A program made the translations under genes and the position numbers. DNA of 38,263 nucleotides from IMG/VR virus record IMGVR_UViG_3300049182_000029, positions 1 through 38,263 of that record; one strand, given 5' to 3'. Numbering within the stretch: the stretch's first letter is position 1; each line of letters starts with the position of its first letter. Positions 1 to 38,263 of the stretch are shown piece by piece. The notes beneath the pieces are model-generated. The model was not told the DNA's origin. It was given only the letters and a program-made list of their open reading frames with translations, and did no database searches. This DNA comes from a virus (taxonomy: Duplodnaviria; Caudoviricetes).

Positions 1-127
1 AATAAGCGCCTCCGCTTTATCCATCGCCTGACTTTGCCCGCGTTCTCCTGGTTTCTTCATTGCGTTTTCTCCTGTGTTTGTTGACGCATGCCTAATGTAC
101 AGCTTTAGACTTACGTACGCAACATCT
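1..127. repeat. Terminal direct repeat, copy 1 (likely assembly overlap)
   Basis: Identical to 38137-38263; 127 nt is a common assembler k-mer; the repeat boundary falls inside a gene. Confidence 0.95.
94..122 (-). promoter_or_regulatory. Sigma70-like promoter for the leftward operon that continues across the circular junction
   Basis: Minus strand TTGCGT-N17-TACATT, followed by an AGGAG RBS and ATG (position 60, equivalent to 38196). Confidence 0.65.
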
Positions 128-135
128 TTTTACAC

Positions 136-160
136 AAAAAAGCCGTCGCACGGACGGCTT
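136..160 (-). terminator. Rho-independent terminator of the recombination operon
   Basis: Minus strand AAGCCGTC-cgtgc-GACGGCTT continuing into a T-run, just after the stop at 170. Confidence 0.8.
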
Positions 161-169
161 CGAAGTTGC

Positions 170-829
170 TTACTCGTATTCAGGATTCGGGGGATCGCTG
201 AAATCTGGTTCGGACAGTACCAATTCTTCCGGGGACTGCGCGCCGACCGGGTTAAAGAAAGCGGCTTCCGCTTTCGTGCGCGCCTCGCTCAACGGCTCGT
301 GCGAAAGTTGCTCGGCTTGTTCGAAGTTGTCCGGCGCCTGCTCGATCTCGGCCTGCTCCAGGCTGATGAGCATTTGCTGGTTGCTAGCGCGTAGCAGCTT
401 GAGCAATGCTTCTTCGTCGTCCATGACGCCCAGCTTGACGCGCAGGCCGAGCTTGACCGTCCCGCCCTGGAGCAATTCGAACGTGAATTTGTCGGCTTCG
501 CGGTTGATCAGTTGCAGACTTTCGCGCTCGTCGTCCTCGTCATGAATTACAAGGATAATGCGGCCCATGGACAGTTCCCAGTCGATCGGCCCGAACTCGG
601 GAAAGCGCAGCGTGTTGAACGTCTGGCCGTCTACCAGATCGCCCTGTTCCTGGGTGTAGAGCATGGGCCGCAGCTCAGGATTAAGCTTCGACAGTACCGC
701 ATTGGCGAAGCTGCCCGACAGCATGACGTCGTACGCGTTAACATCTTCGTCGCCGTGCTTTTCGGTGCGCAGCTTGACCTTAACGTTCATGCGTTCGCGG
801 ACAAGGTAAAAAGGATCGTGCATGCTCAT
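170..829 (-). CDS. Hypothetical phage protein, acidic C-terminus
   Basis: ORF 170..871; probable start MSMHDPF at 829 with AAAGG RBS; follows exo in the operon. Confidence 0.75.
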   Translation of the reverse strand: MSMHDPFYLVRERMNVKVKLRTEKHGDEDVNAYDVMLSGSFANAVLSKLNPELRPMLYTQEQGDLVDGQTFNTLRFPEFGPIDWELSMGRIILVIHDEDDERESLQLINREADKFTFELLQGGTVKLGLRVKLGVMDDEEALLKLLRASNQQMLISLEQAEIEQAPDNFEQAEQLSHEPLSEARTKAEAAFFNPVGAQSPEELVLSEPDFSDPPNPEYE

Positions 830-854
830 GGTATTGCCTTTCAGGTGTGTGAAA

Positions 855-1484
855 TTATTGTTTGACGCCATAGCGCGCTAGCAGCGCGCGCACGTTCTCG
901 TTGATCTCTTCAACGGCGCTGAGAACCTTTGCTCCCATGTCAGCGATATACGCGTCATCGCGTTTGATGGTCTGGATATAGAGCTGCATCCCTGGCGGAA
1001 ACAGCGGATGAAAACTGACGAAGTCCCACTCGTCGCACTCGCAGCACCACATGCCGCCCTGCACCTGGGGCATGTGTTCGTCCGGCATGCCGTTGAGCAG
1101 CGTATCGAGATGCACGGTTGGCGTGTACGGGCACTTTGATTCGTAGCCCTTGCGGGCACCTAGCAGGCCGTCAGGCGAGCAGCCCACTTGCATGTACTTC
1201 GGATGCCGGACGAAGCCGACTTCCTCGCAGAAGGCGCCTGTCGCGGCTTCGTAGTGCATACGCGCGATTGGCTCGTGCGTGTTGCCCCAGTCGGTCGCCT
1301 TCGAGGTCCACATCGCGCCGGGGCGGCCGGTCAGCAGCTCCAGCGTGATTTCGGTAATGGCCGTCTCGCGCGACTTCAGGAACTTTTTCCCGGTCTTGTC
1401 CATGGCGATGACTTCACCGAAGCGCGAGCCGGTCACATGGCCAAGGCGTTCGAGCAGCCATGCTTCGCTTTTCTGGTCGCTCAC
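855..1484 (-). CDS. exo: YqaJ/lambda-type exonuclease
   Basis: WLLERLGHVTGS, WGNTHEP, CSPDGL, ESKCP and QVQGGMW motifs; adjacent to Bet. Confidence 0.92.
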   Translation of the reverse strand: MSDQKSEAWLLERLGHVTGSRFGEVIAMDKTGKKFLKSRETAITEITLELLTGRPGAMWTSKATDWGNTHEPIARMHYEAATGAFCEEVGFVRHPKYMQVGCSPDGLLGARKGYESKCPYTPTVHLDTLLNGMPDEHMPQVQGGMWCCECDEWDFVSFHPLFPPGMQLYIQTIKRDDAYIADMGAKVLSAVEEINENVRALLARYGVKQ

Positions 1485-2356
1485 GCGTCACCCGTTCGCG
1501 CGAGGTCAGCGGCTTCAATCTCGGCATCGGTCATGGGTGTGGTGGGCTCAAGTTCGGCAGTGCGCGCAGCTTCGGCCGACTTCAGTTCGGCACCACGGGC
1601 GCGGACCGCCTCCTTAAATCGGTCATACAGCCCCTTATCGCCCGCCGCTTGAATTTCCTTGATGCCAGCTTGCCAAATAGCAGCTACCTCGGCGGAAGTC
1701 TCACATACGCCGGCAACCGCTACCCAGTCAGCCGACAGCGTGGCGGTTGGCGGCGTGATGTCGATCTCGGCGCCGATGCTCTTGCCTTCCATTTCCTCGG
1801 CGGTCGGCGCGCTGCCCACTTCCGGAAAGCCCTTCCGCAGCGCCTGGGCCTCGGCGCACTTGGCAATCTGGCCGCGCGAGCGCTTCTTCCACATCGTGTT
1901 TGGCGCGGTCGTATCCTTGCCGGCCACCGCGTAGTTCTCGGCCCAGTATTCGGTTGCAACGAACGCACAGCGCACGCCGGCTTTCATGCGCCACACGGTG
2001 ACGCTGCACCACTCGGGCACGGTGACTGCACCGCCCGTAACTTGCAACTCGACCATTGGGCCGAACACCGGTTCGTCGGTTCCGACATGCTCACCCGTGC
2101 GCGCCGCCTGGGTACGATACAGGCTGATCCCGGGCATGACGACATCGCGCATGGACCGGCTGTTCTTGTCCCACATCGGCACAATGTGCACCGGCTTTTG
2201 CATCGGGTCCAGCCCGGCCGCTTGGCAGTAGCCCAGCACCATCTGCACGGAGCCGATTTGCGCGCCTGGGTACAACGAGTTTTGAAGCACTCGAATCAGT
2301 TCTTCTTCTGTCTGCGCTACTACTGCGCCGCCCTGCTGCACTGTGATATTGCTCAT
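1481..2356 (-). CDS. bet: Phage recombination protein Bet (RecT/Bet single-strand annealing protein)
   Basis: YCQAAGLDPMQKPVHIVP, GISLYR, MWKKR..QIAKCAEAQALRKGFP and TAEEM motifs; GTGA overlap with exo. Confidence 0.92.
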   Translation of the reverse strand: MSNITVQQGGAVVAQTEEELIRVLQNSLYPGAQIGSVQMVLGYCQAAGLDPMQKPVHIVPMWDKNSRSMRDVVMPGISLYRTQAARTGEHVGTDEPVFGPMVELQVTGGAVTVPEWCSVTVWRMKAGVRCAFVATEYWAENYAVAGKDTTAPNTMWKKRSRGQIAKCAEAQALRKGFPEVGSAPTAEEMEGKSIGAEIDITPPTATLSADWVAVAGVCETSAEVAAIWQAGIKEIQAAGDKGLYDRFKEAVRARGAELKSAEAARTAELEPTTPMTDAEIEAADLARTGDA

Positions 2357-2384
2357 CCCTGTTTCTCCTGTTGTTGTAAATTGG

Positions 2385-3584
2385 TTACAGCGGTTCGCCG
2401 GTCAGTTCTTCGCCTACGCTTACCAGCTTCTCGAACAAGAACGACTGCAGCTCGCGGGACATGTCTTTCCAGCCGTGGCGCAAGTGCAGGTATTCTTCGA
2501 TCAACGTGGAGGCCAGCTGTTTCGTGCCGCCCAGCTGAAAGACGCGCTCCGCAATGAAAATGGTTTCAGCTTCTGCCAGGCCGAGGCAGCCTTCGCCCAA
2601 GCTTTCGACAACCTTGATAGGGTAGCTGCCGTCAATTGGGAAACCGAGCTTGCCGCAGAATTCCAGCGCGCGCGCCATGCTCTTTTGCTGAACAACCGTG
2701 AGCTGAATTTCACGCGGTTCAAAGTGCCGCTTGGTTGCATCCTGCCAGACCTTACGCGCCGACTGGTTCATGATCGTCATGCGGTCACCAACCATCGAGC
2801 CGCACACTTCGAGGAACGCTTCTGAGGGCGCCGTGCCGTAGCCGTGGAAATCCAGATCATGCTCGAACGTGCCATCTTTGGCGGCAATCACGCTGCGCAG
2901 AAACTGCTTGTTGTCCGAGCGCAGAATGGCGCACGCAATACGAACGCGCGGCGTGTACTGGCATTTCACCGTGCGATCCTCGGTCAACTCCAGCATGGCC
3001 GTATCGTTGTAGGTGTAGATACCCGGGGCATGGTGCCGCATGACGCGCACGCCGCGGTAGTAAAAGTCAGCACTAGGCCGATTGCGCACTTCGATATTGC
3101 CGGAAACGAACAGCGGCTCATCTTCCAAGATGTATTCGTGGCGATGCGCGAAGACAGCCTCAAACGCTTCCCCCTGAACGACGATCATGGTGCTGCCAGA
3201 CTCTGGCGCCGGCGTGTCAAATTCGAATGTGCCTTCGCCGTTCTCGTCTTTGCAGTTGCAGGCGATCTCACGGTATGCCATCCACAATTCCCACATCTTG
3301 CCCAGCTCAGTCGTGAAGCCGATGCTCACGGGCTGCTCATCGTTTTCCTGCATGGTCACGAATGCAAAGTCTTGGCCGCGCACCTGGTCGTTCTTGATGG
3401 CGAACTTAATCACGTTCAGGCCCGAGTAAATCGTTACACCGTGGCCGGTGCGCAGCAGCACGGCGATAGCATATTTCAGGCCGGTGCCAAAGAACCCGAT
3501 TGGGTTATTGCCCTGCTTGACGCTGACGCCAAACGTGGAAATCGAGCGCACATCAATTTCACCTGCATTTTTGAAGACAATCAT
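2385..3584 (-). CDS. GHKL/HATPase-like ATP-binding protein with re-ordered motifs
   Basis: FGVSVK...IGFFGTGLKYAIAVLLR (G2 box); REIACNCKDE (N-box-like); C-terminal TLIEEYLH. Confidence 0.7.
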   Translation of the reverse strand: MIVFKNAGEIDVRSISTFGVSVKQGNNPIGFFGTGLKYAIAVLLRTGHGVTIYSGLNVIKFAIKNDQVRGQDFAFVTMQENDEQPVSIGFTTELGKMWELWMAYREIACNCKDENGEGTFEFDTPAPESGSTMIVVQGEAFEAVFAHRHEYILEDEPLFVSGNIEVRNRPSADFYYRGVRVMRHHAPGIYTYNDTAMLELTEDRTVKCQYTPRVRIACAILRSDNKQFLRSVIAAKDGTFEHDLDFHGYGTAPSEAFLEVCGSMVGDRMTIMNQSARKVWQDATKRHFEPREIQLTVVQQKSMARALEFCGKLGFPIDGSYPIKVVESLGEGCLGLAEAETIFIAERVFQLGGTKQLASTLIEEYLHLRHGWKDMSRELQSFLFEKLVSVGEELTGEPL

Positions 3585-3605
3585 TTTGTTCCCTTTCAGT
3601 TTTAG

Positions 3606-3788
3606 TTAGATGGTGCGATTTTTTGCAGCCAGGATGCGCATTACGCCCGGCAGGTTGTTGACCTTGACGCACTCGGCGCAGGTGCACGGAGCAGCGGCCA
3701 GGCGCTCACGGGCGCCAGCGGCGATGATGCGCGCTTGCTCGGCGCGGTCGACTACGGGGAACCCGTACAGATTGCGGTCGGCGCTCAC
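3606..3788 (-). CDS. Small hypothetical protein (CxCxxC)
   Basis: ORF 3606..3806; GTG at 3788 overlaps the upstream stop (GTGA). Confidence 0.55.
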   Translation of the reverse strand: MSADRNLYGFPVVDRAEQARIIAAGARERLAAAPCTCAECVKVNNLPGVMRILAAKNRTI

Positions 3789-4000
3789 AGCGGCAGCTCC
3801 AACCAAGACGACAGCACCAGCGCCAGCACAACAGCGCCAGCAGCAAACAGCACAGCATTGCGATCACGGCGCACGGCGGCCATCATGGCGCGCTCCGAAA
3901 CAGACATGCCGATACCGGCCGGCATGCGGGTGCAGTCCTTCGGCAAGTGGTCGAACGTCTGGCACTTGCCGCAGTATTTAGGGAATCGAGTGGACATCAT
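3785..4000 (-). CDS. Small protein with CxxC...H...C and a C-terminal transmembrane helix
   Basis: GGAG RBS; CGKC..DH...C; hydrophobic AVLFAAGAVVLALVL. Confidence 0.65.
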   Translation of the reverse strand: MMSTRFPKYCGKCQTFDHLPKDCTRMPAGIGMSVSERAMMAAVRRDRNAVLFAAGAVVLALVLSSWLELPL

Positions 4001-4046
4001 TTTCTCCGTTTTTTTATGCGCCAGCCGGGTGACTGGCGCGGGTTGA

Positions 4047-4289
4047 TTAGTTGAACAGTTTGGCTGCGATCAGTTCGCTGGCGTGCGCGGTTTCGGTGTC
4101 GCCGTCTTCGCGGTCGGCAATTTCCACCGTTCCATCCATAAAGCAGACGTTCAGGAAGCGGTCGCTGTATTTGCAATTCGGCTGCATGCGCGGGCTGATG
4201 GTCGCCAGCAGCTTGCCTTCAGGCGTTTCGGCGATAAATTCAGTTTTTCCCTTCGTGGTGCCGTTTGCTTTGATTGCGAAGTTAATCAT
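4047..4289 (-). CDS. Hypothetical protein, first gene of the leftward early operon
   Basis: Start MINFAIK at 4289 with AGGGG RBS, downstream of a promoter. Confidence 0.7.
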   Translation of the reverse strand: MINFAIKANGTTKGKTEFIAETPEGKLLATISPRMQPNCKYSDRFLNVCFMDGTVEIADREDGDTETAHASELIAAKLFN

Positions 4290-4326
4290 TTTCTTCCCCT
4301 TGGTTGTTTGTGATCCGATGAGGAGC

Positions 4327-4355
4327 AGTATTTCACGGAATAACGAATCGTGCAA
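4327..4355 (-). promoter_or_regulatory. Leftward early promoter
   Basis: TTGCAC-N17-AATACT on the minus strand. Confidence 0.6.
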
Positions 4356-4389
4356 GCACTTTCGTTCGTCCGCAAACAACAAATTGTGC

Positions 4390-4418
4390 TTTACAAGATA
4401 ACGGTGCCGTGAAACAAT
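4390..4418 (+). promoter_or_regulatory. Rightward early promoter
   Basis: TTTACA-N17-AACAAT followed by an AGGAGG RBS and ATG at 4443. Confidence 0.6.
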
Positions 4419-4442
4419 GAAGTCTCTTACAAGGAGGTTTAC

Positions 4443-4676
4443 ATGGCAACCAGAAAAACTACTGACAATTCCGGCTCACTCTTTAACAACATCATGATCA
4501 AGCACAAGTTGAAACGCGATGCGGATCTTGCCGAATTCACCGGCATGACGAAGTCGTATATCAGCGAGGTTCGACACGGCAAGCGCGAAGTTGGCGACCA
4601 AGTGCTGGTTCGCATCTGCGACCGCACCGGCATGTCGCTGAAGTCGGTCAAAGCACAGATCGCGGAGCGCGGATAA
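4443..4676 (+). CDS. XRE/Cro-like HTH regulator
   Basis: DADLAEFTGMTKSYISEVRHGKREVG HTH; first gene after the divergent promoters. Confidence 0.85.
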   Translation: MATRKTTDNSGSLFNNIMIKHKLKRDADLAEFTGMTKSYISEVRHGKREVGDQVLVRICDRTGMSLKSVKAQIAERG

Positions 4677-5134
4677 TGCCGACCTTCCAGAAACGCACAA
4701 TTTACCTGCGCGAGGAAAAGCAGCGCGAGACTCTGTTGGCGCTGATCCCAAATCTGCCGCTCGACGACGCGCGCCCGCTGCAAATTACGATCGAGGAATA
4801 CCGGCCGACGCGCAAGCTGTCGCAGCAGGCGTATCTGTTTGCTGGCCCGCTGCGCGATATTGCAGAGCAAGCCTGGATTGATGGCAAACAATTCAGTGCT
4901 GATGTCTTGCATGAGTTCCTGAAACGCGAACTGCTTCCGGAAGAATTCGACCCTGAATTTTGCAAGGACGACTACCAAAAGTGGCGTTACGACCCGAAGG
5001 GTAATCGCATCCTGGTCGGCAGCACGACTGGTCTTACTGTCAAGGGGTTTGCCCGCTACACCGAGCAAGTGATTGCTTTTGGCGCGGCGCTTGGAGTTTC
5101 ATTTACTGAGAGGTCAGAACATGGGAATGCTTGA
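4676..5134 (+). CDS. ninB: NinB/YbcN-family recombination protein
   Basis: RKLSQQAYL, DIAEQA, HEFLKRELL and STTGLTVKGFARYTEQVIAFGA pattern. Confidence 0.8.
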   Translation: MPTFQKRTIYLREEKQRETLLALIPNLPLDDARPLQITIEEYRPTRKLSQQAYLFAGPLRDIAEQAWIDGKQFSADVLHEFLKRELLPEEFDPEFCKDDYQKWRYDPKGNRILVGSTTGLTVKGFARYTEQVIAFGAALGVSFTERSEHGNA

Positions 5135-5588
5135 GCGATTCGATGAAAAGATTCAGCGGTCCGACGGCTGCTGGAACTGGGCGGGCGCCATCAATGCGCA
5201 AGGCTACGGTAACTTCTGGACTGGCAAGGCTTATATGGGCGCGCACCGAATCGCTTACGTTGTATTCACCCGCGAAGAAATACCAGCCGGGAAGATGGTC
5301 TGTCACTCGTGCGATAACCGCGCTTGCGTCAACCCATCACATTTGTTTGCAGGTACTGCGAAAGAAAATACCGCTGACATGATTAGCAAGGGCCGGCAGA
5401 GTGCAGCGGTTGCAGGTGGTGCCGGGCATCCAATGGCGAAGCTCAATGATCAGGCGGTGACGAGCATGCGCGCTCAGCGCACAGCTGGGAAGCTGCTCCG
5501 TGAAATTGCGGCTCAACATGACGTTTCTGAGGCAACGGTATCGCTGGTTTGCTCGATGAAGATCTGGAAAACGGAGCGTGCACAATGA
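5121..5588 (+). CDS. HNH endonuclease with C-terminal HTH
   Basis: CWNWAG..GYG..AHRIAY..VCHSCDNRACVNPSHL..GT..EN; start at 5121 after GAGG. Confidence 0.9.
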   Translation: MGMLERFDEKIQRSDGCWNWAGAINAQGYGNFWTGKAYMGAHRIAYVVFTREEIPAGKMVCHSCDNRACVNPSHLFAGTAKENTADMISKGRQSAAVAGGAGHPMAKLNDQAVTSMRAQRTAGKLLREIAAQHDVSEATVSLVCSMKIWKTERAQ

Positions 5589-6070
5589 GCGCGCGCATCT
5601 GCAACCGCGAAGGATGCGCGCGGGAAGTCTTCGCACGGGCGAAGTGCTTCAGCCACTACAATTCGATGATCAAATCGCTTCGGCGCCAGGGCAGCACGCT
5701 GTTTGCGAAGGTCGACACCTGGACGGAAATCCAGAAGTACATGCCGGGCACGCTGGTGCAGCTCGCGGAGCGTTCCGAGATCGGCTACAACGCAGTCCGG
5801 GAGACGATCAACAAGCGGCACGCGGCCGGCGAGTGTCACGTTGCGGAACAACTGCCGCCGGCCGCGAGCGATGGCGGCGGACGCTGGGTCAACGTATATG
5901 CGCTTGGCCCTGGTGAAGACCATGTTGTATCGGACCGCCGAAAGAAGGCATTCGCCCTGCGCGGCCGCCGCAAGTCGCATGCGGCCCTGGTCGCGCGGAA
6001 AAAGCAACAGCCGCAGTTCGTCACCATCTGGAACCTGGCGTTTTTCAACCCAGCGGAGATGCGGCCATGA
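5585..6070 (+). CDS. Hypothetical protein (N-terminal Cys/His finger, possible wHTH)
   Basis: C...GC......KC..HY; GTLVQLAERSEIGYNAVRETI; ATGA overlaps. Confidence 0.7.
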   Translation: MSARICNREGCAREVFARAKCFSHYNSMIKSLRRQGSTLFAKVDTWTEIQKYMPGTLVQLAERSEIGYNAVRETINKRHAAGECHVAEQLPPAASDGGGRWVNVYALGPGEDHVVSDRRKKAFALRGRRKSHAALVARKKQQPQFVTIWNLAFFNPAEMRP

Positions 6071-6441
6071 AGCGCGGCGCGCCGATGAAGCGAACCGCAT
6101 TCAAGGCCAAGGCGGCGCCCGCCAAGCGCGCCACGCTCAAGACCAAGCAGCGCGCTGTCTCCCCTGTCGAAAAGGCGCTGTGGGATCGCCTGGCCAGCCT
6201 GGGCTGTATCGCCTGCATGAAGGACGGCCGGTACAACCCGCACGTGAGCATTCACCACGTTGACGGCCGCACGAAGCCGGGCTGCCATCTGCTGGTGCTG
6301 CCGCTGTGCGGACCGCATCACCAAGATGATGGGTCCGGCGCAGTGGCCGTGCATCCGTGGAAAGCGCGATTCGAAAAGCTGTACGGGCGCCAGCTCGACC
6401 TGGTGAACGAGTGCATGTCCCTACTGGAGAAAATGAAATGA
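6067..6441 (+). CDS. Ref-family (RecA-dependent) recombination enhancement nuclease
   Basis: Basic N-terminus; GCIAC..IHH..LPLC..HHQ..VHP..FEKLYG. Confidence 0.8.
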   Translation: MKRGAPMKRTAFKAKAAPAKRATLKTKQRAVSPVEKALWDRLASLGCIACMKDGRYNPHVSIHHVDGRTKPGCHLLVLPLCGPHHQDDGSGAVAVHPWKARFEKLYGRQLDLVNECMSLLEKMK

Positions 6442-6749
6442 ACTATCGACTAGAAGCATTCCTGAACCGCTTCCGTCCTGTGCTGACTGGTGAAATCGTC
6501 GGCAAGGTTGTTGTGCTGGACAACCGCATTGTGCGCAAACTGAAACTGCGCAATTGCATCGTTGCCTATGGCGGTGGCTCACTGGATGCAGATGGAATGT
6601 ATGCAAGCCATTGCCGGTTTACGTTCTTCGGTGCGGCCGGCGCCACGCTCAAGGTAATGAAGCACTACGACCAGTCCAGCCCGGACCTGATCGCCAACAC
6701 ATTCCCCGGCGCGCTGTGCTATGACCGGATCGGGAGGCCTGCGCCATGA
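6438..6749 (+). CDS. Hypothetical protein
   Basis: ATGA-coupled to both neighbours. Confidence 0.65.
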   Translation: MNYRLEAFLNRFRPVLTGEIVGKVVVLDNRIVRKLKLRNCIVAYGGGSLDADGMYASHCRFTFFGAAGATLKVMKHYDQSSPDLIANTFPGALCYDRIGRPAP

Positions 6750-6958
6750 AGCCGAAACAGAATTGCGGCACCTGCCGCTACAGCGAGGGCTGGTCGATGA
6801 CGATCTCGGGCGGCTTCCGCTCGGGCGTGCGCGGGAAGTGCTTGTACCAGGTCGGCGCTCTGCCTGTCGTTCCGAAATGCGTGGTGCTGTACGAGTCGCG
6901 CGTGTCGGTCATGCCGCAGGATGGCGCGACCTGTGCGGTATGGGAGGCGAAACCATGA
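6746..6958 (+). CDS. Small Cys-rich hypothetical protein
   Basis: CGTCRY...C...C.VW pattern; translationally coupled. Confidence 0.65.
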   Translation: MKPKQNCGTCRYSEGWSMTISGGFRSGVRGKCLYQVGALPVVPKCVVLYESRVSVMPQDGATCAVWEAKP

Positions 6959-7323
6959 AGACCGACCGCGAACTGCTGGAGCTGGCGGCCAAGGCTGCTG
7001 GTATTGCCGTCCATATTGTCGGGGATGACGTGTCTGGTAGTGAAGTCACGTTTTATATCTCGCCAGATATGCTGTTCTGGAACCCGCTCACCGACGACGG
7101 CGACGCGCTGCGCCTGGCGGTGAAACTTCATTTTGATTTGCTGTTCCACTGGAATGGCTGTGATGACCAATATGACGAAGTTGAAGCGTACACACACGGT
7201 GCGAAAAAGGATGCTGGCGAGGTAATTGGTTTTTATCTCAATGGCGGACAAGTTGACGAGGGTGCCGCCACCCGCCGCGCCATTGTCCGTGCTGCCGCAG
7301 CTATTGTGGAGGCAATGCCATGA
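6955..7323 (+). CDS. Conserved phage hypothetical protein
   Basis: MKTDRELLELAAKAAG, WNPLTDDGDALRLAVKL and ATRRAIVRAAA motifs; start 6955 with GGAGG. Confidence 0.8.
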   Translation: MKTDRELLELAAKAAGIAVHIVGDDVSGSEVTFYISPDMLFWNPLTDDGDALRLAVKLHFDLLFHWNGCDDQYDEVEAYTHGAKKDAGEVIGFYLNGGQVDEGAATRRAIVRAAAAIVEAMP

Positions 7324-7769
7324 CGCAAATCGTTCTGACGCTGCCCGTTCTGAGCGCGAATAAATACTGGCGCCCGGCCAAGATCGGCAACCGCATGACC
7401 ATCGTGCCGACCAAGGAAGCTAAGCAGTACAAAACCGAGGTCGTGCGCTTGGCACGTGCGGCCGGCGTGGTGGCACCGATCAAGGGCCGCACGCAGTTGG
7501 AAATCTGGCTGTACCCACACCGCCCAATAGACTGGCAGAAGCGCCAGCGCCAGCACGGAGCGGCATGGGACGACACTGTGCAGTGCATTGATCTTGGAAA
7601 CTGCGAGAAAGTTTTGTCGGATGCGCTAAACGGCGTGTGTTTTGAGGATGATTCATGGCACCGCCGAATAATCAAACAGCGCATGGAGCCTGATGGCAAA
7701 GGATATCGCGTGGTCGTGCGAATCACCGCAATCGATGTCCCAAAACCGCAACTGGAGCTGACTGCATGA
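7320..7769 (+). CDS. rusA: RusA-family Holliday junction resolvase
   Basis: LP..SANKYWR; DLGNCEKVLSDALNGV..EDDS. Confidence 0.85.
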   Translation: MTQIVLTLPVLSANKYWRPAKIGNRMTIVPTKEAKQYKTEVVRLARAAGVVAPIKGRTQLEIWLYPHRPIDWQKRQRQHGAAWDDTVQCIDLGNCEKVLSDALNGVCFEDDSWHRRIIKQRMEPDGKGYRVVVRITAIDVPKPQLELTA

Positions 7770-7972
7770 CCCCAAGGTATCCGAAAGAACGCCGGTGCGG
7801 CTTCCGGCTGTCGCTTCCTGACCACGCTGTTCGATTGATGACGCGATCCGAGTACTACCAAGTGACCAGCTGGTTGCGACATTGCCGCCGCATGATCGCA
7901 ATGGAATTGGAGAATAATCAAAATATTCGATCAAGTTCCATCAAAACACTTGACCGGGATCAAAAGCTGTAA
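7766..7972 (+). CDS. Hypothetical protein
   Basis: ATGA-coupled to rusA; GGAG RBS. Confidence 0.5.
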   Translation: MTPRYPKERRCGFRLSLPDHAVRLMTRSEYYQVTSWLRHCRRMIAMELENNQNIRSSSIKTLDRDQKL

Positions 7973-7978
7973 GAACAT
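7950..7978 (+). promoter_or_regulatory. Putative promoter for the structured RNA and replication genes
   Basis: TTGACC-N17-GAACAT; predicted start near 7985 coincides with the first stem. Confidence 0.45.
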
Positions 7979-7984
7979 TCGTTT

Positions 7985-8123
7985 GTGCTTGGCGGCGCGG
8001 ATGAAGTAGCAAAAAGCGTTTCACATGGATTCCCGGAGGTCTTCGACCTTGCCGCCAGCCCCGCGAAAGCGGGAGGGGATTCCAGGTGAAACGCTTTTTT
8101 TTCGTCTGTACTCCGCCAAGCAC
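7985..8123 (+). ncRNA. Putative C4-like antisense/structured RNA
   Basis: Nested stems 7985-7995/8113-8123 and 8011-8024/8086-8099; inner hairpins 8036-8050 and CCCGC-GAAA-GCGGG at 8060-8073. Confidence 0.55.
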
Positions 8124-8386
8124 CGTACTCCACACGTCAGCAAGGGCCGCAACCGGGCCGCGTGGAATAAAACGGGACCGGTAGCGCAAATGATCGCGCA
8201 GGGTGCAATTCCCACAATCCGGGGGCTGGCGCAAGTTCTGCGGCCCAGGGCGTACTGAGTAGTTCAGTAGCTGGCAGAAATCCGGGTATCCGGGGTGGCG
8301 CTCAAACTCTTCTTTCCTCTCATAGGGGTTAGGGGGCGTTTGGGTGGAAATATAAAAACCAATCATCAATCCTAGAGGAAGTAATC

Positions 8387-8986
8387 ATGGACAAGAACAA
8401 GAATCAAAGCGCTGAAACTGCGCAACATTTTTCCTGCGAGATCCTGAACAACAAGGACTTTGCCAATCTGCGGGCTCTGGCGTCGATCGACGTTGCGCCC
8501 CGTGTCATGGTCGATCGCCTGGACCTGATCGAACTGCTGGCCGAGGTTGACGCACTGCGCGGCGGCGCCAGTAGGCCCGCCAGCAAGTACAGCGCCGAAT
8601 TTGAGGAAGCCTGGACCCTGTACCCGAGCCGACCCGGGGCGAGCAAAGCGGCCACCTACAAGGCCTGGACTGCGCGCCTGAAGGCTGGCGCCACCGCCCT
8701 GGAAATGATCGAGGGCACGGCCAAGTACGCCGCGTACTGCAAGGCCGAACGTACCGAAGCCGCCTACATCAAGCAGCCGGCCACCTTTTACGGCCCGGGC
8801 GAGCACTATGCCGCCGACTGGTCGTCCCGCCGGCCGCCTGGGAATGTTGGCCAAGCGGGCCCAGGTCGCGGCCCACGCCCACCACTGAGCGACATCAACG
8901 CCGCGAACAACGTCGAAGCGCTGCGCCTGCTGGGACAGCCCACCTTCTACCCTGACGACGGCATGACGATCGAGGCCGCACCATGA
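8387..8986 (+). CDS. Phage replication protein (initiator C-terminal-type domain)
   Basis: FEEAWTLYP...KAATYKAW...YIKQPATFYG pattern; followed by a loader-like gene. Confidence 0.65.
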   Translation: MDKNKNQSAETAQHFSCEILNNKDFANLRALASIDVAPRVMVDRLDLIELLAEVDALRGGASRPASKYSAEFEEAWTLYPSRPGASKAATYKAWTARLKAGATALEMIEGTAKYAAYCKAERTEAAYIKQPATFYGPGEHYAADWSSRRPPGNVGQAGPGRGPRPPLSDINAANNVEALRLLGQPTFYPDDGMTIEAAP

Positions 8987-9327
8987 GCCACTATTCTGTA
9001 ATTTCATCAGAACACGGCACCGGGAAAATATTAGGCATGAAACTGCTGCGCGACATATTCCCTGAAGCCAAAGCCGATTACATGAATTTCTGCTTGTTTT
9101 CGACCAGCGGGGTACATGGAAGTTATCAGACCATCGAAGAGGCCGAAGAGCACATCAAGGCGCCGACCGATGAAACCTGTAATCGCGTGACATTTCTGAT
9201 TGTCCACCCGCGCATGGTTTGCCTGAAATACGGGAATTGTGAGCCTGAGACGCTGGAGGATATCCAGTTTCTCAAAGCCCTGCGCGCCAGCAGCCACGAA
9301 GAAATTGCACAGATTGGTATGCCATGA
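8983..9327 (+). CDS. Hypothetical protein (lower GC) between the replication genes
   Basis: ATGA-coupled on both sides; FCLFSTSGVHG. Confidence 0.75.
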   Translation: MSHYSVISSEHGTGKILGMKLLRDIFPEAKADYMNFCLFSTSGVHGSYQTIEEAEEHIKAPTDETCNRVTFLIVHPRMVCLKYGNCEPETLEDIQFLKALRASSHEEIAQIGMP

Positions 9328-9986
9328 ACCAGGCCGACGCCCCGCGTTTCTTCGAGCTGCTGGACCTTACCTACGACATGATCGGCGTAGGCCCTGCCAA
9401 AGTCATCAGCCCGGCCGCCAAGGCGATGTTCTTCCAGGATCTGGAGCGCTACCCGCTCGAGCTGCTGGAAGCGTCCCTGGCCGCCCACCGCCAGGACCCG
9501 GAGCGTGGCAAGTTCACCCCGAAGCCGGCCGACATCATCTTCCAGATCGAGCGCCGCCGGAAGGTCAACTGGCTGTCGGCCGACGAGGCATGGTCCCAGG
9601 TGCCCAAGATCGAAGGCATGGCGGGCCTGCTCAACGACGTGAGCGCCCAGGCGCTGGCCGTGGCTATCCCGCTGCTCGATGCGGGCGACGAGACGGCGGC
9701 CAGGATGGCGTTCAAGGGCGCATACACCCGGCTGGTCGAGGTGGCCAAGCTGGAGCGGCGCGGCCCGAAGTACTGGGTTTCCCCCGGCGGTAGTTTCGAG
9801 GAACAACTGGCGGTCGAGGCCGAGGGCGTGCGCCAGGGCCTGCTGGCACCGCCGACCCGCCCGGCTGAGGTGCCGCGCCTGACCAACGAACCCACGCCCC
9901 GCAGTAAGCCGGATCTCAAGGCGCTGCTGCTGTCGCTGAAACCAAAAACCATGTTGCCACTGGAGAAACAAGATTATGAGCCATGA
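9324..9986 (+). CDS. Putative helicase loader / replisome protein
   Basis: FFQDLERYPLE..AHRQDPERGKFTPKPADII, SADEAW and ARMAFKGAY motifs, typical of the gene after phage initiators. Confidence 0.65.
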   Translation: MNQADAPRFFELLDLTYDMIGVGPAKVISPAAKAMFFQDLERYPLELLEASLAAHRQDPERGKFTPKPADIIFQIERRRKVNWLSADEAWSQVPKIEGMAGLLNDVSAQALAVAIPLLDAGDETAARMAFKGAYTRLVEVAKLERRGPKYWVSPGGSFEEQLAVEAEGVRQGLLAPPTRPAEVPRLTNEPTPRSKPDLKALLLSLKPKTMLPLEKQDYEP

Positions 9987-10338
9987 AACCCAAGTCGATC
10001 ACAGCCTGTGCGCGGCCAACTGCCCGATGATCGCCACCAATTCGAAAAGCACGACCGGCGGCGGGGACTGGCTGTGCTTCATCCACTTCGCCGCCGAGGG
10101 CAAACGCTGGGGCCACATCAGCGACGAACTGCGACGGCTCTCATGGTTGGTCGACATCGTCCGGGCCTTGCGCATGGTCGGTCGCCGCAAGAACTATGAC
10201 GAGGTGCGCGAACAGGCCCGCCAAGCCTTCATCCTGGCCCAACGCGGCGATTTGAACATCAAAGACAGCGAGAGCATGGGGTCCTGGATGATCCGCCTGG
10301 AAGGCGTCCTGGCGCAGTCTTGCAAGGAGGGAGCGTAA
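9976..10338 (+). CDS. Hypothetical protein (C..CP...C..H)
   Basis: ORF overlapping its neighbours; GGAG RBS. Confidence 0.7.
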   Translation: MSHETQVDHSLCAANCPMIATNSKSTTGGGDWLCFIHFAAEGKRWGHISDELRRLSWLVDIVRALRMVGRRKNYDEVREQARQAFILAQRGDLNIKDSESMGSWMIRLEGVLAQSCKEGA

Positions 10339-10757
10339 TGGGTGTCCGCAACATGTCGAGCTGCATCAACCCGATCGAGGTACTGATCAAAAAGCAACAG
10401 ATCGGCCGGGAGGACGCGGACAAGGTCGAGCTGCCGGTGCTGGTCCATTTCGACGCCGCGCGTCGTGGGCGTTGCAGCGGAGCCGGGTACAACTTCATCA
10501 GCCGGCATCTGGTCATGGCCCATTACCTCTCGGTCCGGCTGAAGTCGCGCAGCTTCCAGACGATATCGGAGTGCGCCGGCACGCTGTGGCGCAAGGCGGG
10601 TATCCGGCCAGGGGAAGACCTGGGGCTGACCACGAAGGAGTACCGCGCCGTCCGGGCTTGCCTGGGCGTCTACTTCCGGCACCTGCCATACGTAGAAATC
10701 GGCGTGTACATGGAAGCGCAAGCCATCGCGGAGAAGATCATGAATGAGGCTACTTAA
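10338..10757 (+). CDS. Hypothetical protein
   Basis: TAATG coupling; AGGAGG RBS. Confidence 0.7.
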   Translation: MGVRNMSSCINPIEVLIKKQQIGREDADKVELPVLVHFDAARRGRCSGAGYNFISRHLVMAHYLSVRLKSRSFQTISECAGTLWRKAGIRPGEDLGLTTKEYRAVRACLGVYFRHLPYVEIGVYMEAQAIAEKIMNEAT

Positions 10758-10854
10758 CCGTTGTTCGAAATCTTTAGGGGAACAAAATGTTCGCAAGAAA
10801 TGATATCCAGCAGGAAAAAGCGTTATACTCGCAGCATCGTGAAGGGGGCAAATC

Positions 10855-11037
10855 ATGGAACTGAGCAGCCATCAATGGGTTGGAGTTATCACCCTGGCGT
10901 TAATGATCGTGTTCGGTGGCTTGGTCTACTGCGCAACGCTGCTCGAACCCCAAGAGGAAGAGACCGACGAACAGGCCCGCGAACGCGCCAGCGGCCTGGA
11001 CAAGATCATCGGCGCCATCGACCCGGAGCGCCTGTAA
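10855..11037 (+). CDS. Small membrane protein
   Basis: One TM helix WVGVITLALMIVFGGLVYC; acidic tail; AAGGGGG RBS. Confidence 0.65.
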   Translation: MELSSHQWVGVITLALMIVFGGLVYCATLLEPQEEETDEQARERASGLDKIIGAIDPERL

Positions 11038-11354
11038 TGGACAATCTTCCAACCTTCCTCGGCGTCATCGGCGCCACTTCCGCGATTCTGCTGCTGATCA
11101 TCTCCATATGGGGCAACTGGAACGACGCCCGCAAGGCGCGTGACCTCGACGCCCGCTGGAATGCCTACCTTGCCCGCGAACGCGCCCGGGTGCGCCGTGA
11201 GGAAGAAGCCAAGTCAAAGCCCATCGAATGGCCGAAGGCCGATGAGTACCTGGACCCGGCCCACCTGGAAGTGCGTCACGAGACGTACAACGCCAAGGGG
11301 GAAATCGTTCCCGAGCAGCAGAAACCCGGCATGATCTACACAAAGGCGCAGTAA
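11037..11354 (+). CDS. Small membrane protein
   Basis: Start MDNLPT via TAATG overlap; N-terminal TM helix, charged tail. Confidence 0.65.
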   Translation: MDNLPTFLGVIGATSAILLLIISIWGNWNDARKARDLDARWNAYLARERARVRREEEAKSKPIEWPKADEYLDPAHLEVRHETYNAKGEIVPEQQKPGMIYTKAQ

Positions 11355-11509
11355 ATGAGGCAATCGCGCACATTGGCCGAACATTCATCGTCGCAGACCC
11401 GCAGGTCTTCGGCAGAACGTTCGGTTGAAAACGGGGAGATAGAGGGGAAATTTGGTCTGTATCCCCCTCGCGTGCGTGCGCGTGCGTTTAGGGGCTCACA
11501 TTGGGAACG

Positions 11510-11758
11510 ATGATGGAACCCCTGGGCGACTTCCGTGTGGACTGGTTCCGAATCCTGGTGCAACTCCAGGGCGAGGGGTACAGCCTGCACGGGATCGCTC
11601 ACTTTACCGGCATTCCCAAGGCCTCGCTGCTGGGCTACAAGCAAGGCATCCAGCCGACCTATAACACCGGCGTCAAGCTGATCCATTGCTGGGCTCAGGC
11701 CACTGGCAAGGCAACGAGCGACGCGCCGATCGTGAACCGCTACTCCCACATGGCTTGA
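11510..11758 (+). CDS. HTH protein, candidate late-gene activator
   Basis: DWFRILVQL..GYSLHGIAHFTGIPKASLLGYKQGIQP XRE-like HTH; immediately precedes the first late-promoter motif. Confidence 0.7.
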   Translation: MMEPLGDFRVDWFRILVQLQGEGYSLHGIAHFTGIPKASLLGYKQGIQPTYNTGVKLIHCWAQATGKATSDAPIVNRYSHMA

Positions 11759-11760
11759 TA

Positions 11761-11793
11761 GTCGAGATTTCGACCGGTGCGCGCGCCGACAAT
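11761..11793 (+). promoter_or_regulatory. Late promoter motif, copy 1
   Basis: GTCGAGATTTCGAC-N13-GACAAT. Confidence 0.7.
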
Positions 11794-11833
11794 CCGGAAC
11801 GTTACCTTTGATCAACCATCCGGAGTTATCCCC

Positions 11834-12082
11834 ATGAATACCCCAGTCAAGCCTGACCGCGCTGTTTCCTTGCAAACTCCCGGCGATGTCACGCCGACCG
11901 AAGCGCCGGCCAAGCCACCCAAGACGGCCAAGTCCGAGCCGGCCAAGCCATCCGAGCGCCTGCGCGAGAGTCAGGACTACCGCCAGATGCGCGCCGCGGA
12001 TATCGATCCGACCACGCTTACCGCGCCGGTGCTGACCCTGGACGGCTACCTGTGCCCGCCGACGCCAGAAGCCAAGAAGTAA
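11834..12082 (+). CDS. Hypothetical Pro/Ala-rich protein, first late gene
   Basis: GGAG RBS; C-terminal PVLTLDGYLCP. Confidence 0.7.
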   Translation: MNTPVKPDRAVSLQTPGDVTPTEAPAKPPKTAKSEPAKPSERLRESQDYRQMRAADIDPTTLTAPVLTLDGYLCPPTPEAKK

Positions 12083-12118
12083 AACCCCCGATCCACCTCT
12101 CACCGTAGGAGTGTTCCC

Positions 12119-12346
12119 ATGTGCGGAAGCGCCCCAAAACTACCACCTGCAAAAGATCCGAAGGTCGAGCGCGAGAAAATCGCCGCCGAGGCGACGGCAT
12201 CCGCCAATGCCAAAGCCGCAGTCGATCGCAAGGCCAAACGAAACCAGTCGTTGCTTGCCATGGGCGGCGCTATGGGTTCGCAAGGCCAAGTAACCACCAG
12301 CTCGGTCCTGGCTGTCGGCCGTTCACAGATGGGTTCGGGGGGCTGA
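12119..12346 (+). CDS. Small virion-associated protein preceding the portal
   Basis: MCG start, AGGAG RBS; position equivalent to podoviral pre-portal genes. Confidence 0.7.
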   Translation: MCGSAPKLPPAKDPKVEREKIAAEATASANAKAAVDRKAKRNQSLLAMGGAMGSQGQVTTSSVLAVGRSQMGSGG

Positions 12347-12348
12347 TC

Positions 12349-13956
12349 ATGACGGAAGCCCTCGTAACGCAGATCATCCGCCGGAAAGCAGCACTGGAAG
12401 CGGCGCGTCAGCCGCATGAGCATCACTGGCGCGACTGCTTCGACTACTCGTTCCCGGAGCGTGGCGACGGCTTCTATGGGGAAAAGAACGACGCAACCGC
12501 GCTCCAGGCCAAGCGTGCGCGGCTGATGGATGGCACCAGCACCGACAGTGGTCAGATCCTTGCGGCCGCGATCATGTCTGGTGGCACGCCCAGCAACTCG
12601 CGATGGTTCGGTCTCTCGACCGGCCAGGACAGTGACGAAGAGGCGCGTTGGTTTGACCTGTGCGCGGAAGCCGTGTTCGAGTTTATCCATGGTTCGAACT
12701 ACGACGCGGTGGGCTTCGAGGCATGCACCGACCTGGTTCCGGCCGGCTGGTTCGTCCTGTTCATCGACAGCGACCGGGAAAAGGGCGGGCTGCATTTCGA
12801 CCTGTGGCCACTCCCATCGTGCTACATCGCCGCGGCGAAGTCGGGCGGCATGCCGGACACCCTGATCCGCACCTACGAGCTGAGCGCCGAGCAGGCGGTC
12901 AAGGACTTCGGCGAAGAGGCCGTATCCGACAAGATTCGCAAGGCCATGGCAGATGGCAAGCCGGACGAGAAGTTCAAGTTCTGCCAGTACATCTATCCGC
13001 GCGCCGAAGAGGCGAAGGGCGTCCGAGCCAAGAACCTGCCGTTCGCATCCTGTCACGTGGAGCTGGAGACGCAAAAGCTGGTGCGTGAGTCCGGATACCA
13101 CGAATGCCCGTTCGTTGCGCCGCGCTGGGCCAAGTTGCCCAACAGCGACTATGCGGTCGGCCCGATGTTCCGCGCGCTGCCCGACGTAAAACAGCTCAAC
13201 CGGCTGGTCCAGCTGGAAGACACGAACCTGGACATGGCCGTGTCGGGCATGTGGATTGCGGAGGACGATGGTGTCCTGAACCCGCGCACGGTCAAGGTGG
13301 GGCCGCGCAAGATCATCGTGGCCAACAGTGTTGACAGCATGAAATCCCTGGTGTCAGGTGCCAAGTTCGAGCTGTCGTTCACGAAAAAGGAGCAGCTACA
13401 AGCCGCGATCAAGCGCACGCTCATGGCCGACCAGCTCGCGCCGCAGGATGGCCCGGTGCGAACTGCGACCGAAATCCATGTGCGCACGCAGATGATTCGG
13501 CAACTACTGGGCCCGATCTACGGCCGCATGCAAGCCGAGTGGTATCAGCCGATGATCAACCGCTGTTTCGGCCTTGCCCTGCGCGCAGGCGCCCTGCCGC
13601 CGCCACCACAATCCCTGGCCGGCCGATCGTACAACGTTGTGTTCGTCTCCCCGATGGCCAAAGCGCAGAAGCTGGAAGAGGTCAACGCCGTGGAATCGTC
13701 CCTGGCTGCGGTCGGTCAGCTTGCCCTGGCCACCCAGGACATGGGCGTGTGGGACAACATCAACATGGAAGAGTCAGTCTCGATCATCCTGGAAGGTCGC
13801 GGCGCCCCGGCGCGCGTGGGCCGCTCCCAGGAAGAGATCGCGGCTATCCGTGAAGAACGGGCCAAGGCACAGCAGCAGGTCCAACAGCAGCAGCAGCAGG
13901 CTGAAATGGCGCAGAAGGTCGCGCCACAGATGGCCAAGAACGCCGGAGGCGTATGA
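12349..13956 (+). CDS. Portal (head-tail connector) protein
   Basis: TPSNSRWF, PFVAPRW..YAVGP..ALPDVKQLN, TATEI..R and LGPIYGRMQAE motifs of T7 gp8/Bbp21-like portals. Confidence 0.95.
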   Translation: MTEALVTQIIRRKAALEAARQPHEHHWRDCFDYSFPERGDGFYGEKNDATALQAKRARLMDGTSTDSGQILAAAIMSGGTPSNSRWFGLSTGQDSDEEARWFDLCAEAVFEFIHGSNYDAVGFEACTDLVPAGWFVLFIDSDREKGGLHFDLWPLPSCYIAAAKSGGMPDTLIRTYELSAEQAVKDFGEEAVSDKIRKAMADGKPDEKFKFCQYIYPRAEEAKGVRAKNLPFASCHVELETQKLVRESGYHECPFVAPRWAKLPNSDYAVGPMFRALPDVKQLNRLVQLEDTNLDMAVSGMWIAEDDGVLNPRTVKVGPRKIIVANSVDSMKSLVSGAKFELSFTKKEQLQAAIKRTLMADQLAPQDGPVRTATEIHVRTQMIRQLLGPIYGRMQAEWYQPMINRCFGLALRAGALPPPPQSLAGRSYNVVFVSPMAKAQKLEEVNAVESSLAAVGQLALATQDMGVWDNINMEESVSIILEGRGAPARVGRSQEEIAAIREERAKAQQQVQQQQQQAEMAQKVAPQMAKNAGGV

Positions 13957-14180
13957 CCCACCCCACCCCCGAGCTGTACAAAGCCCTGTTCGAAGACGAC
14001 AAGCGCGGCGCGGCCATCCTTGAGCACCTGATTCAGGTGTTCGCCCGTGATGCCGTGGTCGAGGGCGGCATCGATGCAGTGCTCAAGACCTACAAGCATG
14101 CTGGCCAGCGCAAGGTGCTGGACTTCATCGCAAGTCAGATCAACCGCGCCAATGGCGTTCAAACTCAAGAGGAAGAATAA
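13953..14180 (+). CDS. Bbp19-like protein
   Basis: YKALFE..GAAILEHL...GQRKVLDFI; directly after the portal. Confidence 0.75.
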   Translation: MTHPTPELYKALFEDDKRGAAILEHLIQVFARDAVVEGGIDAVLKTYKHAGQRKVLDFIASQINRANGVQTQEEE

Positions 14181-15400
14181 TGGGTATCGCAACTCTCACC
14201 GGCTCGGGCTGGTCCGTGCCAGCGCTCCAGGGCGCCAGCAACAAGCAAACCTATCTCGGGCAGGTCGCCACCGGCTGCGGCGTGCCGAACAACCTGCACG
14301 CGTCCAACCTGTTCAGCTACAGCCGTTGCCCGCACTGGGCGCGCGATGATATCCGCTCGCTGCAAATCGTGTTGCCGAACTGGTACGTCAATGCCTCGAT
14401 GGTCGAGACCAACGGCGGCGGTATCGGCACCTGGACCGCATCGATCGAGTACCCGGCCGGCACGTTCACCCAGGTGACGTTCAGCGGCAGTGCGTCGGGT
14501 ACCGTGGCCGCCGGCGCCAATCTGGTTTCGGACGCGGTCGCGGTCACGATCCCGAGCGGCGCCAAGTTCTGGACACGGCTTTGGCAGAGCGCCCCGGGCA
14601 AAATGCTGTGGACGAACCAGTATTGCGGCGACGGTAGTGCGCAGATGGCCTACAGCACCACCTTGGGCGGCTGTCCGGATCTGACCATGGGCGGCACCGC
14701 CGCGACCGTGACGGCGGCCGAGAACGCCATGATGTTGCCCGTCGCGATCATCGCGCAGACCTGCAAGCCGTCGATCGGCATCGTGGGCGACAGCATCAGC
14801 GTCGGCAAAGGCGACATCGGAGACGCGGGCGGACTGCAAGGGTATCTCTCGCGTGCGTTCGGCGGCCGCGCGGCGCTGGTCAATGTGGGCGTCTCGAGCG
14901 ACACCCTGGTCAACTTCATCGCATCCGGCACCAAGCGGCGCGCCCTGGTCAACGACTACTGCTCGCACGCGATTGTCGAATACGGCTCGAACGACGTTAC
15001 CAACGGCCGCACCGCAGCGCAGATCCTGGCCGATACGATCACGGTCCTGGGCTACTTCCCCACCAAGCGCACCGCCGTATGCACGCTGACGCCACGCGTC
15101 ACCAGCACTGACGCATTCGTGACCGAGGTGAATCAGACGGTTCTGGCGTCCGAGGCGGTGCGAGTCGTTGTCAATGCGCAACGTCGGAACGGGCTGGCGG
15201 CGGCCACCACGCTGGGCGTCACCTCGGCAATCTTCGACATTGAGCGGGCGTGCGAAAGCGCGTATCTTAGCGGCAAGTGGCAAGTTATCGGCGGCACGAT
15301 CTCGCCGGCGACTGCCACCTACACGGACGACGGGGTGCATCCGAATCGCACGGGCTACATGGCCATCGCGGCAAGCATTAACCCGGCGACGTTTATCTAA
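14180..15400 (+). CDS. SGNH/GDSL hydrolase (esterase/deacetylase) with N-terminal beta-rich domain
   Basis: Blocks VGDSI, NVGVSS, YGSND and DGVHP. Confidence 0.88.
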   Translation: MGIATLTGSGWSVPALQGASNKQTYLGQVATGCGVPNNLHASNLFSYSRCPHWARDDIRSLQIVLPNWYVNASMVETNGGGIGTWTASIEYPAGTFTQVTFSGSASGTVAAGANLVSDAVAVTIPSGAKFWTRLWQSAPGKMLWTNQYCGDGSAQMAYSTTLGGCPDLTMGGTAATVTAAENAMMLPVAIIAQTCKPSIGIVGDSISVGKGDIGDAGGLQGYLSRAFGGRAALVNVGVSSDTLVNFIASGTKRRALVNDYCSHAIVEYGSNDVTNGRTAAQILADTITVLGYFPTKRTAVCTLTPRVTSTDAFVTEVNQTVLASEAVRVVVNAQRRNGLAAATTLGVTSAIFDIERACESAYLSGKWQVIGGTISPATATYTDDGVHPNRTGYMAIAASINPATFI

Positions 15401-15418
15401 ACCACAAGGGGAAACAAC

Positions 15419-16273
15419 ATGAATTTCAAGCATCTGATGAAACGATACATGGAAGAGGCCGACGCGACAGGTGGCTCAGGCGGCGCGGCCGTGACAGGCG
15501 GCGACACCGGCGCCGCGACCACGCAGGCAGCAGCGCCTGATTCGATCCTGGCCAACGGCGCGGGCGACATCACGCCAAGCGCCAACGATTTCATCCCGGA
15601 GAAGCTGCGCGTGATTAAGGAAGACGGCTCGTTCGATCTGGAAGCGTCGAGCCGCAAGGTCGCGGAAGCCTATGGCAACCTGGAAAAGCGGTTTGGCGCC
15701 GGTGACGTACCGCCCAAGGAGGCCAGCGAGTACAAAGTCACCGTGCCGGATGCGCTCAAGGAGGCGTTTGACCCAGCCACCGACGAGGGTACGCAGGACT
15801 TCCTGAGCAAGGCACACGCCGCCGGCTTCACCCAGGCGCAGATCGATCTGGTCATGGACCGGTACTTCGACATGGCGCCGAAACTGGTTGCCGGCGCGTT
15901 GCAACATGATGTGGCAACCGCTACGGCCGAGCTGCAAAAGACCTGGACGACTGATGCCGATCTCAAGCGCAACGTCAAGAACGCATACATCGGCGCCAAC
16001 GCAGCCGCACAGAAAGCCGGCCTGGATATCAATGCCGTCATGTCGAGCGGCCTGGAGAACAACCCCACGTTCCTGCGCCTGATGGCCGCCCTGGGCCCGG
16101 AGTTCCAGGAAGACCCAGGCGCCGGCAATGCGACGATGGTCAACGAGGAGGACATCAATTCCCTGATGGCCTCCGAGGCCTACACCAACCAGCGACACGC
16201 TGACCACGCCAAGGTCAGCAAGAAGATCGCCACCTACTTCGAGCGCAAGTACGGCAACGAAGCTGCTGCCTGA
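15419..16273 (+). CDS. Capsid assembly scaffold protein
   Basis: IPEKL..YGNLEKRFG..PPKEASEY; C-terminal EAY...H.DH..V; precedes the major capsid gene. Confidence 0.85.
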   Translation: MNFKHLMKRYMEEADATGGSGGAAVTGGDTGAATTQAAAPDSILANGAGDITPSANDFIPEKLRVIKEDGSFDLEASSRKVAEAYGNLEKRFGAGDVPPKEASEYKVTVPDALKEAFDPATDEGTQDFLSKAHAAGFTQAQIDLVMDRYFDMAPKLVAGALQHDVATATAELQKTWTTDADLKRNVKNAYIGANAAAQKAGLDINAVMSSGLENNPTFLRLMAALGPEFQEDPGAGNATMVNEEDINSLMASEAYTNQRHADHAKVSKKIATYFERKYGNEAAA

Positions 16274-16292
16274 TCTTTCAGGCGTTCCACCC

Positions 16293-16320
16293 AAGGGCCC
16301 GCCACTGCGCGGGCCTTTTT
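16293..16320 (+). terminator. Rho-independent terminator after the scaffold gene
   Basis: GGCCCGC-cactgc-GCGGGCC-TTTTT. Confidence 0.8.
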
Positions 16321-16336
16321 CATGCCTGCGGTAAAT

Positions 16337-16370
16337 GGTCGAGATTTCGACCAGTTCCCCGCGCAATCAT
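16337..16370 (+). promoter_or_regulatory. Late promoter motif, copy 2 (capsid)
   Basis: GGTCGAGATTTCGACC; core followed by N13-AATCAT. Confidence 0.7.
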
Positions 16371-16382
16371 TGCCACCAATCA

Positions 16383-16494
16383 AGGGCCTGACGTGGCGCA
16401 CAGACAACCCTACAGCCCGCACCACCGCATGACTAGCCGATGCGTTGGCGTACGAACAGGCCCGGATGCCGGACAACCTGAAAGGCGAAAACCT
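16383..16494 (+). promoter_or_regulatory. Structured 5' leader of the major capsid mRNA
   Basis: Two hairpins with identical C/ACAA internal loops plus two minor hairpins. Confidence 0.55.
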
Positions 16495-16523
16495 AACCCA
16501 TATTCACCTTTTGGAGCAACAAC

Positions 16524-17384
16524 ATGCCAGCATCGATTACCCAAGCGTTTGTCCAGCAGTGGGACACCACCATCCGCCAGCAAGCGCAGCAGAAGCAATC
16601 CCGTTTGGCCACCACCGTGTTCGACAAGGGCACCATTACCGGCGAGTCGTTCACTGCGAACCGCCTGGCGCCGCTGGAAGACACCCCGCAAAACACCGTG
16701 CGCCACGGCGATACCGAGTGGAGCGATGCCACCCACACCACCCGCGTGGCCCTGATGCAGGATTTCTATCAGGCCCTGCCGGTTGACCGCGCCGACGAGC
16801 CAAAAGTGCTCGCCAACCCGACTGGCGCCTACATGGACAGCCTGGTTTCTGCCTGGAACCGCCGCCAGGACAAGCTGATTTTTAACGCCCTGATCGGCAA
16901 TTCGCAGACCAAGGAAGGCGCGCTGATCGCGCTGCCGGCCGGTCAGAAGATCGTCGCAGGCGCTACTGGCTTCACCAAGGCGAAGATCATCACCGCGCGC
17001 AAGATCTTCCGCAAGAACGAAGCCGACCAGCACAATGGTGAAGAACTGTTCCTGCCGTACAACAGCGAAATGCTGGAAGACATCCTGGCCGACACTACGC
17101 TGACCAGCGCCGATTTCATGGCCGTCAAGATGCTGCAAGACGGCGATGTGTCGGGTAAATGGATGGGCGTGAACTGGATCCCTTACGAGGGTATTCAGCT
17201 GGTATCGACGACCTACTCGACGGTGATGTACGCCAAGTCCGCGCTGCATCGCGGTACGGGCTTCGTCGAAGGTAAGAGCCAACGTCGCGGCGACAAGAAA
17301 GACACGATGCAAGTGTCAATGGCGGCCTCGTTCGGCTCCGTCCGCGTCGAAGAAGAGAAGGTCGTCCAGATCGACTTCGTATAA
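16524..17384 (+). CDS. Major capsid protein
   Basis: ITQAFVQQW..QQKQSRL, NRRQD, TSADF..VK.L.DG..KWMG..WI and VRVEEEKVVQI; follows the scaffold gene. Confidence 0.92.
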   Translation: MPASITQAFVQQWDTTIRQQAQQKQSRLATTVFDKGTITGESFTANRLAPLEDTPQNTVRHGDTEWSDATHTTRVALMQDFYQALPVDRADEPKVLANPTGAYMDSLVSAWNRRQDKLIFNALIGNSQTKEGALIALPAGQKIVAGATGFTKAKIITARKIFRKNEADQHNGEELFLPYNSEMLEDILADTTLTSADFMAVKMLQDGDVSGKWMGVNWIPYEGIQLVSTTYSTVMYAKSALHRGTGFVEGKSQRRGDKKDTMQVSMAASFGSVRVEEEKVVQIDFV

Positions 17385-17394
17385 CCAACCAGTA

Positions 17395-17416
17395 GCGGCG
17401 ACCTCCGGGTCGCCGT
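17395..17416 (+). other. Intergenic hairpin without a U-tract
   Basis: GCGGCGACC-tccg-GGTCGCCGT between the capsid and cement genes. Confidence 0.6.
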
Positions 17417-17456
17417 AACCGCATCGAATCGAATCAAAATTTAGGAGCATTACACC

Positions 17457-17912
17457 ATGGCTGAAGTCAACACTACCCAAGGCGCGAAACTGGTCGCAGG
17501 CACGAAGCTGCTGCCGTACGAATCGCACGGCCGCATCCGCATCCTCGCATCGAAGATGCCAACGACCTACGCGTCGGCGCCGATTGCTGACACCATCTTT
17601 ATCGGTCGCGTCAAGGCCGGTACGCGCTTCCTCGGCACCGGCGTTGTATCGTGCGCCGCCGGCACCGCGTCGAGCACCATCAGCATCGGCTTGCGCGAAA
17701 CCGCAACCGGCACCGTGGTTAGCGCGACGGCCCTGGCCACCGGCTTGGACATCGCCGCGGCCGGCGTCAAGCTGGTGAACACCGGCGCGTATGTCGCAGC
17801 TGGTGCGGAGTACATCACCACGAAAGAGTGCGACGTGTACGCCACCATCGCCGGCGCTGCTTTGGCTGCCAACCAGTCGCTGAAGTTCGAACTGCCGTAC
17901 GTCGCCGACTGA
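17457..17912 (+). CDS. Capsid cement/decoration protein (Bbp16-like)
   Basis: Small beta-rich Ala/Gly/Thr protein directly after the major capsid gene; AGGAG RBS. Confidence 0.7.
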   Translation: MAEVNTTQGAKLVAGTKLLPYESHGRIRILASKMPTTYASAPIADTIFIGRVKAGTRFLGTGVVSCAAGTASSTISIGLRETATGTVVSATALATGLDIAAAGVKLVNTGAYVAAGAEYITTKECDVYATIAGAALAANQSLKFELPYVAD

Positions 17913-17948
17913 TCGACCGTTTCTCCCTGCCCCCTGTGGGTGTTCTTT

Positions 17949-17975
17949 GCCGGGGCCTTTGTGCCCCGGTTTTTT
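17949..17975 (+). terminator. Rho-independent terminator
   Basis: GCCGGGGC-ctttgt-GCCCCGGT-TTTTT. Confidence 0.85.
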
Positions 17976-17990
17976 ATTGAGGTTTCGATT

Positions 17991-18557
17991 ATGGCCAGTG
18001 ACGTTTCCATCGCTTCAAATGCGCTCGTAATGCTGGGCGGCCAGTCCTTCAGCTCATTCGACGAGCCAAAGCCACATGTGCGCGTTGCCGCAAGCATCTA
18101 TGCCACCGTGCGCGACGATGTGTTGCGCCTGCATCCGTGGAACTGCGCGACCGACCGGGTAATCCTGGCGCCGCTCGTCACCCCACCCGCATTCGATTTC
18201 GCGTATCAGTTCGCACTGCCCGGCGACTGGCTGCGCACCATTCAGGTCGGGCGCGCCGGCGACCCGCTCGAATACCGGTCCGAGCGCCAACGCATCCTGG
18301 CCGCCGTCAACGCGCTGCCGCTGGTCTACATCTTCCGCAACACGGCCGAGGACACATGGTCTGCCAACCTGATTCACGTGATGGAACTGGCGCTAGCCGC
18401 GAAGATGGCTTACACGATCACCAGCAGCATTTCTGTGCGCGACAGCTTCCGCGATGAGTTCGCGCGCGAGCTGAAGGCGGCCAAGGCCATCGACGGCCAG
18501 GACGATCCACCGGAAGAGTTCGCCGCCGGCTCGTTCCTCGAAGCGCGATTCTCGTAA
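17991..18557 (+). CDS. Tail adaptor / tail tubular protein A (T7 gp11-like)
   Basis: IASNALVMLG, LRLHPWNCAT and YQFALPGDWLR motifs. Confidence 0.85.
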   Translation: MASDVSIASNALVMLGGQSFSSFDEPKPHVRVAASIYATVRDDVLRLHPWNCATDRVILAPLVTPPAFDFAYQFALPGDWLRTIQVGRAGDPLEYRSERQRILAAVNALPLVYIFRNTAEDTWSANLIHVMELALAAKMAYTITSSISVRDSFRDEFARELKAAKAIDGQDDPPEEFAAGSFLEARFS

Positions 18558-18566
18558 GGAGCTGCA

Positions 18567-20741
18567 ATGGCACGTGTCACTATCAATCAAACAAATTTCA
18601 CGGCCGGCGAGGTCTCCCCCAAGTGCTACGGACGGGTCGATCTGACGCGCTACCAGAACGGCGCGCGGGCGATGCCGAACTGCAAAATCAACATTCACGG
18701 TGGGGCCGAGCGCCGCGACGGAACGGTATATGTGGCCGAGACGAAGAACAGCGCCGCACGCTGCCGCCTGATCCCTTACGTGTTCAGCACCACCCAGGCG
18801 TATGTCCTGGAGTTCGGCAACCTGTACATGCGCGTGTACGTCCAGAGCGGCGGACAGGTGCTGAGCGGCGGCTTGCCGTATGAGATCGTGACGCCGTACA
18901 CGACTGCCATGCTCGACGAACTGGATTACACCCAGGGCGCCGATACGATGTTCCTGTGCCACCGCGATGTGCCGGTGCATACGCTCAAGCGCAACGCAAG
19001 CGACCAGTGGTCCCTCAACCCCGCCCCGTTCACTGTGGAGCCATTCGACGAGATCGGCCATACCTTCCCGTACGACCTGACTTTACTGGGCGCGGGCGTG
19101 GGCTCATGGGGCGCGACCACGACCACGTTCACTTTTCTGCCAGGCGACAAAGGCCGCCGGATCACCTACCAGAACGGGGTAGCGGTAATCGACACGGTTT
19201 TCAGCGGTACATCGATCAACATCACGACGACCGCCGCTTTCCCGACGACAGTGCTTCCGGCCAGCCAGTGGCAGCTTCTGGATTCGCCGCAATCTGACAT
19301 GACGCCAGCGTTCAAGGACCCAGTCGGCGCCGTAACCGCGCTGACCTCGCCAACGAATAGCTGGCGCGCCCAAGACGTGGGCAAGTTCGTCCGCATCAAT
19401 GGCGGCCTGATTCAGATCACGCAGTGGAGCAACGTCAATAGCGTCAATGGGGTTATCAAGCAGGAGCTGGCCAGCGTGGTCGCCGCGCCGCCCAGTGCCT
19501 GGACGCTAGAAGCATCGGTCTGGAACGCGATCAACGGCTACCCGAGTACCGGCACGCTGTACGAGCAGCGCCTGATCCTGGCCGGATCGAATGCTTACCC
19601 GCAAACGGTATGGGGCTCGCGCTCCGGGCTGTTCTACGATTTCACGATCGGCACGAATGACGACGACGCCTTCAGCTTCAGCCTGCCATCGACGGGGCAG
19701 ATCAACCCGATTCAGCGCATGATCAGCGCCAACGCATTGATCCCGCTGACCTACGGCGGCGAACACACCATGCAGGGCGGTAACGACCTCCCGCTGACGC
19801 CGACCAACGTCAAGGCCCGCACGCCGTCGGCATACGGCTGCAACAAGGTCAAGCCGGTGCGGATCGGTAGCGAAATCCTGTTCGTGCAGCGCGCCGGGCG
19901 CAAGATTCGCGCACTGGCCTACCGCCTGGAAAGCGACGCTTACAACGCTCCGGACTTGACTGTGCTGGCTGAACACATCACCGAATCCGGGGTGACGGAC
20001 ATGGCCTACCAGCAGGAGCCGCTGCCGGTCTTGTGGTGCGTGCGCGCCGACGGCAAGATCGCGACGATGACGCTCGACCGTGACGAGGGCGTGACAGCCT
20101 GGACGCCGCTCAATACTGACGGCCTGTTCGAATCAGTCGCCGCGATTCCGAATGAAACCGGGGATGAAGTGTGGGTGGCGGTGCAGCGCACGATCAACGG
20201 CGCGACGAAACGATACGTTGAACGCTTCGATTCCACCCGCTACACCGATTGCGGCATCGAAGGAACGAGCGGCCCAGGCGCCAGCGTATGGGGCAACCTT
20301 GGCCACCTGGAGGGCGAACAGGTGGCGGTCAAGGCGGATGGCGTGTACCTCGGGCTGTTCACAGTGGCGGGCGCCCAGGTCACTCTGCCGCGCGACGCAT
20401 TCGAGGTCGAGATTGGCGTGCTGTTTTCGAACAGTGTCACACTGCTGCGCCCCGAAGTGCAGGCCGGCGACGGCACCGCCCAGGGCAACGCGCAACGCGT
20501 ACATGAAATCTCAGTGCTGATCATGAACAGCGTAGGAATGAAAATCAACGGCGACGAGGTGGCGTTCCGCGAGTTCGGTACCGAGTTGCTCGACGAGGCG
20601 CCCGGAATTTTCTCTGGCTACAAACGGGCTGGTCTGGTCCAATGGGTACGTGACGATGAGCAAGAAATCACGATCACACAAGACGAGCCGTATCCGTTCC
20701 ACGTGCTATCGGTCGTGCGCAAACTGACCGTCAACCCATAA
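18567..20741 (+). CDS. Tail nozzle / tail tubular protein B (T7 gp12-like)
   Basis: QTNFTAGEVSP..GRVD..RY.NG, GGAERRDGT, YEQRL, LFVQRAG, DLTVLAEH and LGHLEGEQV. Confidence 0.9.
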   Translation: MARVTINQTNFTAGEVSPKCYGRVDLTRYQNGARAMPNCKINIHGGAERRDGTVYVAETKNSAARCRLIPYVFSTTQAYVLEFGNLYMRVYVQSGGQVLSGGLPYEIVTPYTTAMLDELDYTQGADTMFLCHRDVPVHTLKRNASDQWSLNPAPFTVEPFDEIGHTFPYDLTLLGAGVGSWGATTTTFTFLPGDKGRRITYQNGVAVIDTVFSGTSINITTTAAFPTTVLPASQWQLLDSPQSDMTPAFKDPVGAVTALTSPTNSWRAQDVGKFVRINGGLIQITQWSNVNSVNGVIKQELASVVAAPPSAWTLEASVWNAINGYPSTGTLYEQRLILAGSNAYPQTVWGSRSGLFYDFTIGTNDDDAFSFSLPSTGQINPIQRMISANALIPLTYGGEHTMQGGNDLPLTPTNVKARTPSAYGCNKVKPVRIGSEILFVQRAGRKIRALAYRLESDAYNAPDLTVLAEHITESGVTDMAYQQEPLPVLWCVRADGKIATMTLDRDEGVTAWTPLNTDGLFESVAAIPNETGDEVWVAVQRTINGATKRYVERFDSTRYTDCGIEGTSGPGASVWGNLGHLEGEQVAVKADGVYLGLFTVAGAQVTLPRDAFEVEIGVLFSNSVTLLRPEVQAGDGTAQGNAQRVHEISVLIMNSVGMKINGDEVAFREFGTELLDEAPGIFSGYKRAGLVQWVRDDEQEITITQDEPYPFHVLSVVRKLTVNP

Positions 20742-20750
20742 GGTATAGAG

Positions 20751-21209
20751 ATGAAGATTCGCCCCGCCGTACCGGATGACCTGCCAACGCTGCTCGAGCT
20801 GGGCCGCTGCATGCATGCCGAGTCCCCCAGGTTCAACGCCCTGACGTTCGACGACACGAAGGTGCTCGAGCTGCTGACCAGCGCCATCGAAGACGACCGC
20901 TACCTGTTGATCGTGGTCGATGACGGCGAGGGCGACCTGGTCGGTGGGTTCATCGGCTATATAACGCCGGCCTGGTTCAGCCACGATGAGGTGGCCGCCG
21001 ACTTGGCTCTGTTCGTCGATCCTGACCGGCGCGGCGGCATCGTGGCGGCGCGCCTGCTCAAGGCGTATGCCGAATGGGCGGAGGCACGTGGGGCGAAGCA
21101 GATCACCGCTGGGATTAGCACCGGCGTCATGGTCGAGCAGACGGCGCAGATGTATCGCCGGCTTGGCTTTAACCAGTATGGCTATCTGTTCGAGGTGCCC
21201 AATGATTGA
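20751..21209 (+). CDS. GNAT-family acetyltransferase
   Basis: IRPA..DD; LFVDPDRRGG; MYRRLGF. Confidence 0.88.
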   Translation: MKIRPAVPDDLPTLLELGRCMHAESPRFNALTFDDTKVLELLTSAIEDDRYLLIVVDDGEGDLVGGFIGYITPAWFSHDEVAADLALFVDPDRRGGIVAARLLKAYAEWAEARGAKQITAGISTGVMVEQTAQMYRRLGFNQYGYLFEVPND

Positions 21210-21651
21210 GGTCAAACGCACCACCATTGCCGCGCTCGAAGCGGCGCCTGAGCTGCCCGCCCTGCTGGCCGAGTATGCGACGGAATCGGCAAACGACGAG
21301 ATCGGCCCGGCCACGCCGCAGTTCGCCACCTACCGCGCGATGGAAGCATCTGGCCTGTTCCAGGCGTTTGCCGCGGTCGACGGTGCCGCCCTGGTCGGTT
21401 TCATGTTCCTGCTGACCCCGACGCTGCCGCACTTCGGGAAGATGGTCGGTGTGGCCGAATCGTATTTCGTCGCCGCGGCGCATCGCAAGACCGGCGCCGG
21501 CACCCAGCTCCGGCAGGCGGCGGAAGCGGCGGCGGCGGCGGCGGGCGCGGTCGGCATGCTGATCACCGCACCGTCGGGAGGTCGGCTCGAACAGGTCATG
21601 CCGCGTGTCGGCTACCGGGAAACCGGTCTTACATTCTTCAAGGGGTTCTGA
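21202..21651 (+). CDS. Second GNAT-family acetyltransferase
   Basis: ESYFVAAAHRKTGAGTQL; RVGY; start at 21202 with GAGG RBS. Confidence 0.8.
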   Translation: MIEVKRTTIAALEAAPELPALLAEYATESANDEIGPATPQFATYRAMEASGLFQAFAAVDGAALVGFMFLLTPTLPHFGKMVGVAESYFVAAAHRKTGAGTQLRQAAEAAAAAAGAVGMLITAPSGGRLEQVMPRVGYRETGLTFFKGF

Positions 21652-22115
21652 TGAGCATGACCGTACCATCGAAGTTCAGCATTCAGCCGATGTCGCCGGA
21701 TGCGGTGGCGCGCGTGACCGAGCTGGAACAGCGCATCCTGGCGCTGCCCCAGGTCGAGATCCACACGCAGCACGTCCTGCACGCCGGCATGTACTCGCGC
21801 ACGATCACAATCCCCGCCGGCGTTGTGCTGACGGGGGCGTTGATCAAGCGCGCCACCCTGGTCATCGTGAGCGGCGACGTGCTGGTGTCGCGGGGCGATG
21901 CCGAGGGCCTGCGCATCACTGGCACCGAGGTGCTGCCGGCCAGTGCCGGGCGCAAACAGGCGTTCGTGGCCTATGCCGACACCACCGTGACCATGATTTT
22001 CCCGACCAGCGCCGCGACCGTGGAAGAGGCGGAAGTCGAATTTACCGACGATACCGAGCTGCTGTTTTCGCGTCGCGATCCGAATCTCAATACCATCATC
22101 ATCACAGGAGAATAA
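21651..22115 (+). CDS. Cupin-like protein
   Basis: H..HAGMYSRTITIPAGVVLTG...SGDVLV..AGRKQ double-stranded beta-helix pattern. Confidence 0.65.
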   Translation: MSMTVPSKFSIQPMSPDAVARVTELEQRILALPQVEIHTQHVLHAGMYSRTITIPAGVVLTGALIKRATLVIVSGDVLVSRGDAEGLRITGTEVLPASAGRKQAFVAYADTTVTMIFPTSAATVEEAEVEFTDDTELLFSRRDPNLNTIIITGE

Positions 22116-22117
22116 CT

Positions 22118-22597
22118 ATGTCAGGCGGAATTTCAGCGACCACAATGGTCATGATGGCGGCCACGGCCGTCAGCGCGGTTGCGGGATTGTATGCCGCAGA
22201 TTCGGCGGATAAGTCAGCGGATGCCGGCGCCGAGTTGCAGCGCCGCGAAGGTGCCCAACAGGCCGATGCCGCAATGGCCCAGGCCGAGAAGATCCGGAAG
22301 GCCGGGCGCGCGCAGGCCGGCGCGGCCAATGCGGCAATGGCCGCTTCGGGTGTCGCCATCGGCGAAGGCACGCCGCTACGCATCAACGAGGCGATCTATC
22401 AGGATTCGGAGAGCGACGCCTACAGCACGCTGCTCACCGGCACCCGGCGCCAGCGCTCAAGCGAAGAGCAGGCCGGCATCATGGAAAGCGAAGGCAAGGC
22501 GGCGAAGACGGGCGGCTACCTGAGCGCCACGGCATCGGTGCTGAGCGCCGGCTCGAGCTACAGCAAATGGCAAACCACGCAGAAGAGGGGCGGTTAA
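22118..22597 (+). CDS. Small internal virion/ejection protein (T7 gp14-like)
   Basis: Hydrophobic N-terminus; AAMAASGV..GEGTPL; AGGAG RBS. Confidence 0.75.
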   Translation: MSGGISATTMVMMAATAVSAVAGLYAADSADKSADAGAELQRREGAQQADAAMAQAEKIRKAGRAQAGAANAAMAASGVAIGEGTPLRINEAIYQDSESDAYSTLLTGTRRQRSSEEQAGIMESEGKAAKTGGYLSATASVLSAGSSYSKWQTTQKRGG

Positions 22598-24604
22598 ATG
22601 AAGATCCCAATGGGAAATTTCGGCAATGTCGTTGCCGAGCCACAGCGGCAGGCGCAGGTCCGCAACACCGGCGGCGCCATCGCGCAGGGCGTCGCGGACA
22701 TCGGGCAGGCACTGGACGGCATCGGCAAGGACATGCAGCAGGCCGAGCTGCAAAAACAGCGCTCGGAAGCGGCAATGACGGCCGCGCAACTGTCGAATGA
22801 CCTGCATGACGTGCATGACCAGATCGGTCGCGATGTCACTGCTGGCACGATGCCAGCGGATCAGGCTGTTCCCGAGTTCCAGAAGCGCATGGGCGAGATC
22901 AGCGGCGAGCGCATGAAGAGTTTGACCAACGACCAGCGCATGGTCATCGACGAGCATCTCGTGCGCTCTGGCGGCTCGCTGACGCGCAACTTGCAAGGTG
23001 TGGCCCTGAAGCGCACCCAGGCCGACACCGGCGCCAACCTGCTGGGCATGGGCGAACAGTTCCAGCGCGCCGCGATGCGGGATCTCCCGGGCGCCATCAA
23101 GCAGTGGGATCAGGCGGTTGATACCATGGGCCCGGCCGCCGGCTGGGGACCGGAGCAGATTGCCAAGGCCAAGCATGGATTTGTCGAAGGCGCCACGTTC
23201 AACTTTGCCAATGCAACCCTGGAAGGTGCGGCGCAGACCGGCGACATCGAACTGGTTCGCGCGGCACGCGCCAAGATCGAGGGGAAGGACGGCGAACCGA
23301 TCGATCCGGCCCGCCGCACCGCCCTGATCACCAAGGCATATGGCATCGAGAACGGCATCCTGGCCAGCGGCATCCGCGATCAGGAGAAGCTGAAGCGTGA
23401 GGCGGAAGCGCGCGAGAACAAAGCCGGCGACGTGTTCAAGTCCTACCAGTCCCTGGTACTGGAAGGGCGCTACCTGTCCACCGATGCGATCAACGAGCTG
23501 TCCACCGTCACCGCCGGAACCAGCTACGCGCCCGCCGTGCAAGAGCTGGTCAAGGCCCAGGCCCAGGTGGCCGGCTTCGCGGCCCTGCCGCTGCAAGACC
23601 AGACAGCGCAGATCGAGCAGCTGCGCGCCGCCGGAAGCACGCGCGACGTGGGCACCAACCCGGACCGCGAGAAGTTGATCGGCCAACTGGAGCGGATCAG
23701 GGATTCCGGGCAGAAGGCGTACGCCGAAAACCCATGGACGGCGGCCCAGGAGCGCGGCGTTGTCCAGCGCGCCCCCGAAGTACAGTTGAACGACATCGCC
23801 GGCGCCCAGGCGGTGTTGGGCGAGCGCATGAAGGAAATCGCCACCGTGGAGGCGGCGGCGGGCCGGAAGATCTCGCCATTGCAACCGCAGGAAGCCGAGA
23901 CGATCGGCAAGCTGGTCCGCACCATGCCGCCCGACCAGCAGTCCGCCGCGCTGGCCGCATTCGGCAAAGTCATCAACGATCCTGAGCGGCTTTCCGACTT
24001 CGCGCGCCAGATCGATGCCAAGGACCGGGTACTGGGAACCGCGATGATGATAGGTGACCTGCAAACCACCCAGGGCCGGTATGTGTCCGAACTGGTGCTC
24101 AAGGGTGCGCGCGCGATGAAGGACAAGACGATCTCGGTGGATTCGGCCAAGGAAACCGGATGGCGCGCCGAGATTGCGAACGAGGTGGGGGACGCCTTCC
24201 CGAATCAGGAGGTGCGCGAGCGCATGATCGAAGCGGCATTCATGGTGCAAGCCGGGTTCGCGGCCGAAGGCGGCCAACCGGATTACAAGCGCGCGCTGCG
24301 GTTGGTCGCTGGTGAGATCGTCGAACACAACGGCGCCAAGATCCCGCTCCCCCGCGCGATGGACGAAAGCACGTTCGAGAAACGCCTGACTGCCATCCAG
24401 CCGGCCGCGCTTGCCGCCCAGGCACCCGGCGGTCAGGTCTACGTCGGCAAGACGCCCGTGCCGCTCGATCAGTTCGTCAAGTCCCTGGGCGATGCCGCGC
24501 TGGTCAGCGCCGGACCAGGAAAATACAACGTGCGTGCCGGGATGGGTCTGGTGACCAATTCCAAGGGCAAGCGCATCACCATCGAGGTAGGCAATGGCAA
24601 TTGA
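22598..24604 (+). CDS. Internal virion/ejection protein
   Basis: MKIPMGNFG start; helical, Ala/Gln-rich; position in the ejection cluster. Confidence 0.75.
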   Translation: MKIPMGNFGNVVAEPQRQAQVRNTGGAIAQGVADIGQALDGIGKDMQQAELQKQRSEAAMTAAQLSNDLHDVHDQIGRDVTAGTMPADQAVPEFQKRMGEISGERMKSLTNDQRMVIDEHLVRSGGSLTRNLQGVALKRTQADTGANLLGMGEQFQRAAMRDLPGAIKQWDQAVDTMGPAAGWGPEQIAKAKHGFVEGATFNFANATLEGAAQTGDIELVRAARAKIEGKDGEPIDPARRTALITKAYGIENGILASGIRDQEKLKREAEARENKAGDVFKSYQSLVLEGRYLSTDAINELSTVTAGTSYAPAVQELVKAQAQVAGFAALPLQDQTAQIEQLRAAGSTRDVGTNPDREKLIGQLERIRDSGQKAYAENPWTAAQERGVVQRAPEVQLNDIAGAQAVLGERMKEIATVEAAAGRKISPLQPQEAETIGKLVRTMPPDQQSAALAAFGKVINDPERLSDFARQIDAKDRVLGTAMMIGDLQTTQGRYVSELVLKGARAMKDKTISVDSAKETGWRAEIANEVGDAFPNQEVRERMIEAAFMVQAGFAAEGGQPDYKRALRLVAGEIVEHNGAKIPLPRAMDESTFEKRLTAIQPAALAAQAPGGQVYVGKTPVPLDQFVKSLGDAALVSAGPGKYNVRAGMGLVTNSKGKRITIEVGNGN

Positions 24605-26795
24605 TGACCTGTTCCAGTCCGGCACCGACAAGGTGCTGGATGACCGCGTAGCCCGCCCGCTGGCCGAACCACCTCCCCAAAGGTCGTTCGGCTTCAACGC
24701 TTTTAGCACGGTCGCGGCGGTGCCGAAGGGTGGCGCCGCCGGCATCACCGAGTCGGGCGGCTTCTTTGCCGACATCCTGGGTGCGTACGGGCAGGCCCAG
24801 GCGGGCCAGATGCGCGCGCTCGATCCTGCTCTGATGTTCGACCAGAAGGAAGCCGAGCGGGTCCGTGCCGAGGGCGCGGGCGCGCGCGAGCGGATCCACA
24901 CCGGTGAGGCGTTCAGTACCGAGATCGGCACCAGCCTGCGCCAGACCGCGCGCGACTATGCGCCGGACCCGGCCAGCGCCAACCAGGCCGAATCTCTGCT
25001 GTTCGGGCTGTCGCGCTTCGTGACCAAGGCAGTCGGCTACTCCCTGGCCGCCGGCCCGGTGCCGGGCGCGGTGCTGACCGGCGCCGACGAGGGTATGACG
25101 GAAGCGGACCGGCTCAAGGATCAGGGCGTGGACATGGCCACCCGCACGAAGGTGGGCGCGGTGGCTGGTGCTGTGGCCGGCGTTTCCGTGTCACTGCCGA
25201 TTGCCGGCACCACCTGGAAGACCACAGGCGCGCTGGTCGCGGTCGGCGGGCCGGGCGGCTTCATGGCCCAGCAGGCGGCCAGTAAAGCGATCCTGGCAAA
25301 CGCCGATTACGACCAGCTTGCCGAACAGTACGATCCATTCGACCCGGTCGGGCTTGCGGTTTCCACGCTGGTCCCGGCCGGCTTCGGCGCCTATGCGATG
25401 CGCGGCGCGCGGGCGCGGGCGGCGGCCGACACTGGCCCGGCGGTACGTCAGCTCGAGCAGATGGCAGGCAACGAGAAAACGGCGCTCAAGTACGACGACA
25501 CGCGCCTGGATGCCTACGCCGTGACGGCCGCCCAGCGCGAGGGAATCCCACCCGAGATGCTGCTGGCGATCAAGAACGCGGGCGAGCGCTCGAACAGCGG
25601 GCAGGTATCGACGGCCGGCGCCAAGGGCGTGATGCAGTTCATGGATTCGACTTGGACCCAGTACGGGCGAGGCGACCCGCGCGACCCGACCGCATCGATC
25701 GACGCCGGCGCGCGCTACATGAAAGACCTGCTCAAGCAGTATGACGGCAACATGCAGGCCGCGCTGGCGCACTACAACGGTGGCACCAAGGCAGGCGACG
25801 CCGTCATGCGCGGCGAGCGGCCCCCAGCCAAGGAGACGCGCGACTACCTGGAGCGCACCGAACGTTTCATCGCCGAGCGCGCCGGCACCGAGCAGGGCAA
25901 AGCAGCAGCTGCCGACCCTGAGATCGTGGCCGCCGCCCGCGTGCAGCAGGTACGCGAGACGGTCGAAGCACTCAATCCGCGCGATCCGGCCGACGTGGCC
26001 GGGCAGCAGGCGCACTTCGATTCGGTCATGCGCGCCGCCGACCAGCTGGCCGCGGGGGAGCGTGTGAACGTGGCCGAGGTTGCTCCGTTGGATGCCGCCG
26101 CCCAGGTCCGTCTGATCGATACGATAGCCGAGCGCATCGAGACCGCGCGCGAGGATCTGTCGCCAGACTTCGTCCCGGAATCGGTCGGCCCCATGCGCGC
26201 CGAGCTGGAGACCATCGCCCAGGTCAGGCAGGCCGCCGATGAGGTGGCCGCCCGCGCCGCGCCAGACGAGCATGCCGGGGTCAAGTTCGTCGACGAAGGC
26301 AAGGCCGATGCCTACCTGCGCGAGAAGAAGATCAGCAGAACGCACCGGGTCGAGAACACCGGGCGCGACGAATACAGCGTTCGGCCGAAGAAACAGGCAG
26401 GGTCAAACTGGCGCGAGAAAGCAACCGCGCGCGAGGCCAAGCTGGCCGAACAGCTCCGGGTGGCCGAGGAAAACATAGCCGCGCGCACCGCCGCCAAGGC
26501 TGAACCTGCACCGGCACCCGCCGGCCCAGCACCAGAAGCACCCGCCAACGCACCAGACGGGCCCACAGCAGGCGCGGCGCCGAAGGCTGGCGCAAACCCG
26601 CTTGCCTCATCGCTCGACGCTCAAACGGCTGAGCTTGCCCGCCTGGCGCCGGATATGATGGTCCAGCTGGAAGGCATGGACGCGCCGATGCGCCTTGCCG
26701 ACGCCCTGGAAGCCGTCCGCGCCGAAGCGGCAAAGGATGCAGAAACCGCGCCGCTGTATCAGGTGGCCGCCGAATGCTTGTTGCAGAACGTATAA
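24594..26795 (+). CDS. Ejection protein with lytic transglycosylase (SLT) domain
   Basis: LLAIKNAGERS..STAGAKGVMQFM..TW..GARYM..ALAHYNGG. Confidence 0.85.
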   Translation: MAIDDLFQSGTDKVLDDRVARPLAEPPPQRSFGFNAFSTVAAVPKGGAAGITESGGFFADILGAYGQAQAGQMRALDPALMFDQKEAERVRAEGAGARERIHTGEAFSTEIGTSLRQTARDYAPDPASANQAESLLFGLSRFVTKAVGYSLAAGPVPGAVLTGADEGMTEADRLKDQGVDMATRTKVGAVAGAVAGVSVSLPIAGTTWKTTGALVAVGGPGGFMAQQAASKAILANADYDQLAEQYDPFDPVGLAVSTLVPAGFGAYAMRGARARAAADTGPAVRQLEQMAGNEKTALKYDDTRLDAYAVTAAQREGIPPEMLLAIKNAGERSNSGQVSTAGAKGVMQFMDSTWTQYGRGDPRDPTASIDAGARYMKDLLKQYDGNMQAALAHYNGGTKAGDAVMRGERPPAKETRDYLERTERFIAERAGTEQGKAAAADPEIVAAARVQQVRETVEALNPRDPADVAGQQAHFDSVMRAADQLAAGERVNVAEVAPLDAAAQVRLIDTIAERIETAREDLSPDFVPESVGPMRAELETIAQVRQAADEVAARAAPDEHAGVKFVDEGKADAYLREKKISRTHRVENTGRDEYSVRPKKQAGSNWREKATAREAKLAEQLRVAEENIAARTAAKAEPAPAPAGPAPEAPANAPDGPTAGAAPKAGANPLASSLDAQTAELARLAPDMMVQLEGMDAPMRLADALEAVRAEAAKDAETAPLYQVAAECLLQNV

Positions 26796-26805
26796 AGGAA
26801 ACACC

Positions 26806-29310
26806 ATGCACCCACGTTGCAGGAATGCAGTACAGGCCGCCGCCGGCCGCAAGCTGACCGATGCCGAGATCAAGAAAATTGACGACCGGATGGCCGCGAC
26901 CATGCGCCAGCTCGCGCGCACCGACCCGGCATGGCAGTCGAAGCCGGCCGGTCAGCGCGTGACCGAAGCCGCACAGGTTGCCATGCAGGAGATTCAAACG
27001 GAAGCGCAATTGAAGGTGCAGCGCGCCCAGGCGCAGATCCTGGCCACCTCGGCCATGGGCAACCGGGTGGGCGACCTGATGGCGGCGTATGCGACCGAGC
27101 GCAGCCGCGCGCTGGTCAAGGAAATGGAGCTGACGGACAATTACGCCGAAGGCATGAAGCGCGAGATCATGTCGCAATTGATGCCGCTGATGGACGCGGT
27201 CAACAGCCGGGAGGGCGCGAGCGCTGGTCGCGGCGCGCTCATGTTCCTGTTCAACGCCGAAAACCCGAAGATGACCCAGGATCTTGCGCGCGAAATCTTC
27301 AATCAGGCGGACGGCGCAACCGGCAACCAGATGGCGCAGAAGGCGGCGAAGGTCTGGCTCGAGCAGATCGAGCAGATGCGCACGCGGTTCAACGGCGCCG
27401 GCGGCGATGTCGGGAAGCTCGACTATGGTTACCTGCCACAACCACACGATCAGGCGCTGGTCCGCGGCAAGGGCGACGTGGCCGCGCGCGACAGGTGGGT
27501 GCGCGACGCGCTGCCGCTGCTCGACCGTGGCCGCTACTTGATGGAAGACGGCGCGCGCATGACCGACCAGCAGCTGGCGGGCGTTCTCAACGCGGCCTGG
27601 GAAACCCTGGCCACCGGCGGCCTGAACAAGCTGGAGCCGGGCAAGAGCGGCGGCTCAGGCGCCAAGGCCAACGCCGGCAGCGAGTCGCGCGTTATCCACT
27701 TCAAGGACGCCGACGCCTACATGACTTACATGGGCAGCTACGGCGGCGGCAGCATGTACGACGCGATGATCGGGCATATCGGCGGCATGACGCGCGACAT
27801 CGCCCTGGTCGAGCGCTACGGCCCGAACCCGGCCACGCAGATGCAACTGCAATTCGACCTGTCCGCCAAGGCGGATATGCGTCCGGTTGACGATCTGCCG
27901 CGCTCGTTCGGCTTCAGGCCGCAATCGTATTGGGATCTGGTCAGCGGAAAGACCGGCATGGCCACCAATGGCAACGTGGCGCGCGTGGCGCAGGACTTGC
28001 GCAACGTGCAGGTCTTCGGCAAGCTGGCCGGCGCCGTGTTGTCGAGCGTCACCGACATGGCGACTTATTTCGTCAGTACCGGGTTCAACCGGCTTTCGTA
28101 TTACGACGCCCTGAAGAACATCGGCAAGGTGGCCGCCGACAGCGACACCCGCGCGTTTCTGACCATGCACGGGGTCATTGCCGACTCGATGATCTCGAAC
28201 CTGAACAGGTGGGCGGGCGACAACATCAAAAACAACTGGTCCGGCCGGCTGGCCAATTCGACCATGAAGCTGTCGCTGATGAACGCCTGGACCGACACCA
28301 TGCGGCGCGCGTTCTCGCTGACCATGATGGGCGGTTTGGCCAAGATGTCGAAGACGGCGTGGAACGCGCTCGACGCCGGGGACCGCACGCACCTGACGCG
28401 CAAGGGCATCACTGAGGCCGACTGGCAGGTTATCCGCTCCGGGCAATTGACCGATTACGAGGGCGGCCAGTTCCTGACACCCGAAGCGATCCGCGCCGGC
28501 GGCGATCCGCGCGCCAACGAGGTGGTGGCCAAAGTGCTGGGCCTGATCACCGACGAATCCGAATATGCGGTCATCAACCCCGATCTGGCGACGAAGTTGG
28601 CGGCCAGCGCCGGCGGCATGCAGCGCGGTACATTGCGCGGCGAGATGGCGCGATCGGTCATGCAGTTTAAGAGTTTTCCTATAGCGATGGTCTCGCGGCA
28701 CTGGCGCCGGATGCTCGACATGCAGGCTCCGGACGGCGGGCCGGCCTACGCGAACCGGTTGGCCTATGCCGGCGCCATGCTGGCCAGCCTGACCGCCCTG
28801 GGCGCCGTCGCATTCCAGACCAAGCAGATCGTGCAAGGGAAAGATCCCATTGACATGACAACCGACAAGTTTTGGTTCCGTGCGATGGCGCAGGGTGGCG
28901 CGCTCAGCATCGTGGGCGACTTCCTGCTGACTGATCCGACAGCAAACGGAGGCGATGCCGTCTCGACAGGCGCCAAAGTTTTGCTCGGCCCGACATTCGG
29001 CAGTGCCGCGGATCTCACCCTGAAGCTGGGCGTGGAGAACTTCTACCAAGCGAAAGCTGGCAAGGACACGCACGCCGGCGCCGAAGCGCTGCGCATTGGT
29101 CGATCGCACTTGCCGTATGTGAACCTGTGGTATGCGAAGGCCGCGCTCGACCATATGGGATTGCATGCTCTTCAAGAGAATCTTTCCCCCGGGTATTTAG
29201 GTAAAATGCAGAAACGGGCCCGGAAAGACTGGGGGCAAGAATACTGGTGGGAACCGGGGTCTGGCGCCCCTGATCGAGCGCCTGACATGACAGCAGTAGC
29301 GGGGGAATGA
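26806..29310 (+). CDS. Large internal virion/ejection protein
   Basis: Start MHPRC at 26806; YLPQPHD, RVIHFKDAD, QFKSFP, NLWY and SPGYL motifs. Confidence 0.8.
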   Translation: MHPRCRNAVQAAAGRKLTDAEIKKIDDRMAATMRQLARTDPAWQSKPAGQRVTEAAQVAMQEIQTEAQLKVQRAQAQILATSAMGNRVGDLMAAYATERSRALVKEMELTDNYAEGMKREIMSQLMPLMDAVNSREGASAGRGALMFLFNAENPKMTQDLAREIFNQADGATGNQMAQKAAKVWLEQIEQMRTRFNGAGGDVGKLDYGYLPQPHDQALVRGKGDVAARDRWVRDALPLLDRGRYLMEDGARMTDQQLAGVLNAAWETLATGGLNKLEPGKSGGSGAKANAGSESRVIHFKDADAYMTYMGSYGGGSMYDAMIGHIGGMTRDIALVERYGPNPATQMQLQFDLSAKADMRPVDDLPRSFGFRPQSYWDLVSGKTGMATNGNVARVAQDLRNVQVFGKLAGAVLSSVTDMATYFVSTGFNRLSYYDALKNIGKVAADSDTRAFLTMHGVIADSMISNLNRWAGDNIKNNWSGRLANSTMKLSLMNAWTDTMRRAFSLTMMGGLAKMSKTAWNALDAGDRTHLTRKGITEADWQVIRSGQLTDYEGGQFLTPEAIRAGGDPRANEVVAKVLGLITDESEYAVINPDLATKLAASAGGMQRGTLRGEMARSVMQFKSFPIAMVSRHWRRMLDMQAPDGGPAYANRLAYAGAMLASLTALGAVAFQTKQIVQGKDPIDMTTDKFWFRAMAQGGALSIVGDFLLTDPTANGGDAVSTGAKVLLGPTFGSAADLTLKLGVENFYQAKAGKDTHAGAEALRIGRSHLPYVNLWYAKAALDHMGLHALQENLSPGYLGKMQKRARKDWGQEYWWEPGSGAPDRAPDMTAVAGE

Positions 29311-29693
29311 TGCGAAGCGACCAATACATCAAATTGCAAGAGCTACAGGAAAAGCTCGTTGACGTGTTTATCACCGAGGCCGATCCAGCGAACTGGAACG
29401 GCGCCGGTATGAAGCTGGCCGAAATGGACCAGACCACGCGCGGAAATGCCTACTGGTGCAAGAAGAACGCGACGGCCACGCTGTCGGTCATCATGCGCAC
29501 CACCAGCCTGATCGGCATGGTGCAGGATCGCAGCTCGAACGGCGGCGGCGCGGCCGGCGGGGTCGACGCGCCCGAGCAGGACAAGGACGAGGACACGCTC
29601 GACGCCGAGGTCAAGAAGGCGGAAAAGGAAGCGGCGCGATGGCTGGCTCACCTTCAGCAGGGCGGAATGCAAAAGGCCCATGGAAAACCATAA
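29307..29693 (+). CDS. terS: Putative terminase small subunit
   Basis: EADPANW..RGNAYWCKKNA; directly upstream of and overlapping terL. Confidence 0.65.
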   Translation: MMRSDQYIKLQELQEKLVDVFITEADPANWNGAGMKLAEMDQTTRGNAYWCKKNATATLSVIMRTTSLIGMVQDRSSNGGGAAGGVDAPEQDKDEDTLDAEVKKAEKEAARWLAHLQQGGMQKAHGKP

Positions 29694-31323
29694 CGTCAAC
29701 TTCCTGACCTTCTTCATCATGTGGGCGAACTACATGCGATGGGAGGTTCCGCCGCTGCACGTTCGTATCTGCATCTGGCTCGATACCTGCAAGGACCGGG
29801 AGCGCGTGCTGATGGTCTTCCGCGGCGCGGCCAAGTCCACGATCTACGCGGTCTGGTGCGCTTACCGGCTGTACCGCAACCGGGCGCACCGCGCGCTGGT
29901 CTGGTCTGCTGATAATGACACTGCCGCCATGCTGACAGCGGACACCATCAACGTGATGCGGAACCACCCGCTTTGCCGTGGCATGCTGCCTAAAAAACCA
30001 GGGTCTAGAAAATTCTGGGTGGTAGGCGCAAACGATGCCCGAAACGCAAGCATGCGCGCATCAGGCGTCGTGTCCAACGTGACTGGCGCCCGCGCGGTCG
30101 ACATCGACTTCGATGATGTGGAAGTACCGGGCAACATCGAATCGCCAGAAGCCCGGCTCAAGCTGCGCAACCGGCTGTCCGAATCGACGCACATTGCCCT
30201 ACCTGGCGCGCAGCAGACGCTGATCGGCACGCCGCACACGCACGACTCTATCTACCCTGAGCGCATCGCTGCCGGCGCCGCTTTCCTGAAAATCTGCCTG
30301 TTCGAGTCGGTCAAGCGCTACGAGGACACGACCAAGGCGACGCGCTACCGCTTCGACTTCACCCCGGGCGAAGATGGCATTTACGTCATGCTCGGCATTG
30401 GCGCGGGCGCGAAGATGTGCGTTCCGGGCGATGATTACCAGGTCGAGGGCGATCACATCGTATTCCACCGCCCGCCGCGCGCCACGCTCGACATCTGTGG
30501 CAACTGCTCATGGCCAAAGCGATTCGACCGGGCCGAGATCCACGAACGCCGGCGCAAGACCTTGACCCTGAACGCCTGGGATTCGCAGTACCAGCTGGAA
30601 GCTAAGCCATTGAAGGAGTCGAAATTGGACCCGCACAAACTACGCGCCTATGACGCGATGCCGCGCACCGTCAAGGCCAACGGCGCCGTGCGAATGATGC
30701 TCGGCAAGGCGCAGATCGTCAGCGGGCGCGCAGTATGGGATCCGTCACTTGGCAAGCTCAAGAGCGACGGTTCGGCATTCTCGCTGATCCTGGACGACGC
30801 GCAGGGCAATTATTATTGGCAGTGCGCCGAGGCGTTCACCGGCGAGTACGCGGAATTCTCCGACGCGGTCAACAGCAAGATCATCGGCGGGCAGGTCATG
30901 CAGGCTGTCGAGCTGATCAAAAAGTACAACATTGTCCACATTTACGTGGAAACCAACGGCGTGGGCGCCTTCACGGAAAAGCTGCTTCAGCGCGCAATTA
31001 AGCAAGAACGCCTGATTTGTGGCGTGACCGCGATCACGGCGACCGCCAACAAGAACAAACGGATTCTCGACGGTCTGGAGGGCCCGATGAAATCTGGCGT
31101 GCTGTGGGCGCATACCAGCGTCATCAACGGCCCGGCCTGGGATCAGATGATGGTCTGGAACCCGGAAGTAGCAAATCAGCCCGACGATTACCTGAATAGC
31201 GCAGCAGATGCCATCCTGCAAGCCCCTGTTCGGATCAACCATTTGGTCGAGATTTCGACCGTTTCCTCGGGTAATGATTGGCGCCAATCAACAGGTGTGT
31301 TCGAAGTCACCCTGGAAACTTAG
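29680..31323 (+). CDS. terL: Terminase large subunit
   Basis: FRGAAKST Walker A, DFDDVE Walker B, GTP coupling motif, WDPS/VETNG nuclease domain, PDDYL. Confidence 0.93.
   Translation: MENHNVNFLTFFIMWANYMRWEVPPLHVRICIWLDTCKDRERVLMVFRGAAKSTIYAVWCAYRLYRNRAHRALVWSADNDTAAMLTADTINVMRNHPLCRGMLPKKPGSRKFWVVGANDARNASMRASGVVSNVTGARAVDIDFDDVEVPGNIESPEARLKLRNRLSESTHIALPGAQQTLIGTPHTHDSIYPERIAAGAAFLKICLFESVKRYEDTTKATRYRFDFTPGEDGIYVMLGIGAGAKMCVPGDDYQVEGDHIVFHRPPRATLDICGNCSWPKRFDRAEIHERRRKTLTLNAWDSQYQLEAKPLKESKLDPHKLRAYDAMPRTVKANGAVRMMLGKAQIVSGRAVWDPSLGKLKSDGSAFSLILDDAQGNYYWQCAEAFTGEYAEFSDAVNSKIIGGQVMQAVELIKKYNIVHIYVETNGVGAFTEKLLQRAIKQERLICGVTAITATANKNKRILDGLEGPMKSGVLWAHTSVINGPAWDQMMVWNPEVANQPDDYLNSAADAILQAPVRINHLVEISTVSSGNDWRQSTGVFEVTLET
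31245..31278 (+). promoter_or_regulatory. Late promoter motif, copy 3 (inside the terL 3' end, upstream of fibre and lysis genes)
   Basis: GGTCGAGATTTCGACC; core followed by N13-AATGAT. Confidence 0.65.
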
Positions 31324-31362
31324 CGCCGCATCAAAAGGCGGCGCTCCAACCGGAACCCCGCC

Positions 31363-32823
31363 ATGACCGTATCAGTTCAAGAAACTATTTTCTCACACGT
31401 CGGGAATGGAGTAACTACCACTTTCGCATACAGTTGTCAGGTGCTCCAGGCGAGCGACTTGTATGTGTATGTTAATGGCGCGCTCGTCACGTCAGGCATT
31501 ACAAAAAACGGCATTGGCGTCGCATCGGGCGGGACCGTGGTGTTTGCCGTCGCGCCAGCCAACGGTGTAAGCGTGATTCTCGAACGCGAGGTTGCTCTCG
31601 AACGAACCACCGATTACCAGCAGAACGGCGACTTCCTGGCGCGCGTGGTGAACCCCGATTTCAATCGAATCTGGATGGCGCTCCAGCAGATGTTTACGGG
31701 CCTCAATCGTGTAATGCGATTTCCGAAAACCGATGTTGATCCTGGCACGGAATTGCCAACAGCAGCCGAACGCGCCGACAAATTGCTCAGCTTCGACAGC
31801 GATGGGAATCCAGTTGTTGTTGCGGCATCGGCGCAATCCGCGACAGCGCTTGCGATTCAACTCATCAGCAATGCCGGTTCGAGCATTGTCAATTTTCTGC
31901 AATCTGGTGCTGGTGCTATCGCGATCACCTTGCAAAGCGTGTTACGCGATTATCGTCCAACCCCTCGCCAATTCGGCGGGGTTGGTGACGGTGTCGTCAA
32001 TGACACCGCAGCTTTCACATCTGCCAGGACGGCGACCGGTGGGCGATACCATGTCGGTCCTGGAACATGGCTGGTCGATCCATCGCCGAACGTGTGGGAC
32101 GACAACTTTACTGCATCGCCCGGCGCGTTCCTGAAAATCTCTGGCATCACGTATGACATCGGCGGCGCATTTGCTGGTGGCATGAAGTCAACAACGACAC
32201 AGCGTTACACGACGTGGACGCATTCACGCATCGGGGTTCCTGTTGTCATTTGGTCGGATGGCGAAACATCGGGGGATAGCCATCGCCTTTTTCTGCCTTT
32301 CGACATTCGGCGCAACAGCCACGTAATGATCTTTGCACCTGGAACGAATGGCGGTTCGTGTGACGTGCTGTGGCGTCGCTCGGATGCGAACGTCGACGCG
32401 TACGGCAACCGCTTCAGCCAAACTTTCGAAGAGGCGTCGGACCGCATTTTGCACAGCTATGCGACTACGGCATCTGGAGCGACATCATTTGACGCCTATA
32501 TTCGCTGCTACGGCGGCACCTCGGCATCGCTGGATTTCCCAGCCCTTGCGCCGTGCTTCCGCCAGGGCTGGTCGATGCAAAACCGGGCGGAAACCGGATA
32601 TAAGCTTGCCTGGACCATCGGCACCGACCGGCACCATATCAAGGACTTCGCCGGAACCTTCACACATATGACATTCAGGAATGACGGTTCCGTGGGTTTC
32701 TTCGGGGCGGGTGGCGTTACTCGCCCTAACGTAACAGGTTCGCGCGGCGGCAATGCTGCTCTTGCCAGCCTGATCACAGGATTATCACAACTCGGTCTGA
32801 TCACCGATTCCACCACCGCCTAA
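31363..32823 (+). CDS. Tail fibre/spike protein
   Basis: T7 gp17-like N-terminus (GNGVTTTF, RTTDYQQNGDF, DFNRIWMALQ); FGGVGDGVVNDTAAF; C-terminal GSRGGNAALASLITGL..LGLI. Confidence 0.88.
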   Translation: MTVSVQETIFSHVGNGVTTTFAYSCQVLQASDLYVYVNGALVTSGITKNGIGVASGGTVVFAVAPANGVSVILEREVALERTTDYQQNGDFLARVVNPDFNRIWMALQQMFTGLNRVMRFPKTDVDPGTELPTAAERADKLLSFDSDGNPVVVAASAQSATALAIQLISNAGSSIVNFLQSGAGAIAITLQSVLRDYRPTPRQFGGVGDGVVNDTAAFTSARTATGGRYHVGPGTWLVDPSPNVWDDNFTASPGAFLKISGITYDIGGAFAGGMKSTTTQRYTTWTHSRIGVPVVIWSDGETSGDSHRLFLPFDIRRNSHVMIFAPGTNGGSCDVLWRRSDANVDAYGNRFSQTFEEASDRILHSYATTASGATSFDAYIRCYGGTSASLDFPALAPCFRQGWSMQNRAETGYKLAWTIGTDRHHIKDFAGTFTHMTFRNDGSVGFFGAGGVTRPNVTGSRGGNAALASLITGLSQLGLITDSTTA

Positions 32824-32832
32824 AGGGAAGCC

Positions 32833-33138
32833 ATGGACCAAACACTAATTAATATTGCACTCACAATCGCTATGGGGATCGGTGGCGTTGTTATGGGCGC
32901 CATCGGCTGGTTTGCCAGAACCCTATGGGATCGGATTCAAGAACATTCGAAAGAGATCGCTGATATCCGGGTCAAACTCGCAGCCGAATACGTATCGAAT
33001 TCAGAACTGATCAGTGCGGTATCGGACATTAAAGATAGCGTTCGAAATATGACGATGGAAATGAAAGCGGACATCGGATATATCCGGAACCGCCTCGACG
33101 GCCTGCCGCAACGGCGCCAATCGGACCCATCAGTATGA
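32833..33138 (+). CDS. Membrane protein in the lysis cassette (holin/antiholin-like)
   Basis: N-terminal TM helix plus coiled coil; directly upstream of the endolysin. Confidence 0.6.
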   Translation: MDQTLINIALTIAMGIGGVVMGAIGWFARTLWDRIQEHSKEIADIRVKLAAEYVSNSELISAVSDIKDSVRNMTMEMKADIGYIRNRLDGLPQRRQSDPSV

Positions 33139-33635
33139 CTCCGCTGCGCCTGCTGCTGACGGCCATCCGCCCGGCTCTTTCTGATCTCGCGAGTGGCGGC
33201 ATTCAAGACACGCCAGCCGCGCGGCGCATGCTGCTGGCGATCGCGCTTCAGGAATCAGGTTTGCGCCATCGGCGCCAAGTTACCGCCAGCGGCGAGGAAG
33301 ACGGCCCGGCCGCGTCATTCTGGCAGTTCGAGAAAGGCGGCGGGTGCAAAGGCGTTCTGACACACCACGCGAGCGCAAAGCATATGCGCTGGGTTTGCAC
33401 CGAATACAACATAGAGCCGACTGCACAGGGCATGTGGGATGCGATGCGCTACAACGACATCGTCGCCGCATCTGCCGCCCGCCTGCTGCTCTATACGCTG
33501 CCCCAGGCGCTGCCGGTGAACGCCGCCGAAGGATGGGACCAGTACATCGCCGCTTGGCGCCCTGGCAGGCCGCATCCGGAGAAGTGGGCCGAATGTTGGG
33601 CAATAGCTGAACGTGTCGCCGGGGCCGCACCGTGA
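33135..33635 (+). CDS. Putative endolysin (lysozyme-like fold)
   Basis: LLAIALQESG..RRQ..GPAASFWQFE..ARLLL..WRPGRPH; lysis cassette context. Confidence 0.7.
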   Translation: MTPLRLLLTAIRPALSDLASGGIQDTPAARRMLLAIALQESGLRHRRQVTASGEEDGPAASFWQFEKGGGCKGVLTHHASAKHMRWVCTEYNIEPTAQGMWDAMRYNDIVAASAARLLLYTLPQALPVNAAEGWDQYIAAWRPGRPHPEKWAECWAIAERVAGAAP

Positions 33636-33772
33636 ATCTCGAGCTGCTGGCCGCAGCCGGGGCGGGGTTCGTCCTGGGCGTGTTCGGCGGAGTCGGATTC
33701 ATGGTCTATCTGATCCTGAGCAGCAGAAGCGACGTGATCAGCGCCTGCAAACAATCACCAAAAGGAAAATAA
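33632..33772 (+). CDS. 46-aa single-TM peptide (not in the ORF track)
   Basis: GTGA overlap with the endolysin stop; MNLELLAAAGAGFVLGVFGGVGFMVYLILSSRSDVISACKQSPKGK; ends 1 nt before the next ATG. Confidence 0.55.
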   Translation: MNLELLAAAGAGFVLGVFGGVGFMVYLILSSRSDVISACKQSPKGK

Positions 33773-33773
33773 A

Positions 33774-34295
33774 ATGGCCCCCTTGCTACCCATTGCGATG
33801 CAACTGGCGCAGTTCGTTCCAGGCATTATCAAAATGTTGACCGGCAGCGACAAGGCCGAAGACGTGGCTACGCACGTCGTCGGCATCGCCAAGGCAGTTA
33901 CCGGCACCGACGACGGCGAGCAGGCGCTGGCCGTGATCAAAGCCGATCCGGCCAAGCTGATGGATTTTCAACTTGCTGTGCAGGAACAGGAACAGCGCAT
34001 GATTCAGATGTTCCTGACCGATACACAAGATGCTCGCAAGCGTGATATGGCATTCGTACAGGCTGGAATTACCAACCATCGCGCGAACGCTTTGGCGGCC
34101 GGCGCTGGCGTGCTGGTGATTTTCTGCCTGTTCATAGTGGTTTGGGCCAGCGGCATGGATGACTTTGCTAAGGCGACTATCACGCTGATCCTGGGTCGCG
34201 CGCTGGGCTGGGTGGAACAGATTTTCTCGTTCGAGTTCGGCACCACGCGAGCGAACAAGACCAAGGACGACACTATCAACAATCTGACAAAGTAG
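33774..34295 (+). CDS. Putative holin (GTA 3TM-holin-like)
   Basis: DTQDARKR followed by two TM helices and FEFGTT. Confidence 0.65.
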   Translation: MAPLLPIAMQLAQFVPGIIKMLTGSDKAEDVATHVVGIAKAVTGTDDGEQALAVIKADPAKLMDFQLAVQEQEQRMIQMFLTDTQDARKRDMAFVQAGITNHRANALAAGAGVLVIFCLFIVVWASGMDDFAKATITLILGRALGWVEQIFSFEFGTTRANKTKDDTINNLTK

Positions 34296-34312
34296 ATTGC
34301 CTGTGCCATAAT
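34284..34312 (+). promoter_or_regulatory. Promoter of the HNH-like gene
   Basis: CTGACA-N17-CATAAT with extended TG; AGGAGG RBS at 34321. Confidence 0.55.
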
Positions 34313-34330
34313 CCTTTCAAAGGAGGGATT

Positions 34331-34816
34331 ATGGGTAAATGTCTAGATATAACTGGACAACGCTTCGGGCGCCTGGTCGTTACCGGGAAAAGCGATAGGA
34401 AAAGCAATGCCGGAGCGTTATGGGATTGCACCTGTGACTGCGGAACTGCATCGGTAGCTAACTCATTAAAGCTGCGGAATGGTTTGATAGTCTCATGCGG
34501 TTGCTACAGGAAAGAAATTCTGAATCAGGAAACTCACGGCTATTCGGGCACGCGCACGCACCGCAGCTGGAAGGAAATGCGCAATCGCTGTCATAACGAT
34601 CAGGCCACGCAGTGGAAATGGTATGGTGGTCGTGGCATCAAAATATGCCCGGAGTGGGATCGTTTTGAAACGTTCTTGGCTGATATGGGCGAACGCCCCG
34701 CAGGCAAAACGCTAGACCGAAAAGATTCGAGCGGCGATTATTGCAAAGAAAATTGCAAGTGGTCTACAGCGAAAGAGCAAGCTGCAACAAATCGCGGTTG
34801 CTTCAAGAAGCAATAA
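34331..34816 (+). CDS. HNH-like (His-Me finger) homing endonuclease
   Basis: GQRFGRL, CTCDCG, SCGC, YGGRGIKIC, FLADMGERP and LDRKD..GDY..ENCKW. Confidence 0.85.
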   Translation: MGKCLDITGQRFGRLVVTGKSDRKSNAGALWDCTCDCGTASVANSLKLRNGLIVSCGCYRKEILNQETHGYSGTRTHRSWKEMRNRCHNDQATQWKWYGGRGIKICPEWDRFETFLADMGERPAGKTLDRKDSSGDYCKENCKWSTAKEQAATNRGCFKKQ

Positions 34817-34846
34817 AAAAGGCCCGGATTCGAACCGGGCCTTTTT
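34816..34846. terminator. Bidirectional rho-independent terminator
   Basis: AAAAAGGCCCGG-attcgaa-CCGGGCCTTTTT between convergent genes. Confidence 0.9.
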
Positions 34847-34848
34847 CT

Positions 34849-35091
34849 TTACCTCTCGAACCTGCGTCGCTCGTAAAGCGTCTTTGCCTGCGACGCGGGT
34901 GATTCTTCCGCGCCTTCCTGCCCTGGCCCGTCATCGGTCGGCATGCATCCGCACTTCGATAGTGACATCTTGTGCAGATCGCAGTACGGCGCCGGCGTGG
35001 CGGGCGTCTCGCCCCAGTCAATCGCCTTCCATGCGCCAGGCTGCATCGTTCCTGGTCGGCGGCCGCTTCCTTTTCCTGCTTCACTGGCCAT
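34849..35091 (-). CDS. Small hypothetical protein
   Basis: Probable start MASEAGKGSGRRP at 35091; ends at the terminator. Confidence 0.6.
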   Translation of the reverse strand: MASEAGKGSGRRPGTMQPGAWKAIDWGETPATPAPYCDLHKMSLSKCGCMPTDDGPGQEGAEESPASQAKTLYERRRFER

Positions 35092-35857
35092 CGTCGCGCT
35101 TCTTTGGCTGCATTGCTGCGATGGGCCGTGCAGGAAGCTGTTGCCAGTGGGTGTAAGGCGCCTCGGCACGCGGCCCGGTGCTGCCTTCCGGCTTGCCCAC
35201 ACAGCAATAGTGCTCGTAGTGTTCATTGTGGTTGAGCCACGATGCGTGGTCGTCATCGTCCGGATCGATGCAGTCGAAGTCGATGCGATAGTCTTCGGGC
35301 CCCTCGCCATCTAATGGCGGGGAATAGACCATCACACCAACGCCCGCTTCTGGCAAGCGATCCTCGACACTTATCCACCCTGCCGCGCTGTCAGTGCTTG
35401 GAGCGCCCTCGGCTGTGCTGATCAAGTCTTGCAAGCGTGCGACTTCCTTTCGCCATGTGGCCACTTGGCGTGCAATTATCGGCTCGATGCTCGGTGCGCG
35501 ATCAGCGTCCTGCCCACGCTCAGACGCCACGTCGATCATTCCGCTTTCCATCAGGATCCTGCGACCACCCGGATTGCTTGGAGCGCGATCAGGGGCGACG
35601 ATAAGTGGCACGGACGATTGCACGGCCTGCTTTGGAGGGTAGCCGTAAAAGTCGGGCGAGAACGATACCGCCTTGCCTGTGCTGAAGTAATGCAGCCACG
35701 CCACCGGCTCGGCGCTGGCCCGGTGCATGGCGCGAGCTGCCTGCCATGCAGCCCACATCAAGTTGGCAAACGTGCCAGCGTACGGGTAGCCGGGCCGGGA
35801 CTTCATCCAAGCTTCGAACTCCAGGCGCTCCGCTTCTGTTGCTGCGAGTGGGGTCAT
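35081..35857 (-). CDS. DUF551-like phage early protein
   Basis: WISVEDRLPE...THWQQLP; FEAW and EPVAW modules. Confidence 0.75.
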   Translation of the reverse strand: MTPLAATEAERLEFEAWMKSRPGYPYAGTFANLMWAAWQAARAMHRASAEPVAWLHYFSTGKAVSFSPDFYGYPPKQAVQSSVPLIVAPDRAPSNPGGRRILMESGMIDVASERGQDADRAPSIEPIIARQVATWRKEVARLQDLISTAEGAPSTDSAAGWISVEDRLPEAGVGVMVYSPPLDGEGPEDYRIDFDCIDPDDDDHASWLNHNEHYEHYCCVGKPEGSTGPRAEAPYTHWQQLPARPIAAMQPKKRDDGQ

Positions 35858-36744
35858 GCTGCTGGTCCTTTCGTTGCGTTTTCGATTGCGGCCCGCGCGT
35901 CTTTTAGCGCCTTCATGACGACCTCATTGCGCGCCGTATATCCAAGCATTGCCATTTCCGCCGTTTGCAGCGCAGCCAGCAAAGTCTCCGCGTCCGCGCT
36001 GCCCTGCACAGCGATAGGGGGCGCGGACTGGCGAAAAGCAAGCCCGACTTGTCGCGCCACGTTAGCTACTTCGTCCTCTTGCAAAAACATGAGGTAGCCA
36101 TCACTGCAAGGGTGACTATTCCTAAGAATTGCATTCCTTACTATGCGTTCAACACTCAACATACCTTGTTGACCATCGTCCTCGCTCGCCTCGTGCTTGA
36201 CTGCTGCATTATGCGCGGCACGATAACCGGCTTTGAAATGCACATGCGATGTGGCGCTGTTCTCCCAGCGCTTGAATTCGTCCGACGACTCCCACTCGTT
36301 CCAGGCTGCACCTTCGCCCTCTTGTTTGACAGCTTGCGCGCCACCTCGTCGTCGGTCGTCACCGACGCGCGCAGCGCGAGCATGAAACTGCGCCACAGCC
36401 TCGGGTACAGGAGCCGATACAGGGGATGCGTAGAGCGTGCGGAACTCGTACACTCCGCGCCAGTCAGGTATGCGCTTGAGGCAGGTGTCTTCGTCCTCGT
36501 CTATCTGCACCCACTCGCCGCCACCGAAATGCCGCATCTGGTGTACAACCTCCGCCGCTGGCACTGTCTCGCGTTGCTCGCCATGTTGGATAGCTACGGG
36601 ATCGGTCGCGGCAAGTACGTCGTGCGCCTTTGTGCGCAATTCGCCAAGCGTCCAATTGTGAACGCCTAAATTCTCGACGTACTTAGCGAAGTCGCGCAGC
36701 ACGCTTACAGCTTCTTCGGATGTCTTGCTGGTAGGGTTGGTCAT
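35854..36744 (-). CDS. Hypothetical mosaic early protein
   Basis: 296-aa ORF, ATGA-coupled, AAGGA RBS. Confidence 0.7.
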   Translation of the reverse strand: MTNPTSKTSEEAVSVLRDFAKYVENLGVHNWTLGELRTKAHDVLAATDPVAIQHGEQRETVPAAEVVHQMRHFGGGEWVQIDEDEDTCLKRIPDWRGVYEFRTLYASPVSAPVPEAVAQFHARAARVGDDRRRGGAQAVKQEGEGAAWNEWESSDEFKRWENSATSHVHFKAGYRAAHNAAVKHEASEDDGQQGMLSVERIVRNAILRNSHPCSDGYLMFLQEDEVANVARQVGLAFRQSAPPIAVQGSADAETLLAALQTAEMAMLGYTARNEVVMKALKDARAAIENATKGPAA

Positions 36745-36753
36745 TTCGTGTCC

Positions 36754-36957
36754 TTAGCCGGGGCCGTTATAACGTTGTGCGTTCGCTGTGATTTCGTGAT
36801 TGCAGATAGGGCAGCCGATACGATAAAAATCCCCGTCGCGTTGGTCGCTTACGAATTGCGCCTCGCTCGGCATAAATTCGATTTGCGTACCGCATCGGCT
36901 GCACTGTGCGAGTACAGGCTGGGTCGCTGGGTCTTCGCCCCTGTGGATGATCTTCAC
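36754..36957 (-). CDS. Small zinc-ribbon protein
   Basis: CSRC...CPIC; GGAGG RBS. Confidence 0.7.
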   Translation of the reverse strand: MKIIHRGEDPATQPVLAQCSRCGTQIEFMPSEAQFVSDQRDGDFYRIGCPICNHEITANAQRYNGPG

Positions 36958-37775
36958 AGCCTCCCCTCCTTCTCTTCTGTGCTTCCATTAGGAAGCGGCA
37001 TAGGGGAGAGGTGGGCCATACGCTCGGCTTGCATGGCTTCAGCAATTCGGTGCAGCTTCGCCAGAATTTCGCGCTTCATGCTGGTTGCGACAAGATCATG
37101 ATCTTCAATGCACAGCGCCACGTTCAGCAGGAACATCGGCGTCACCTCGCGGGCCGCATCCGTCAATGCGTGCGCTTGGGGCGGGGTTGGGGCTGCGAGG
37201 GCGGCGAGCAGGCGAAGGATCGCGGCAGGGTTGGCGGCTGCGATGAACCGCGCATCCGGGAGTGCCACCTTTTCAGTGATCGTGCGTGGCTCAGCGGGGA
37301 AGTCGTCGTCCTGCTCGCCAATCGGGCATGGCACATCATAGGCAGTGTAGACATCAGCATGGCCAAGGCCATCGCCCCCAACGATTTCGCCGCCCGCCTC
37401 GCGGAATGGGGACATGTTCTCGTCGTACAGCCATTCGCCGGGCGTCGCAGCTTCTGCCAGCTTGCGCAGTTCGGCCAATTCGCCGCTCTGGATGGGCGCT
37501 GGCTCTTGGGTGGCGACCCGGTCGAACGCTTCGATAATCGAAGCCCATACGTGTTCGGGCTGGAAGCACTTGCCAGTTTCAACCAGCGCGTCTTTGATCG
37601 ATGGGTGCAGCTTTACGGGCATCATGCGGTAGCCGGCTGCGGCGTGTCGCGCTGCCTGCGCATTTCCCAGGTCCGCGATCAGCTCTAGGATGTCTTCCGG
37701 CTTTACCTTCGCCATCGACGCCAGCTTATGCTTAATGGCGAAATCCGCTTCCTCCTTCAATTGTTCGATATTCAT
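36954..37775 (-). CDS. Ead/Ea22-like protein
   Basis: ELRKLAEAATPGEW...DARFIAAANPAAILRLL. Confidence 0.75.
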   Translation of the reverse strand: MNIEQLKEEADFAIKHKLASMAKVKPEDILELIADLGNAQAARHAAAGYRMMPVKLHPSIKDALVETGKCFQPEHVWASIIEAFDRVATQEPAPIQSGELAELRKLAEAATPGEWLYDENMSPFREAGGEIVGGDGLGHADVYTAYDVPCPIGEQDDDFPAEPRTITEKVALPDARFIAAANPAAILRLLAALAAPTPPQAHALTDAAREVTPMFLLNVALCIEDHDLVATSMKREILAKLHRIAEAMQAERMAHLSPMPLPNGSTEEKEGRL

Positions 37776-38023
37776 TTTCCCACCCTCGATTCGTTATAGG
37801 CTGCTTCCTCGGCGCGCATGCGCTGCGCGACTTTTTCATGCACGCGCACCGCATCCGCTTTAAACGGGTGCTTGGCCTGATACGTCGGACCGAACTGCTC
37901 GTTGTACTCGTGCAATTCTTCTGCCTGGATCTCGATCGTCAGTTCTTCGTAGCGGGCGGCGTGCTGCTCGTTGCGGTGCGCGCGCTCGGCCGGTGTCAGG
38001 CGGCGAATGGATTGGCAGGCCAT
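37772..38023 (-). CDS. Hypothetical protein
   Basis: Start MACQSIRR via TAATG overlap with the upstream HTH gene. Confidence 0.65.
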   Translation of the reverse strand: MACQSIRRLTPAERAHRNEQHAARYEELTIEIQAEELHEYNEQFGPTYQAKHPFKADAVRVHEKVAQRMRAEEAAYNESRVGK

Positions 38024-38196
38024 TATTCGGCCTCTCGCAGCGTTTTGACGAATTCCTTGTACCACGGACGCCGATAGATGCTATTGCGCTGCACGCCGGC
38101 CTTCTTGGCCGCTTCTGCTGGCGTCTTCCCAGCAAGAATAAGCGCCTCCGCTTTATCCATCGCCTGACTTTGCCCGCGTTCTCCTGGTTTCTTCAT
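38023..38196 (-). CDS. 57-aa HTH protein (not in the ORF track)
   Basis: MKKPGERGQSQAMDKAEALILAGKTPAEAAKKAGVQRNSIYRRPWYKEFVKTLREAE; AGGAG RBS and upstream promoter. Confidence 0.7.
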   Translation of the reverse strand: MKKPGERGQSQAMDKAEALILAGKTPAEAAKKAGVQRNSIYRRPWYKEFVKTLREAE

Positions 38197-38263
38197 TGCG
38201 TTTTCTCCTGTGTTTGTTGACGCATGCCTAATGTACAGCTTTAGACTTACGTACGCAACATCT
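38137..38263. repeat. Terminal direct repeat, copy 2
   Basis: Identical to 1-127. Confidence 0.95.

What the first reader, a model, noticed from the sequence alone, without database searches (positions are those of the whole stretch)
8124..8986. Candidate RNA-dependent replication origin paired with an initiator lacking its N-terminal DNA-binding domain
Seen: about 260 further nt without a convincing gene, containing imperfect stems (TACTCCACACG 8126-8136 / CGCGTGGAATA 8159-8169; about 8300-8345) and a G-tract GGGGTTAGGGGGCGTTTGGGTGG (8325-8347) followed by an A-rich stretch. The next protein has only the C-terminal FEEAW..YP..ATF type domain, with no obvious wHTH or iteron array, and a loader-like gene follows. 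Knowledge: G-tracts stabilise primer R-loops in ColE1 RNA II and mitochondrial CSB II. Inference: a structured transcript may open the origin in place of an O-like DNA-binding domain, regulated by the C4-like RNA upstream. This is my best candidate for an undescribed system, but it is speculative.
Basis: inference. Interest (0 to 1): 0.72.

Follow-up and report, generated by a model that had tools for sequence, protein, structure and literature searches.

The report
Folded RNA replaces phage initiator's DNA-binder
A 226-base gene-free stretch of this phage is one copy of a folded element that dozens of phages conserve by compensating mutations; it is predicted to act as RNA, we found it beside replication-starter proteins that lack their DNA-binding half and never beside complete ones, and it likely opens the replication origin in their place.

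Summary
Observation confirmed and extended. 8122-8347 is a conserved structured element: its 5' motif finds 112 IMG/VR loci. In 23 aligned copies 28 of 54 pairs change on both sides, including a 7-bp pseudoknot, and the G-tract arm is invariant while its partner varies C/U. No Rfam match. It follows a sigma70-like promoter and a P4-CI/C4-like terminator RNA. The 199-aa protein is a real family with only the initiator C-terminal domain, followed by a lambda-P-like gene (weak). Association: 17 of 30 short-initiator clusters carry such an element, 0 of 64 full-length ones (10 of 30 with non-circular models). No separate N-terminal-domain gene was found. Three circular or near-complete element-bearing genomes show no recognisable replication protein in the ORFs scanned. 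Best reading (0.55): a read-through transcript forms an R-loop origin, ColE1/MRB-like. Against: nothing functional is shown, no RNA contig covers it, the G-tract marks one subtype only, and 13 short clusters lack an element. One interchangeable module is Rfam's orphan Betaproteobacteria-1.

The parts
7950..7978 (+). sigma70-like promoter (-35 at 7950-7955, 17-nt spacer, -10 at 7973-7978); 8 of 12 consensus matches
   Evidence: below the threshold of the promoter tool; 34 of 53 element loci have a site scoring 8 or more at a similar place
7985..8123 (+). P4-CI/P1-C4-like RNA: long stem with internal three-way junction and terminator-like U8 tract (8095-8102); 5' leader complementary to its inner loop
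   Evidence: fold z -8.6; U-tract just before the element in 48 of 53 loci; leader/loop complement of 7 nt or more in 20 of 30 loci versus 8% across loci; no Rfam match
8122..8347 (+). conserved structured element, subtype A (candidate origin RNA), 226 nt
8122..8173 (+). 5' domain shared by subtypes A-D: stem 8129-8133/8162-8166, invariant pairs 8140-8141/8160-8161, hairpin 8145-8159
   Evidence: 56 sequences, 93% paired, 92 cells changed on both sides, 0 of 500 shuffles
8175..8222 (+). three-way junction with a variable hairpin (takes 100-150-nt insertions in relatives) and a T-loop-like hairpin 8201-8213
   Evidence: 'T-loop-like' is a recalled motif name
8223..8279 (+). hairpin 8223-8246 whose loop (8236-8241) pairs with 8274-8279 as a pseudoknot
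   Evidence: 5 of 7 pairs change on both sides; 15 of 19 further distinct copies keep 5 or more Watson-Crick pairs, mean 5.6 versus 3.1 in permutations, 0 of 2000
8300..8345 (+). terminal hairpin: C/U-rich 5' arm, G-tract 3' arm (8325-8336)
   Evidence: 9 of 12 pairs vary on one side only, the G columns being invariant; all 34 loci found by the G-tract pattern match the element model
8348..8371 (+). A-rich stretch after the element
   Evidence: 72% A+T against 39% genome-wide; only 11 of 29 subtype-A loci are clearly A+T-enriched there
8387..8986 (+). initiator with C-terminal domain only (199 aa; domain residues 62-150)
   Evidence: weak structural match to a DnaD C-terminal domain, 2zc2, Z 4.4, rmsd 2.8, 61 aligned, not above background
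8983..9327 (+). 114-aa ORF of unknown family, not present at this place in most relatives
9324..9986 (+). lambda-P-like helicase-loader candidate (220 aa, PHROG 6028)
   Evidence: homologue in L149 also hits PHROG 2289 'helicase loader'; top of 689 re-aligned chains is lambda P, 9oa1_V, Z 7.4, 138 aligned, rmsd 11.6, Foldseek E 1.2; follows the short initiator in 13 related contigs

Best explanation
The element is a conserved folded module that is predicted to work as the 3' part of a read-through transcript and likely forms a persistent RNA-DNA hybrid (R-loop) that would open the phage replication origin without a sequence-specific initiator. Steps: (1) host RNA polymerase starts at 7950-7978 (inferred); (2) the CI/C4-like RNA decides termination at the U8 tract or read-through (inferred from anatomy and leader/loop covariation); (3) the read-through RNA folds into the covarying structure (structure shown by comparison, folding in vivo not shown); (4) in subtype A the invariant G-tract would anchor the hybrid, as the G-rich stretch does in ColE1 RNA II and CSBII (analogy only); (5) the truncated initiator and the lambda-P-like protein would load the host helicase on the displaced strand; other phages would use a primase-helicase or host restart proteins alone (inferred).
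For: Structure. Strand: G columns invariant with C/U partners, + strand -96 versus - strand -70 kcal/mol, GNRA-capped stems in 18 of 23 rows. Position: 2-24 nt behind a terminator-like U-tract in 48 of 53 loci. Association: element in 17 of 30 short-initiator clusters and 0 of 64 long ones, Fisher p 6e-11; 10 of 30 (p 3e-6) with models A-C only, 9 of 29 (p 1e-5) without the cluster related to a training sequence; whole records 3 of 13 versus 0 of 27. All 12 initiator hits in 50 element-bearing records lie in frames of 124-219 codons. The loss recurs in unrelated N-termini and in a second domain class, the O-like C-terminal domain of L149. 103 N-terminal domains of long initiators find no homologue in 155 element-bearing loci, the window included, while 88 of 103 long loci are found by a non-self domain. 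G009 (35.8 kb, terminal repeats) and G025 (37.7 kb) have no PHROG initiator, helicase, primase or polymerase among the ORFs scanned; G027 (10.6 kb, terminal repeats) has ParA, a ribbon-helix-helix protein and capsid genes but no Rep or integrase hit. The element is not tied to one downstream gene and in L206 and L306 lies behind or opposite the initiator gene, as fits a cis-acting site rather than a leader of that gene. Precedent: ColE1 and CSBII (PMC6317783, passages), MRB (PMC3035462, parts 3-4).
Against: No functional or expression evidence: three RNA runs have contigs on the flanks only, none over 7969-8303 (contigs cannot show absence). 13 of 30 short clusters have no detected element, 7 of them Massilia-type prophages whose short gene is not followed by a loader, so the short form does not require the element. 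The G-tract is absent from subtypes B-F, and in A it is paired in a hairpin that would have to open. The A-rich tract is poorly conserved. No antisense RNA I equivalent was seen. Clusters are not independent: shared ancestry and a shared gene pool inflate the p-values, and many long-initiator controls are distant. Models D-F were trained on test loci. All element phages examined in full but G027 also carry RecE/RecT-type or RusA genes, which allow recombination-dependent replication. The DnaD and lambda-P structural matches are weak, and B. subtilis DnaD binds ssDNA through its C-terminal tail (PMC10201434, section titles), not necessarily the domain kept here.
Confidence: 0.55

Rival explanations
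1. The element is a cis-acting transcription or processing signal of the early operon (an RNA antiterminator in the manner of HK022 put, or a tRNA-like processing site that matures the upstream CI-like RNA), and its link to short initiators reflects a shared gene pool.
For: It always follows promoter plus attenuator and precedes an operon; the window has no recognised N- or Q-like protein among ORFs scanned; a T-loop-like hairpin is present. put and RNase P processing of CI are recalled, not read here.
Against: It lies behind, not before, the terminator; it does not explain 0 of 64 among long-initiator phages or genomes without replication genes; the downstream gene and spacing vary freely, and in L206 and L306 the initiator is not downstream on the same strand.
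Confidence: 0.18
2. The element is a stand-alone non-coding RNA or ribozyme of unrelated function (as proposed for GOLLD or ROOL), and these phages replicate by recombination using RecE/RecT and RusA, the short initiator loading helicase at D-loops.
For: Ornate fold with pseudoknot and long insertions; unrelated folds replace each other at this place; RecE/RecT and RusA are present in the window, G009, G023 and G025; Massilia-type prophages have the short protein without an element.
Against: No terminator follows the element; G027 has the element, partition genes and no recombination gene hit; a single infecting genome still needs a first origin (general knowledge).
Confidence: 0.15
3. It is an origin, but it folds as single-stranded DNA of the + strand (a primase or primosome assembly site like ssi or pas sites) exposed by transcription, not as RNA.
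For: Covariation cannot tell RNA from ssDNA (also said in PMC5737381, passages); the association with replication modules is explained equally well; GNRA-type loops are also stable in DNA (recalled).
Against: Many G-U pairs, a pseudoknot, a T-loop-like motif and the fixed place and orientation behind a promoter favour RNA.
Confidence: 0.1

Closest known systems
ColE1 RNA II primer origin
   Same: Structured transcript with a G-rich stretch near its 3' end; R-loop priming without a sequence-specific initiator (PMC6317783, passages).
   Different: No sequence or Rfam match; about 230 nt; no antisense RNA I seen, control looks like CI-type attenuation; in a phage, with a truncated initiator and a P-like loader.
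MRB plasmid replicons (RNA I / RNA II; PAGEV motif region)
   Same: Replicon without Rep protein built on transcribed structured RNA (PMC3035462, parts 3-4; PMC5737381, passages).
   Different: No Rfam PAGEV or ARRPOF match; no overlapping antisense RNA; Vibrionaceae plasmids versus tailed phages and a capsid-forming circle.
Betaproteobacteria-1 RNA (Rfam RF02932)
   Same: Occupies the same position (behind promoter and CI-like hairpin, ahead of a short initiator) in L012, L017, L301 and L302.
   Different: Different sequence and fold; the window's element does not match it. Its function is not stated in what could be read here (the supplement of PMC5737381 was unreadable).
Lambda O/P replication module
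   Same: Initiator C-terminal domain gene followed by a P-like loader gene.
   Different: No N-terminal winged-helix domain, no iterons inside the gene.
P4 CI / P1 C4 antisense attenuation system
   Same: Promoter, 5' leader complementary to a loop of the downstream hairpin RNA, terminator (system described in PMC3632133, passages).
   Different: Describes 7985-8123 only; no Rfam C4 match; no downstream target inside the element; what follows is the element, not an icd/kil-type gene.
T4 R-loop origins and T7 transcript-primed origin (recalled)
   Same: Phage origins opened by a transcript.
   Different: Those need a promoter and an unwinding element, no conserved RNA fold; phage-encoded replisomes.

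Membership tests
ColE1-type origin | Sequence/structure homology to RNA II or RNA I | tested here: not met
   Rfam; no plasmid match to a subtype-A copy
ColE1-type origin | G-rich stretch near the RNA 3' end | tested here: met
   8325-8336, invariant G columns
ColE1-type origin | Overlapping antisense inhibitor RNA | tested here: inconclusive
   No minus-strand promoter or terminator at the element; no conserved pairing with the upstream RNA; no strand-specific reads
ColE1-type origin | R-loop, RNase H cleavage, Pol I priming | not testable with these tools
   needs bench work
MRB / PAGEV / ARRPOF plasmid RNAs | Match to the Rfam models | tested here: not met
MRB / PAGEV / ARRPOF plasmid RNAs | Replicon without a Rep gene | tested here: inconclusive
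   No Rep recognised in G009, G025, G027; unknown small ORFs remain; the window itself has a truncated initiator
Betaproteobacteria-1 (RF02932) | Match at gathering score | tested here: not met
   window no match at E<=5; four other short-initiator loci do match
Lambda O-type initiator | N-terminal winged-helix DNA-binding domain | tested here: not met
Lambda O-type initiator | Iterons in or near the gene | tested here: not met
Lambda P-type loader | P fold, position after the initiator | tested here: inconclusive
   best structural match Z 7.4, rmsd 11.6, 138 aligned; no sequence match in PDB
P4 CI / C4 antisense RNA | Leader complementary to a loop of the hairpin RNA, terminator behind it | tested here: met
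P4 CI / C4 antisense RNA | Match to Rfam C4 models | tested here: not met

The most novel reading that the evidence does not exclude
A large group of environmental tailed phages and capsid-forming circles has replaced iteron-plus-initiator origins with a set of at least six interchangeable folded RNAs (this one, Betaproteobacteria-1 and four others) that open the origin by themselves; initiators then shed their DNA-binding domain repeatedly, or were lost altogether, giving a third family of RNA-based replicons after ColE1 and MRB and the first in which an RNA stands in for a protein domain.
Probability: 0.45. Interest if true: 0.9.

Novelty: new variant of a known kind. Interest (0 to 1): 0.74.

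Why it matters
PMC3035462 (2010) names only ColE1 and MRB as plasmid families that start replication with RNA. If this element is an origin, it adds a widespread phage-borne class, explains how complete phage genomes without any recognisable replication gene copy themselves, gives a testable function to the orphan Rfam family Betaproteobacteria-1, and offers compact host-run replicons. A 450-bp cloning test would decide it. Even if it is not an origin, it is an undescribed, strongly covarying 230-nt pseudoknotted RNA family.

Tried and rejected
Frameshifted or read-through N-terminus upstream of 8387: the frame is closed by stops and about 107 homologues are short; rejected. Split initiator with a separate N-terminal gene: no homologue of 103 such domains in 155 loci; other DNA-binding families are not excluded. 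The 10-11-nt complement between 8053-8063 and 8220-8231 as an antisense target: not conserved; chance. Iterons: none. tRNA/tmRNA: none. Canonical four-run G3 quadruplex at the G-tract: pattern not met. BLAST of the region or of a subtype-A copy against GenBank phages and plasmids: no meaningful match, one partial hit at E 0.02. RNA runs X22-X24: contigs on flanks only, uninformative; X1 covers the stretch without differences but may be its source. Foldseek on both models: nothing at E<=0.001. A weak 5'-domain hit in long-initiator record G078 (22 bits, model positions 11-46) was judged a chance hairpin and not followed up; two weak PHROG 678 hits (12-14 bits) likewise, as that search also rings in 9 of 14 control genomes. 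GC skew is dominated by gene direction and does not locate an origin. Literature searches found no description of this element; six supplementary files of PMC10690425 hold none of six motifs, but files 1, 2 and 4 were not searched and the supplement of PMC5737381 could not be read, so a prior listing as an unnamed candidate RNA is not excluded.

Full report
Setting. The window is a complete 38,263-bp virus record with direct terminal repeats, podovirus-like by portal PF12236 and capsid, with RecT, YqaJ, NinB, Ref and RusA genes. No integrase or repressor hit was found among the ORFs scanned. Its closest named relatives by the initiator are Massilia and unclassified Pseudomonadota contigs; a betaproteobacterial host is an inference.

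Observation. 7985-8125 folds into one long stem at z -8.6 and 8124-8389 at z -2.5. Rfam gives nothing better than E 2. The protein at 8387-8986 matches initiator families only over residues 60-156. Of 120 listed homologues, the best 107 are 137-199 aa; those of 256-317 aa carry N-terminal domains. The first 23 or so residues of the window's protein are not conserved; the 27 nt around its start are shared with the start of another gene in L001, so they were probably captured.

The element. Related phages all had, after RusA, a promoter, a long hairpin with a U-tract and a further non-coding stretch, followed by 0-6 variable genes and then the short initiator. A 20-letter pattern from 8122-8141 found 112 IMG/VR loci, 54 clusters besides the window at 90% identity. 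By their 3' ends 29 of the 55 are subtype A like the window. I aligned 23 subtype-A copies, leaving out six with long insertions or deletions. On a 54-pair structure read from the alignment, 88% of cells pair, 28 pairs change on both sides, and 0 of 500 shuffles reach this; slid controls pair at 42-48%. The structure was derived from these sequences, so the counts lean towards it; as an independent check the pseudoknot, which was not in the covariance model, holds in further copies: 15 of 19 distinct loop/partner pairs keep 5 or more Watson-Crick pairs (mean 5.6, permuted 3.1, 0 of 2000; the four misses are misaligned or divergent rows; some of the 19 equal loops of training rows). In the last hairpin the G columns do not vary while their partners alternate C and U: the G identity, not only pairing, is kept, and only the + strand can form these pairs. 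A pattern for the G-tract end found 34 loci, all of which match the model, 33 over its whole span or in two parts. No Rfam family matches 20 representative loci.

Upstream RNA. In 48 of 53 loci a U-tract ends within 45 nt before the element, and 34 have a promoter-like site. In 20 of 30 loci with a mapped promoter the 5' leader has a complement of 7 nt or more inside the hairpin RNA, against 8% across loci: the layout of P4 seqA/CI (PMC3632133, passages; mechanism recalled). There is no conserved complement between this RNA and the element.

Link to replication modules. From the element side: within 3 kb, every initiator domain found began 0-60 residues from the start codon, in several unrelated N-termini; whole-record search of 50 records gave 12 hits, all in frames of 124-219 codons (8 of these loci were in the 20-row query alignment, half of whose rows were long initiators). 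L149 has only the C-terminal domain of the O-like family plus the same loader. From the initiator side: 177 loci found with two protein alignments were grouped by domain identity; six unclear clusters, one locus without a hit and clusters with under 2 kb upstream and no element were dropped, and 13 loci were classed as short by hand from their start codons. Elements were found in 17 of 30 short and 0 of 64 long clusters. Models D, E and F were built from test loci; with A-C alone the count is 10 of 30, and 9 of 29 without the cluster nearly identical to a training locus. Whole records gave 3 of 13 versus 0 of 27. Subtype E is Rfam Betaproteobacteria-1 (4 of 13 loci scanned). 103 N-terminal domains of long initiators had no homologue in 155 element-bearing loci, while the control found 88 of 103. 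Other element phages carry a primase-helicase (PHROG 239) or nothing recognisable: G009, 104 ORFs scanned together with the early regions of G025 and G023, most remaining G025 ORFs, and G027, a 10.6-kb record with terminal repeats, ParA, a ribbon-helix-helix protein and head genes. Small unknown ORFs remain in each, and the late region of G023 was not scanned.

Against. Seven Massilia-type prophage clusters have the short protein with no loader behind it and no element; six other short clusters also lack a detected element, though L044 has a similar C/U-rich plus G-tract stretch. Subtypes B-F have no G-tract. The clusters share ancestry and habitat, so the p-values overstate the evidence. RNA contigs of three runs lie on both flanks and not on the element. 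Structural matches for both proteins are weak.

Mechanism. Shown: a conserved fold on the + strand, its place behind promoter and attenuator, its exclusive occurrence (in these samples) with replication modules that lack a DNA-binding initiator domain. Inferred: transcription, R-loop, helicase loading by the truncated initiator and P-like loader. I put 0.55 on an RNA-opened origin, 0.10 on an ssDNA origin, 0.18 on a transcription or processing signal and 0.15 on an unrelated RNA with recombination-dependent replication.

Literature seen. PMC5737381: passages; supplement unreadable. PMC3035462: parts 3 and 4 of 6 and a term search. PMC6317783, PMC12990946, PMC3632133: passages. PMC10201434: abstract and section titles. 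PMC10690425: six of nine supplementary files searched. HK022 put, T4 and T7 origins, T-loop and GNRA motifs are recalled. Ten searches found no description of this element or of the pairing.

Verdict. A real, undescribed structured RNA family with a strong but untested link to initiators lacking their DNA-binding domain; it likely works like ColE1/MRB RNA II but is a member of neither. Interest 0.74.

Noticed in passing
L012:2430-2549, L017:6875-6996, L301:3691-3812, L302:4368-4486: Rfam Betaproteobacteria-1 sits at the element's position ahead of short initiators, suggesting a function for this orphan family.
   Followed up: partly
L295, L296, L334, L336 (230-940 nt before the initiator domain): A further unrelated conserved element (subtype F, about 230 nt) before short initiators; no Rfam match.
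   Followed up: partly
L140, L173, L156, L132, L146 (B); L180, L158, L186, L129, L165, L177 (C); L013, L015 (D): Subtypes that share the window's 55-nt 5' domain but have different 3' halves.
   Followed up: partly
L246 (G027:C1:1-10589): 10.6-kb record with terminal repeats: ParA, ribbon-helix-helix protein, element at 2606-2861, HK97-type capsid, protease, portal, terminase, no tail, Rep or integrase hit; looks like a capsid-forming plasmid satellite.
   Followed up: partly
L232-L237 (G009, G025, G023): 33-38-kb phages whose early regions show only RecE, RecT, SSB-like and RusA genes.
   Followed up: partly
L016, L018, L024, L035, L037, L098: Massilia-type prophages with a short initiator-domain protein bearing another C-terminal extension, after an antirepressor gene, with no loader or element; their real initiator was not found.
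   Followed up: partly
L150, L120, L123, L170, L256, L284: Subtype-A copies with 100-150-nt hairpin insertions in the junction hairpin.
   Followed up: no
window 9976-10338: Cys/His-rich 120-aa gene conserved right after the loader in several relatives; no family hit.
   Followed up: no
window 14180-15400: GDSL/SGNH hydrolase gene between portal and scaffold genes.
   Followed up: no
window 8367-8393 and L001:233-259: Ribosome-binding site and start shared with a different gene in a relative; the initiator's first residues were probably captured.
   Followed up: partly
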